From the NCBI GenBank assembly GCA_964199315.1, contig OZ116701.1, positions 33,294,001 to 33,358,000 on the forward strand: a DNA stretch of 64,000 nt, written 5' to 3'. Both the position numbers and the translations under genes were made by a program. Source of the DNA: Orbicella franksi (taxonomy: Eukaryota). How positions within the stretch are numbered: position 1 is the first letter of the stretch; each line of letters starts with the position of its first letter. The notes beneath the pieces are model-generated. The model did no database searches, was not told the origin of the DNA, and worked only from the letters and a program-made list of their open reading frames with translations. Of the stretch, positions 1-64,000 are shown piece after piece.

Positions 1-130
1 GGCAACTGTGTCAGCCGCAACAGTCATAAATAGGGTAGGGAAAATCGCACATTTTGGTCATAAATAAGGTAAGGGTTTTGGGAAGCAGGCCCCACATCCC
101 CACCAAATGTTTCTGGGAGTACCCCCCAGG
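1..130. mobile_element. One end of a non-autonomous DNA element (MITE-like), cut by the window edge
   Basis: Internal repeat (cataaatagggtaggg / cataaataaggtaaggg) ending in ggagtaccccccagggg. The same kind of C/G-tract terminus occurs on elements at 13085-13490, 50755-51003 and 52700-53050. Family assignment is from recall of coral repeats, not a search. Confidence 0.5.
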
Positions 131-378
131 GGTTCAACGCATGGAAAGTGCACCAAATTCTTCAGTAAGATCATCGATTTCTTTCGGATTGAAGCTTTCC
201 TGATTAGCCCTGTTTTTTATTTAACTTTGGTTTTGCTTCGCATTCGATCAGCGTTTTTTGTCAATGGTAAGGGCATGGAAAAACATTATTTTATTTATTT
301 TTTTCTGGGTAGCCTAATTTTCGCTCAGAAATCACTGATTATACATTTGTATTTTTGGCGACAACGCTAAAGCTAAGC
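131..378 (+). repeat. Repeat block A, direct copy at about 14171-14430
   Basis: ggttcaacgcatggaaagtgcaccaaattcttcagt... aligns co-linearly with ggtttcaatgcatggaaaatgtaccaaattcttcagt... at 14171. Confidence 0.8.
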
Positions 379-399
379 ACTGATCTCTTTTTATTTATA

Positions 400-630
400 T
401 CATTTTCTCCGCATGAGCCTCCATTGCCAGCTAGTCCCAACCCAATACCGAGAATCAGATTTTGGTTTTATGAAAGCACCAGCACACGATATAGACAATT
501 AGCTTTACCTCATAACTCCGAAATAAATTAAACACAATTTTGTTCGTAAGCGTGACGATGTTAATTAATTTCTTTATTTGCCCCCATCGAGGGGGAAAAA
601 TCAATTAAGTGTTATTGACAAAAATAAAGT
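400..630 (+). repeat. Repeat block B, three direct copies (about 400-630, 7835-8000, 13950-14130) flanking the two gene copies
   Basis: The motif ttt(t)cccgcatgagcct(c/t)cattgc(c/a)agcta...cacgatatagacaatta / gtgaca(g/a)tg recurs at all three places. Confidence 0.75.
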
Positions 631-1080
631 TTTTTTCATAATAACAGCGTAAAAGTGTTCCCATCATCTACAAACACTCCTTTTTCTTTTTTGACCTTAA
701 GCAATCCTACTGCTTTTGAATTTGAGGAAAATTTCTTTTATTTAGTTTAGTCCAAGAAGATTTGTAAAATATTTGTCTGAAAGCGTTTTCAACTACGGTT
801 ATTATTTACCTGCCGTTAACTGTAAGGTACATAACACTTCTCAAATTTTTATTTTATCATATATTTCTAACTGTCTTTTCTCTGTTCAAATGCTGCTAAT
901 TGCAGTAAGAAAATTTCAATACACACTATTTACTGCTGGTTCATCCGTTGTTACTACTGAGATTACGAGTGTTCTATGTCCGTCACTAACTTATTTAATA
1001 ACCGAGGAATAAATAACCTAAGGGCAATTTAAAGAGTTTTTCTGATCATACTTGAAAAATTCTGTTGGCTTTTTCCCGAG

Positions 1081-1180
1081 CAGCTGTGACGTCAAGTCAT
1101 TTACTTCACGCCTGACCTTAACACTCCTATATCCTTCCTCTTAAGAGCCATTCAAGTCTCCCAGTCTGAGTTGTGTCTGA
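1081..1180 (-). pseudogene. 3'-terminal coding stub of a third collagen-Ig-FBG paralog
   Basis: cagctgtgacgtcaagtcatttacttcacgcctgacc...aagtctcccagtctgagttgtgtc matches 1416-1528 (last codons and stop region of copy 1) with an internal deletion. It is followed on the minus strand by its own 3'UTR-like block (about 780-1080), which resembles 8110-8420. Confidence 0.75.
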
Positions 1181-2849
1181 GAGATTTAGTGTAAATGTTA
1201 CCTACCACTGGTTCTAAGGCACCTGGCATGCACTCAAGTTTTGCTATATCCAGTAATTTTATCCCGTATTCTTTGTTTAACAACTGCTACACGGAGTTAA
1301 AGATTAAAATACACATTTTTTTTTAATTTCTGGTTCATCAGTTACCGAGATTACTCTGTTTTGTGCCAACCACTCAATCAATGAGTTCTTGTACTTGCTG
1401 AGTTCTGTGGTTTGCAGCTGCGATGTCAAGTCATTTACTTCACGTCTGACCATAACACTTGAGTTTTCCAAATGTGTAATATCCTTCTTCGTTTGAGCCA
1501 TCAAAGTCTCCCAGTCTGATTTGTGTCACAGGCAGAGCAGACTTATCTGTCAATAAACCGCTGTCCTCATACCAACCACTACCAATGTTATCACAATTAC
1601 ACTTTGTACCACCAGTACAAGAGTTTGTTACTCCGCATGCGCACATCCTGTCATGACCTGTAGCTCCTCCCCAGTGGTCCATCTGTGTTCCATCACGTGA
1701 CACCCACCAAGCATAACTTGACTCAATAAACATTATTTCATTATTGCACTCAAACTTGATAAACTGTTCGCAGTTCTGGGAGACTTGTGTGAGTGCTGCT
1801 AGCTGAGCGGTGCTGACTCCAGTGTATCGCACATCTTTACTGTAACATCCTCGACCACTACATCCATAAGGACCAACATGTGTGCTACTCTCACTGTCGT
1901 GATTGATAACCGTCATGCCAACTCCGTCCTTATTACTCATGTCACAGTAGACACTGAAGGGAGTCACGCCTCCGTTGCCATCAGGGTCAATCACATAATT
2001 ACCTGAAGGTATTTCCTTATTGCTTGATTTTATTTCACTGCACGAGATTGGCTTACGAACCTCTAGAGAAGTGCTTGCTTTAACGGAACGATGGAAATTT
2101 CTCGCTATGCAGGTATAGGATCCAGCGTAATTTGGTGAAATGTTCTTAAGAAGCAGAGATCCGTTTGGATAAAGGATACGATTGGTTGGAAGACTTTGGC
2201 CTACACGTTGCCAAACAATTTCTCGTGTTCCTTGCGCGGAGCAGGGAAGTAACACATCTCCAGAGGTTAATCCTAAGGATGTACGAGGAGGAAGTAAAGT
2301 AAACTTGAGGGCCTCAAGCACAATGACTTGTAATAAAGCTGAATCCTGATTGAGAAGATTCTTTGCCAAACATATATAATCTCCTCCTTGACTTTTCGTC
2401 ACTTTTACCAGGCTGAGTTTTCCTCCCTCGACATTGGTTATTGTCTTTTTTGGTGTGTTGTGATATAGAAGAGCCAACTTTCTCCACGTGACCGTTGGTG
2501 TCGGCTGACCAGTAGCTTGGCAGACCAGGCTCACGTTCCGTCCTTCCTCAACGATGACAGAGGAGGGCTTAAGGGAAATCAAGGCGCCAACTAGATAACA
2601 ACAGAAAAAGTGTCAAGCATGAGGTATAAGTGGAGAGAAAAATTACATCATAGACTAATAGCGATGCAGTGAATGGACCTTTGGCATATTAGTCTTCAGT
2701 TGAATTACATTATGGTTTCAATACAAGTTCATGTTGGGCATATGTGTCTTCGTCTAGATTTCTAGTTGCTTTTGAAATCAAAACTTTCTCTGGTAACGTT
2801 AAAAAGAAATAAAGCATGAGCTCTAGGTTAGTAGTCTGTAGCCTTTTAT

Positions 2850-3140
2850 TTATACATTCACGCACACCAGCATCGTTTATAAAATAACTGAGCTGCTACG
2901 CGCGCTCTCATTGGTCGATAGGTGTGTTTAGATAAGAGTGTGTAAACACGGTTGTGACGTTTTTATAGATTGGCGCGTATTTGAGAATTATTTTATAAAA
3001 GACATAGAACCCTTTTTCCATGTTTACATAGCCTCAACTAAACACTTGGGGGATTGGGAGAATTCTCGAAAGTTATGCAAACCCGAGACGAGGCTTTCTC
3101 GAGTTCTCCCAGCTCTTCTCGTAAAATGTTAAACTCCTGG
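2850..3140. repeat. Interspersed repeat in intron 2, shared by both gene copies (second copy about 9850-10140)
   Basis: Near-identical sequence in both introns (ataaaataactgagctgctacgcgcgctctcattggtcgatagg...), with gggagaattctcga / ctcgagttctccc inverted motifs. Resembles common coral repeats. Confidence 0.6.
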
Positions 3141-4208
3141 TTTAGCCTAAGAAAGTCTTAACTTAAAATGTAACAATATACTGTTTTGTATACCATTTTT
3201 GACAGAGAACATAAGGTGTACCACTTTCTCATACGTGCGATAGGCACACTTTATCCCTTTCCTATACCCTTGCATTGCGTAGCCCCTTTAAATCCCCCTG
3301 GTGACTTTGCAACTGACGTTACATGCGTTTATTTGGTGCAAATTGAAAGGGCCTCCTTGGTAATACCGAAATAGTTTTTCCCTCCCTTCTCTAAACCATT
3401 GGGCTGGTAAAATCTCTACCCTTTTATATATCTCCAGTCTTTTAAGACGGAGCCTGGCCAGTTGTAATAGTACCCGCCTTCCTTTCGGCGAATTTCTAAA
3501 CTTCGCTTGTAAATTTCTTATATAACAGGGTAATTTTTTTTATTTCACCTTGAACAGTTAAAGTGGCCGATGAGGTCATTTCTCCAAGAATATTTCATGC
3601 TACACAAGAGTACATTCCTTCATCTTGTGACTTCACATCAGTTATCATCAGTCCACCACGTGACGACACAACTCGTTTATCCGCGGCAAGACTGGAATTC
3701 TGTTTCAGCCATGTGACTTTAGGTTGTGGGTTTCCTTCAGCTTCACACTGAAACGAGGCTGTACCGGATTCATTTACCATCATGGACATCGGAGGTGCCA
3801 CAATTGAAGGGGCTGAGATAGATTTGCCTGAATCGCCCTTAGGTCCCTGAGGGCCTTCCGGTCCTGGAGGTCCCTGGATTCCTTGGGGTCCTTGATTTCC
3901 TTTAGTTCCCTGAGGTCCAGAAGGTCCGGGTGGTCCATGTTTACCTGGAGAGCCTCTGGGACCAGGCCTGCCTCGTCTTCCCCTGATGCCTTTGGGTCAA
4001 TGCACTGTACATGCATGGTTACTTAGAGCAAGTTGCACTAGTTTTGTAATGTCGGCACGATCAATGATTTCGCTGCCGTTGGGTTTCTTGTTTCCAGTTT
4101 CCACGTGCCGTTTGTAACGAATGTGCAACTCTGCAAGAAACACAGCAGGAACATTTTACTTAGATATAATTTTCAAAAGGCTCTTAAAAGTGTCAAATAT
4201 TCGCTGGT

Positions 4209-4246
4209 AATCTGAACGTTTCGGGCTTAGCCCTTCTTCAGTAGGT
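4209..4246 (-). ncRNA. Degenerate Penelope-type hammerhead ribozyme motif in intron 1 (second copy at 11219-11255)
   Basis: Minus strand reads CTGAAGA-A-GGGC-TAA-GCCC-GAAACGTT: core boxes, a perfect 4-bp stem II and a palindromic ACGT stem III. Stem I is mismatched. Confidence 0.55.
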
Positions 4247-4529
4247 AAAATGATTGAGCCGCGCCATACAAAAAACTGTACGTGTACGCACGCACGGAAA
4301 CCGCGCGCACCAAGTACAAAGTAAAAAAAGGCGCGCTGCGAAATGTTTATTTCTTCACTGTTCAGATTTTTGAACACTTCCAATAAAAAGATTACAATAT
4401 TCCACCGCTTTTTCCAACAAATGTTTTGTCTTTTTGACGGAAACAGAGAGATTTCAACTTGCTATTCCCCTTGCCTGGAAAGTAAACATGTACATTGCTC
4501 CTTGTCGCTTTCGCGCTGCCAACCGACCG

Positions 4530-4652
4530 ACTAGCTTTTGAGTCCTAACGATGTATTTTTAATAATTTTAGATTTTAGTTTTTAGGTATATATTTTATGG
4601 CAGGTCCACACCAGCCCTCTGGGTTGCCAGACACAGACCTGCCTCATCAAAA

Positions 4653-4685
<33 letters not shown>

Positions 4686-4688
4686 TGT
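4530..4688 (+). mobile_element. 5'-truncated retroposon 3' end with (TATG)n tail, copy 1 intron only
   Basis: Absent at the matching site in copy 2 (accgaccgcatgaatt, about 11531-11546). Ends in about 8 TATG units at 4656-4688. Confidence 0.65.
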
Positions 4689-4711
4689 ACCGCATGAATT
4701 TCCGGAAAAAT

Positions 4712-4827
4712 TAACCTGCGATCAGGCGTTCTTTTTTCCCCTTCGCCCGCTCGCCACAAAACAAAAAAACAAACAAACACACAAACAACAACAAACAAAT
4801 AAATAAAGGACGCCTGATCGCAGGTTA
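4712..4827. mobile_element. MITE with 18-bp TIRs (second copy at 11558-11670)
   Basis: taacctgcgatcaggcgt at 4712-4729 and acgcctgatcgcaggtta at 4810-4827 are exact reverse complements around an A-rich interior. Confidence 0.85.
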
Positions 4828-5504
4828 GTATAATTATACGTAAATGTATTCAAGACTCCCAATTACATCGTCTGTTTTGAGCTGCGTCAAACACGAAATT
4901 TGGCGTTTAAAAACCGGTACGGCATCTAAGGGTGATTACCTCGTACGATCGATAGAAAGGTAATTATAAATTAACTTTCATATATAGTAAACAAGTTTAC
5001 CTAAATGGTACAAAATGCTGCTGAAGGGAAGGAGGATGTGAAATGTTAGTATGATGTTGAACGCTCTAACTTTCACAGTCTCTCAGAAAGGTCACTGAAA
5101 AATACCTCAGCCAGTCTGTTCTTGAAAAGCAGGAACAATTTCGTCGTAATTTCGCTGATCTCTCCACAGTCTTCTGTAGGCTAACCTCACGTGTCAAGCA
5201 AAAATGTTTCTTAAAATACATACACTGTTTTTAATGATTTTCTCGTATCAAAATATTTGACGAAACATTATAACATAATGAGCTCAAGCCTTCTAAGATA
5301 CGCCTTCAGACAACACGGCACGAGTTCCCGTAATGTTTAGTTTAGCCGATCGGAAGTTACACGATTTATTGATGCTGAATCATTTTTCTTATCTTTTTCT
5401 GGTGGACGTACATTCCTTCTTTTCGGTGTTTTGAGGGAAAGGGAGGAGCATATGGTTTATATGCAATATGGTAATTTTTTGACCAGTTGTCACAAACTTG
5501 GCAT

Positions 5505-6650
5505 TATTTCATACTTACTGAGATTTTCGCATAGAATCGATCGCGTGAAAAACTCATGCGGAAATTTCTTCATCCAATCACAATCGCGAGATGACTTTCT
5601 CACACGTGGGAAAAGCGTTTCATCCAATCAGAAATCAGCTATCAAAATGAATCGGACAGTTCACAACGCGCTCACGTTGTTGTTGGCGCCTCGTCAATCT
5701 TCATTCACGGAAGTTCTGTAGAGTTTCCACAAGTTTACTCCAGTTTTCTCGCAAATTAGCTTTATAAACCACAGACAATGGCGGAAAGTTCGAACAGGTT
5801 TATCGCTTTAAATAAACCCATTAAAAAGTACATCCGGGAACAGTAGAACAAAAGGACTCAAGCAAAAACCCGACGAGACGTTAAAGTTAGCTTGCTTAGA
5901 GAATTCCTCAAACAAAAGGAAGAGGCAAGAAAAGTTTAAAAAAAAGCAAATATGCCGTAAGCATTATCGACGACAAAGAGTTTTAACAAGCAAGGAAATG
6001 TCTGGAAGCTTGAAGCAAGCGACTTAAAAAAAGGCAAGGCAAGGGAAACAAATCAAACGCAGCTGAAGCGTTGACTGATGACCAGGTTAACATTCTGTAC
6101 GAAAAATATTTACACTAGGTTTTTGAAGAAGCGACAAAGTGCTTGCACTCAGACGGAATAAAAAAATAACTTGACATTTGCTCTGCCGAATGAAGGGTGA
6201 AAATCTCAGTAAGTATAAAATAAACAAATGACAGCATGGAAGGTGCTTTGTACGGTATTTACGCACTCGTTGTTTTTGTATCAGAAAGGTAAGGTAAGGT
6301 AAAGTCTGCATGCGAGCCAAGTGGCCCATCAGGCCGGAGCTTATCCCGGTTTCTGTAGCATGAAGCGACTAGGAGTATTTCTATTCCTCCCTGGATGGGA
6401 TGCTAGTCCATCGCAGGGTTACCCCCAGCATTAAGTTCGCCGGTACTCATTTATACACCTGGGTGGAGAGAGGCACTGTGAGAGTAAAGTGTCTTGCCCA
6501 AGAACAAAACACAATGTCCCCGGCCAGGACTTGAACCCGGACCGCACGTTCCGGAGACGAGCGCACTAACCATGAGGCCACCGCACCTCCCGTATCAGAA
6601 AACTCGTGCGTAAATACCGTACGCGCGCACTTTCCATGAAGTAAGCTATA
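5505..6650 (+). mobile_element. Decayed, internally deleted Crypton-like (DUF3504 tyrosine recombinase) element, copy 1 intron 1 only
   Basis: About 1.15 kb absent from copy 2. From ATG 5778 it reads MAESSNRFIALNKPIKKYIREQ*NKRTQAKTRRDVKVSLLREFLKQKEEARKV*, and from about 5948 KYAVSIIDDKEF*QARKCLEA*SKRLKKRQGKGNKSNAAEALTDDQVNILYEK. Both resemble CryptonA/DUF3504 proteins (recall, not a search). Confidence 0.65.
6288..6591 (-). mobile_element. Full-length tRNA-derived SINE with 10-bp target site duplication
   Basis: Minus-strand head GGGAGGTGCGGTGGCCTCATGGTTAG (A box) ...GGGTTCAAGTCC (B box). Central cttgggcaagacactttactctcacagtgcctctctccacccagg domain and (TTACC)n tail. TSD gtatcagaaa at 6278-6287 and 6592-6601. 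Confidence 0.9.
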
Positions 6651-8442
6651 TTTTTAATATCGTGCACACGTTCTGAATGGACATCAGATGTCGATTGGGT
6701 TGATCATGTTTCAACTTTTTTCGTTTTAGCTGTCGCTTCTTCAGGGCAAACGAATTTCCTCGTTTAACTGTTTCTCAATGATTTTAGTACTCACCTTTGT
6801 TAGACTCACTGTGTGACATTTTCATCACGGATTCTTTGTCTTCGAGTGTTGTGTTTCGGTGCCCAAGCTTTTCTTCTTTTTTTTGATTCAAGACTTGAAG
6901 CATTTGTCGATGAACGTGAAGTTCCACCTCCACGTGAATCAATCCCGAAAGACAAATCACAGACCGAAATATCGATGAAAAGGCCACTGTGCTCGAGACT
7001 GGGTGAGTCTTTGTTTTCTGCATAATTCCGTCCTTCGAGGCTTTCAGAATTACCCAGTGGATGAAGGTATCTGATATACAGAAAGTGAGACTTGCGCCTT
7101 CAAGATCAAAGGTAGACAAAAACACGATGGCTTTTATGACACTGGGGCTAATCCTTGTCTGACCTTAAGTTCCGGTTTCAGCTTACGGCATTGGATCAGT
7201 TTCAATTTTAATTTTTATGGTAATGTTTGATTTTTATATTTTGGATGGCGTGTCGGGTGGGCGAGGAAGAGGTATTACGACATATGGAATCGTTCAGGTT
7301 TTTGTTGTGAAAATACAATGTAGAAATGTAGATATTTCTTAGTGGCCTAATTTTGGTTATGATTTTTATTACGCAGAAAATCCCGAGAAATTAAAAGCAC
7401 TCTCTGCACAGAGAAAAGGGCTTATATATTGTCATCTTTAAATTTTGATGTGTGACGAGGAAATGGTTCATAATTCTTGCGCGAATTACTTCAACAACAG
7501 CGATGGAATACAGGATTTTCTCTCAATAGAGAGACTTGTTTGTAAATTTTATCTGTTTTGTATCATTCCCACTTAGCGATCTTTCTTCTCTTACGAGCGC
7601 TCGGCGTGTTTGAAGGAAGAAAGTACTAACCTGCTAAAGATAGCCCCTGTACAATTATAACTTTTGTGCTTTTGAAAAACTTTATTTCGCGCCATGTTTG
7701 AGCCCGTGTGGTGAAATGCAAATAATTGTTTAACAAAAGGCCATATACGTATTCTCGGTATTGGACTGGAGCTAGCTTGCGACTGAGGCTAACAGGGGAG
7801 TCTTTTAAATGCAAATGATATTCTCTTTTTAGTGATATTTTCCCGCATGAGCCTTCATTGCAAGCTATCTAGTTCCCACATTAATCTGAAATAACCTTTG
7901 GTCGCAAACGTGACAGTGCTGACAAATATCTTTTTGACCCTAGTGCATTGTGGGGGCCTATAATGACTGAGTGCAATTGGCAAGCATAAAGATTTTTTTT
8001 CATGATAACATCGATCACACAGAAGTGTTCCCATCATCCACAAACGGTCCAATTTCTTCTCTAACCTTACTTTGGAATTTGCAGAAAAATTCTTTTATTT
8101 AGTTTAGAGATTTGTAAAATGTTTGTCTGAAAGCGTTTTTAACTACGATTGACTTTTTTTTCTGCCATTAATTCTAAGATACATGCCACTCAAGTTTTTG
8201 TTATATCAGGTATTTCTAACGGTCTATTTTCTGCTCAAATGCTGCTTATTGGAGTAAAAAGTTTTCAATACAAGCTATTTACTTTTGGTTCATCAGTTGT
8301 TACTGCTGAGATTACGTTTGTCAGTCACCAAAGTATATAATAACTGAGGAATACATGACCAAAAGGCAATCCGATAATTTCTAATCATACTTGCAGAATT
8401 CTGTTAGCTTTATATAGCAGCTGTGAAGTCAAGTAATTAACT

Positions 8443-11400
8443 TCATGCCTGACCATAACACTTGAGTTTTCCTAATGTATGATATCCTTCTTCGTGTGAA
8501 TCATTCAAGTCTCCCAGTCTGATTTGTGTCACAGGCAGAGTAGACTTGTCCGTCAACAGACCGCTGTCCTCATACCAACCAGTACCGCTGTTATCACAGT
8601 TACACTTCTTGCCACCGGAACAAGAGTTTGTTACTCCGCATGCGCACATCTTGTCATGACCCGTAGCTCCTCCCCAGTAGTTCATCCTTGTTCCATCACG
8701 TGACACCCACCAAGCAAAACTCAACTCAATAAACGCTACATCATTATTACACTCAAACTTGATAAACTGTTCACAGTTCTGTGAGACTTGTGTGAGTGCT
8801 GCTAGCTGAGGGGTGCTGACTCCAGTGTATCGCACATCTTTACTGTAACATCCTTGGCTACCACATCCATTAGGACCAACATGGGTTCTACTCTCACTGT
8901 CGTGGCTGATGACCGTCACGCCAACTCCGCCCTTGTCACTCATGTCACAGTACACACTGAAGGGAGTCACGCCTCCGTTGCCATCAGGGTCAATCATATA
9001 ATTACCTGAAGGTATTTCCTTATTGCTTGATTTTATTTCACTGCACGAGATTGGCTTACGAACCTCTAGAGAAGTGCTTGCTTTAATGGAACGATGGAAA
9101 TTTCTCGCTATGCAGGTATAGGATCCAGCGTAATTTGGTGAAATGTTCTTAAGAAGCAGAGATCCGTTTGGATAAAGGATGCGATTGGTTGGAAGACTTT
9201 GGCCTGCACGTTGCCAAATAATTTCTCGTGCTCCTTGCGCTGAACAAGGAAGTAACGCATCTCTAGAGGTTAATCCTAAGGATGTACGAGGAGGAAGTAA
9301 AGTAAACTTGAGGGCCTCAAGCACAATGACTTGTACTAAAGCTGAATCCTGATTGAGAAGATTCTTTGCCAAGCATATATAATCTCCTCCTTGACTTTTC
9401 GTCACTTTCATCAGGCTGAGTTTTCCTCCCTCGACATTGGTTAATGTCTTTTTAGGTGTGTCATAGTTATATAGAAGAGACAGCTTACTCCACGTGACCG
9501 TTGGTGTTGGCTGACCAGTAGCTTGGCAGACCAGGCTTACGTTCTGTCCTTCTTCAACGATGACAGAGGAGGGCTTGCGGGAAATCAAGGCGCCAACTAG
9601 ATAACAACGGAAAAAGTGTGAACCATGAAGCATAACTGGAAAGAAACATTAAAATAGACTAATAGCGACGCAGTAAATGGACCTTTGGCATGTTAGTTTT
9701 CAGTTGAATTACATTATGTTTTCAATACAAGTTCATGTTGGGCATATGTATCTTCGTTTAGATTTCTAGTTGCTTTTGAAATCAAAGCTTTCTCCGGTTA
9801 TATTAAAAAGAAATAAACCATGAGCTTTAGACTAGTAGTCCGTAGCCTTTTATTCATACATTCACGCACACCAGCATCGTTTATAAAATAACTGAGCTGC
9901 TACGCGCGCTCTCATTGGTCGATAGGTGTGTTTAGATAAGAGTGTGTAAACACGGTTGTGACGTTTTTATAGATTCGCGCGTATTTGAGAATTATTTTAT
10001 AAAAGAAATAGAACCCTTTTTCCATGTTTACATAGCCTCAACTAAACACTTGGGGGATTGGGAGAATTCTCGAAAGTTATGCAAACCCGAGACGAGGCTT
10101 TCTCGAGTTCTCCCAGCCCTTCTCGTAAAATGTTAAACTCCTGGTTTAGCCTAAGAAAGTCTTAACTTAAAATGTAACAATATACTGTTTTGTATACCAT
10201 TTTTGACAGAGAACATAAGGTGTACCACTTTCTCATACGTGCGATAGGCACACTTTATCCCTTTCCTATACCCTTGCATTGCGTAGCCCCTTTAAATACC
10301 TTTGCAATTGATGACTTTGCAACTGACGTTACACGCATTTGTTTGGTGCAAATTGAAAGGGCCTCCTTGGTAATACCGAAATAGTTTTTCCTTCCCTTCT
10401 CTAAACCATTGGGCTGGTAAAATCTCTACCCTTTTATATATCTCCAGTCTTTTAAGACGGAGCCTGGCCAGTTGTAATAGTACCCGCCTTCCTTTCGGCG
10501 AATTCTAAACTTCGCATGTAAATTTCTTATATAACAGGGTAATTTTTTTTATTTCACCTTGAACAGTTAAAGTGGCCGATGAGGTCATTTCTCCAAGAAT
10601 ATTTCTTGCTACACAAGTGTACATTCCTTTATCTTGTGACGTCACATCTGTTATCATCAGTCCACCACGTGACGACACAACTCGTTTATCCGCGGCAAGA
10701 CTGGAATTCTGTTTCAGCCATGTGACTTTAGGTTGTGGGTTTCCTTCAGCTTCACACTGAAACGAGGCTGTACCGGATTCATTTACCATCATGGACATCG
10801 GAGGTGCCACAATTGAAGGGGCTGAGATAGATTTGCCTGGATTGCCCTTAGGTCCCTGAGGGCCTTCCGGTCCTGGAGGTCCCTGGATTCCTTGGGGTCC
10901 TTGATTCCCTTTAGTTCCCTGGGTTCCCGCAGGTCCGGGAGGTCCGTGTTTACCTGGAGAGCCTCTGGGACCAGGCCTGCCTCGTCTTCCCCTGATGCTT
11001 TTGGGGCAATGAACTGTACATGCATGGTTACTCAGAGCAAGTTGTACTATTTTTGTAATGTCGGCACGATCGATGATTTCGCTGCCGTTGGGTTTCTTGT
11101 TTCCAGTTTCCACGTGCCGTTTGTAACGAATGTGCAACTCTGCAACAAACATAGAATAAACATTTTACATAGATATAAGTTTCAAAAGGCTCTTAAAAGT
11201 GTCAAATATTCGCTGGTAATCTGAACGTTTCGGGCTTAGCCCTTCTTCAGTAGGTACAATGATTGAGCCGCGCCATACAAAAAACTGTACGCGTACGCAC
11301 ACACGGAAACCGCGCGCACCAAGTACAAAGTAAAAAAAGGCGCGCTGCGAAATGTTTATTCCTTCACTGTTCAGATTTTTGAACACTTCCAATAAAAAGA

Positions 11401-12712
11401 TTACAATATTCCACCGCTTTTTCCAACAAATGTTTTGTCTTTTTGACGGAAACAGAGACATTTCAACTTGCTATTCCCCTTGCCTGGAAAGTAGACATGT
11501 ACATTGCTCCTCGTCGCTTTCGCGCCGCCGACCGACCGCATGAATTTCCGGAAAAATTAACCTGCGATCAGGCGTTTTTTTTTTCCCCCTTCCCCCGTTC
11601 GGCGGAAAACAAACAAGCAAACAAACAAACAAAAAAAACAAATAAATAAAGGACGCCTGATCGCAGGTTAGTATAATTATACGTAAATGTATTCAAGACT
11701 CCCAATTACATCGTCTGTTTTGAGCTGCGTCAAACACGAAATTTGGCGTTTAAAAACCGGTACGGCATCTAGGGGTGATTACCTCGTACGATCGATAGAA
11801 AGGTAATTATAAATTAACTTCCATATATAGTAAACAAGTTTACCTAAATGGTACAAAATGCTGCCGAAGGGAAGAAGGATGTGAAATGTTAGTATGATGT
11901 TGAACGCTCTAACTTTCACAGTCTGAGAAAGGTCACCGAAAAATGCCTCAGCCAGTCTGTTCCTGGGAAGCAGGAACAATTTCGTCGTAATTTCACTGAT
12001 CTCTCCACAGTCTTCTGTAGGCTAACCTCGCGTGTCGAGCAAAAATGTTGCTTAAAATACATACACTGTTTTTAATGACTTTCTTGTATCAAACGACTAA
12101 ACGTTATAACATAATGAGCTCAAGCCTTCTGAGATACGGCTTCAGACAACACGGCACGGGCTCTCGTAATATTTAGTTTAGCCGATCGGAAGTTACACGA
12201 TTCATTGATGCTGAATCATTTATCTTATCTTTTTCTGGTAGACGTACATTCCTTGTTTTCGGTGTTTTGAGGGGAAGGAAAGAGCATATGGTTTATATGT
12301 AATAACGTAATTTCTTGACCAGTTGTCAGAAACTTTGCATTTTATATCGTGTACAAGTTCTGAATGGACATCAGATGTCGACCGGGTGGGATCATGTTTC
12401 AGCTTTCTTCGTTTAAGCTGTAGCTTCTTCAGGGCAAACGAATTCCCTCGTTTAACTGTTTTCTCAATGATTTTAGTACTCACCTTTGTTAGGCTCACTG
12501 TGTGACATTTTCATCACAGATTCTTTGTCTTCGTGTGCCGTGTTTCTTAACTCGAGCTTTTCTTCTCTTTGCTGATTCAAGACTTGAAGCATTTGTCGAT
12601 GGACGTGAAGTTCCATCTCGACGTGAATCAATCCCGAAAGGCAAATAACAGACAGAAATATCGATGAAAACACCACCGTGCTCGAGACTGGGTGAGTCTT
12701 TGTTTTCTCCAT
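8443..12712 (-). CDS. Type II membrane protein: TM/coiled coil, furin site, collagen, 3 Ig domains, Caspr/fibrinogen-like domain (cnidarian ficolin-like architecture), 654 aa
   Basis: Exons 12712-12484, 11139-10558 and 9596-8443, GT-AG and phase 1, total 1965 nt with no stops. Hydrophobic [21 protein letters not shown], 18 Gly-X-Y triplets, three Ig-type C...W...Y-x-C domains, then SCSEIK...GNYMIDPDG...VYCDM...CEQFIKFEC...WWVSRDG...WGGA...CACG...CNCD...KLKCYG as in contactin-associated/neurexin IV fibrinogen-like domains. Confidence 0.9.
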
Positions 12713-13084
12713 AATTCCGTTCTTCGAGGCTTTCAGAATTACCCAGTGGATGATTGTATCTGATACATAGAAAGTGAGACATGCGCCGACAAGATCAAAG
12801 CTCGACAAAAACACGATGCATGCTATGACACCGGGGCTAATCCTTGTCTGACCTTCAGTTCCGGTTTCAGCTTACGACATTGGATCAGTTTCAATTTTAA
12901 TTTTTCTGGTAATGTTTTATTTTCCTAGATGGTGAGTGGGGTAGGTGAGGAAGTTGTATTAAGACATGCCATCAGTTGATGTTTCTGTTGAGATAACACA
13001 ATGTAGAAATGTAGATATTTCCTAGTGGCCTTATTTTGGTTATTAGTTTCATTGCGCGGGAAAACGCGAGAACTTAAAAGCACT

Positions 13085-13490
13085 CCCGGGGCGGGGTGGG
13101 GAATGCACTCTGTACTGAATCTTTGAACGAGGGTGTGCTTCTGGAACACTGAAACCTTTCTCCTATACTAGACCATGATCCGGCTTGATTTTGTAACCCT
13201 ATTCTATAGACTAGGCACAAAAAACCCCACCCCTTCGCCAGGAGTTTGTCAACGGTGAAAAAACTTTATCACTATCACAGTCCAACATACGCTGACTGGT
13301 CCTAACTGAACCAACATCTTAGAAAGTCACTTCCGAGTCCCACTATTTATAAAATGGACACTCTACCAGTCAGTGTACCAAAACTCGCTGATTTCTTTAC
13401 ATTATCCCAGACTAAACTACTTGAAAATCATAGCGTTCACAGTGGCACATACCCATATGGCTTGTATACGGGATTCACCCCCCTGGACGG
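13085..13490. mobile_element. MITE-like insertion upstream of copy 2 only
   Basis: Bounded by cccggggcggggtgggg and gggattcacccccctgg. Absent from the matching region upstream of copy 1 (about 7395-7450). Confidence 0.55.
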
Positions 13491-16400
13491 AAAGCACTCT
13501 TTAAAATGGTTTATTGCCCTCTCCAAAGTCTGATGTGTGCCAAGCAGATGGTCCATAATTCTTGCTCGAATTGCTTCAACAACAGCGGTGGAATACAGGA
13601 ATTTATTCCAACAGAGAGAGATTTTTTTTATTTTATCTTTTTTCTATACTTACCACTTAGCGATCTTTTTTCTCTCACAAGCGCGCGCGCGCGCGTTTCG
13701 GGGAAGAAAAGACTAACCCGCTAACGATCGCCTGCACAATTAGAACTTTGCATTTTTGAAAAACTCTATTTCGCGCCATGTTTGAGTTCGTTCAAAACTA
13801 CTGGATGTTTGCCTCGAACTGTAAATCATTGTCTAACAACAGGCCATATTCGTACTCTCGATATTGGACTGAAACTAGCTTGCAACTGAGTCCAATGCGG
13901 AGAGTCTTTTCTGATTGCAAATGATATCAATCTCACCTTTATAATTATGATACTTTCCCGCATGAGCCTTCATTGCAAGCTAGTTCCAGCACAATACCGT
14001 GGAAAAACGAATATGGCCTTTTGCAAGCACACGATATAGACAATTACCTTTCCCACATTAGTCTGAAATAACTTATGGCAGCAAACGTGACAGTGCTTAT
14101 AAATATCTTTTTGCCCCCGATGAGGACCTATAGTTTTGATTTGGAAATTTTGTGCCACCTGTTTAATGTTGGTTTCAATGCATGGAAAATGTACCAAATT
14201 CTTCAGTGAGGTCGCCGATTTTTTTTGGGATTGAACTTCTATAATTAGCCCGGTTGTTTATTTAACTTTGGTTTTTGTTTTGCATTCGATCAGCGATTGT
14301 TTTTAATGCTACGGGCATGAGTAAACATCTTTTTTTTATTTTTTTTTTCCTGGGTAGCGGTCGTCTAATTTTGACTCGGAAATGACTGATTATGCATTTG
14401 AATTTTAGGGGACAACGTTAACGCTAACGTCCATGAATTTTCGTTTTCAAAGTGGAAGTAAAAACAAAAAAACCGGAAGAGAAGGGTTTTTACGTCAGAG
14501 AAAATGTTATAAAAAGTGTGTATCAACCAGTATTCATTTGTTCGTATTCACGCCTTAGACGGAGTGCATCCTACTCTCTCTCGACAACAAGGCTTGGCCA
14601 ATGAACATACAGTTTTGATCATTTCCGCTCCGAATAATCAGTGAACTCCTCTAAACAACTTATATCATCAACTAGTGCTTTCAACGTGTTCTAAAAGCCG
14701 AATAAACTGTTCGTGACTGCACTAAATAGTTTTTCCGAGATGCAAGATCACGGAGGAGCGCCAACAGCTGTTAAACTCAGCACCGTGCTGTCCTTTGATC
14801 AACTCCCACTGTGTTGGTCAGTGTTTAAGTTCCAGCCGCCTTTTGCTTGCGTTCTAAAGCCAAGCTGTGTTATGTGGGGGTCTCTTCCTTTGTGATCTCA
14901 ATGCAGTCCCTTTTTATTTTTCACTTCTTTAAGCACCAAACTTCTTTGGTTTCTTAACTCCGAGCTTGGTGTTTTGACAACAAGATTGGAAATATTTAGG
15001 TGCAGTGAGTCAAACTCATAATCAAAGTACGCGTTGGTAGGGTGGATCTACATATCACAGCTGATGCAATTAGATAACAAGCTAACAAAGTTAAGCGCAA
15101 AGCATGCCTTTTTTTAAACTTCGTTTGGGCACTGCACAAAGTATCTGAATGCTTACTTTAAAACCCCATAGCGCTGTTAAGCACAAGTAATAAACTTGTT
15201 TCTTACTCCCGTGTGTCTCAAGCCGTAAATTTACCCTAAATGTTTATAATTTGTTGTTTATACATGTGTCCTTTCCGCAATAATTTTATTAAAATTATAT
15301 TGGTGCTAGTTAAGAATAAAAGATGATTTTTGCCGGTTTCTTTCCTTTATGTAAACAGAGCAGTTTGTTACCCGCTCTTATTTCATCGAGACCAGGATAA
15401 AAATCAACAAGTAATAATCCTCTGTAAAAGATTGCCCTAGTTTAATAATGAAAGTTTAGTAAGTCTCCTTGGATGAACTAGAAATCATAGAATAAAGAAA
15501 GTTTCTGACCGGGCAGATGTTTCCTACACGAAATTTAGATTTTTATTTTCGTTTGTCAGAATATAAAAATTATAGCTAGGTGAACGTTTCTTTTAGTTTT
15601 CAAATAAATGACTAATTATTAAGTTAACGAGGCGCAGTTCTTGGATTGAAGAAACTTTATTGAACATTCGCACGTTTGCTTTACCATAATTTCAAAGTTT
15701 TGTCTCAAAAAATTGTTCAGTTGTTCTTGTGTTTAATATACATTTTGGTCCTAAATGAGGGGCACCTCTCTATGTTTCGCCTAGTTTTTTTTTCCTCAAT
15801 ATCAAACTGAGACCGTTTTAATTAACCTTGTTCGCAGTGAGTTCGATGCCATGAATTGGTGCCTTTCCCACGCTTAATATACCATCAATTCCTAGGTTCC
15901 CATCAGGCTTCGTTGTAGTCACTATCAGCAGCCGCCCCAGTAGGAAATCTTTACAACCAAAAAGAAGTGACCTTCTCGCAAAACACATGGAGTTAGTTTA
16001 TTTACCCGAACAATGAACCTTGGAACAAAGGGAAAGCTCTGATGTATCACGCCATTCGTAGCATGTACCTTCAGTTGTTGAATACAAAGCTTTGGATCTT
16101 TTCCTTATTGAACTGAAAAACAAACGGACGATCGACATTTTGATTTAATTATTTTTCGCGTCCGACTGCTAAGCTTGATCTTATACTCATACAAAACCGT
16201 TACGCCGAGAAACACGTCACAGTTATTTAACTTTTTAGTTACAACTGTTCTGTTTGTTAGTTTAAATCACAATAACTCGTAAAAACTTGTTAAAGTTGAT
16301 ATATTTCTTATCGCAGAAGAGGTCTGGCCTTAATTCGCGTTTAATTGTTCGTTTCTCTTATGTTCTAGAACTGTGTGGTGAAGTGTCTTTTTATAGAGGT

Positions 16401-17003
16401 TAGAAGCTTTCCGTTTTATTTCCGCAAACCACGTCGGTTTAGATTCAGTAATGTTTGTTTGTTTGCAAGCACTATTAACGGTCCATTATCTATTACACAA
16501 ATCCGCTTCTTCTATTGAAGCAAATGCATTTAAAGGAGAACTGAAATGTTACCGCGAATCTGTCGACTCCCTCTCGCAATGTAAAAAATAAATCAGACAT
16601 GCTCTAATGAAAAAGGTAACCACGGCAGATTTTTTATTCAGGCACCTCCAACAGTGCGGCAGGAAATACATCTCGGAACGTTGACATAAGATATTCAGAA
16701 GTGGACTGGAAAGAACAAAAAGCTAACTCCTTACTAATCACGAATTATAGTTCTTTTGAAGACAGTATGGGTTACTTGTGCATTGAGTATATTGTTCGAT
16801 TGTGTCTCCCGCGTGTACTATCGCTTAAAAGGCGGAGCCACAACGACCTTTTGGACCAAGTTATTGGTTGCGAATTTAGCACCTCTTTGAAGCCAACAAT
16901 AAAACATAGATTATTAACACAAACACTAAACACAATAAGGAACCGCACGACCAACCCCGACGGCTCTTTCATTTCACAGCACTTTGTTTGCAGGCGGAGG
17001 TTC

Positions 17004-17156
17004 TGATTGGTTCACGATGAAAAATGGTACACCACCGTATCAATTACTGTGCTTGGTTAACAGTATATCATGAATACTGACAACAAATTAAGAGCGCCGC
17101 TAACATAGACGACAGTCAGTCAGCTCCGGTCGTGTACTGTAGAATCGGTGGTATAA
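17004..17156 (+). promoter_or_regulatory. Putative FoxG core promoter (inverted CCAAT and TATA)
   Basis: ctgattgg at about 17004-17011 and TATAAA at 17151-17156, about 75 nt before the ATG at 17231. Motif match only. Confidence 0.4.
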
Positions 17157-17230
17157 ACGCACAGATCGACCGTCGACTGCAAGAATTCTGTACAGAGCTT
17201 GGTACAAGAACCAATTCAAGCCACATTAAA

Positions 17231-18492
17231 ATGAAAGATAACAGTGATCAAGATTATCAAGAGCTGTGTTCTAAAGAAGCGCTGAACAGCTCGGAGGAAA
17301 AGATTTTCAAACACCAAGATGGCAAAGCAGCAGCAAGTCCTGCGAAGGATGGTGAAGAAGACAAAGAAGCCGGGCATGTGAAGGAAGATGGGCCAATGGC
17401 GAAGAATGAAGGCAAAGATGGGGAAGAGAAAAAATGCGAGAAGCCGCCATTTTCGTATAATGCCCTCATAATGATGGCAATTCGTGGGTCGCCCGAGAAG
17501 AGACTAACCCTAAGTGGTATCTATGATTTCATAATGAAGGTTGGTACACTTGATTCATCTTAAGCACCTACAACTAACATTAATCAATTTTTCTCGCCGT
17601 AATTGTTGGATTCGTTAACGCGCACCGTGGTATTTATCTCTTAGAGCCTTCAATTGAAATCAAAATCAAAACGAAAGCTTAAAATTTGAAACCTAAACGG
17701 TTCTACTTATGATTCTTTATACAGAATTTTCCCTACTACTGTAACAACAAGCAAGGCTGGCAGAACTCCATTAGACACAACCTATCACTGAACAAATGCT
17801 TCGTCAAGATTCCCCGTCATTATGACGACCCTGGGAAAGGGAACTATTGGATGTTGGATCCCAGTGCTGACGATGTGGTTATCGGCGGAACGACAGGCAA
17901 ACTAAAACGACGAAATCCGCCTTCCTCTAGAAACCGCGTGGCGCTGAAACGCCAGCAAAGAATCTCTCCAGTACCAGGCTATGCACTTGACCCTTCACAA
18001 GTAGGCTTCTACTCTGGTTTCTGGCCTCATCCACCCTCTATGTTCCCGGCACCTTTGTCGCCTCAAATGAGAAGACACAGCTTAGTGGGAATGTCTTGCA
18101 CCATGAACTGCAGCTCGTCCCTCCCACATCCAACACCGGTTCTTCCACACCCAACCCCCAGTGCCAGATGCCTCGTCCCCTCATCACCAGAGATGGCCTT
18201 CCCAAGTCATTGCCACGGGTTTGGATTTCTGCAGCCCTCTTGCCCACAAACAGGCCTTTTCTCTCTCGGCCACCCACGCTCCCCACTGGAATCACAATGG
18301 CCAACTTCGATGCCATCATCTCCATTTCTACAAGACAGGTTTATGGTGAACAATGATTCGATATTTCAGTCTGCGTTCAGTACAGTACCTAAGCTAACGT
18401 TCGGTACTCCCACATTAAGATCTAACTTCCCTTTCTTAAAAGAGAGCGCTTCCCAAGTTTCGCGCACGCGTTTTCTTTCGGATTGCAAATGA
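17231..18492 (+). CDS. FoxG: Forkhead box G transcription factor, 358 aa, two exons
   Basis: Exons 17231-17539 and 17725-18492, phase-0 GT-AG intron. The joined domain [33 protein letters not shown]|[63 protein letters not shown] carries the FoxG-diagnostic [10 protein letters not shown] and IGGTTGKL motifs. Confidence 0.95.
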
Positions 18493-20499
18493 ACGTTGGA
18501 GGTTTTAGTGAAATAGAAATGATTATTTAAGTTTAGAGACAAGTATAAATATCACACAAGAAAAAATGGATTGTGTTTTGTAAATATGTATTTGAAGTTA
18601 GGGTTGCCGGCAACAGTGGACATATTAATTCCAATTAACTGACTCGAGGTCAAATAGTTGTATTGGTTTATCCACTTTGTTAGCTCTATTTTCGTTAATT
18701 AAGTGCAACTTTGCGTTATCATTAATACCACGTTGAAGCCCACGAGCAAAATACCAGTTAAAGAAAATTATTTTACACATCAATGACGACCAGACGACCA
18801 GATAGTGCAAATTTTCGCTACTTTACTCTGTTAGTTGGCACGTCTTTCCGTGAATGTAAGCAAATAACAAATAATTATTTATGGCCGCAATGTGTCTGCG
18901 TAATTCAATTACCGCATTAAAAATTTAACGATAGTTTTTTTTGTCTATGTATGTGAGTTTTAACTGTTTGCCAACGAATTACAGTCCATTCAATAAACTC
19001 TCCAGTGATAAAAATCCACGGATTAAACACACGCCTTAGCACACGCCATAAACAGTACCAGAACAAGATTTTTTGTCAGTAATATTACTGAATTTTGTTG
19101 ACCATTTAGCCTCACAAAACTTTACAACGCCAAGAAGCCATTTTACATTTTGTGATTACAGTCTTTTAATATTGTTACTGTCGAAAGTGATTTTCATCTG
19201 CTATACAAAACTAATTTCTTGCTATATTAACTAATAAGATAAATTCTTGAAGAAGAAACAGCAGTTGTTTGATGAATTGATTTGGTCGCGAACTCGCCTC
19301 TCAGTTGTCGTTTTACATTTAGTGGCGTTAAATGTATTTTTCTCTGCCCCTATTCTAGCAGAGTCTGTTAATTGCTGGAAGCAATTAGCAGAAAATGTAC
19401 TCTGTAAAGCTTTGCTGAGCGTAATTAGCACCTTCAAGTGCAGCTTATCAACGCTTTATTTTAATGACCACTCGGCAAAGTCCACATGCAATAAATCACA
19501 GTGTCTCACAGAAGCTGCCAAATCTTCGTGTTGTTAACCCGTCTTTTAAGAAGTTTTGTGCCTGCAGCTCCAAGAGGTCGAGTGTGAACGAGTTCACTTT
19601 TTCTCGATAACCCTGTGGAGTTATTTGTTTGCGAAACGGACAATGGCCCAGCGTGGAAGACATATGAGCTGCGACTTAGTCACATTCATATGCTAATTTA
19701 CCCTGAGAGCGTTTTTACACACACTTCAATGGCTAAAACAAATAACATAATGGCTGGAGTCCTGTAGTGTTCTTTTAGTTCGCAGAGTTCATTATTTAGT
19801 TAGTCTTCCATTGTTTGAGCACTGTGGGCCCCCCTTTGTTTACCGAGCTCTTCGACGTGTGTTGTGTAACATTGGGGAGGCCTATTTACAACATGTATGA
19901 GCCCAACTACAGAGTAATTTTCTTAATTAAGACATCCCCCATCCATAATGCCTGCAGTAATGTTTTGTGTCTTCGCTTTTTGTATAAATAGCAAATTCAC
20001 ATCGAAGTAAACAACTGGCATTTTGGAGAGTCAATCTCCAAATGGACTGTTGAAAGATGACAATTTTCGCAGACTTTTTCAGTTAAACAATACTTTCAAT
20101 GCCCGCGTGGGTCAGTAACTTTTAAAAACGTCTAAGCATTACTGCTCTAAAGTTATTTTTTTAACACTCGATCAATCAAGCATATGGTAGCAACTAGGAG
20201 TCAACAAACCAAGACTAAACAAAAGCGCCAATTGGCCTTAACATTGAAAAGTGGCCGTAAAATAAATTGGCCAATCGCACGATGCTGTAGCTATCAGCAT
20301 CCTGATTGCTCGTCTATTCAACTTAAAAGCAAGTTAACACGTACAAAGTGCCTTTATCTTTTGTTAAAATACATGATCCTTGTTGAAAATAATTATAGTA
20401 AAGTTATTCCTTAAGGCAATCCTAGAACGGCTAACATAAACAGTTGGATTGACAATCATGACTGCAAAACAAACTTAGTTACTGAGTTTGAGGTTAAAT

Positions 20500-20828
20500 T
20501 CGGCTCACACCCGGCTTCGCAAAACCAAGCCTTTCCTTCCTCTTTTCGTAGTGCCGCCTGACTCTGTCAAGATGTTATATGTAACGTTGCTTTTACTGCC
20601 GCTTACTTTTGCTTCTGAGCAGGTAGCTATAGAAGTGTTGGGGCCTTCCAGGTCCTTCCAGGTCCTCGTCATATCTACCCTCTATGCTACACTAGCCCCG
20701 TTTGAACGAGTCCTTTTTACAGTATGTACCATTCACGCATAACGAGCATAGCATGGCTATCCGCCGGCTGGGGCAAATAGAAAGCCGTGTTTCCTTGACC
20801 GTCTAAAGTGAAGTGAAAGTGAAGTGAA
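20500..20828 (+). mobile_element. Probable retroposon 3' fragment with (AAGTG)n tail
   Basis: GC-richer block ending in aaagtgaagtgaaagtgaagtgaaac at about 20805-20829. Confidence 0.35.
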
Positions 20829-23800
20829 ACTTGGGCTTGTCTCGAGGCTAATTAAATCGTTCCCCTTTGCGCAAACATTCACACCCATGCTTGGGTTCGT
20901 GGCCAAACGAGGCGCAATTGTTTGTTTAAACTGTGCACCTCATACAAAAGCAGGGATTCCCGCTGAAGCGCCTAGATCCGAAAGATCACGGAACATGGTT
21001 TTTGTGTCTTTTGTAAAAAAAGACTGTCATTTCACCTGTGCAAAGCGTTATGCCGAGAATTGTTCACCAGTTCTAAACACTTTTAAATATTTTCGTATCT
21101 GTTTCCTTCAAACATTCGAGTTTTAACAATGTTCGTGTTTGCACTGTTAGTAAGTTATCTCGGCGGGGAGGTAGCTATATATACAGCAAGCTTGATCATC
21201 GCGCGTTTTGAAAACACAACAATACTCCTGGCATGTAGGCTCTGCGTGTTGCCCTTGTTAACGCACGTTGATGGAGAGCTCAATTTCCGGTCAATTTGAC
21301 TTATTTTAGATGCATATCCCTTCCGTAGAATTAATACTTCTATCTCTAAATACTTATGGATAACTGATGACGAGTTTTAGATAAGGACGAGCTGAAAAGG
21401 AGAAGAAAAAATTTGTACAGCTGGGCATCTGGTGAGAGAATTGGTTTACGTGGGGGCGCCAGCGACAGCAGGGCAGAATGACGCAATGAGGAAACTATCC
21501 ACACGCTATGCTGATATGAAATAAAGTGGTATATTTAAATAAGGTGTAATATGTTTTGATTCATTATTCAAACTATCAGCCGTTTTTTAGCGCAGTCTGA
21601 GATCGCTGTTGGATAGAAATCTGGCAGTTATTCCTAGAGTTTTGTTCACAGCTGGTTTTCATGAAAGCGTAAAAGACAATTGCAAAGAAGGTAAACTACC
21701 TTCTTGTGCCCGCATTTTTAAGAATTAAGTGACAATTGAGAAATTTAGATCAGGTACATAAATGTTCTTATAATAAACAGATGTTCTGGGCATTAACGAT
21801 GATGCATTTAATGGCTGTAGAATTTTCAGGGGAAGAAAAATATGTAACTAAAGATATGACATAAACTAAAGTAATTTTAGCAGCAGTTTTTCTGTAGCAT
21901 TGTTTAGTAACGCAGCCCTTTCATCAGCGTTAAATGTTTTAAATGATATACGCGATGTGCGGCAAACTTGTCCGCAAGTTTGCTTTATTTCTTCAAGAAG
22001 ACACGTTCTCACAACCCCGGAAAAATTAGGTCAAAGTTATTCGAGGGGGAGTTAAAAAGTTAAGCGCAAAGGAAACTTGGTTTAAGTCGATGAACTAGAG
22101 TTTTCTGGTCTTTTCTAGTATTCAAAGACCAAGGTAAAAAAAATTATATATATATATCGACCGTTATGATCACGGTCTGTTAAAAGCGCCTAGAAAAAGA
22201 ATCTAATGAAGGGAAAAATTTTGCATTGTGATCAAAAGAAAATATTTAAGATCATTCCAGAAACAACGGCATACGTCCTGCCTCGCATTTTGTTCGCCTC
22301 AAGTACTCCCCGGGATTTTGGACTATGTATCGGCAGGATGTAGAAAAATACTTTTAAGAACTCCACAACCAATACAATGTAGAGCAATTTTTCGCTGTTG
22401 ACCATGGCATTTGTGCACTTTGTTCTTCGCAATAACAGCTCGAGATAACAATTATTGGGGCATAGAAACATGAAATACTGAGGAGCCAAATGATTTATTT
22501 CATAGCTAGCCACATTCTACTCTAGTAATATCTTGTAGCTTTGAATGAACAGAGCACAGTCACCTTAATTTTGTTATGAAAGTCAGTTTTACGGGACTCT
22601 AAGATGCCCGTAATGACTCCATTTTGTCGCACGAACGTCTCTTAGATGAGTTAAGTAAAGCATAGAATTTTAGGTGGGCAAACAAAATGAAGATTCCATG
22701 GCAGAAAAAACTGAACATTTCAAAGCACTCGTTCAATTGAAAATTGACGATTCCTCAGCCATTGCTGATCATACGAAAACCACTGGTCTTAACATAAAAT
22801 GGGATCATATTGACATTGCAGTTTGCGTCCTGCTAAACTGACTTTCATCTTATTTCCTTTTGTATAGCATTCTTCTACACGTAGTAAAGTTTATTTGACC
22901 TCAATGATTTCGATTTTTATTATAGTTGAGCAAATGTAATAATTATGACAACCTTTTTTTAGGAGTTCACGTGAATTGAATCGAAGGAAAATTGCTGTCT
23001 TTCTTCTTTGTGCTAAAGCTCAGCGAAGAAGCAAAACAACAATTAAGGTTACCACGATTTCAAACAGTGCAAAGGTCCAACGTAGGACTATAATTAAAAT
23101 ACTACTGTTTTTACCTCATTCTACGTTTTACGTGACCCAATATTAACCTCCCTTGCGATCTATTGTCAAAATTAATGAAAGCTGTTGTTTACTCTTACAT
23201 TTCTGCTTTTAACTATAAATTATACGGGCAACTACTTCTACAAATTTCGAATCCTTTGAATACTGTTGCGTAAATTATTATTTCACTGTTTGCCTTCAAC
23301 GGTACATTATCATTATCATTATCACGTCGATAATTTTGACATCCATAAATGAAATTTATTAATTTTTAAAACACACATTAAGCTTGACCTATTGAATGCG
23401 AAAATCGTGGTCCAAACAAATAGTTATTATTTGTAATAGCTTCCTTTGATTCCAAACTTTTTGTCTTTTTAAGTTAGTTCATTACTTTAGCTATGTAATC
23501 AGTGCGAGCTTCTTTGCAGAAGCGCTGTTTTCTTTTGTTTCCTTACGTACTGCAATAGTACCTGTGCTTTCAAAAACACTGGACTACAATACTTTTGTGC
23601 AGTACTGTAATCGTTCTTTTTCTACGCGAGTTTACAAACAACTGCCATATTTTATTTTGCCTTATATAAAACCTTGCCCATGGTTACGGTCGAAACAAAA
23701 AATATTTGCTTCTCAAATATTTCCATTTTATTTTGAAAACTAAACGAAAAACGTTCAAACCACGCCTTTTGTCAGCAGGTACGAAAAAGAACACTGTTTA

Positions 23801-26800
23801 TTTGAATCTTCTCACGGGTGATCGAATTTAAGAATTGTTTGTTCGGGCACACTGAACGTAATTATTTTTTTCTGTTTTTCGCAGCTCCGTGCTATCAGGT
23901 CAGTTGGATGTTTAGCTAGATCTTTGATTTGGTTCACGTAGAATATTGCGAGTTTTTCAAAACGTTAGTTTAGTTCAATTATTTATTAACGACATGTCAA
24001 ATTTGCAGATGCTTTGTATCTTGTTTATAGCTGTTTGTCAGGATTATCACTTATTATCAGCATGTGCTGTTTATAGATTTCACTTAAACCGAATTTTCTT
24101 AAACTGCGAGAGACCGCAAATATTGTTTTCATGAAAACACCTCCTGTTCAAATCCCTTTTCACGCTGAGAAAATTTTACTAAAATCGACTTCGATTTATA
24201 AATCTTGAATCGTACTGAAACCAGCCTAAATATTGAGATATACATTCTCGGTCAATATAAGCTTTTGATCGAAAAATGGCGTCCGATGTTAGCAAAACTT
24301 GAAAGAAAATCCTTGTGACGAGTTTTGCTTTTAAAATATTCTTCTCAACCTTGGTTTAACTGAAGTACGGCTGTCATTTCTCAATTAAAGATAAGGTCTG
24401 TACAAGGCTCGAGTTTGTGCAGTAGACATGAATTACAAAAGAGGGCTCAGAGCTTTCAGGGCGCTCCAATCGTGGATGAAAGCCGCATTCAAAATCACTA
24501 GCAGGCACCTGCTAGCCTCACGGTGCTAAGTTCTCTTAAGTCTTGCAAACCTAGCTGATTGAGACAAGGGCTCGAATAGTAGCTACTGGTAATTGAAGTA
24601 TTTCGATGAAACCAGGCAGAGCCTAAAATTCGTACATTTTCACAGATCGACGCCCTTCGCGTTTACTTAATTTAGCAGTGTCACTTTGCTGGAATGGTAC
24701 ACTGAAAAACCAAAATAAAACACTCCAATCGGAGTAAAAAAGCCACTAGACGAGAATACAGATCACCATATACTAACGTTTTAGGATTTTTTTCGATACA
24801 CCATCTTACTTGGCAGGTTGTCTTTGCCTAACCAGTTAACACATCCCACAAAACGCTACTGAAGTGCTGTTTTCTTTGGTAGAATTCAATTGTTTTCCCC
24901 GTTAATGAAGTATTCTTCTCTATGTCTGCAGCTGTTGGCTAAGCAGGTGTTATACCACTCCGTTTTAGTTCAAGATTTCATTCTATTCATGTCAAGGCTA
25001 ATTAAGGGCCCCATTATCGAAGACCATGGGATTTGTCTTCCCAGTCTTGTTGTCTGTGTTGGAAGTGATATCGTAACTGGCTCACATATGATATCTAATG
25101 AAGCTAAAGTACTCTAGATCTTACATTACAAGTACAAAAACCCTGAAATATATTAAGTTATACCGTCGGTGTATACGAACGTGTTTAATCTCTCTCAAGT
25201 ATAATTCAACCTTAATTAGCCCTATGGATGAAGTTTTTCCTTGCTAATTGGTGATAATTAGCCCTTTGGGATAAATACCTTCCTGAAGCTCTTTACTCTA
25301 TACAACCGACGTACAAGTTTTCATTAAGACAAATCCTGGCGTTTTGTGAATCACATATTTGGTAAAGCTGTGCTTGTCATGACGTTTGAAGATGTTTTTC
25401 TTTACTTCTTTCATGAAACACGCCAGATGTTTCTCGTTTTTGGAATGTAGCTCTCCTAAAGGAGAATCTTTTTAGCTCATGTGAACTGAGTGTGTCATAT
25501 GCAAATTTCAAATTTGTTTTTATTTATTTAGTTTCTTTTTTCCAGTGAAAATCAGTCAGTTGTAAAATATGGTAAGGCAAAATTTTTACGTGAGACTAAA
25601 CAGGGTATATTTTCAGTGCTTTGTGAAAAAGTTATTTACATTTTTCCTACGGCAAATATTTATGTGCATGTACAAAAACACATTAACTAGACTTTCCAGC
25701 ATAAAAGGCGCTTATTTCTGTTGTGATTTCCTTATTTGTCAACTAAACGCTAAACAATTGTAAACCTTTTAACAACACGTGCTTAGAAAGATAATTATGT
25801 TTCAGTTTTCTACGCAGTTATGTCTAAATGCAATCTACCACTGAAATCCTAAAATATCAAGCACATGGAATTCAAAATCAATACAACCAGTTCAAAAAAA
25901 AAAATTAAGCAAGGAGAATTGTTCCCATAGTCAGCTGACGTGTTCGTGTCACTTTGCAGTCTAACATAACACGAAAAACGTGAGACATTTTAAATTTCTC
26001 AATTCAATTTTGTTGATTAAGAGTAAGGTGCTATAGCCGAAGCTTTTGGGAAATAAACTTATGCATGTACGCCATCTAAATAGTGCTAAAGTAATCACGA
26101 CTAAAGTACATGTAGGTAGGTTATAATAAAAGATCATAAAATTTATAAAATGCAAAGTAATTCACGTCTAAGAGTTACTGTTATGAGGTTAGACAGAAAC
26201 ATTTTAAAGTCCTCTTGACTTAATTAGCTGATCATTTTTGATCCTGAAGCATGTGGATAAATCCAATCGGACTCCAGCAAAAGTTCGCTTGTTCTGCCAG
26301 TTTCGCTCCACCAGTCAGCCACTCGATATCGCTGTAATATAAGAAAGAAAATTTGAACAATAGCATATGGTAATTAAAACCTGTAGTAGCTGTGTACAAG
26401 AGCCAATATAAGAATGTAAAAGATACTAGTTAAGTGTCTTTTTATACATTCTCTTTTCTATTTTGTTAAGGCCCACATCTTGCTGGTGAGCCTCCTTATC
26501 CTTTGTTAATCAGCTAGCAACCACGGGTTTTACAGACGGGTAAAAGATATGTTCCCGTAAGTGTCTTTCTCAGAATTTGAATCTTGTCTCCAAACATGGT
26601 TAAAACAAGACAGTACACTTTACAAACCCCCCCTTGAAGTTTCTTTAGGGCTTTTCGAAAGCAATTGAAAATGTTTCAAAACAACGGTCGCTTACTTCAA
26701 CTTTCAGCTTTTTCTTTTCTTTTCAGTTTACATGTACGTTAGTCGATGCTTCAATCAAAAAGTCTTTATATCTATTTCTTTTGAGTACACCGTAAAATGT

Positions 26801-29800
26801 TTCTTTCACGGTTGACTTAAGTCAATTCAAACAGTTACGTTTACTTAACTTTTAGACCGTTACTGAAAGAGAGAACAGAATACAGCTTCTTTTTCCATTT
26901 GAGCTTAAAACGTTCATGAGATGCTCAAAAATGACTATTTCCAATCGTTGAATGTTTCTTTATAACTTCTTATTGTTCTAATTTATTTTTTTGTCACTTG
27001 AGCCTGAAGCGTTCTTAAGATGCTCTTAACTTACCATCCCTAATCGTTAAAGTTTGTGGTAGGTTTGCTATAATTTCCAGTAGTCCCGAATGAAAAAAGA
27101 AAAACAAAGAAAAAAGAAAAAAATCCAGACTGCCATACAATCAAAGATGTTCAGTGTACAATAGTGACAATAAATACCTATTTAATAACACAAGGTCATC
27201 GTTTGTGTTCAATTATGCCCGTAAAAACATCTTGTTATTGGACTGTATAGATTACATTTTGCCAGGGTTCCGCATATTGTTTTCTCAAATAGTGTCAAAG
27301 AAAACATCTTTAACCGACTCTCAGTCTGGGTTGTGTTCTCAATAATTAAGTCCTGGAAATTTGGGTTCATCCCAGCTCAATGTTCATATCAAAACATTTC
27401 TTACAAAAGTAGTGCATTCAATTGTACACACATTTCAGAGCAAAGATGGCGCGCCCTATAAAAGAGTCGCTTGCTTTATATGTTGTTACATGTAACTTTT
27501 TGAAAGTAGCTTCCAAAATTAAATAAAAGAGTCAATGATTCTTTGGATTAATTTAAGAATGAGCTACTAGGACGTATGAAACTTAACGCATTCCGTTAAC
27601 TATTATGTCAGTTCAGCTTTGTTTGAATTCATTGTTGTGCAAAATGAACTTATTTTCTTTTTCCACTATACCGCCGACTCAGTCGCAGACAAATCAAAGC
27701 AGATTTTCGATACAATGTAAACATGGTTTTAGGAACTGATAATAAAACTCATGGTATTTGTGATGTTATTGATAATCAACTATTCTAAAAACTTCTATCA
27801 GCTCAACGTTGTGGTCTAGAAAAAAAAAAAAACACATAAGTTAAAATAGAGTGTAACTTCTGTTTATTCAAATTCGACACCGAGGAAATTGAATATATAA
27901 CCTCTGGTTGTCCCTCGCTTAAAATTTCATTTAAATGTTTTGGTCTAGAATAAACTATAGATTCAAGTTAAGGCAAAGTGCGCAATTTCGTTTGATGTAA
28001 ACGAAATTCGGCACCACTAAATGGAAATTCAATAATACTTTGTTTTGTTTTCACACAAGCTAGTGGTTCGCTAGTTTTACCTGAAAAAATCGTGAACCAT
28101 GCTTTGAAAATCAGTTGTCTAAAAGAGTAACAAACTGCGTGGAACAATGAATTTTGTTCTCAAGATTGAAAGCATGATTGTGAAAACGATTCTCTGTCTG
28201 ACCGAATTACTTGGTTCGATTGACTTAATCGGGACTTCAGCAAGAAATACACTAAAAACCTATCATGTAGCAAGAAAATTCTTGGAGCAAATAGATCAGA
28301 CTTCAACAATTTTTGTAAACTGGACGCGTCATTTTAAAATCCTCGTGCCGTGAAAATTGAACTGAATTACCAACTCACGGGCTTACAATTTGATATAAAA
28401 AGGTGCACATGATCAGGCCAAAATAAATTGACTACAAGCTGTTAAGTGAGATCATATTTCATTAAACAAATTGCTTATATATATGTATTAAATTGGAATA
28501 GGGTGTAGAAAAAGTTTAACGAGTGTATATAACAAACTAGAAAGTTCTTGAAAACGTACCTATTGTAAACTCCCTGGGTGTACCTCGATGTTCATAGTAT
28601 TGTGCTAGCATGCAAGCCTCTGAAACGTCTAAACAACCAATTAATTGAATAAACAAAGCGAGGAACAAGAGCGAGACATGTACCTTCATTTATTACAACT
28701 GCGTTTGAATACCAGAGCAACTCAAAGAGGAAGCTCAGAAGATTTTAGTTTAAATTGTATAGCCGTTACTTCATTGAAATTCGGTAAATGGCTAGGCGCA
28801 ACTTTATTGAGTAACTAGATGAAATGCATCAGCAGTTTCTTTCTGACATGGCAGTCCTAAACTACTGAATCAGCTTGCTTCTTTTCGTTTCCATATACCT
28901 GCGGTATTCAAGATTCGCTTTCTAATGATACATTTATTTCTGGGGTACCGCATTTAGTGCTGCTCAAGGAAACGAAAAGCTTTTGAGGCTTTTAATTTAT
29001 AAGGGCAACTGAGGTTTCTTTCGGACAATCAACACTTGTTGTGCCGTGAACTAAAGTCGACCTTGTTATCGGCTTCGAAACACATGCAGGTCACTTCCAT
29101 CTACTTCTCACATACATGTTTAATTATCTTTCAATGGGCGACCTGAATCTTCACGAGTGCTCTTCAAAGGTAGCAGGTAGATTGTGCTGTAATGCGTCGG
29201 ACAGAACTTGTGCAGATAGCAGCAAACTTTACTTTTTTATTCCGTAAGCTCCAAGATCTTTAATTTCATCTTGAAAAAGATGAAAAGACGAAATGAATGA
29301 ATAATTACTGAGCATTAATGTTCAGGTTACTTTGATTCAATGAGGTCGTTTTAGCGAGAGCAGTTGGTGAGATGATGTTAATTGACGATGAAGCACATGG
29401 AATGAATATCTAATGGCCACCCTTAATTGAGAAAACGTAACGTCGAGAAAAATAACTATAAAGTGAACTTAATTTTACATTAGCTCAGAATACTGAGAAA
29501 ACTTCCACTAATTTTTCGCTAACAGTACAATGTAGGTGATATAGACATAAGCAGCATAAACAACTAATTAGATTATAAAGAAAGCCATTGAGTTTGCGCA
29601 ATGACGAAAAATGTTCTATCTAGAGCAGTGATTACCACAGGAATTTTTCTTGAGTTTGAAAGTATTTCCCACGCTTTGTTTTGATTCTATGTAGCCTTTC
29701 TAAGTGATTTTAAATATTGAAATCTGTTCCAAGACCAAACTTCAAGCTAGAATAAAAGAAAAAAAAAGCTAGAAAACGTGCTGCATTTTAAAACATTGTA

Positions 29801-31615
29801 AATCATTAATTGTAATCAACCACCAAAAAAGGAAGTTGTCCGTCGTAGATGGAATAGCAAACACACAATTGTATCTTTGGTTTTTATCTTTATCAACTGC
29901 TACTGCTTGACTGACGGCCAACTCAGATCTGAATCAGACAAGCGAAACATTCTGGGAAATCGTACATTTAAGCGATGGGAAAAATAAAAGTAACGAAACT
30001 TTGAAAAACAAGTCCCGAAGATGTTTTTAAAAGAAACTAGCTTCCATTTCTTTGGACTTAGTTCAAGATTTTTTGATCAAGTTCGTTCATTGAGACATGT
30101 ATTTTCATGCATGGCTTTACCTGACAGTGTAAATTTTTTAAGATTGAATGACTTACAGTAGCTTGTTAGTTTCTTTCGAATTAGCAAGCAATTGTCGATT
30201 AAGCCACCAACTGACACCGACAGTTGTTTTGCTGTTTCTTTCTTAGCAGGACGTTTAAGTACCATATCCCTAACCCAAAGGTTCAGTTTTAGTCCAGCTG
30301 TGAACTGATTATGATTTTAAAAAGTTGAAATCTGGACGTTGTCAAAGTTAGAAGAGACAATTTTACAAATGGTCGCATGATTATTGTTCAAAATAACTGT
30401 AGGAGCAGAATTACCACGAGAGAAATGTACCCGTGGGAATGAAAATCGAGATCTTTACAGTACAGTTCTCACGTCAATCAAATTAAACTGCCGCAACTTG
30501 TTCCCTGTAATTAAGTAACCTTTACAAAAATTGAAATTCTGGCGCATTGGTACCTGAACGAGACTGGAGAAATATCCTTCCTTTTAACAATGTTTTTTCT
30601 TTTCGTCCTTTTCCGCATCTCTGAGTAAATTAGAATATTTGGTCGGACAATATCGCTTAAACTGTGGTACTTTTTGGCGAAATGATTTGAACGGGTAGTG
30701 ATACAGGAAATTCTACTGTAAAAAAACACTAACTTTCATATATGAATATTGTCAACAGTTTTACGATTTTACGACAGTGCATTAAGCTTAAAACGGTCCG
30801 ACCTCACTTAACTTCAGAAGTAAGAGAAAAACAAGAAGAAAACTAAACCACTAAAAAACTATTATCTTTATTCGTAGGCGCAAAGAAAACTATAGAGAAC
30901 TATAGAAAATAACAGCGTTATCATGGTTTATTTGAACTTCGCTTAATGCCAAACCTACAATCCAGTAAATGTATGGTATTCAATTTGTTCCATGAAACGC
31001 TTGGCGGCCAACTTATGGTTGTTAACCAGGAGCAAACTGGCCAATATTCAGTGAGTAAACTGTCCTTCGTTGGCTGATTTTGCCTCGTGTTTTCCTGGTA
31101 AGAGAATGCCTCTATGGCAGGTTACCTTATTAAAAAAGTTTTATAGGCCTGGTATTGTTAAAGTTTTGCGGTGAAATTCATTCCATGCTACCATTGAGTG
31201 TCCCATTCTTTGTCCTTGTGGCTAAGAAAAAGTTACATCTTACCTATAGTCCCCAGCCGATAGCGTTCTAATGAAAACGTAAAGTTGGAAGCATTCGATT
31301 CAGTAGTTATATACCGAAGAAAAACAGCCAGAAAACAACAAACAAAAGCACTTTACTTTTTCCCAGAGTTTTGCAAGTCTTTCTTTTTCACTAATCAAAA
31401 ATTAATGTAGTCACTGTACATGCATGCTTTTGCTGAAAAAGACAGATATTAAAACTATATTTTTGTTATAGTATCAATGGGGAGCTTTACGCCGCAGTTT
31501 TCCTGTGATGTTAACAACATAAACACTTTCGCCCACGGCATAACCTAAAAGCCTCGAATGGAATCAATGTAAAGGAACACGATTTCACCGTATAACGGTA
31601 CTTGGTGTAAAATTC

Positions 31616-31775
31616 AATAGACCAATTTCGATGTATTAAAATTCAACCTAAAACAATAGCCCCCAGGACGAGGCTCCGGGGAATAACTACAGAGTTTGTG
31701 GGGTTTATTCCCCAGGGCCTCGTGCTGAGGTCTATTGCTTTACGCTGAATTTTAATATATCGAAATTGGTCTATT
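31616..31775. mobile_element. Foldback MITE, about 160 bp hairpin
   Basis: aatagaccaatttcgat.tattaaaattca at the left end and tgaattttaata.atcgaaattggtctatt at the right. Inner arms (ccccaggacgaggctccggggaataa / ttattccccagggcctcgtgctgagg) also pair. Confidence 0.85.
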
Positions 31776-33304
31776 AAAGCGAAACCGAATATCGTTAATG
31801 AACTATTGTGAACTATTCCTCACCTATCGATTGAAAAGAAAGATCTATTTGATCATAATTATACCTTTAAGTTTATATGCTTTTAGATGCTGCCGTTTGC
31901 CAGGTTTGAGTCGGTAACATTAAAGCCTGGTTAAAGTTTGTTTTTCCTTGGCAACACTGATCGCACTAATATAATCGAGTAAGAAAGAAAATTTAAGGCA
32001 AATGAAACCTAACACAATCAAATTATTTTCTTAAAGTGCAAAATAAAGTAGTTAAATTTCACTGACTTGTGTTTTTAGAATACATGATTTACATATGAAG
32101 CCACTCTCGGCTGCTATTAATTGTAGTAAAAAAAAAAAAAATTCATTCTTTATCGTTCGATTCAAAAACTGCTCTGTTAATAGTTATCTCCCGTTGAACA
32201 ACTAAGTCATTCTATAGCAACTTTGCGATATAATTCAGCTGTTCCCTCTTGGAGAATCTTCCAGTGCCTGGGTGTTCAAAATAAGCTAATTCAGTTTGTC
32301 TGTCATCACACATGCAGACTCGCGCGAATAAGTTCATAATTCGCGCCCCTTCCCCCAAATAGATTCAAAAGAATTGGTCTTCATAATAGTAAACTCGCGT
32401 CAAATGGTCTGTTGTGAGGGAAAAAAAAGAAAATAAAAATAAATAATGGAACCAAATATCTTGTTATCTCAAAATACGATTTTGAAATGTCAACCAGCAA
32501 AGCTGCCTTTCGCATATCGCTCGGGTTTGTTGATGTTTATATATCTTTTCTAGTTTTACTTTAGTTTTCTTCCATTTTTTTCACTTACTTAAATTTTGAT
32601 ACGTCCGCTCTGAATGAAAAGTTTATCATTCACTTCTAGTTTAAGGCATTTCTATTACTATTTATTTCATTCCGTTTCTGCCTACCTAAATTTACTCTGA
32701 GCTTCGTCAATTGTTTCATTTCATTTCGCGTGCCTTTGTTCTAGTTTTCATCGTTGTTTGGTGGGACCCTACCGGCCACTTTCAGTGTTTTTTTATTTGT
32801 GATTACATTTTTGGGGTGGCTAGAGTCTAACGTAGCTTATACATATATATTATATGATTTCATATGCTTGTTGTCATTTTGTATTCTTTACTTCAATACT
32901 GTTATGCAACGTTTTTCCTTGAACACGTGGTCAAGGCCTGGTTCATTTCACCCTTCTTTTGAGCGCCACGGCTAGTACCTTTTCACTTCATTCGAACTGA
33001 TATATTTCATCGTGAATTTTTCGTTGCGGAGGTGCCTGCCAGTTCATTCTCCTTTCATGGCTTTCTGTTTCTTTTAATTTCTAAAATCTGCAACTGAGTT
33101 GACTGCCTAAATTGAAGGTACCGTTACCCCTTCTCTCTACTTGGATAGTTTTGTGTTTCTATCGAGTTTTACTATAACTCTACTAGCGTTCTATCACGAA
33201 TAGCGTTCTCTGATTCGCTACGCTGTTGTAGATAGTGAGTAGCCTACAGTGTGTGCTTGTTAACAAGCTGGCGGCCGCTTCTTTGCGTTTTGAAATTGGC
33301 TGTG

Positions 33305-33445
33305 AAGAGGAATTAATGAGATGTAGGCTGTGTAGGTATATGTGGGGGATTAATGAGATGTAGGCTGTGGTATAAGAAGGGGACTAATGAGATGTATGGT
33401 GTGTAGGTATATGTGAGGGACTAATTGGATGTAGGCTGTGTAGGC
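33305..33445 (+). repeat. Minisatellite (about 4 units of 34-38 bp), followed by a ~70-bp direct repeat (about 33450-33520 and 33645-33718)
   Basis: Unit (g/a)a(t/c)taatgagatgtaggctgtgtaggtatatgtg. Direct repeat ggat(c/g)ccaaccaatgcttac(c/g)taactttttaaagatgctac. Confidence 0.8.
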
Positions 33446-34347
33446 GCGGGGATCCCAACCAATGCTTACCTAACTTTTTAAAGATGCTACTTTTAGCGCT
33501 CCCCCAAATCTACACACGTGTATTTCACTAGTAGAAGTCTATCGATTTGGACAGTGCTTGGGTGAAAGATTCTCGCCCATATCAACTTTCTTTTCTCTCG
33601 TAAGTTTTCGCATATTTAAAGATGCGCCACACTCGTGTTTAAGGTGCAGGGATGCCAACCAATGCTTACGTAACTTTTTAAAGATGCTACGTTTAGCCTT
33701 GCCCCAAATCTACACGTTCCATCGACATGTCACTGAAACAGATTATGACGCCTTCCCTGGCCGCAAGACGAAGAACCCTATTGAGAGTATATAAGGAATG
33801 CTAGGAAAATTTCCTACCATTTCTCTGCGGTACTTCCAGTAGAAGTTCCGTGCGTCCCGTCATGATAGCTAGATTACAAGATCATTATATTGTCAGGTTA
33901 TTTTATAGTTGCTAACCAAAGTATTTCCATTATAGTTAATGTAAAGTAGTAAAATCATCCAGTAAAAGTAAAGTATACTAATTTTCCAAATAACCATTTA
34001 CAGGTTAGAAATCTATGTTAGATCATATTCAACTCGCAATAAGATCACGATTTTAGCTTTAGCTGTTCTGTGACACAGTAAACAAGAGACAGCGCCCACA
34101 TCGACATATAGACGTCCTGAACTTATCAAGTAAGTAATGTATTTTGTAGCAATCAGTGAAGAACCATCTAGATCTTATGGCATATTTACAAATATATGTA
34201 AATATCAAAACGAGCCACGATGTCCCATGATGGACACAAGAAAAACATATCAGTTCCATTATCAATATTAAACTAAAGATGAAAAGATCACCTAGACGAT
34301 CACAAAATTCAGTCAGACTGCTCAAGGTCACCAGACCATTGAACGTA

Positions 34348-34768
34348 CATTACTTGCAAAATAAATTTCGGACGATTTGAATTTCGGACAAAAAAGCATC
34401 CGAGAATAAAACCGTCTGAAATTTTTAATGGTCCGAAATATTTACAGCACAGTATAAAATTCTTAAGTAACTTCGAAGCTCTTAGTTTTTTTTAATGGAG
34501 CGAACTACAGTTGAGATACTGTTTGAGATAAGTAATGGCTTGATAGAATTTGTGTAATTTTCTCTTCGATGTATTCTAAAATGTCGAGGTGCAGTAGATT
34601 AAAACTATCACAGATGCTGTTTCGTGATCACATTAATTCGTAGGCGTGAACTATGTTTCAGGAAAGTGTCCGACTTGTTTGTTCGAAATTTATCCAGAAT
34701 GAGACTAAAAGACATCCCGGAAATAAACCGTTCGGAATTTTAACATCCGATATTTTTTGCAAGTAATA
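34348..34768. mobile_element. MITE-like element with imperfect TIRs
   Basis: attacttgcaaaataaatttcggac at the left, ccgatattttttgcaagtaat at the right, with internal tcgga/tccga repeats. Confidence 0.5.
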
Positions 34769-35211
34769 TTTGTACAGGTAATCATACGGTTTCGAGTTCA
34801 ATTTGGAATTAATTTGCACGAGTGAGTTTATCAAAAAGCTGAAATTGCACGAGCCGCTTTATAAACATGAAAACATTCGCGTGGAGGAAATGCCGGAAGA
34901 TCCCCCTCGAAGCCATTTTTATTCCTTTATTTCAGCCAATCAGAATCGAGTAATTTTTTCATGTATATTATTATAAGTAAAACACTTTCGTATGCATAAA
35001 TGGGCGTTCACAATGTAAGTTAAGTTTGCTCGAGGTCAAACGCCTAGCTCCACGATGTGTTGTATTCCATTTGCAAAGGCAGAATATGTGAGAACGGAAG
35101 TTTTCAAACATAATTTTATGAGCCTGCACAACGAACGCTAACCGTCACATTTCTGGCTAGCTTTAGATTGTTGGAATCGACGCGAGAGTCTATCGTTCAG
35201 TCTCTATTGCA

Positions 35212-36126
35212 ATGCCTCTACAACCACTCTGGGAATCCCATGAAATGTACCAGAGGTCATTTCAGGCATTAATCGACAACTCAACGGCCAGAGGACCAGC
35301 TATCCTTAACTTTACACAAGACGGGATAAGGCAGGCCATGCTGAAAATTATTAACAAGATGAACATCGACGAGCCACTTAAAGTGTTGGGCATTGGGAGT
35401 GGAAGCGGAGAGAATAATCTCCTCATTCTTCAAACTATGGCGGATATCCTCGTATCACAGAAGAAGAAAAGACCTGCTATCCATAACGTGATCGTTGAGC
35501 CGAGCTCGGTTATCTTAGATCAATTCAAAATGAAGGCTTCTTCGCTGCCGTCATCATTAAAGAGCGTAGCCAATGTTTCCTTCGAATCGCAGCAGAAAAC
35601 GTTCAGTGAATTCAACCAAGAAACCTCCATCGAAAAGAAAAGTTTCGATTTTATTCATTTTGTCCACAGTATCCGTTACTCGGATCTGGAGCTTGCGCTG
35701 CGATCATGCTTCGAACAATGGCTAAAAGCTGAACACGGAGTCGTGGTTTGCTATGTTCATACCGAGAATTCATACCTTGCTAAAGTCAGTAAGAAGTTTA
35801 AAGGAAAATTGAGCTGTGGCTCGGAAGTTATGGCCTTCTACACGCATGAAGAGCTGGCTGCCATTGCGGAGAAAAACAGCTGGAATTATTGTGTCCCGCT
35901 AAAGGAAAAATATCAGATCAATGTGACGGCCTGCCTACTAAAGCAAACGTCAGCCGAGTCCGATCCGCTTATCGATTTCCTAAGTCATCAACAAAATTTC
36001 CGAGCAAATGCCGAGCAAGAATTGTTTAACAGTTGGATGGAGATGACCGAATCCTTGGCTTTCACGGACGACAACGATGAAAAGTTTGTTGCAGGGGAAA
36101 ATGCAGTAGTTATAATCAATAAGTAG
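35212..36126 (+). CDS. Histamine N-methyltransferase-like class I SAM-dependent methyltransferase, single coding exon, 304 aa
   Basis: Motif I KVLGIGSGSGE, VIVEPS and FDFIHFVHS parallel HNMT (ILSIGGGAGEID, VVEPS, DFIHMIQM). Orthology not established. Confidence 0.8.
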   Translation: MPLQPLWESHEMYQRSFQALIDNSTARGPAILNFTQDGIRQAMLKIINKMNIDEPLKVLGIGSGSGENNLLILQTMADILVSQKKKRPAIHNVIVEPSSVILDQFKMKASSLPSSLKSVANVSFESQQKTFSEFNQETSIEKKSFDFIHFVHSIRYSDLELALRSCFEQWLKAEHGVVVCYVHTENSYLAKVSKKFKGKLSCGSEVMAFYTHEELAAIAEKNSWNYCVPLKEKYQINVTACLLKQTSAESDPLIDFLSHQQNFRANAEQELFNSWMEMTESLAFTDDNDEKFVAGENAVVIINK

Positions 36127-36719
36127 ACAATTCTAGCTAATTCTCCTAGACTGAAATGCAGGCTCTTGTTTGTACTGTGCTTCTGTAGTTAGAACAGCGG
36201 CCAGAAACCACTATTTCTCGCATAAAACTCCATAGTGGAACACGGTTAATTCACACTGCACCATGCATGCAGAGGGACACACAGTTAAAGTGTTTTGATG
36301 TATTCTCTAGATATATCTCTTTTATGTCAAAGTCGGCGATGTCGCTTGCAATTGTTTACAGGTTTGTAGAGCATTGTAAGACTTAGTCGCGATTTTATTA
36401 TGGTCTGATCATGAATCGATGTTATGTAGATTTCCCACCGCTAAGTAGTTATACTACTACACATTAGTACCCCTTAATCGTATGTTTTATTGGATGATTT
36501 TATTATAAAAGGCTATAGTTATGGGCTTAAAACTTTGGTTAGCAACTGGCTTTACACTGTGTTGAATTGACTTTACTAACATTTCTCACCTTGAAATAGT
36601 CATTTGGAAAAGTTAACATTAGTACCCGTCAATAGATGTTTTATTGGATGATTTTGCTAGTATATAGCTACAGTGCAAAAACTTTGGTCAGCAGCTAAAA
36701 TAAGTTAAACGTGACAATG

Positions 36720-37030
36720 TATGATAATGATCTTGTAGTCCATTGGTGTTGAGGAATATCCCACAAGTCACTTGTATTTTCCCGGTATACTGGCACACGA
36801 GCCTTGTTTTAGAGTGGGATTTTCCAAGGTATACCATCGTAGAGAGCGTTGCGTATAAACCATTTTTTACCATGCAGTAGAAAATGCAGAAAATACAGTA
36901 CACAAATAAAATACACAATCAATGCGACATACGCGTGGCGCACGATAGGAAGGTTTAGTGTAATACCGTCTAGTTTATACCGGTTTTCCTGTATGCTGAT
37001 TGGCTGTATTTTCTATGGCATGGTATAAAT
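36720..37030 (-). repeat. Interspersed repeat with internal palindrome; related copy at about 55850-56225 in opposite orientation
   Basis: Shared gaatatccca(c)/(ctac) and tggtatacca / ggtatacacac...gtgtgtataccgagaaaata and ttttct(a/t)tggcatggt(a/g)taaa motifs. Confidence 0.6.
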
Positions 37031-37721
37031 TTCAATTTAATTATATACATACTGATTAGAACCTCAATTAAAAAAAAAAAACATAACTGGATTGTCAAAT
37101 CATTGTCCATAAAGCAAGTTTATTGACAACTTTGTACAGAGCGTGTCAATCACATGCACAGGAAAGTCTCTTTTGCCCTACATATATTAGCCTGCTCGCT
37201 AAATTAAAGAGTAAACATATCAGCTTTTTGACAGACCAAACAAAACAATAAATTCATAAAACGAAGTGACCGCGAGGGAACAACAACAACAACAATGCTT
37301 TATCTACTCTGGACACTTAATACACATTTGCAAAGAAAATTATCACAATAACTTAGGGAAAAGATATGTGTTTAAAGTCAAGCCAGGGGGACAAATGAAC
37401 CTTGCGGTTTCCGAGTTATTCCCTTGCCTTTTACGTGCAAAGCAAAATAAGACCAAGGGAATAACACTTTTTAGCGCATGGTTGGTTTCACAAATATATC
37501 GTTCAACTGCACAGTTACATATGTCACTTAGAAATTTGATTGTCAAGGAGAAAAAATTAGAGTAATCGGTGCCCCGGCATCTTCATCCCCCTGATATTGG
37601 CTCACGTCTGCCCGAGTGAGCCCCCTTCCAAAATGTTAAAATCTGGCGTAAAATAAATTTAAAGGTTTCAATTGTTTAAAACTACTGAAGTATAAACAAT
37701 AGAAAGAAAGAAGTGTGTTGT

Positions 37722-38355
37722 TTATTTATGGATTATAACCACTGCATTTTCTACTTTTACAAACTTTTCACGCTGTCGTCCGCAAAAGCCAGCGATTCGA
37801 TCATCTCTATCCAACTGTGAAACAGTTCTTGCTCGGCATTCATGCGGAAATTTTGTTGCTGGGTCAGAAAATCGATAAGCGGGTCAGCCTCTGACGTTGG
37901 CTGTCGGAGGCAAGAGGTGACATTAATTTGAAATTGCTCTTTCACAGGTATAAAATACTTCCAGCCGTTTTTCTCAGCGATGGCAGCGACCTCTTGGTTC
38001 GTGTAAAAGGACATAACGGCAGGGAAGAAGCCTTCATTTTGAATTGATCTAAGAGAACCGAGCTCGGCTCAACGATCACGTTATGTATAGTAGGTGGTTT
38101 CTTCTTTTGTGATACTATGAGCTCCACCATAGTTTGAAGAATAAGGAGATCAATCTCGCCGCTTCCACTTCCAATGCCTAACACTTTGAGTGGTTTGTCG
38201 ATGTCAACCTTGTCGATAATTTTCGGCATGGCCTACCTTATCCCGTCCTGCGTAAAGTTAAGCATAGCTGGTCGTCTGACCGTTGAGTTGTCGATAAATG
38301 CCTGAAACGACCTTTGGTACATTTCATGGGATTTCCAAAGTGGGTCTAGAGGCAT
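37722..38355 (-). pseudogene. Inverted pseudogene copy of the HNMT-like gene
   Basis: Co-linear with 35212-36126. TAG at 38235-38233 (Gln in the intact copy), a 277-nt frameshifting deletion (intact positions about 35550-35826) and a 1-nt deletion near the 3' end. Confidence 0.9.
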
Positions 38356-38667
38356 TTTGCACTAAAGACTGAGAGAAGAGTGACACTAGTTAGAAATCAA
38401 ACGCCGCCGGAACTTGTCGCGCAAGAGATTATCAGCGGTCGTCAAATAATTAACGACAATTAAATGCACTGATGAGAGGGAATCGCAACCACCTCCCGCA
38501 GACGATGTTCTTATATGATTGATTGCCGGTAAAGATAAGAACCTAGATTGCGTTATCTACCTTAGAAAGGCCGAAGCCGAGCGCAGCACGGTCTGTGATG
38601 GTCTTTTCGGCAATGAGTTAAATGCACTCGGAACAATTGCTTTAGGAATATAGTAAGGGGAGATTCA

Positions 38668-38985
38668 ATGTACGTTATAAATTGTCATCAGCTTCTTGGA
38701 ACCGAAGGGCGCCATACTATGCCTTGTCCAACAAGGGTAGGTTTGGTGACTTTTGGGTCTGAAGACATGGTTGCCAACGCGGAGGAAGATCTCGCCACAA
38801 TAGCGATGGCAAGCGTGTGGATACATGACCTCATTAGACAGGAGTTTACAGTCGATGTAATTCCTTGCTTTAGAGAGTCTTCCAATCAGGGCGATCTCCC
38901 CATGGATTTCTTTAAAGAGCCGATAACTAGAAATAGACCAGGAGTGAAATTCTTGAAGGGAGAAATGGTAGCTCAGTGTAATTGA
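38668..38985 (+). CDS. Uncharacterised 105-aa ORF
   Basis: True ATG, TATA-like gaatatagtaa about 20 nt upstream, GC-richer than its flanks, globular-protein composition. No family recognised. Confidence 0.45.
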   Translation: MYVINCHQLLGTEGRHTMPCPTRVGLVTFGSEDMVANAEEDLATIAMASVWIHDLIRQEFTVDVIPCFRESSNQGDLPMDFFKEPITRNRPGVKFLKGEMVAQCN

Positions 38986-39166
38986 AAAGCGACAACCAGC
39001 TCCAGAATGCAACAATCCTGTTTTTGACGCTTGTAAAATCAACACGGTAAATGACTAAGAACTTACTACAAAATACACAGATTTGTTTCAATTACTTTTT
39101 TCCCCTATTCCAGTTGGTTACTGAAGAGATCAGTCCGAGAAGCAAAGGTACTGCTCCTTCCTAGAG

Positions 39167-39212
39167 CAACCTCGTTCCCGCCCCGCCCCCTCCCATTCCT
39201 GGGAACTAGGTT
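39167..39212. mobile_element. Tiny MITE (caacctcgttccc...gggaactaggttg); relatives at about 44797-44837 and 46541-46590
   Basis: Terminal inverted repeats visible directly in all three. Confidence 0.7.
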
Positions 39213-39329
39213 GTCTCCAGACGACATCGGTTCGACTGATATAACAATGAAGAAAGGTTGATTACTGTGTGGAACGCTTAACGGGACAACGACATGATAG
39301 AGTCCAACTGGGGAAAGCCAAGAATTGCA

Positions 39330-39374
39330 ACCGTGGACAGCTGTTTCGACCTGGTTGGGTCTCGTCAGCACGGT
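39330..39374 (-). ncRNA. Minimal type I hammerhead ribozyme (Penelope/retrozyme type)
   Basis: Minus strand: ACCGTG-CTGACGA-GACC-CAACCA-GGTC-GAAA-C-AGCT-G-TC^CACGGT. Perfect 6-bp stem I, 4-bp stem II, canonical core, GUC triplet, self-complementary ACAGCTGT stem III. Confidence 0.9.
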
Positions 39375-39539
39375 GTAGCATGCAGCACGAAATGAAGGAA
39401 CCGGCTGGCTGACCGATCGTCCACCAAACGCACAGGATGGAAATGCCAAAAATAGAAACATAGCAATGAAGCGAGGCTGATTACAGTCCTACCTACACCG
39501 GCAGTATTTTCGTTTGCGGTCTCTTGCATCACTGTATTT

Positions 39540-42500
39540 AGTTCAACTAATCAATGACGCGTTTATTCTCTTTGTGAACTTAGTTTACCAACTTGCTGCA
39601 TTATTTGATCTTTCATTAACAATAAATAGGCAGTTGTCATTAATTTAATTTTCTTTACTAGAAATAATTGACTCCATGTTGACGTAATGTGACTGGGCAT
39701 CTGAAATGTCATCAGTCAAGGAGCGAGCGACCAAGCTAATAAACGAAAATCTAGTTTATAACTGAAAAGAATAAAGTACTGAGTAAAAGCCAATTTATCA
39801 AACATCAATAAACAAAATATCCTGGCCGAACTCAGCTAGTTTTATGGCTCGTTCGCAACAAAAGATCGTCGGAGTGGCATAATTCAAGACTAACCGAAAA
39901 AATAACGAAGTGTCAATATGCTTTTGATTAGTTTTGCTCAAATTAGTAACAAAAGAAAGACTTCTACGGAAACTGATAAGAACAAGCGTAATTAATTAAT
40001 CCCTCTAGTGACTCGGACAAATCCTATTTCATGTGGTGATGCTGGGATTGCGAGTGGCATACACGGTACATTAGAAAACCCAGTTGAAGGAGAGGGGAGG
40101 GGTGGGGAAGGGGTGTAACGCCTCGTACGTGATTTGTATTGAAAGAGTGCTCGGTTCTAAAAATCCTTAGTCTATTTCAAATTAAAAGATGCGATTTTTT
40201 TTAACTCTTCAAGCCAGTTCATCTATTGCATACTGATGAGTGATGATGAATGAACTGATTTTGGCTGAATACAAGAGACCGCTTTCAGCAATATTAACTT
40301 TTTTGTGTTCTATTTTCTGCCTCAGTTTTTGTTTGAAGAGTAAATACTTTTAAAAAATATCTAAAGAAGTACAGTTTCAGTTTACAGACCCTTCTACAAC
40401 AGTGAGCAGCCCAAAACCCACACGCTTTTGCCGCATCCAGCAAGCGGCTGATAGAAGTGATTACCCACCCTTCCCATCCTAAGGTGATAATAAATTATGT
40501 TCCTGACCGTGACTCATTGTGATTCCGTGGCGCAGGGATTAAGAACTATTGTTGAACGGTCATCAGTCGGAACAAACACGATTCCTTGCTAAAGGAATTA
40601 AGAAGCCTATGAGATGAGATAAAGTGTTGTTAATCAGCAGGAGCAACAAAGCAGCTAAAGAGCAACAAAGCAACTAAAGCTCGGTAAGTTGCGTTATATA
40701 CTTTCAACAATTTACAATTTATATTAAAACCGTTTTTCTATAGTTTTATGTCTGTAAAGATATCGACCCTCTCGTTGCGTCAAACAATGAGTTCCCTTTT
40801 AGGCAGTTTCGAGCTCAACTCACTTCATTTGCGACATGGCTAAACGAGGTGTTTTTTTGTTGTTGTTGTTTTTTCGTTTTGCTTGGTATTGGCATGATTT
40901 TGTTTACTTCCTAAATTCAAACTGCATAAAAATTTGATGGACAATCGACCCTTTTCAAATGTTTCGGTCATATCGATGAAAAAAAGCGTTTAACTTGACT
41001 GACAATGTTCTTTTCCGGAGTGGTCTGTTTCCGTCGGTTTTATTAAATCGTTTTTTTTTTTTTGATTATCATCAAAAATTGATTAGGACCTTGATTTGGT
41101 TGAAAATCATGCATCAATAGCATGCGGGCGCAAAACCATTATGTCATGACGCCAGCACCCGCAGATCGCAGCCCGAAGCATCGGTATCATAAACGAAACA
41201 GATTGAGCTGCTGTTTACTTATTTGGCCGGCCGAGGACAGTGTGTTTGCTGAGCCGCAAGATTAAAATGGAAAACCATTCTCAAACGGAGGTCAAAGAAT
41301 TCAATTGCTTTAAGAGAACACGTTAATCCGACGAAAAAATAAACAAATAAATCAAACAACCTTTTCAAGTGCCATCTTGGTCTGTCCTTCTGCTAATTAC
41401 AAACACTATTTACAATAACTTAAGAATAATCAAGATGCCGGGACCCACATATTAAGACTAAACGACAGAAAGTAAACAAGACCAAAAGAAAGTACACTTT
41501 ACATAAATTAAAAGCAATCAGCCTCGAGACTACACTGATTGGAAACCATAATTCTCAAACGTTCTTAATTGATTCAAACGCTGAACTTTTCATGTACTTA
41601 ATTCAATGTATTTGGTTCGGCTCATGGAAAGTTCGGCGTCTGAACTGGGCCTTAGTCTGTCTGGTCGTCTGCTAATTACAAACACAACTAAATTGTATTT
41701 ACAATAGCTTAAGAATAGTCAAGCTGCCGGGACCCACAAACTAAAACTAAACGACAGAAACTAAACAAGGCCAAAAGAAAGTACACTTTACATAAATTAA
41801 AAGGACCGAGCCGCGAGATTAGACTGATTGAAAGCCATAATTCTCAAACGGAGATCAAACAGGTCAAAGAATTAATTGCTTTTAATTACAAACCACAATA
41901 ATCCAGCGAAAATATAAATCAAATGAGACAAACAGCCTTTTCAAATTTAGGTCTGTCTAGCCTTCTGCTAATTACAAACATTGTTTGCAATAACTTAAGG
42001 ATAATTTGGATGCATCCCACATTTAAACTAAACTGGATGTAGCTCTCGCTAAGTGCCAACGAGCAACCAATCAAAACAAATACTAATTGGCAACTTAAAA
42101 AAAGTCATGTTTTGTGCACCTCACTTTTTTGAAGTCAAGGATTCAAAACAACGTCAAATGTCTTAAATTCAGATGTAAATATTTTGATTGACAGCGCAGA
42201 ATCGCCAAAACGAAAATAAGATTCTTGGTTTTAAATCATCGCGATACTACGGTTTCGGCTGTAATGATAACTAACATCGTTTTCTTCCCTTTCTAAAAAT
42301 TATCTGGAAAATTGAATAATATAACAACAAAAGAATACAGAACAAAAATGAAGCGCCAACAATAACTTCTTGTACGGTACTATGCAAGTCAGATTTACAC
42401 AAACTTACATGTCTTTCGTGTCAAACAATGTATTTAAGCTATAAACGGTAACAATTTCAATTATATAACGTCCTCTGACAAAGAACAATAGAAGTCTACA

Positions 42501-44313
42501 TTTCATTGACCAACAGCTTGGTTTGAGGATTTACAGAAACTTACGTGCATTTCGTTCCGAGGCTTGTTGTATAGATTAGTCAAATATATAACATATGAGC
42601 ATAAAAGTAACAAAATATTTCAAATAAATAAAGTCCTTCGTAGTCGAACAGCTGGCAAAGGATATGCGCAAACTGTTTGCTTTGGGACGCTTGGGCCAGT
42701 TGGACGTTAACGGTATTAAACAACTTCAATTATAAATCTCAGTTGCTTTGATTGCTTTTTGCTCGCTGGCGGTGACAAATTTGGCTCACTGGCAGATGTC
42801 GAGTTTTCTCTCGTGTGGCTCGCAGGCCGATAGTTTGCAACAGTTGTCGTTTGTTTTAGCTTAGCTTTGATTGAATTCAGTTTAAAGAGGTTTCTTTGAT
42901 TGCTTTATGCCCGCTGGCGTTGTCTAGATTTGGCACGCTGGCCGAATTTGGCACACTGGCCGAGTTTGGCATGGTGGCCGAGTACTCTTTTGGCTCGCTG
43001 GCCGATTGTTGAGCTTGCTAGCTCGATAAATATACCACAGTGGCACTTAACTAAAGTACACTCACGTAGAATTGGGAATAAAAACAAATAAAACTTACAA
43101 AAGCAGGTGAAAATTACGTTTTTCTTTCCTCAAACTTGATCAAAACTCCGCTCAATGAATGGCAAAGCTGCTGAGAATCGACGATCACAACCATGCGGGC
43201 TTGACGTCACAATCTCTGCGCGCTACGATTGGTCCGTTGTAAGACAATCGACCTTTTCCACTACGTCATTGGAATCTCAGGAATCTTGCCTTACAACATA
43301 GTAGAGGGGAATGGTTATAAACATGTCTCTCGATCACTCGAGATTTTTTCCGCCTGCACAGTACTTTCGCACGGCTCTATAATGCTGCCGCCTCGCCAGC
43401 CTCGCGTCTTCGCTCGGCTGGCTCGTTGGCAATAATAGACAAAAGACAATAAAAGGGGACGTGCGAGCATCTTTGCGCGAAAGATTTCCATTGCATTAGT
43501 CTAAAAAGATTCTGACAATGTAAGAAAACTAACTCTTACCCATCAATTGCATGGTTTTCTCTTCAACAGCTTGTAGAAAAGTTGACAGTAGCCCCTAAAA
43601 TAAAAATCCAATCAACGCCAAGTGCCGATAAAATGGCTCTGACCGCCGAAGGAGGACTGATGTTGTTGATCAACTTCGCTGCGTTTACAGGGAATTTGCT
43701 GATGTGTTTTATTTTGTACAAGAAGCCAAGTTTCCACACAACTGCAAACACATTCACTCTGTCTTTGACCATTTGTCACGTGTTTACCTCTTGCCTGGTC
43801 ATGCCGTTCACCGCGGGCTCACTGGTGGCGGGAGAGTGGATGTTTGGACAGACTTTGTGCGACATTCAGGGATTCGTGTTCCTCACCTTAACATGGGTGC
43901 CTTTGCAGTTGCTGACAATCATGGTGGCGCGTCGATATTTAAACATCACCCAGTTGTTATCCCACAATAAGTGGTTCTCGCTTAACCGATCCACTGGAAT
44001 GGTTTTGACAATCTGGGTATTCGATGTAGTCGTGCTGATGTTTCTCGCAATACTTGGTGGCACCGCGTTTCAATTTTCTCCAAAACGATCATTGCTCTGC
44101 ACTAGGCCCTTGAGCCGTGAAAACCAAACTGTAAACATATTTAATACAGTGATTACATCGGCCCTTTACATAGCTCTGTTAATTATCTCCATCATGGCAT
44201 TGTGCGCTATCAGAAGACATGAAGCCACCTTTCGGGCTAGGAGAAGAATTACCCCGTTCGACATGAGATCAGCTGCTGAAGCAAAGATAACAGATAAAGT
44301 TTTGTTAGCCCTT
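39540..44313 (+). repeat. Left arm of a large inverted segmental duplication
   Basis: Reverse-complement matches block by block to 47146-50520, e.g. 39541-39600 with 50455-50520, 40260-40370 with 49660-49770, 41650-42030 with 48000-48390, and 43440-44313 with 47146-47980. Confidence 0.9.
42030..43435. mobile_element. About 1.4 kb segment present only in the left arm, probable DNA-transposon-like insertion
   Basis: Absent from the right arm, where the homologues of 42030 and 43435 are adjacent (about 47975-48000). Inverted 11-mer tgccaacgagc at 42054-42064 and gctcgttggca at 43421-43431. Internal 18-bp tandem repeats at 42929-43006. Confidence 0.55.
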
Positions 44314-44559
44314 ACAATGGAAATCCTTCTTATTTGGATGCCTTTTGTAATAATCAAGCTCGTGGAATTTCCAACCCAGCCGGCAGTCATGGCTATTCCA
44401 CGCCAGGCCCATCTGGCTTCCACTTTTCTTTGGTTTGCTGTCGCTGTCCTTCACCCCGTCACATATGGGGCTTTGTACAGACCGTTTTCAAGAGAACTGC
44501 TGAGAATTGTGCCAACTAGATTGCGACAAAATAAGGCACATGCTGAACATGCCATCTGA
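43633..44559 (+). CDS. Class A (rhodopsin-like) GPCR, melatonin-receptor-like cnidarian type with atypical motifs
   Basis: Seven hydrophobic segments, GN in TM1, W.FG...C disulfide motif, IWMP in TM6, HPVTY in TM7. First ATG is 43633. The frame is open from a likely acceptor at 43568-43569 (ttttctcttcaacag, branch-like ctaac at 43529), so an upstream exon may extend the N-terminus. Confidence 0.85.
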   Translation: MALTAEGGLMLLINFAAFTGNLLMCFILYKKPSFHTTANTFTLSLTICHVFTSCLVMPFTAGSLVAGEWMFGQTLCDIQGFVFLTLTWVPLQLLTIMVARRYLNITQLLSHNKWFSLNRSTGMVLTIWVFDVVVLMFLAILGGTAFQFSPKRSLLCTRPLSRENQTVNIFNTVITSALYIALLIISIMALCAIRRHEATFRARRRITPFDMRSAAEAKITDKVLLALTMEILLIWMPFVIIKLVEFPTQPAVMAIPRQAHLASTFLWFAVAVLHPVTYGALYRPFSRELLRIVPTRLRQNKAHAEHAI

Positions 44560-46068
44560 CATGATTATACTGATGTCCTGGACTGTATCTGAAAGCGGTT
44601 AAGCAAGTTGAGCTTTTGCAAGTTTGCAACACTGCAACAAATAGTCACGTCCTGTAGTCCTTTGATTTTTGTATTAACATAACCATTTAGTCTGGTAAAT
44701 GTATAGCCACGACAATTTAAATATAACGACTGTTCTGTTTAAGAATTCTTGACAGTAATGAAATAAGTAACTTCAAAGTAAAACAAATGACTCAAGCAAC
44801 CTCGTTTCCAGGACTTTTAGCCCTAGGAACAAGGTTCCCGCGCAAGGGGCCCCACCGAATAAAGGAACTATAGAGCACGCGCCGATTACATTTTGATGAC
44901 GCGGGTCCCTTCTCATTTTTATTCCCCTTCATCTAGCTGGTGTTTTTCAGATATAATGACATTAATATGACAGTAAAACAGATTATAATACCTCGCCCGG
45001 CTCAAGGCGAAGGAACCTGGCATAAGGTATGCTATGAATGCTAGGAAACCAGCATTCCTTTGTGGTACTTTCAGTTTTCGCCGCTTGCATCCCCTCGTGA
45101 GTTCGTCTTTTAAAATTTGTTCACTGTTAATTGGTCACTATATAAAACGTTTCTGTGTAATCAAGGCAAACGTTTCAAAACTTGGGTGGTCTTGAGTTAG
45201 ACGCTGGAGGAAGCGTGATCGCTGACACTCGATGGGCTTTAAGTTAGTTTGCTAAATTAAGTTGACGTAAAAAGGCTTGCAAACTACCTAAGTGTAGCAA
45301 CAACAAGAACAATTTATTTCATTATTCCCATACGAGTACATAGCATTACCTAAAATATAATATAGCAATTATATTGTAACTAAATTACAATAATTTAAAT
45401 GTATTCTGTCTGTAATCCATGCATGAATGTATATAGGCGCTAAGCAGCTGTATTGAATGGAGCGTTTCACGATTCGGCGCATGTCTACATTATTTATTCT
45501 CCCGTACAGGCTTTTTGGCACAGGCCCAGTTTTTCATTATTTAAGAGTCAATCGTAAGCAAGTTACCTAATTTTTCATGCGAATAGCCGTAAAATCATCA
45601 ACCATAGGATACATCGCACGGATCAACACTAAATTCAACGGTCGACAGCGTCAGCAAAATCCACTGAAATCTTCTCAGAATTTTGGTCATTCGCCATTCT
45701 TCCACGACTAACTATAGCATGTGCCTAATGAAGTACATCTGAATGGGGTTTTAAATCGATAACATTAATAAGAAACGAACAAAAAAATATTTTGATCTAC
45801 AGACATGCACCGAACCGGGAAACCTCCCTTTTAAGTCCGCAGAATAAGGGGCCAACATTATTAAAAAGAAAAATATAAAAACCTTCGAGCGTGAGTTATC
45901 GTAAAGGTGACAGGAAAGTAGAAAATGCACTATTCATGTTTCAGTCCGTGACCGATGACAAGACTCTGCTCCTCAAAGTGTATCGTTTACTTATAGATTA
46001 TAACACAGGCGGCCCAGACATTGAATACGATTAATACGTGACATTATGCTGTTGGCGATTGCCTTACA

Positions 46069-46362
46069 AATTTAACCGTTTATAAAGACAATGTATGAGA
46101 ATGCTTCGAAAATTACTCTAAATGCTACGTGTAGAAAATAATTTGAATAAAATGACTTACCTTATGTTTGCATTGCGTTATTTTGATGTCTCTGGGCTCC
46201 TGGAGGTGGTTTAGAGCCATTTAGGCTAGTTTTACTTTCTGGCTGTTTGCTTCCCCTAAAGAGACATAAGGTAAGCCATTTTATTCAATTTATTTTCTAC
46301 ACGTAGCATTTATAGTAATTTTCGAAGCATTCTCATACGTTGTCTTATAAACGGCTCAAATT
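46069..46362. mobile_element. Foldback element with ~99-bp inverted arms
   Basis: 46069-46167 and 46264-46362 are near-perfect reverse complements (gagaatgcttcgaaaattac.taaatgctacgtgtagaaaataa.ttgaataaaatg.cttaccttatgt). Confidence 0.85.
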
Positions 46363-47145
46363 CTAACGTCTGGGCTGCCTGGAAAACTTATAAACACTTT
46401 AAAAGAATGAAAACTATCTAAATCTTCTCTTATTAAACTAATAAACACTACAATTTAAATATAGCGACCGGTTCTGCTCAAGAGTTCTTGGTAATAATGA
46501 AAGAAATAACTTCAACTGAAGTAAAATAGATGACTCAAGCAGACTCGTTCCCAGAGTTTATTCTAAGGGAAAAGCTCTGGGAACGAGTTTGATGACTGAA
46601 GGAGATGCTAGATGACTATCAAGGCCGCCCGGATACGCAGCAGGCTTTTATTGATTGTCAACTGGCATATTGCGCTCCCGGCACCACTCAAAACGTTTTG
46701 GAAATTCTGCGCGAATTATGCTCGTTTCTCTAAATTATGCTTCTCGTATCAAAATTACGCTACTTGGTTTTATAGAAAAGATACCTCCTGCAAGAACTAA
46801 TCAAAAGGAATATATTTTATATTAAAAGAGGACGGCATAGCTTATTGCTTTAAGCATAGAGATTTTTCAAGAATAAAAACACATGGAATTGTGACCAGAC
46901 AAATCTGGTACAGAAAATCCGACATGCGTTTCAATGCATAACTTTCACAAAATGCACTAGATGGATAAGATGTCCGCCTAAAACACAAAACTTACGTAGA
47001 ACAACAAATCCTGAAAATTTAAGCTCAATTGGGCAAATCCTTCTCAAAATATATTTTCCCAAAGCAGAGCTTTGTACTTACAGTAACAAAAATGCTTCCC
47101 AAAATAAAACTTCAATACCTCAAGATTCAAATTCCGGTAAAAACA

Positions 47146-47836
47146 AAGGGCTAACAAAACTTTATCTGTTCTTTTTTCTTCGGCAGCTGATCTCACGTCG
47201 ACCAGGGTAAGTCTTCTTCTCGCTCGAAAGGTGGCTTCATGTCTTCTGATAGCGCACAACGCCACGATGGAGATAATCAGGATTAACAGCGCTATGTAAA
47301 TGGCCAATGTAATCACTGTATTAAATATGTTTACAATTTGGTTTTCACGGCTCAAGGGCCTAGTGCAGAGCAATGATCGTTTTGGAGAAAATTGAAACGT
47401 AGTGTCACCAAGTATTGTGGGAAAAATCAGCTCGACTACATCTCATTAATACCCAGATTAAGCGAGAACCACTTATTGTGGGATAACAACTGGGTAATGT
47501 TTAAAAATCTACGCGCCACCATGATTGTCAGCAACTACAAAAGCACCCATGTTAAGGTGAGGAACACGAATCCCTGAATGTCGCACAAAGTCTGTCCAAA
47601 CATCTACTCTCCCGCCACCAGTGAGCCCGCGGTGAACGGCATGACCAGGCAAGAGGTAAACACGTGTTTGCAGTTGAGTGGAAACGCGGCTTCTTGTACA
47701 AAACAAAACAAATCAGCAAATTCCCTGTAAACACAGCGAAGTTGATCAACAGCATCAGTCCTCCTTCGACGGTCAGAGTCATGATTTTATCGGCACTTGG
47801 CGTTGATTGGATTTCTATTTTGTGGGCTACTGTCAA
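47146..47836 (-). pseudogene. Truncated, frameshifted inverted copy of the GPCR at 43633-44559
   Basis: 28-nt deletion after STANT at a CAC microhomology. Homology stops at DKVLLAL (about 47146), so most of TM6 and all of TM7 are missing. Confidence 0.9.
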
Positions 47837-48389
47837 CTTTTCTGCAAGCTGTTGAAAAGAGAATCATGAAATTGCTGGGTAATAAATACTTTTCTTACAT
47901 TGTCAGAATCTTTATAGACTAATGCAATGGAAATCTTTCGCGCAAAGATGCCCACTCATCAACTTTTGTTGTCTTTTGGCCTTGTTATAATAGTTTCCAT
48001 TATTTAGTTTTAATGTGGGATGTATCTTAATTATCTCTAAGTTATTGCAAATAATGTTTGTAATTAGCAGAGGGCTAGACAGACCAAGATGGCTCTTTAA
48101 AAGGTTGTTTGTTTTATTTGATTGACAATTTCGCTGGATTATTGCGGTCTGTATTTAAAAGTAATTTAGTCCTTTAGCCTGTTTGATCTCCGTTTGAGAA
48201 TTACGGTTTTTAATCAGTCTAATCTCGCGACTCGGTTCTTTTAATTTATGTAAAGTGTACTTTCTTTTGGCCTTGTTTAGTTTCTGTCGTTTAGTTTTAG
48301 TTTGTGGGTCCCGGCATCTTGATTATTCTTAAGCTATTGTAAATACAATTAAGTAGTGTTTGTAATTAGCAGACGACCAGACAGACTAA

Positions 48390-48794
48390 GGCCCAGTTCA
48401 GACGCCGAACTTTCCATGAGCCGAACCAAATACATTGAATTAAGTTCATGAAAAGTTCGGCGTTTGAATCGAATTAAGAAGGGCTATTCGAATTTGGAAC
48501 AGCCAGCCGTTCTTCCCGCCTAGCTTATCCGGGAATTTTGGGCTTGGAACGGCTTTGATTCAGAGGTCGAACTTTTCCTGAGCCGAACCTAATGCATAAA
48601 TTATTATAAGGTATTTTCCAAGCAGTTTTCAGTTTGCCTGAAAATCGCTGACACTTCGATGTGATTTAGTTTAAACTAAATAAAGTTCGGTGAATTAAGT
48701 TCGACGTCTGAATCAACAGGTGTACTTTTGATAATTTGGGTCGGTCGATCCAAATTCGAATTAAGTTCGGCTCATGAAAAGTCTGAACTGGGCC
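48390..48794. mobile_element. PIF/Harbinger-type MITE with TAA TSD
   Basis: TIRs ggcccagttcagac / gtctgaactgggcc, flanked by TAA at 48387-48389 and 48795-48797. Only one end (about 41566-41652) survives in the left arm. Confidence 0.85.
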
Positions 48795-51126
48795 TAAGAT
48801 GGCACTTTAAAAGTTTGTTTGTTTTTTTTTCATTTATATTTTTCGCTGGATTGTCGTGTGGTCTCTGAAAGTAATTAAATTCCTTGACCTCCGTATGACT
48901 CCGTTTGAAAATGGTTAATTAATCTTGTGGCACAACAAACACTATTCTCGAGTCAAGACTGTTTTCACCAGCACAATCCGTTTCGTTTATGATACCGTTG
49001 CTACGGCTGCGATCGGTGGAAGCTGGCCCTGTGACATATTTCGAGTCTGCTCAATTGTTATATATTTCAAACCAATCCAGGACCTTATAAAGTTTTAATG
49101 ATGACCTCAAAAAATATTTAATAAAACCGATAGAAAAAAAGAAAACACTCCAAAAAGAACATTATCAGTAAAGTGATAAACTTTGTAGTCTCAGTCAGCG
49201 ATGTAACCAAAACATTTCAAAACGGTCGATTGTCCCCACAGATGTGCTGAGCAGTTTGAATTTGAGAAAGCAAGGGAAATACAAAGAAATTTACTCGTAA
49301 CCATATTATGGAAGTTAGTTGAGTTCGGAACTGTCTAAAATTGACGCAGCGTGGAGAGATATAAAAGTGGTATATCATAACGTACCGAGATTTAGTTGCT
49401 TCTGCAATCAGTTTGTTGCTCCTGTTGATTAATTAACAACATTTTATATGTAATGTGCCTTAGGTTCTTAATTCCTTTAGTCACGGAATCGTTGTTCCGG
49501 CTGATTACCGATGAACAACAGTTCTTAATGCCACGATACGAACATAGCTTATTACCTCAGGATCGCGGGGGGGGGGGGGGGGGAGGGAGGGTGGGTATTC
49601 ACTTATATAGGCCGCGTACTTGCTGCTGCAAGCTCTCCCGGGCTGAAAAAGAGTCTGGTTTAAAAACTGCTAAATAGTTCTTTAGATACTTTTTTTTATG
49701 AATAGTTACTCGATCTTCAACCAAAAACTGACAGAAAATAAAACACATAATAAAAGGTTAATATTGAAATGGTTAGAAAAAAAAATGCCAGTACTTCCTG
49801 AAGAGTAAAGGTCACAAACAAATCACATCTTTTTATCTGAAGTGTATTTTAATACAAATTACGAGGGGTTACACTCCTTCCACCCTCCACACCCCATCTC
49901 CTCCCTTCAACCGGGTTTACTTATCATATCAATTTTTGAAATAGGATTTGTCCGAGTCAAAAGAAGGATTAATTACGCTCGTTCTTCTCAGTTTCCGCGA
50001 ACAGTAAAAAGTCTTCCTTTTGTTGTCTAATGTATTTTTTCATTTATTCGTTTGATTGTTATTAATTTGAGCAAAACTAATCAAGAGAAACTGACACTTC
50101 ATTAGTGTTTTCCTTCAATGAGTCTTGCATAATGCCATTCAACCGATCTTTTGTTGCGAATTTCTTTTGTTGATTATGACGTTTACACGAGGCCAGCTGA
50201 TTTCGGCTAGGATATTTTGTTGAATGATGTTTGATAAATTAGCTTTTACTCTGCCAGACCTTTACTCCTTTCAGTTTTTATACCAGTTTTAAACTAGTCA
50301 CTCCTTTATTAACTTGCTCGCTCGCTCTTTGACTGATGTCATTTCAAATGCCGAGGCACATTACGCCAATATGGAGTAAATTAATTCGTGTAAAGGAAAT
50401 TAAATTAATGACAACTTCGTAGTAAGTGCCAATGGATGATCATATAAGACAGCAAGCTAGTAAACAGAGTTCACAAATGGTTGCTAAAGAGAGTAAATGC
50501 GTCGTTGATCAGTTGAACGCACGCGTCAACCAATCCAAGAGGAGGTCGCCTGGACCGAAGTCTCTCCGAAGCAAGCTGTTACATTGATTGCAAATTCCTT
50601 TCTAATTGGGTCATATATCCACGCTCTTTACATCGATATCCAGGCAAGATATCCCTTCGCGGTGTAGACAACCATAGCTTTCGACACAAGCCGCGCACCC
50701 TACGCTTATTTGGTTTGCATTGAACAAGCAGCTGATGACAATCAGCTGCTTCATGAGGTACCAAGATCCTGTTTTGTGGGCGTTGCTTGGAATTTTTTTC
50801 ACCCCTAAGAGGTACAATTCTAAAACAACACATTATATCATGTCATACTTTTTTGGCCCTATCCCCTAAAAGGTTCTGCAAAAGCTCCCGCTGTGGACCT
50901 TTTGAGACTGCACGCTATAAGAGCTACCAAAACCGCTATTTCAATCTCTAAAAGGTACTACGAGCACCCCCGTCATTTTTATACGGATATCCTCCCCCAG
51001 GGGCTTCCACACCGTTCAGTTCAGTCATTCCAAGATCTTTCACTACTTCCGTTACTGTAGAACAAAATGCTGTGTAGGTACACTTGATTATCAGTTCTCT
51101 CACACTGCGAAGTTTTCTCAAAGTGA

Positions 51127-54100
51127 CTATTGGTGACCAAAGTACCTTTGAAGCAGGTTCACTACTGATTGAAACACGTGCGGTTTAAAGTGCACAGCAT
51201 CATAAGGTTTTCCAGGCAGCCCAGTCTCCTCAGGATATGAGTCGCTGATAGGAAACACGTCTAACACGTCGATCCCTGCTCGGCACATGGCGTGCATGGC
51301 GTAAGAGTTAAACAACAGAACACGCTACAAAGAACAGGACAGAGGAAACTTTTGTGAGTAGAGTTATGTTATTTGAAAACAGTTTGCGTCCCTCTATTCA
51401 CGTTCAAATCAGACTGATTTGTATCTCATCTCCCCTTTCCGATTCGACCCGAACCGACCCGACCCGAGAAAAGCAAATACATTTCAACCGCAGTTTACAG
51501 ACACCCTTTTTATGTAGACTTAATTGTTACAGACAGTTGTCTTTGCTCCCTATCTGTAGCCCTACGTTTTGCCAAAATAAACTGACCAACCCCCGCCCGT
51601 CGGTTTCTCTTTGTTTCTCTGTGTTACCAACCATGTCCGCCTCAATTGGAGATGGAGGAGCGGGGAAGGAATTGCACTTAATTATTACTGGTCATATCTA
51701 GAAACAGAAATGAACGTTGCCAAAACATAATTTTGTGGAGTAACACACTTGACATTGAAGTTACCCTTGACAATTTTGTGCGCGAACAATTTTTCGAATC
51801 TCGAATAACATTCAAACAACCACTTACATAACGTAATTTTTGTTTCTAAAAAAAGGGAAAAGGCAAAATGGAAAAAGACTGACGTAAAGTACAGCGCATA
51901 TTTTCCATACAAGGGTTTCGCACAGGTGAAGTTTGGTTGTTTGCATTTTTGAGGTCATCTTACCTGGTAGGTCAAAAATCTGATACTTGTTGAATGGCGA
52001 GCATTGGTTCTTGGATCACCATATTTCTCTTTATTAATGGCAGTTGTCGTCTTCCAAATAAGTTGTCCTCTAAACCGCCATGATTTCTTGTTCGTCTTGA
52101 ATTTTTCATTTAGCAATCTTATAGTCTTATCTATAAGCCCCATGTAGGTGGTGAAGTTTATAGTGTGCACGTAGTGCAGACCTAGATTGAGAATCAACAC
52201 ACTTTTGTCGCTGTCCATGAAAGGCTGAGAAATGACGTGAAAAATTTCGGTTAACACTCTCCTGACACTGAAATCCTTGTCGTCGTTTTCTAGTCTTCCT
52301 CTCGTCAAGTTCCTGCCAGGAATTCTGTATACCCAGTTGTAAGTGTTGTTACATCTTTGGAAAATCTTTTTACATAGCGGCTGCCTAATAATGGATTTAT
52401 AAAAAAAGTCCCCGACTGAATCACCGTAAATCCATAATGTTTCTAGTTTCCCAGCTGGATTTCTGTTTCTTGTCTGAGGTGCCTCTAAAAATTTTAACGT
52501 ATGAAAATATTACGAAATAGATATTAAGAGAAATAGAGAAAAAATGTTCATCGAACAGATGCATCTAAAATGTCTCGCACGGTTTCTACCCACATCGGCT
52601 ATACTCTTGTTTATGAAAAAAGGCCAGTTGCATTCTAAGAATTAAGGTCAAACCGGCACACAGGTTAAAAATTGTGTTTGAAAACCTGGGTGTTTAAAGC
52701 CCCAAGGTGTGGGGGGGGGGAGGGGGGGAGGGGGGACTTCCGTATAAAAAGGAGCGGGGTGCTTGTCGAAAATTTTGAAAAGAATCCCCACGAGGTACAA
52801 CGATCCTGTTTTGTGGGCGTGGTTTGAAGTTTACTTCAGCCTCAAGAGGTACCAATTTTAAAACAACTCGTTATCTCCCGTCATTTTTTTTTTTTTCAGC
52901 TCAATACCCAATAAGGTACCACGAAAGCTCCCGCTGAGGATCTTTTGAGGTTGAACACCCTAAGAAGTACCAAAACCTCAGCTTTTCAGTTTAACCCCTA
53001 AAAGGTACAACGAGCACCCCTGCACCTTTTATATCGGAATTCCCCAGGGCGGTTTCTCCCCCCCTCCCCCCTCCCAGCTATACTCTTATTTAGTAAATCA
53101 AAAAAAAAAAAAATACTTGTTGGATTCTAGAAATGAAGATGGAACCGGCACACAAGTTTAGAACTGTGATTTCAAAATAGAGATACTTAAAGGGCCTACT
53201 CAGCCACACCTTTGTTGTTGTTTACATACGAGAGTTTGGCTATTATATTTTATTCAGATCATGTCCAAATGAAGGAAATTACTATGAAACTACTAAAGAT
53301 AATTAAACATACTTTTAGGAACGCAACTTACAGTAAAGCAATAAGATTTTGCTTCACCATGCAATATTGATGGCATTGAAAATGGCTGACTAGGGCCCTG
53401 TAAGGTTCCTTCAGGTACGTATATAAACTCGTTTTCAAGACTAAAATCTTTTCAAAAGTTAGAGTCTTTGTAAGAAAACTAAAACTCTTAAACCGAGTCT
53501 ATGCTTTCTCACTTCTAACCTAATGATGGAGAGTTTAAGGGCAATTTTCTTGTTTCCTGACAGTAGCTAACTACATGAACAGAGTCAATAACTCACCGCT
53601 AATGAGATATGGTTTCCACGTTTCATTCATCCATCTTCCATTACCATCCCACATTTCAGAACATCTGATTCCACAAGGTACATTAACGGAGCCAAATTTA
53701 TCGATGACCTCTGATGATCGAAATGGTATCCATATAAATTTGTTCTAGTAAAATTCCCCAAATCTACTATATTAGCTTGCGCAACTTGTCTTATGGAGAA
53801 TGCAGATTGAGCCCAGACTCACAATGACTTATGAAGAATTATTGTCTTATTCCTATATTCTCTTTACAGGAACTAGTCTCCTTTGCAGGACAAGGACTTG
53901 AGGGTTTATTGACTTGATGACTATGAGGACTGGAGGAAAGTTTGTTTGGCTCTCGATTATCGCGTAGAACAGCGCGTTTTTATACGAGCTAGTTGGCCAG
54001 AGTTGATATCGTCTGCCTGTGAAATGCAATCTCCGGTCGATCCCTGGCCTAATTGACATTTGCATGTGTTCAAGTTCGATACCATGAAAGCGCGCACGTA

Positions 54101-55549
54101 ACCAAGAGATTATGATCTAACTGATAAAATTTCTCGTTTGATCGAGGTCGCATAAAACAGGATTTTATTTGTTCTTACTTTGCGGAAATTTCAAAAATAA
54201 CACTGGAATATCAAAACAAAATTGCATCTACTGCGTGTACTTACTTTGAAAAAGTAGCTCGGTTGAATGTGGAATAAGAATAGTAAATGGTGCACCGTCC
54301 CATAAAGGACTCAATAGAAATGGTTTGTCGTGGCCAGGAAGAGCATTTGGTGCTTGATATCTACCTTGCGCATTCCCTGGTAAATAATGGAATATAAAGT
54401 AAAATAAGTTTCGCTGGCAGTCTATAACTAGGAGTGTCCACCTCAGACTTTGCAAGAATCTTTAAAAGACGAGGATCCCCCAATGTATAAGTTATTTGCG
54501 GGGAGACATTTGGTGGGAAAAAATAACTGCATTTCTTATGAGCAAGTATGAAGAAAGGGAAGGAAGTCAATAGGACACTGTTTAAAGTAAGTTGTTAAAA
54601 AGGACTGAATTCATGGAAAACTGTAAGGGATATCATGTACAGTGACTGCACCCTATAATCTAAGGAAGAGTTCAGCGAGGCCGGTTACTGAGTTTCGACG
54701 ACTACTACATGTCGTTTACTAGATAGAAATACTCATTGCGTGTCAGAGGTTGCATACGCGAATCCTGGGTCCCACTGAGTTTAATATTCTACGTAGATAT
54801 ATATGAGGCGTACAATTTGACGCTTCTGAGCGAATTGTTTTTTTTTGTCTGGGTGGAAGGCGGAGCGGGGGGGGGGAGAGTGACTCACGTAATGGGATTG
54901 AGTTAGTCCATTAAATGTATTGCTGTTACTGACCTTTAATAAACCAGTCACGTGGAGGGTCTTTGTAGCCATCACACAGTGAATACTCCAAAACCACTTC
55001 CACGTGGTATTGTCCTGGCTCTAAAACAAGAAAAACGACTTCGTACTTTCCATTACCATGATCAACTACTGTTGGAGACATGGAAGAAGGGCCTCGTACA
55101 TGAACCCGCCAAGAGTCTCCTCCAACCTTCTTGTCCAAATTGTCCCGTGTTACAGACTGTATTTCAAATCGACTAAACTGCCCGGCGGGTCTGATATCCC
55201 ACAATATCAGATAGCTTTTAGCCGCATCTGTCCTGCTTTGGGAACGTTGAAAGCCCTTATTCTTGCCCCATTCCATGTTTTCTGCGCATGGTCGTAAAAC
55301 TTGTTTCCAGTCCATTCGCATTCGCTTTAAGCGACACCATGTCTCGAGAAAGTCCGCGTAACGCGCGTTGTCGCGCGTGTCGTTATTCATTATCCTCGCG
55401 TGTAGCTTCCGTGACGCGATGTGAACTCTGTAATGATGGTGGACCCAGTATAGGTACGCAAAAATACACAATGTTGCAACAGTTACTATTTTCCGAGAGA
55501 TTAGCCTGTTGTTGCATGTCCATGCTGCTAAGGACGTGCGAAAACTCAT
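51127..55549 (-). CDS. NXPE/PC-esterase-like (SGNH-type) type II membrane protein, 5 exons, about 526 aa
   Basis: Exons 55549-54934, 54376-54245, 53710-53597, 52484-51964 and 51324-51127, GT-AG and phase-compatible, total 1581 nt. N-terminal TM, filamin/Ig-like segment (GGDSWRV...VVDHGNGKYEVVF), YGDS Ser motif, NLGLH and DAVH (DxxH). The exon 3 acceptor was chosen by phase. Confidence 0.82.
52700..53050 (+). mobile_element. MITE-family copy in intron 3 of the NXPE-like gene; truncated copy at about 50755-51003
   Basis: The two copies share gaggtac.a.gatcctgttttgtgggcgt ... aaagctcccgctg ... aaaaggtac.acgagcaccc. G-tract and C-tract termini. Confidence 0.7.
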
Positions 55550-55989
55550 CCAGAGCTGGCCAGCATCAGTTTCAAAGCAGTATATGTTTCCCTTGTCCCG
55601 TTATTGTCTCCGGATAGCACCTGCGGGAAAAACTGAAATGCAACGTTCTACAGAAATCAAAATTCATATATGTTATTCTGCGGAACAATAAAAAGCACCG
55701 TAGGGGCAATCCAAGCTTAGCTTAGCACTGCATCTCGCTATTTCTATTTAGAACTAAAAAGTAACAAACCTTTTCATAGTGCTTAAGACTGAATGGTCTG
55801 ATTTTGCCAGGCTGCAGAAGCCGCCAAACGCGGGGACTCTTGCACTATATCATGATTTATTTGCCCAACTTGTTTTCTGTTTCTTTTGGCATGGTGTAAA
55901 ATAGTTTTGCAACCCTCTCTCGTGGTATACCATTGAATATCCTACTGGTCTCGATCTCCTCATTTTAGATTCTCGGTATACACACTCAC

Positions 55990-56129
55990 TGGCTGCCTGG
56001 CTCCGCTAGCCCCTATGGCTATTCCAAGCAGCTAGTACTCTAAGTTTTACTTTAAATATTTTCATTGTTGTAATTTGTTATTTTGAGCAAGAGTGAGTGC
56101 AAATAAAGATTGATTGATTGATTGATTGA
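55990..56129 (+). mobile_element. Retroposon 3' end with AATAAA and (GATT)n tail, inserted in a palindrome loop
   Basis: Splits ctcggtatacacac / gtgtgtataccgag. aataaa at 56102 is followed by about 5 GATT units. Confidence 0.7.
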
Positions 56130-57804
56130 CATAAAGGCTCGACGTGTGTATACCGAGAAAATACCAGTGATTTATGGGATATTCCATGGTGTATCACTCG
56201 AAAGCGCTGCATTACTAGTATTTACAAGCGATGATTATTATAAAACGTTGCGACATTAGAACTAAATTAACTACGATGATTGCAAACTGGACAACATGTT
56301 TCACTGGCAATACCCTTGTAGCAACAAGGATTTTGTTTCCATATTGTGTTATATCATTCGCTTTGAGTTACAAATTCCTTTCAATAAAGAACCAGAATAT
56401 TTTTATGCAAGATCATTTCGATATTATTGTCTCTGAGTCAATTCTTTCATTACAATCTGTCTGCTATTTGTGTTCCTTACGAAATGGACGGTCTCGTCCC
56501 AGTCTCTCAGTTCACGATTGAAAGAGAAATCTGAGAGAAGACTCCCTGATGAACGGTATAGCCCTTGTTTCAAATACAAGATCTAGATCTTACTAATGGA
56601 TTTCAATTTGTCAGAGCCCCAATGGGGGAGCAATTCATTTTATGTGAAATTCAATGATACTTTCTTGAATGTGACTTGACATTATTGATATTCTAAGCAG
56701 AAATGAGATGTTGAACTTTGAAATCAGCTTAAAATATATTCAGTTCTCTTAATTACTGTTTTCTACCTTTGTACGGAATCGACAGATTTCAAAAGAAGAA
56801 TTTTCCTTGCGCAAAATAATCGGAACAGAGGGTATTTTCTTAGCCATTTATAGGAAAAACCATTACATCTCGTCTTCCGGAGTCAAATTCTACCAGTAGA
56901 GGTTACTCGCGAAGGGAACCGGTGTAAACATTTTGAAAAGTCTAACTTTACATTGAATCTAGTGGTTCTACAGCGATACTTACCTTTATGAACAAATCAT
57001 TTTTTTACTGATGGATTCACTGTCGGTCCTTTTGTAGTTTACGGCATCGTTAGTAAGTACAATACAAATTTGAAAAATAGAATCTTCACAGATAGCCTTT
57101 TTCCTTCATCAACTTGACCTTTGAGTTTTGAACTGGTACCCGCTATGAACAACACACCTGCCTCCAGGTAAACATTATACAGTTAATCACTGGTCCCAAG
57201 GTAAACAGTTTGTTTTGTTTTCACGAGCCGGAATCTCGATGTTACCCGAAGCGAAACCGAAGATTCCAGGGAAACAAAACAAACTGTTTCCCAGGGGACT
57301 AGTGACTTAGTGTTTTGCTATATAGCTGGGGCTTAGTGTAAAGTTTTATGGCGAGGAGAAGTCAAAGCAACGACTGGTTCGTGGAAGAGCGCGCGACAGT
57401 TGCTTAATTTTTGCTCACCAGGTAACATTAAGATTTAGCCAGTGCCACGTGACCATAAATCAACCAATGGGAGCGTTCGTTACATTCACCTGAACTCCAG
57501 CTATAAAACATAACATAGTATTTTTTGCGTTCAAAAATTGAGGGAAGGGTAAAACAAAAACCTGTCAATTTTCTATCCTTCGCTCAAACGCGTATTCATG
57601 TGATCATGGTGTCTTTTCTGCCACGTCGAAAACCAATTAATCGTGATACCAAAGAACTCCAAAAGCAGTGCATGCACCCCTTAAGTAACTCACTTCATAT
57701 ATTTGTACCACTCAGCCCGTGAGTACACTTAATGTTGATAGCTGGGTTCCTGACATAGACCAGTTAGTGTTCTTTTTCACTTAGTTCAGAGTGGTGTGCA
57801 CTAA

Positions 57805-58178
57805 GGCCCCGTTCACACTGCGTCGGAGAAATCTGAAAACGCAGCTTTATTTCTCCTGTTAGGCCTACCGTCCAAACTAATCCGTCGCGAAAACCGAGCT
57901 TTTCAAAACCGCTCTTTTAACCGGGGGAATTTGAAAACGCCGGCTCTGCGTTTCAGTGTGGACAGAAAACGTTTTGAAAACAAAGCTTTTCGAAAACGAT
58001 GAGGTCACGACAATCACGTGATTTCCCTGCACGAGTTTTACTCAAACACAAATCCAAAATGAGCGGTGATCGTTGCGTTTTCAAATTTCTCCGACGTAGT
58101 GTGAACGCAAAACACATGATGCGTTTTCAGAGTGAAACATCAGTTTTCAAATTTCTCCGGCGTAGTCTGGATGCGGCC
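57805..58178. mobile_element. PIF/Harbinger-type MITE with TAA TSD
   Basis: taa-ggccccgttcacactgcgtcggagaaat ... atttctccggcgtagtctggatgcggcc-taa. Confidence 0.8.
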
Positions 58179-58783
58179 TAATGTAATGATTTGGCGAGCT
58201 GCTACGCGATAGGGCACGACGTGTATATTCTCGAGCGTTCATGCATGTAGTGAGTGTGAGTGGTCTGGGCTTTAATCTGAAAGTCTCCTGCAACTGTTGA
58301 GGGATTGGGAACAAATTAATTGATTTTCCATTGGTTATAAATTTCGACAAACGTGGTTTATTACAATACAACAAAGAAAATGTTCACTCTTTACAAATAA
58401 TTTACAAATTTTACATCATTTGGCCTGTCGAGGTATGTGTTAATTACCTAAACATGCAATGAGGTACAATAAATTGAAGAATATTCCAAATATTGAAATT
58501 ATAATGGATTAATTATAATTGAATACCAAAAACTCACTCACATTATCTTTTAAATTAGTCAATCAAAGCATTAAAAAATTAAAAGCCAATTTTTACTAGT
58601 AAATTCACAGCAATGATTTGCCATGGGGTCTAAGCTAGAAACAAAGCTATACAAGATGTAAAGACCTGAATGATCATTGCACTGAATTATGTACACGATA
58701 CTTACGCGGTTGCGAAAATAACCCCTGAGAAAAAAAAAAGAAAATTATGCTGCAAAGTGTTTACCTCGAGGATACTAAAATAG

Positions 58784-58987
58784 TATTGTTATTATTATCG
58801 TTATCGTTATCGTTATCGTTATCGTTATTGTTATTGTTGTTGTTATTGTTATTATTATTATTATTCTTTTATCCCGGATTTCCGCCGAACTAAGGGACCA
58901 TGAACAATAATTTTAAAACAAACTTAATATGAAAACAAGATATTCGATGATGTAAATTGTTACTTTTAGTTTTTAAAAATTTTTGAC

Positions 58988-59018
<31 letters not shown>

Positions 59019-59035
59019 CATTATTATTATTATTT
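58784..59035. repeat. Compound microsatellites (TTA/TTG/TTATCG)n at 58784-58864 and (ATA)n(TTA)n at about 58988-59034
   Basis: Directly visible. Confidence 0.9.
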
Positions 59036-59673
59036 TCATATTTTCATCGTTATCTGCCATTAACGCTTAATTAGTGAAATTAGACGCGGCTCGACCAAGA
59101 ACAAGCGTCCGTTTATTTTTGCTCGTGCTTGAGCCATTTTTATAAACTTCTTATATAATCCTGGCACAAGTGGGCTTGACACTAGCTTAGATTTACCACA
59201 TAATTTAATCAATAATGAACAAGGTATAACAAAAAGCTGTCCCCTCTATTCTAATCCTCCTTTTGTACCCCTGTATGAGTCCATATAAATTGGACTTAGA
59301 CGGTTAAAAAGCAGTGAATATACGTCGTGTGTATTACGTAGTGGGTCTACTCCCAACTTAAAACTGCGCATGCACACATTGGCGATAGAGTATATTTTGT
59401 ATAAAGTTTAGTACCCAAGCTAATGCCTTTTATTTTTGCAAAGTTAAGAATCTGCGAAACGCTTTTAAATTAATGTTAACGATTAAATTGTCGGGAGGGG
59501 GGGGGGGAGGAGATCTTCCCTATGGTTGTTGAGATCAGTGTTTACCATAGACTGGTAAAATGTTTCTGATAGTATCAGTCTATCGCGTGTGCAAAATTTA
59601 AGAAACCCTCACGAAAAATAAAGGTATTTTTATAAGCGTATCGAACTCTAGAAATTACGGTGGATTTACACTA

Positions 59674-60795
59674 TTAAAAGTTCACATCTCGACCGTTTAC
59701 AGAGCCCACGCGAGCTTTTGAAAAGGAATGGCGCAACTTTTCAGGACCAAACGGTGGCGACTTCTGAACTACCAGTGGAACAGGCAGAGAACGCGCTGAA
59801 GGCGCATCCGTCTGTACGAGACAGGGCGCGATGAGCTGCATCAAGGTGCTCCTCACTTCTGATATGCGATAGGTGTATACCAATGGATTAATGGCACTGT
59901 TACTGTAATGGAGAAGTTTCACAAAATCCAACAGGTGCAACAGGTTCGTGTCGTGGGGAAGATAACTGGGCCAGAAAATAAACAATACTGACAGCGTGAA
60001 AAATGGAAGCCACGATAACACAAAAAGACCTGTGACTATCAACACGGTTTTAGCGGTTGTCTGTTCATGATGTACCTTCCTCTGAAGTGAACTAATGGAG
60101 TACGAGCGCCGACGAATGTTGAACTGTTTCACGCTCTTGTAAATGTTGGCGTACATGCAGATTATTATCAGAAGCGGCAGGAAAAATCCCGCGATAGCAC
60201 TAAACAGCCCCTTGTACTTCCTCCACATAGCAAATTTGAAATCGCTAGCGAAGATGCCCGCAATTGCAAGGCCGTACGCCCATGTTGCGGCGATGGCGCA
60301 GTAATAGTGATAGCGACGCATAACGCGATGTCTTAGTGGTTTCGAAATAGCAATGTTTCGATCGATACTGATGATTGTAAGGTGTGCAATGGAGGTAAGG
60401 GCGCTGCAAACGTCGAGGAACGTGTACACTTTGCGGAACTGAAGGTTGACAGCGCTCTGCGATGTATGGTTCAAATCATACAGCAATATATACATCCAAC
60501 ACGGGATTGAGATGGCTCCCACGATGAAATCTGAAACTGCTAAACTCACGAAGAACATGTTCGTCGCTGTCCGCAGCTTGCTGTTTCTTGTGAAAACGAT
60601 TATAATAAGAGAGTTCCCGAGGATTACCAAGAATGACAGAAGTGAATAGATTGTTACGAAAATAAGCGTCTCTTGCGCTGAGTGTCTGGGAAAGGTAGCC
60701 ACGGGGCCCGAAGTGGATCTCGTTGGTGAAGTGTCGTTTGTTAGGTTGCATATTCCGCTAGAAGAACTTGAGTTGTTGAAAACCAAGTTTTTCAT
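59674..60795 (-). CDS. Class A GPCR, biogenic-amine/adenosine-receptor-like, single coding exon, 373 aa
   Basis: N-terminal NxS/T sites, GN, TNMFFVSLAVSD, FLDV (D3.32), DRN, SWLPF, NSAINPLVY. The ORF-track start at 60801 is TTG; the first ATG is 60795. A 5'UTR intron acceptor is likely at about 60862. Confidence 0.9.
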   Translation of the reverse strand: MKNLVFNNSSSSSGICNLTNDTSPTRSTSGPVATFPRHSAQETLIFVTIYSLLSFLVILGNSLIIIVFTRNSKLRTATNMFFVSLAVSDFIVGAISIPCWMYILLYDLNHTSQSAVNLQFRKVYTFLDVCSALTSIAHLTIISIDRNIAISKPLRHRVMRRYHYYCAIAATWAYGLAIAGIFASDFKFAMWRKYKGLFSAIAGFFLPLLIIICMYANIYKSVKQFNIRRRSYSISSLQRKVHHEQTTAKTVLIVTGLFVLSWLPFFTLSVLFIFWPSYLPHDTNLLHLLDFVKLLHYSNSAINPLVYTYRISEVRSTLMQLIAPCLVQTDAPSARSLPVPLVVQKSPPFGPEKLRHSFSKARVGSVNGRDVNF

Positions 60796-61683
60796 TTTCA
60801 AAGGTTGATGCGTCTTCTTTTAGTTCTTCACAAACCAGCCTCTTTAACAGAACTGCGACCGCTGAAAATGAAATTAAATATACTTAATTTGCACAGCTTT
60901 TAGAAGGACCTTAAGATGTGGCAAATAATTAATTGTTCATATGTGTTTATACGTCACTCGCCTTGTCACATAGTTAATAGGGATTTGGGAAATTAAGGCA
61001 TTTGGTCATATTGGCTTCGAGACATGTAGACGTTTGACTGGTTGAAATTTGATTAAAAAAACTCAACAATCCATACCCAAAAACTCCTTTTGCTGCGACA
61101 ATTTATTTCTTTTCTCCGCGTTGGGAACTTTAAGACAAGAAATGAAAAAATATCTATATATATCTGATCATAATCCATGCGGAATTGAAATTCGTTTAAG
61201 AGATCATACATGATGCGTGGGTACATTAGCTCCCTTTTCTCTCCAGCCAGACGTAAAATTATCTGTCAACCATGGGATAAAGGTGGGCCATTGCTGAGAT
61301 AATTTTCAAGGGTTTGACATAAAATGATCCAAGCATTCAAACAATGAGTTAAAAAAACGAACTTGTCAAACTGCAGGAGAATTGAATCGATTTGGCCAAG
61401 CTGCACCTGCTACTTGTGCATTTCAAAATTGCCCTTCCAGTCCTATTTTGGTTTTTAATATTTGTCGGTCATGTTTGAACCATCTTATTACCAACGTGTG
61501 GTATACTTACTCTTTGTTTCAGCTCGTGCTTAACTGTAATAAGTCCGGAGGGGCAACATCCAATTAAGCAAACATAAAATATGCCTCACGGCTAGATTAG
61601 TTGTCCATAACAACCTTGGTTTAACTGACGAATGCTTTTGACAAGGAGGGAGTTCCATTTGATTTAAAAAAAAAATAAAACAA

Positions 61684-62890
61684 ACCTTCATTCCTGGTTT
61701 TAATTACGTTCTTTCAACTTTTTGAAAATAATAATCTATACTGATCATCTTTTTGATTCAAAAAACCTGACGTCATTTCTGTAAATTCGCAGGCGCGTCA
61801 TTACAATGGGGTTAACTAACTGTAGAATTTTAGACAAATGGACTCCGAAATTCGAAATCGCCAGTCTTTTTTATGTCTAAGGAAGATTCGCTCCGTTTGT
61901 TAATTAAAAGACAGCTTGAAGTTTCAACCGGAGACAAATTTTATAAACCAGCAAATGTAGAAAAGGAAGTGACCCAAAAAATAACGTAAATTTTTGGCGA
62001 ACTTTCACTCCCAGTAACGCCAGTCGGAAAGCTCTTGTTTATTGAATTTATAACTTGATGCGTTTGCAGTATTTTTAACTTGACATAGTATTCCTTGACT
62101 TCCTTACCGTCAAATATGTTAATTATTTCTCTTTCTAAGCTCGCCCCGCATTTCCAAGTTTCTACCGGAGACAAATTTTATAAGCTCCCAAATGGTAAAA
62201 AGTAAGTGACCCAAAACGAGCGTAACTTGTTTTCCCCTTCGATCTGTTTCCGTGTGGCGGAACACGTAAGATACACTAATATGCAATCTTGTTTTTGGCG
62301 TGTAATTCCAACTAACGTTTGCTTTTGACAAGGCAGCGTGTGTTACATTTGTCGACTTAACAACAAATCCTTCATTCCCAGTTTGATTACATTCTTTCAA
62401 CCTTTTAAAAATAATACTCTATACAGATCATCTTTTTGATTTAGAAAACCTGATGTCATTTCTGTGAATTCACTCACGGCTGGCGCGTTAGTACTGACAT
62501 TAGTGTCAAAAGCTGAGACAAGCCTCTGAGATCGGACGACGCCATTCATGTCTGAAGATGATTTGCTCCGTTTCAGACCTTTACAAATTTAAAAGACAGC
62601 TTGAAGTTTCTACCGGAGACAAATTTCATAAATCCGCAAAAGTATAAAAGCAAGTAAACCAAAAATAACGTAGCGTGTGTTTTTCCTTCGATCTGTTTCC
62701 GTATGACGGAACATGAAAGATATATACTTTGATATTCAGTCTTATTTTTGGCGACCTTCCACTCCCACGAATGTCAGTTCGAAAGCTTTTGTTTGTTGTA
62801 TGTATAACTTGATGCGTTTGCAGTATCTTTTAACTTAACAGAGTTTTCCTTGCCATCAAATATGCTAATTTTTTTCTTTCCAAACTCGCC
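61684..62890 (+). repeat. Degenerate tandem duplication (~690-bp period) with internal sub-repeats
   Basis: ccttcattcc.g.ttt.attac.ttctttcaac at 61684 and 62370. aagtttc(a/t)accggagacaaattt occurs three times (about 61919, 62156, 62603). Confidence 0.8.
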
Positions 62891-64000
62891 TCGGTAACAG
62901 AATTCAAATAATATCGATGGTCTTGAGACCGTATAGTATGAAAGAGGTCACAATGCAGTACAGTCGTCTATAAATTCAACCGCCTTGTCAAAAACATTTA
63001 TGTGTGTATTATTGCCGTTGACAGAAAGAATGGAGTTTTCATAATTTTGTTTTCCGACAAAACGTCATCTCAAGTATTTGGCAATCCCAGACATCCTAGC
63101 GTACACGGACCTCTCGTGCCCAGGGTCTATGGAGTGAGGCGTGCCGTGTGGCAAGTCCCTCCCAAGAACATTTCTTTATCATAGATATAATAAACAAATC
63201 CGAAAATTTTACAAAGAAAATTATTTTGCCTCGGTCGGATTACCTTTGCCCATGAAATTAATTCAATACTTATAGAATACCCGAAAAAAAAAATTGAATA
63301 CAAATATAGCGTTTAATTTATTTGGAGTTTACTTAAATAATTCGTGGAATAATCATAACTATTGAATATATGTGTAGTTTTCTTACGACGTCTTTCTATA
63401 ACGTGGGAACTCCGAGGTTTAAAATTTAACCAAATGTTAAGAAAGATCTTTCTGCGCTATAATCGCGATCAAATGAAAGCAAAATGTCGTTGGTGCATTT
63501 CGATCCAAGCGATAATTTTGTTTCAGTTATATCCTAAACCATCCGGTAGCTATAAAAAAAGCGTTCTCTATACAGAGGGTTCGCTGGGTGTCGTGGTAAA
63601 TTACTGAAATATCGACGGTAAAGTAAAACGCAATCGTTTTGATCATGCATGCACTATTCTGCAGGCGTGATATTTTCGCCGTGGGGCGTACTCAAACTGC
63701 CAGAGGCTGAAAATGAAATTGCGGAGAGTAAACCTGCCAAACTTGTCCATATATTTATGGGTCGTATTTTTCCTCCATTGAATAGTTTCGACTGTATTTC
63801 AAATAAATGAAAAAATTCATCAGATGAAAAAGTAGGGAGAATTTGATGGATTCGATGTCCCTTTCACTCCAGGGATCTCCGCCGCCTGTTATTTATTTTC
63901 TTCTTTTCTTTCTTTCTTTTCTGTTATTAGGATTTTAAACTTTTTTTAATTGTTCCCTTGGAACATCAAGACTTGAGAATTAATTAATTTCTTCACAGCC

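Follow-up and report, generated by a model that had tools for sequence, protein, structure and literature searches.

A transcribed coral gene of the cnidarian ficolin-like (CniFL) family and its Caspr/Neurexin-IV-like head domain

The stretch of Orbicella franksi DNA analysed here (the window: 64,000 nucleotides of contig OZ116701.1) carries a three-exon gene on its minus strand at 12712..8443, delimited from open reading frames and a spliced model. Its product is 654 aa long, and all features given below lie on the same strand. Exon 1 (12484..12712) encodes Met1 to Lys76, reaches one base into codon 77 and ends at the donor AAAG/GTGAGT; it is followed by intron 1 (11140..12483; 1344 nt, with a repeat inside at ~11837-11881). 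Exon 2 (10558..11139) extends from residue 77 to residue 270 and one base into codon 271, and holds a furin-type site, a candidate Cys knot, the collagen region and the first Ig domain. Behind intron 2 (9597..10557; 961 nt), exon 3 (8446..9596) encodes the second and third Ig domains and the C-terminal head; the stop codon, TGA, follows at 8443..8445. Both introns are of phase 1 and bounded by GT..AG.

The joints 9596 to 10558 and 11139 to 12484 are present exactly in RNA contigs from two poly(A) runs, so that the exons are joined as the preliminary description of this DNA had proposed, and the same junctions are common to homologue gene models. Splicing to another in-frame acceptor, at 9635, would lengthen the product by 13 aa, but was rejected because the acceptor seen in homologue models and RNA contigs is 9596. 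Almost no exon reads were found in two polyA RNA-seq runs with the same species label (12-25% of each run read). Every element listed in the preliminary description was recovered on the minus strand, the coiled coil being a partial exception discussed below. These elements are not a chance assembly; homologues form 2927 clusters at 90% identity. The locus is a real, intact and transcribed coral gene.

The domains follow one another in the order hydrophobic anchor, helical stalk, RYKR, CTVHC, 18 Gly-X-Y triplets, three I-set Ig domains and a head with 12 cysteines. The hydrophobic signal-anchor or transmembrane segment, read from the sequence, spans 20 residues (residues 12-31; 12620..12679), is preceded by K3, K5 and H7 and has 77% mean identity among homologues. 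AlphaFold2 modelled exon 1 as a single continuous helix over residues 11-71, running through the hydrophobic segment, with a pLDDT of 85-98 up to residue 60. The model and the alignment outline a juxtamembrane, coiled-coil-like helical stalk at residues 32-71 (12500..12619), in which hydrophobic periodicity extends over only ~3 heptads. Of the signal anchor and coiled-coil-like stretch described earlier, the predicted structure thus supports an N-terminal anchor and helical stalk, while the coiled coil itself stays putative. A cleaved signal peptide followed by a furin-removed propeptide would fit the N-terminus equally well and would leave the same mature product.

The furin-type R-x-K-R site, RYKR, lies at residues 81-84 (11117..11128); the R-x-K-R pattern is kept in 22 of the 24 full-length coral homologues listed and is replaced by RRRR in the scyphozoan homologue P0226. 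Just N-terminal of the collagen stands CTVHC (residues 117-121; 11006..11020), a CxxxC candidate for an interchain disulfide knot that recurs in all 24 of the listed coral homologues carrying that region. The collagen triple-helix region (residues 127-180; 10829..10990) comprises exactly 18 uninterrupted Gly-X-Y triplets by regular-expression count, with 16-22 in homologues, and matches Pfam Collagen (PF01391) at 42.6 bits (E 5.1e-11). Because the furin-type site, the Cys knot and the collagen stalk are all conserved, this part of the protein would fit a processed trimer.

Within the stalk, PGKHGP (10940..10957) is a candidate MASP-site-like motif by the definition in PMC2856262, which gives Pro-Gly-Lys-Xaa-Gly-Pro with Xaa usually aliphatic; here Xaa is His, not an aliphatic residue. 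The motif is invariant in 24 of 24 listed coral homologues having the collagen region. The scyphozoan homologue lacks it, and none of the published actiniarian and Acropora CniFL sequences showed it in the trimmed alignment of PMC5094078.

The three Ig domains were assigned by Pfam as I-set/Ig_3 with E values of 1e-19 to 1e-26: Ig1 (residues 181-270; 10559..10828; I-set, E 5.8e-22), Ig2 (I-set, residues 272-363; 9319..9594) and Ig3 (residues 364-451; 9055..9318). Mean pairwise identity within the family is 0.86 in the collagen, 0.82 in the head and 0.81 in Ig1, and 0.67 and 0.60 in the variable domain Ig2 and in Ig3, the most variable of all. Pairwise Nei-Gojobori estimates gave omega values of 0.3-0.4 throughout the gene, indicating purifying selection, with dN/dS of ~0.30 in Ig2 and ~0.31 in Ig3. 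None of the 45 pairs exceeded an omega of 1 in these two domains, so that positive selection is unsupported at the resolution of pairwise estimates and diversifying selection in Ig2 and Ig3 is not demonstrated; site models would be unsafe because of recombination. The Ig tree and the head tree are discordant, with the Ig data rejecting the head tree at an AU p of 6e-39, and among the tandem copies the evolution of the head is mosaic.

One such tandem copy lies in the window itself, at 1446..7023 (exon 1 ~6796-7023, exon 2 3550-4131, exon 3 1446-2591; tblastn 86/94/88%). It is probably a pseudogene, since its translated exon 2 contains two in-frame stops. The identity between the gene and this neighbour is mosaic in a gene-conversion-like manner, and intron 2 is 97-100% identical between the two over most of its length. 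Among the best 120 matches, at least 15 Oculina models lie on one chromosome, and four other assemblies hold 2-3 family copies per 21 kb; pseudogenisation and mosaic exchange are frequent in the family.

The C-terminal head (residues 452-654; 8446..9054) carries the motifs WWVSRDG, YWGGA, CACG, CNCD and LPVTQ, and its AlphaFold2 model reached a pLDDT of 95.9. We judged its type by structural ranking against Swiss-Prot and PDB together with Pfam scores. In the Foldseek search, the best 24 Swiss-Prot matches were all Caspr-type domains, and CNTNAP1-5, Neurexin-IV and nlr-1 aligned over ~205 residues with a TM of 0.76-0.89, an rmsd of 1.8-3.8 A and 26-36% identity; no ficolin appeared among the best 30. 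In the PDB search, fibrillar-collagen C-propeptides came second to the Caspr type (TM ~0.6, 16-19% identity), and ficolin and fibrinogen FReD structures matched only the first subdomain of the head, with a TM of at most 0.30 over 110-140 columns. In Pfam, COLFI (PF01410) matched at 36.8-38.6 bits against a cut-off of 26.2, with positions 32-148 of the 233-position profile aligned, whereas Fibrinogen_C (PF00147) reached 17.5-17.8 bits (E 0.003-0.004), below its cut-off of 22, over the first 50 residues only. A GON domain was also considered as the identity of the head and rejected, with no Pfam GON match at E 0.01 or better in a 71-sequence head alignment. The head is therefore a fibrinogen-like domain of the Caspr/Neurexin-IV type rather than of the ficolin type, as had been suspected from its motifs. 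Literature searches joining contactin-associated protein, fibrinogen-like domain and cnidarians returned nothing, and those on COLFI in corals nothing relevant.

For family assignment, we compared the gene with the cnidarian ficolin-like (CniFL) proteins (Baumgarten et al. 2015; van der Burg et al. 2016), using the definition of Baumgarten et al. as relayed in PMC5094078, PMC4840205 and bioRxiv 644732. Most CniFLs, according to PMC5094078, have one transmembrane domain and three Ig domains beside collagen and a C-terminal fibrinogen-related domain. The gene contains PF01391 collagen, three Ig domains of clan CL0011 and an N-terminal hydrophobic segment; its Fibrinogen_C score of 17.5-17.8 bits is below the cut-off, and published CniFLs of the WWVSRDG type were accepted on such matches. 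Five published members have an SDKGG/TDKGG...WWVSRDG head, namely Adi_CniFL1, Ap_CniFL1-3 and Cp_CniFL3 (PMC5094078, Additional file 5), and the head of the remaining 23 CniFLs aligned there is a canonical FReD, 'DGGY...KYRL..CA..GAWW'. By eye, in an unscored comparison within the trimmed 132-aa alignment, CNCD and other head motifs are common to our gene and the five. The suggestion of a poorly characterised subfamily consequently has to be withdrawn, as five WWVSRDG-head members already stand in the published alignment (PMC5094078); the family is a published one, and by its sequence the gene is a new member and not a new kind. The CniFL literature covered here draws no distinction between these two types of head.

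Taken together, we put at about 70% the probability that the locus is an intact, transcribed CniFL member of a subgroup with a Caspr/Neurexin-IV-type head rather than a ficolin-type FReD, and that its product works as a membrane-anchored, furin-processed collagen trimer. The analysis establishes the gene structure, its expression, the identity of the domains, membership of the family and the patterns of conservation; topology in the membrane, trimerisation, cleavage, the class of ligand and a possible immune role are inferred from the conserved anatomy, as follows. The protein would enter the membrane by its N-terminal signal anchor, which runs on into the helical stalk, and three chains would assemble and be locked by the CxxxC cysteines and the 18-triplet collagen helix. 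A furin-type convertase could then cut after RYKR84 and release a soluble trimer, each arm of which would consist of Ig1-Ig2-Ig3-head. The collagen stalk, Ig1 and the head would form a conserved scaffold, and the diversified Ig2 and Ig3 may tune specificity. Since the head is without the ficolin sugar-binding subdomain, an acetylated sugar is a less likely ligand than a protein or some other surface structure. A MASP-like protease might dock on the stalk at the invariant PGKHGP. Use in immune, symbiont or cell-cell recognition, as suggested in the preliminary description, may be a further part of this picture.

The CniFL literature, in the parts covered here, puts forward another hypothesis, that of a true ficolin analogue: the protein would be secreted and act as a lectin, with glycans of microbes or symbionts bound by the head and coral MASP and C3 activated through the collagen stalk. 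The N-terminal Cys, the collagen and the fibrinogen-related head do parallel the ficolin layout, and the same sources propose CniFLs as lectin-pathway receptors in animals that have MASP, C3 and Factor B. For the present gene we nevertheless consider this unlikely. Its head is not a ficolin-type FReD, given a Fibrinogen_C score of 17.5 bits below the cut-off over the first 50 residues only and a TM of at most 0.30 over 110-140 columns against FReD structures, and the nearest relatives of the head are domains of adhesion molecules. The Xaa of PGKHGP is, moreover, His where an aliphatic residue is usual. We know of no lectin activity in Caspr-type adhesion-molecule domains.

The same adhesive relatives could instead point to a membrane collagen or an adhesion or matrix protein, built as a MACIT-like or Caspr-like module and serving tissue architecture or cell-cell contact without non-self recognition. 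Both the I-set Ig domains and the Caspr-type head are of kinds typically met in adhesion proteins, a type II anchor with a furin site and collagen is found in collagens XIII, XVII, XXIII and XXV and in ectodysplasin, and purifying selection acts throughout (omega 0.3-0.4). This account strikes us as improbable in view of the large tandem arrays with many paralogues (at least 15 Oculina models; 2-3 copies per 21 kb in four assemblies) and of the frequent pseudogenisation and mosaic exchange, all of which are more usual in recognition families than in structural ones. The tandem arrays, together with Ig2 and Ig3 being the least conserved domains, the discordance of Ig and head trees (AU p 6e-39) and gene-conversion-like mosaics between neighbours, would suit a polymorphic array for allorecognition or symbiont specificity, of which the gene would be one unit and Ig2-Ig3 the specificity cassettes. 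Such a role appears very unlikely, however: omega is ~0.3 in Ig2 and in Ig3, none of the 45 pairs rises above 1, and the variation seen is that between paralogues. The processed CniFL trimer with a Caspr-type head remains our preferred reading.

In the literature covered, corals and sea anemones are said to have their candidate lectin-pathway receptors in the CniFLs, which are also cited as taking part in the uptake of symbionts. At least one subgroup of them, the one expanded in stony corals, has a Caspr-type head without the ficolin sugar-binding subdomain; if that assignment holds, the label 'ficolin-like lectin' is misleading for the subgroup and ligand searches should cover proteins. Through the conserved PGKHGP, the link to MASP that has been proposed can be tested directly. 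For annotation, homologues automatically named peroxidasin-like, roundabout-like, brother of CDO-like and contactin-5-like could receive one consistent name. More tentatively, and with the existence of the scyphozoan homologue P0226 in mind, the WWVSRDG-head CniFLs may possibly not be ficolin analogues at all and may form a separate family, spread across Anthozoa and Scyphozoa, of furin-processed membrane collagens with a Caspr-type tip; in robust corals these would form large tandem arrays in which gene conversion would shuffle divergent Ig2-Ig3 cassettes against conserved heads. If so, they would be candidates for protein-ligand recognition (self/non-self, symbiont discrimination) and not for lectin-complement activation.

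Among known systems, Caspr/CNTNAP1-5, Drosophila Neurexin-IV and C. elegans nlr-1 share fold and clear sequence homology with the gene in the head only. As type I neuronal adhesion receptors of discoidin-LamG-EGF build, Caspr proteins carry the fibrinogen-like domain in mid-chain and have no collagen, Ig domains or furin site, whereas Pfam found only Collagen, Ig and COLFI/Fibrinogen_C in our gene and no discoidin, LamG or EGF. COLFI domains (PF01410; PDB 4AE2, 5K31) give an above-cut-off Pfam match and a TM of ~0.6 and likewise stand C-terminal to a collagen helix; the gene, in contrast, aligns to the N-terminal half of the profile only, at 16-19% identity, and has three Ig domains between collagen and head rather than a full-length PF01410 directly after the triple helix. 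Ficolins (FCN1-3) and collectins resemble the gene in having cysteines near the N-terminus, then a collagen stalk and a globular head, and PGKHGP, with His at Xaa, is a candidate counterpart in the stalk of Pro-Gly-Lys-Xaa-Gly-Pro, but the head of the gene is not a PF00147 FReD, the P-subdomain sugar site of ficolins has no counterpart in it (TM at most 0.30), and the gene additionally has Ig spacers, a putative membrane anchor and a furin-type site.

The type II membrane collagens and colmedins (collagens XIII, XVII, XXIII and XXV, gliomedin, ectodysplasin-A) combine an anchor, a juxtamembrane helix, a furin-type site and collagen, and the order anchor, R-x-K/R-R, collagen is also that of the gene, a likeness of layout. 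Their C-terminal modules are olfactomedin in colmedins and a TNF domain in EDA, with none in MACITs. The equation of transmembrane segment, furin site, collagen and Ig with the gliomedin/colmedin layout was for this reason inaccurate: colmedins end in olfactomedin, which Pfam did not find in the gene, and we know of none with Ig domains. Molluscan FREPs have Ig domains upstream of a fibrinogen-related head and form a multigene family with gene-conversion-like mosaicism, as the family of our gene does, although their heads are canonical FReDs and they have neither collagen nor an anchor. With the CniFLs the gene shares the putative transmembrane domain, the collagen, the three Ig domains and the fibrinogen-related domain at the C-terminus, and with five of them the head motifs; to this its coral clade adds the invariant PGKHGP and a large tandem expansion.

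The three minus-strand coding blocks in the region, joined at canonical sites, give a 1965-nt frame of 654 codons. Exon 1 (12712..12484) ends at the donor AAAG/GTGAGT, exon 2 (11139..10558) lies between the acceptor TTGCAG and the donor CAAG/GTGAAA, and exon 3 (9596..8446) follows the acceptor TATCTAG and runs directly into the stop codon (8445..8443); every intron is in phase 1. Both joints (9596->10558 and 11139->12484, GT..AG on the minus strand) recur exactly in contigs of two poly(A) RNA libraries, so the transcripts favor the exon joining that the preliminary description had modeled. Gene models of homologues in Stylophora, in Oculina, and in JGI data show the same junction residues, ...NKE-L..RYKR and ...TVQ-VGA.... 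A stronger-looking in-frame acceptor at 9635 (TTTCCAG, 39 nt upstream), whose use would lengthen the protein by 13 residues (window 9597-9635), is used by none of the RNA contigs and none of the homologues. RNA depth far above that of the exons was seen at the intronic stretches 11837-11881 and 9810-10131, where many reads continue into unrelated sequence; these are probably dispersed repeats transcribed elsewhere.

Every element listed in the preliminary description was found in the gene product. A 20-residue hydrophobic segment (residues 12-31), preceded by Lys3, Lys5, and His7, is followed by RYKR (residues 81-84), CTVHC (residues 117-121), exactly 18 uninterrupted Gly-X-Y triplets (residues 127-180), and a head with 12 cysteines within the final 203 residues. 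Pfam matches comprise Collagen and three I-set domains (E 1e-19 to 1e-26). For exon 1, AlphaFold2 run with an alignment of 16 homologues predicted a single helix at residues 11-71 (pLDDT >90 through residue 50), which fits an anchor continuing as a helical stalk. The coiled-coil-like stretch thus stands as a predicted helix, and the coiled coil itself remains a suggestion, since the hydrophobic periodicity covers only ~3 heptads. Eighteen Gly-X-Y triplets imply a trimer. The conserved CxxxC, the dibasic site, and the helix of anchor and stalk are consistent with a type II membrane precursor, which a furin-type convertase would then release. Alternatively, the N-terminus may hold a signal peptide that is cleaved off, with furin removing the propeptide; the mature protein would be identical.

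The COLFI Pfam model scored 36.8-38.6 bits on the head, above the gathering score of 26.2, with only profile positions 32-148 of 233 aligned, and Fibrinogen_C scored 17.5 bits, below threshold, with the match confined to the first 50 residues. PDB sequence searches returned the same weak order: procollagen C-propeptides ahead of fibrinogen beta, which matched through subdomain A only. A head model built from a 71-sequence alignment of diverse homologues (mean pLDDT 95.9) gave a structural ranking. The best 24 matches among reviewed proteins were all Caspr-type fibrinogen-like domains, namely those of CNTNAP1-5, Drosophila Neurexin-IV, C. elegans nlr-1, an Acropora EGF/LamG protein, and Axotactin (TM 0.76-0.89, 26-36% identity, ~205 residues). 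Fibrillar collagens ranked next (TM 0.62-0.68, 16-19% identity; COLFI trimers in PDB, TM ~0.6), and fibrinogen, FGL1, angiopoietin, and MFAP4 in PDB reached TM <=0.30 over 110-140 columns. This ranking supports the original reading of WWVSRDG, WGGA, CACG, and CNCD as marks of a Caspr-type head.

The head matched 2448 clusters (50% identity) at E <=0.001, and by sequence the Caspr-type head is a widespread metazoan module. Its partners vary. In sharks, sturgeons, and frogs it accompanies Xlink-CUB-SRCR (heads 45-51% identical to that of the coral), amphioxus and further proteins in the set combine it with Sushi/EGF, coiled coils, or C-type lectin domains, and several head copies occur in long proteins of one nemertean and one starfish. 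The Xlink-CUB-SRCR proteins (P0122-P0124, P0127, P0131, P0132, P0177, P0196) carry two terminal head copies and the automatic name 'versican core protein-like'; at that identity, their heads are closer to the coral head than those of any Caspr. The domain lacks a dedicated Pfam model.

The exon 3 search recovered 2927 clusters at 90% identity, with 15 Oculina patagonica models on one chromosome among the best 120 matches; full-length relatives (583-658 aa) share the same layout. CniFLs are defined by Collagen, Ig, and Fibrinogen_C, most members having one TMD and three Ig domains (PMC5094078). In the published alignment, five members (Adi_CniFL1, Ap_CniFL1-3, and Cp_CniFL3) carry 'SDKGG/TDKGG..WWVSRDG' (Additional file 5, PMC5094078), an Acropora member also has 'CNCD', and the remaining 23 show the canonical FReD signature (PMC5094078). 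The gene is real, and given these five heads and the shared collagen and Ig layout it is a new member of the known CniFL family; a reading as an undescribed subfamily is not supported, because the architecture is already described and the head type is already present in that alignment (PMC5094078). The literature searched contains no statement that both head types occur within the family. Automatic cluster names such as 'Contactin-associated protein-like 2' indicate that pipelines have already met the Caspr similarity. A protein of the scyphozoan Sanderia malayensis (P0226) has an anchor, RRRR, 22 Gly-X-Y triplets, three Ig domains, and the head in the same order but lacks CxxxC and PGKxGP; by this shared order the architecture is older than Anthozoa and predates the anthozoan-medusozoan split.

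Among the coral full-length homologues listed, CxxxC and PGKHGP are each present in 24/24 and R-x-K-R in 22/24. Mean pairwise identity was 0.86 for collagen, 0.81 for Ig1, 0.82 for the head, 0.67 for Ig2, and 0.60 for Ig3. For ten exon-3 sequences (the window and four tandem arrays of other assemblies), Nei-Gojobori dN/dS was ~0.30 in Ig2, ~0.31 in Ig3, and ~0.40 in the head, with no pair >1. Synonymous divergence was flat in the head (0.18-0.32 over all pairs) and ranged from 0.05 to 1.6 in Ig2 and Ig3. The Ig and head trees are discordant: Ig data reject the head tree (AU p 6e-39), and head data reject the Ig tree (p 0.04).

A tandem copy B occupies 1446-7023 on the same strand. Compared with it (8200-13000 vs 1200-7300), the gene is 97-100% identical over ~9850-11900, a stretch that spans intron 2 and parts of exon 2 and of intron 1; identity falls to 87-91% where the head is encoded and to 89-92% around exon 1, and intron 1 of copy B is ~1.3 kb longer. 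Judged from sequence, this identity mosaic looks like the pattern expected from gene conversion in a tandem array. Exon 3 of copy B is open, its hydrophobic anchor contains an Arg, and two stop codons fall in frame within its exon 2 (3550-4131), at the position of the second CxxxC cysteine and in Ig1 ('CVA*N'); because of these stops, copy B is probably a young pseudogene. No additional CniFL copies were found in 13-64 kb of the window, which places the window at an edge of an array; the array ends at ~12.8 kb. Pfam identified a partial Forkhead ORF at 17132-18492 (+), a Methyltransf_23-like ORF at 35212-36126 (+), two rhodopsin-family 7TM GPCR ORFs at 43582-44559 (+) and 54926-55549 (-), and a filamin-repeat ORF at 59674-60801 (-). 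In arrays of other assemblies, RVT_1 reverse-transcriptase ORFs lie between CniFL copies (L001 8714-9649, L002 12032-12505).

As to the function of the gene product, which we can only infer, the variable Ig2 and Ig3 hint at a possible site of specificity, and the PGKHGP motif may preserve a link to complement. The modeled head, being of Caspr type, speaks against a ficolin-style sugar site: the ligand-binding subdomain of ficolins has no counterpart in the coral head.

Follow-up and report, generated by a model that had tools for sequence, protein, structure and literature searches.

The window analysed here, a 64,000-nucleotide stretch of the Orbicella franksi genome, contains a 300-bp patchwork in which a hammerhead ribozyme on the minus strand is embedded in pieces of a dispersed repeat family, with short target-site duplications on both sides (Table 1). 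A cmscan search of the whole window against Rfam 15 returned one match, to RF00163 (Hammerhead_1, type I), which scored 49.8 bits (E 6.3e-10) where the gathering score is 34, and which covered model positions 1-45 of 45; neither a second hammerhead nor any other Rfam match was found in the 64 kb. The initial annotation of this DNA had described an intact type I hammerhead on this strand and had proposed type I models as the means of checking it, and on both points the search bears it out. Its statement that no RT ORF lies adjacent also stands: we detected no Penelope RT/EN similarity across the window, and no long ORF with such domains near the element.

Table 1. Features of the insertion and of the corresponding uninserted site (window coordinates)
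Feature	Position	Strand	Evidence
Target-site duplication, left copy, GTTCGACTGAT, 11 bp	39230..39240		10/11 against the empty site, 9/11 against the right copy
Family unit, 5'-truncated, ending at the short 'class A' 3' terminus (39241)	39241..39445	-	47 scored genomic matches, 29 aligned copies
Type I hammerhead	39330..39374	-	RF00163, identity with the family majority, compensatory changes in helices I and II, dimer fold
Second copy (~42 nt) of 3'-region sequence and the first bases of the tail, same sense as the unit	39445..39487	-	Placement in other copies
Inverted 'tail', on the strand opposite to the ribozyme; 39540 is the long 'class B' terminus	39488..39540	+	80-91% to class B tails, reversed orientation
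Target-site duplication, right copy, GTTCAACTAAT	39541..39551		10/11 against the empty site
Uninserted paralogous site, a single GTTCAACTGAT with homologues of both flanks around it	50508..50518	-	Alignments with the other arm

In the cmscan alignment the catalytic core (CUGACGA, GAAA) and the GUC triplet are all intact and equal to the family majority. Helix I is ACCGUG/CACGGU (6 bp), helix II is GACC/GGUC (4 bp) closed by a 6-nt loop, CAACCA, and helix III consists of the palindrome ACAGCUGU, in which a palindromic loop sits on a 2-bp stem. The alignment puts C17 of the GUC at window 39336; cleavage is therefore predicted between 39336 and 39335, where the initial annotation had placed it. 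The same annotation called the hammerhead minimal, a term that is only loosely apt, as the helix sizes are those of canonical metazoan type I motifs and not of the minimal Penelope type. In fold predictions the isolated 45-mer misfolds (-14.9 kcal/mol), and two 45-mers form a double hammerhead joined by an 8-bp intermolecular helix III (-33.9 versus 2 x -14.9 kcal/mol), so that the self-complementary stem III claimed earlier is one that a dimer is predicted to form. These predictions agree with the dimer requirement of published motifs of this sort, for which single hammerheads did not cleave and dimeric constructs cleaved weakly (PMC4209133). The palindromic helix III is thus of a kind predicted to need a dimer for an active hammerhead.

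The ribozyme belongs to a dispersed family. A genome search with window 39200-39500 gave at least 395 candidate copies; the 47 that were scored, spread over many contigs, were 78-90% identical to the window, and nearly all of these matches began at window 39239-39246. A ribozyme pattern allowing up to 3 mismatches had 283 genomic matches, those of a sister family included, compared with 0 for a reversed-pattern control. We fetched 29 copies and aligned them in the ribozyme sense (the window minus strand), with window 39420 as the anchor. Family homology spans about -250 to +264 around this anchor. The 5' ends are scattered (-4, -25, -59, -71, -106 and on to -251), and the 3' ends fall at two fixed termini, class A at the equivalent of 39241 and class B about 84 nt further on, the additional stretch being the tail. 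In at least 11 of the 29 loci an inverted partial copy or an inverted tail lies directly upstream, head to head. In three copies (L007, L014 and L023) a tail of the same sense stands 50-130 nt upstream of the 5' region, which makes them partial tandems; the one tandem array seen was that of the sister family, none being seen for the window's own. About 8 of the 29 copies reach a common 5' region near -270 to -300, where they diverge or meet a tail.

With a sister array of 526-nt period as a guide, the family unit is about 520-530 nt long; L007 by itself gives about 520-550 nt. Its order in the RNA sense is tail, a 5' region with CCAAT-like and CRE-like motifs, hammerhead and a 3' region of ~135 nt; in arrays, the tail of the next unit follows this 3' region. 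No Penelope protein similarity was found in 32 family loci, and the long ORFs beside family loci are host genes. A MITE or other DNA transposon was considered and rejected on two grounds, the asymmetry of the termini and the scatter of the 5' ends. The near-full but decayed copy L007 had a fold z-score of -2.8; the 300-nt window insertion, at +0.7, is not highly self-paired.

We assessed the hammerhead further in an alignment of the window sequence with 29 others, from copies of its own and the sister families (n = 30). Helix cells were paired in 94.3% of cases, against 23-39% when the 3' partners were slid, and the covariation score was 0.144 against 0.100 +- 0.009, a level reached by 0 of 500 shuffles. 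Changes on both sides occurred at two pairs: 3-43 in helix I, found as CG, AU and UA, and 15-26 in helix II, found as AU and CG, with a third form, UA, in further pattern matches and subfamily copies. Helix III was uninformative for covariation because it is invariant and palindromic. On these features of its sequence, the minus-strand motif is a genuine type I hammerhead.

The ribozyme had been said to be better preserved than its flanks, and the comparison with the family majority agrees. The window copy has 0 differences in the 45 ribozyme positions, against 9 of 87 on the 3' side and 19 of 67 on the 5' side, or 28 of 154 (~18%) outside the ribozyme. Across the family, divergence comes to 5.0% within the ribozyme and 11.3% elsewhere. 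Six of the 30 aligned copies, the window's included, are free of substitutions in the ribozyme columns, although one of these six has a 3-nt insertion in helix I. Many individual family copies have core changes that would be expected to inactivate the ribozyme, as expected of decaying insertions. Most simply, the preservation would reflect constraint on active master lineages, inherited by the window copy, and not constraint on this locus.

The architecture of the window copy can be read against an empty counterpart. A single GTTCAACTGAT aligns at 10 of 11 positions with the 11 nt before the element and at 10 of 11 with the 11 nt after it, with homology extending further to either side. This empty paralogous site, together with the 11-bp target-site duplication, marks the whole patchwork at 39241-39540 as one insertion. 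Its unit is truncated ~25 nt upstream of the anchor region, and the window copy consequently lacks the whole 5' part of the family. The ~42-nt fragment, which holds the second of two 28-mers described earlier (39460-39487), is flanked by GGCTGATTAC and its complement; because of this short inverted repeat its left boundary can be placed to within +-2 nt and its right boundary to within ~10 nt. Relative to the tail, the fragment is flipped from the orientation usual for inverted copies, and a strand switch at the hairpin during copying may have turned it around. Without a 5' part, and with no partner ribozyme for a dimer, the window copy is probably inert: its sequence suggests an old, dead insertion, without a promoter part or another ribozyme in the 64 kb, which should neither cleave efficiently nor give a circle.

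The surroundings of the element are themselves duplicated. BLAST identified an inverted duplication of ~39541-44313 against 50518-47146, with arms 70-97% identical, in which arm homology resumes at 39541, directly past the element. A more sensitive alignment extended the homology to the left of the element (38730-38908 against ~50710-50531), giving full arms of 38730-44313 and 47146-50710; BLAST had lost this part because of an extra block of ~311 bp (38909-39219) that the left arm has and the right arm lacks, and that occurs nowhere else in the genome. The element had been placed about 50 bp from the outer breakpoint of the duplication; it lies instead inside the left arm. Its left flank is unique in the genome. 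A shared target motif was considered between this flank and a flank of the sister array locus, which have similar short hairpins; the alignment score, 27, stays within what shuffles reach (maximum 29), and given this and the uniqueness of the flank we rejected the likeness as chance. Elsewhere in the neighbourhood, a 304-aa ORF at 35212-36126(+) has an inverted partial paralogue at 37757-38356(-), ~2 kb off, and the arms of an inverted repeat at 35211-35554 and 38013-38356 are 88% identical. One RNA contig of run X1 carries a 10-nt insertion, TTAACAATTA, relative to the window at 39570, just beyond the element, probably an allelic indel.

The initial annotation had proposed a unit of ~219 nt, on the strength of 28-nt direct repeats at 39241-39268 and 39460-39487. 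The repeats are real: they are identical at 23 of 28 positions at offset 219, compared with 4-6 of 28 at neighbouring offsets, and in 200 shuffles of the surrounding 1 kb no 28-mer pair reached 23 (maximum 20). The unit is not. In other copies, sequence like 39445-39484 always comes directly after the equivalent of 39241 and never after the equivalent of 39445. None of the 22 other genomic matches to 39410-39490 crosses the junction at ~39445, all of them covering 39445-39484 only, and the junction is absent from all 29 fetched copies. The 28-nt repeat and its 219-nt spacing follow from the patchwork of inverted tail, 42-nt fragment and truncated unit. Thus what had been taken for slightly more than one unit, copied from a circular or tandem RNA, is a piece of the unit's 3' region upstream of a truncated unit and beside an inverted tail, and the 28-nt repeat is internal to a longer terminal structure of the Penelope type, with no unit junction, an outcome that the initial annotation had itself listed as refuting its reading. 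A pattern search of the genome, which bears on the earlier suggestion to look for tandem arrays of the 219-nt unit, found hammerhead-core pairs ~200-234 nt apart (start to start) at 31 places, all of them in other ribozyme families, among them a 216-nt tandem family with core CTGAAGAG and helix II TCTC/GAGA. As judged from all these copies, the 219-nt period is limited to this locus and is an accident of one insertion, not the family unit.

The sister family provides a closed unit. Its ribozyme has helix I ACAGUG/CACUGU and helix II GCCC/GGGC, or GUCC/GGAC in one subfamily; these are compensatory changes. Self-BLAST of one locus (L061, G000:C1:44083000-44087000) revealed a young array (L061:779-2925, G000:C1:44083778-44085924) of about four 526-nt units, head to tail and 98.8-99% identical, with an intact hammerhead in each unit. 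Ahead of the array lies an inverted tail, which together with the first unit forms a 120-nt palindrome, and the array ends at a class A terminus. The array identifies the tail as the start of the next unit, and the unit, which has no ORF, therefore closes at 526 nt. Opened at the cleavage site of the ribozyme, a unit is predicted to fold at -197.5 kcal/mol (z -8.1). Tandem 526-nt units of such high structure make the lineage retrozyme-like, and the sister array is a candidate active retrozyme with a large unit. The earlier label of retrozyme-like element holds in part: the family is ORF-less and repeated and its sister forms a 526-nt tandem, whereas the locus itself has no head-to-tail tandem and one hammerhead in 64 kb. 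Beside a further sister copy (L063) lies a 656-aa ORF in which no Pfam domain was found.

The available RNA came from runs labelled "coral metagenome", with raw reads that were poly(A)-selected only. In poly(A) library X2, contigs over the element had a summed k-mer depth of 137-356 at 39240-39375, and the adjoining bins on both sides had 0, indicating that family members are transcribed. Run X24 contained 104 raw reads from family members, none of them 99% or more identical to the window copy. Loose ends in these reads, at 39327 and 39379, continue into sister-family sequence, and such reads therefore cross the cleavage site. These poly(A)-selected reads revealed no pile-up of molecule ends at any place and no back-joined form at the ribozyme site; the read "joints" that were listed mirror the architecture of other family copies. 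Low-depth RNA contigs match the locus exactly in X1 (39323-39651) and X2 (39384-39530). They could be weak read-through transcription; in X1, where the flanks are also covered, they may be either that or DNA carry-over. Run X1 also has a 3750-nt RNA contig that stops at 39202, about 40 nt short of the element.

Marks of Penelope-like elements (PMC8557442) are a high rate of 5' truncation, arrangement in partial tandems, a 5'-truncated copy set in inverted orientation at the 5' end, and tail sequence on either side. The window's family displays variable 5' truncation, constant 3' ends, inverted copies or tails, a tail on either side and partial tandems. Autonomous Penelope-like elements that combine RVT_1 with GIY-YIG at the C terminus are abundant in this genome (L031-L060, L064-L103), one dominant family having near-identical copies on many contigs. 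There are at least 1018 GIY-YIG candidate loci, of which 150 were scored. One ORF (L058:1-2076), which served as the positive control for these domains, combines RVT_1 and GIY-YIG and has a minimal hammerhead ~200 nt 3' of the endonuclease; in 70 loci bearing the endonuclease we found at least five minimal hammerhead types ~200-600 nt 3' of the endonuclease, and none is that of the window. The partner Penelope RT with the same ribozyme that had been suggested was therefore not among the 70 endonuclease loci sampled. Nor did family units have nucleotide or protein similarity to these loci, 30 of which were compared directly and 40 more over 900 nt downstream. The sample consists of regions downstream of the endonuclease and so would miss elements with an N-terminal endonuclease (the Hydra clade), which are reported for A. 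millepora (bioRxiv 10.64898/2026.07.22.740005). No RT was found within 3.7 kb upstream of three further subfamily copies, and 0 of 100 listed ribozyme places lay within a few kb of the 149 listed GIY-YIG places.

We put the probability at roughly three in four that a single old insertion, now dead, accounts for 39241-39540, and that it comes from a short hammerhead retroelement family that is ORF-less, bears Penelope-type scars and was presumably mobilised in trans. Family RNA would have been copied by the RT/GIY-YIG machinery of Penelope-like elements, and target-primed reverse transcription by that machinery could account for truncation at the 5' end, for partial copies inverted head to head, and for tails and partial tandems. 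Where a transcript holds several units, two hammerheads may join by way of the palindromic helix III and cleave the RNA into unit lengths. The involvement of Penelope machinery is proposed from the architecture of the insertions.

Three other readings were weighed against this one. The insertion might be a solo pseudo-LTR, that is, the 5'-truncated 3' end of an autonomous Penelope-like element and not a member of a non-autonomous family. Hammerheads do lie a few hundred nt 3' of the endonuclease in the Penelope elements of this genome, whose diversity was sampled in part, and most Penelope copies are severely 5'-truncated (PMC8557442, PMC4209133). Against it, ~8 of the 29 copies reach the common 5' region and there diverge or meet a tail, the sister unit is closed at 526 nt without an ORF, and no RT/EN similarity was found in 32 loci, nor any RT in the 3.7 kb upstream of the three further copies; we regard this origin as unlikely. 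Less likely still is a retrozyme with a 219-nt monomer, in which a small RNA, circular or tandem, was the template for ~1.13 units and the repeats mark the unit junction. The 23/28 repeat is genuine, the lineage does form tandems, as the sister array demonstrates, and 219 nt is near both the 220-245-nt monomers of a published coral retrozyme (PMC7229834) and a 216-nt family in this genome. However, the junction is found at this locus alone, other copies run past both supposed ends to ~-250 and +264, and the sister array has a period of 526 nt; the ~200-234-nt hammerhead tandems have other ribozymes, and the published coral retrozyme, Amil224, differs from the window in both ribozyme and unit sequence. 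Moreover, a circle made by a hammerhead would be continuous, which leaves the inverted tail inside the target-site duplication unexplained.

The third reading, that the host keeps the ribozyme for a local function such as processing a neighbouring transcript, is the least credible of all. It would explain 0 differences within the ribozyme beside ~18% around it, and it could draw on the 3750-nt RNA contig that ends nearby and on the low-depth contigs that match the locus exactly. The ribozyme columns are conserved family-wide, though, with 6 of the 30 copies free of substitutions there; cleavage is not expected of a single such motif (PMC4209133), and poly(A) RNA-seq gave no pile-up of read ends at the cleavage site. 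Under the preferred reading, an insertion of an ORF-less family with Penelope-type scars, the locus itself matters little, being a dead transposon fragment in an intergenic stretch. It does carry a caution: terminal redundancy around a hammerhead may come from a complex insertion of the Penelope type and need not mark a circular template.

The kind of element found here is already described (PMC4209133, PMC7229834, PMC8557442, bioRxiv 10.64898/2026.07.22.740005), and several known systems come close to it. Newt satellite 2 and the Schistosoma Sm-alpha hammerheads (PMC4209133) likewise have a short palindromic helix III through which two neighbours form an active double hammerhead, but those are regular short tandem satellites, whereas the window motif is a lone one in a truncated retroelement. 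The 216-nt hammerhead family of this genome (L104-L109, e.g., G000:C5:10143320-10143759), with a very uniform ribozyme, is non-coding and has Penelope-type scars, as does the window's family; it differs in its ribozyme core and helix II and in having a true 216-nt tandem period, where the 219-nt spacing of the window is a one-off. A subfamily related to it, with core CTGATGAG and ribozymes ~217 nt apart (C2:11437069-11438161), also differs from the window family.

The non-LTR retrozyme Amil224 of A. millepora (225/245 nt; Cervera & de la Pena 2020, PMC7229834) is similar in plan. Like the window's family, it is ORF-less, with one type I hammerhead per unit, a helix plan of 6 bp, 4 bp and a palindromic helix III, and a target-site duplication of more than 4 bp; the published Amil224 sequence has no similarity to the window family. 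An Amil224-type hammerhead with two loop-2 changes does occur in this genome (G000:C3:15127220-15127494), as two copies 241 nt apart, a spacing that matches the published monomers. As in metazoan retrozymes, the lineage can form head-to-tail arrays, as the sister family does, and the unit RNA is predicted to be highly self-paired, as in the sister unit. The family unit of ~520-530 nt is larger than the 170-400 nt of metazoan non-LTR retrozymes, and members of the window's family occur mostly as scattered single copies that are truncated, in contrast to the arrays of retrozymes, the window copy itself having no tandem.

With the hammerheads of Penelope pseudo-LTRs (Cervera & de la Pena 2014, PMC4209133) the family shares a type I motif near the 3' end of the unit and a short palindromic helix III that needs a dimer. 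Those hammerheads are mostly lone motifs of truncated copies, sometimes found as opposite-strand pairs 100-700 bp apart (PMC4209133), and copies of the window's family are likewise mostly lone and 5'-truncated, with some opposite-strand pairs. The inverted 5'-truncated copies, tails and partial tandems are also those of Penelope architecture (Craig et al. 2021, PMC8557442). The family departs from Penelope in having no RT/GIY-YIG ORF and no sequence in common with any sampled autonomous element; its tail is ~55-85 nt, compared with 30-40 in Penelope. The minimal Penelope hammerheads, including those of this genome's Penelopes, have a long helix II and a short helix I, in contrast to the 6-bp helix I and 4-bp helix II here.

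The most interesting by-product of the analysis is the young 526-nt tandem sister family, which has the helix plan of the published coral retrozyme and yet every Penelope scar on insertion. We suggest tentatively, and with the balance of our judgement against it, that the two families may constitute a distinct cnidarian retrozyme lineage with an unusually large, ~526-nt monomer, hammerhead helices of canonical size and Penelope scars, which would still be active and whose arrays would give rise to rod-like circles of ~526 nt. If this is true, the lineage would provide a living link from Penelope pseudo-LTRs to the short non-LTR retrozymes.
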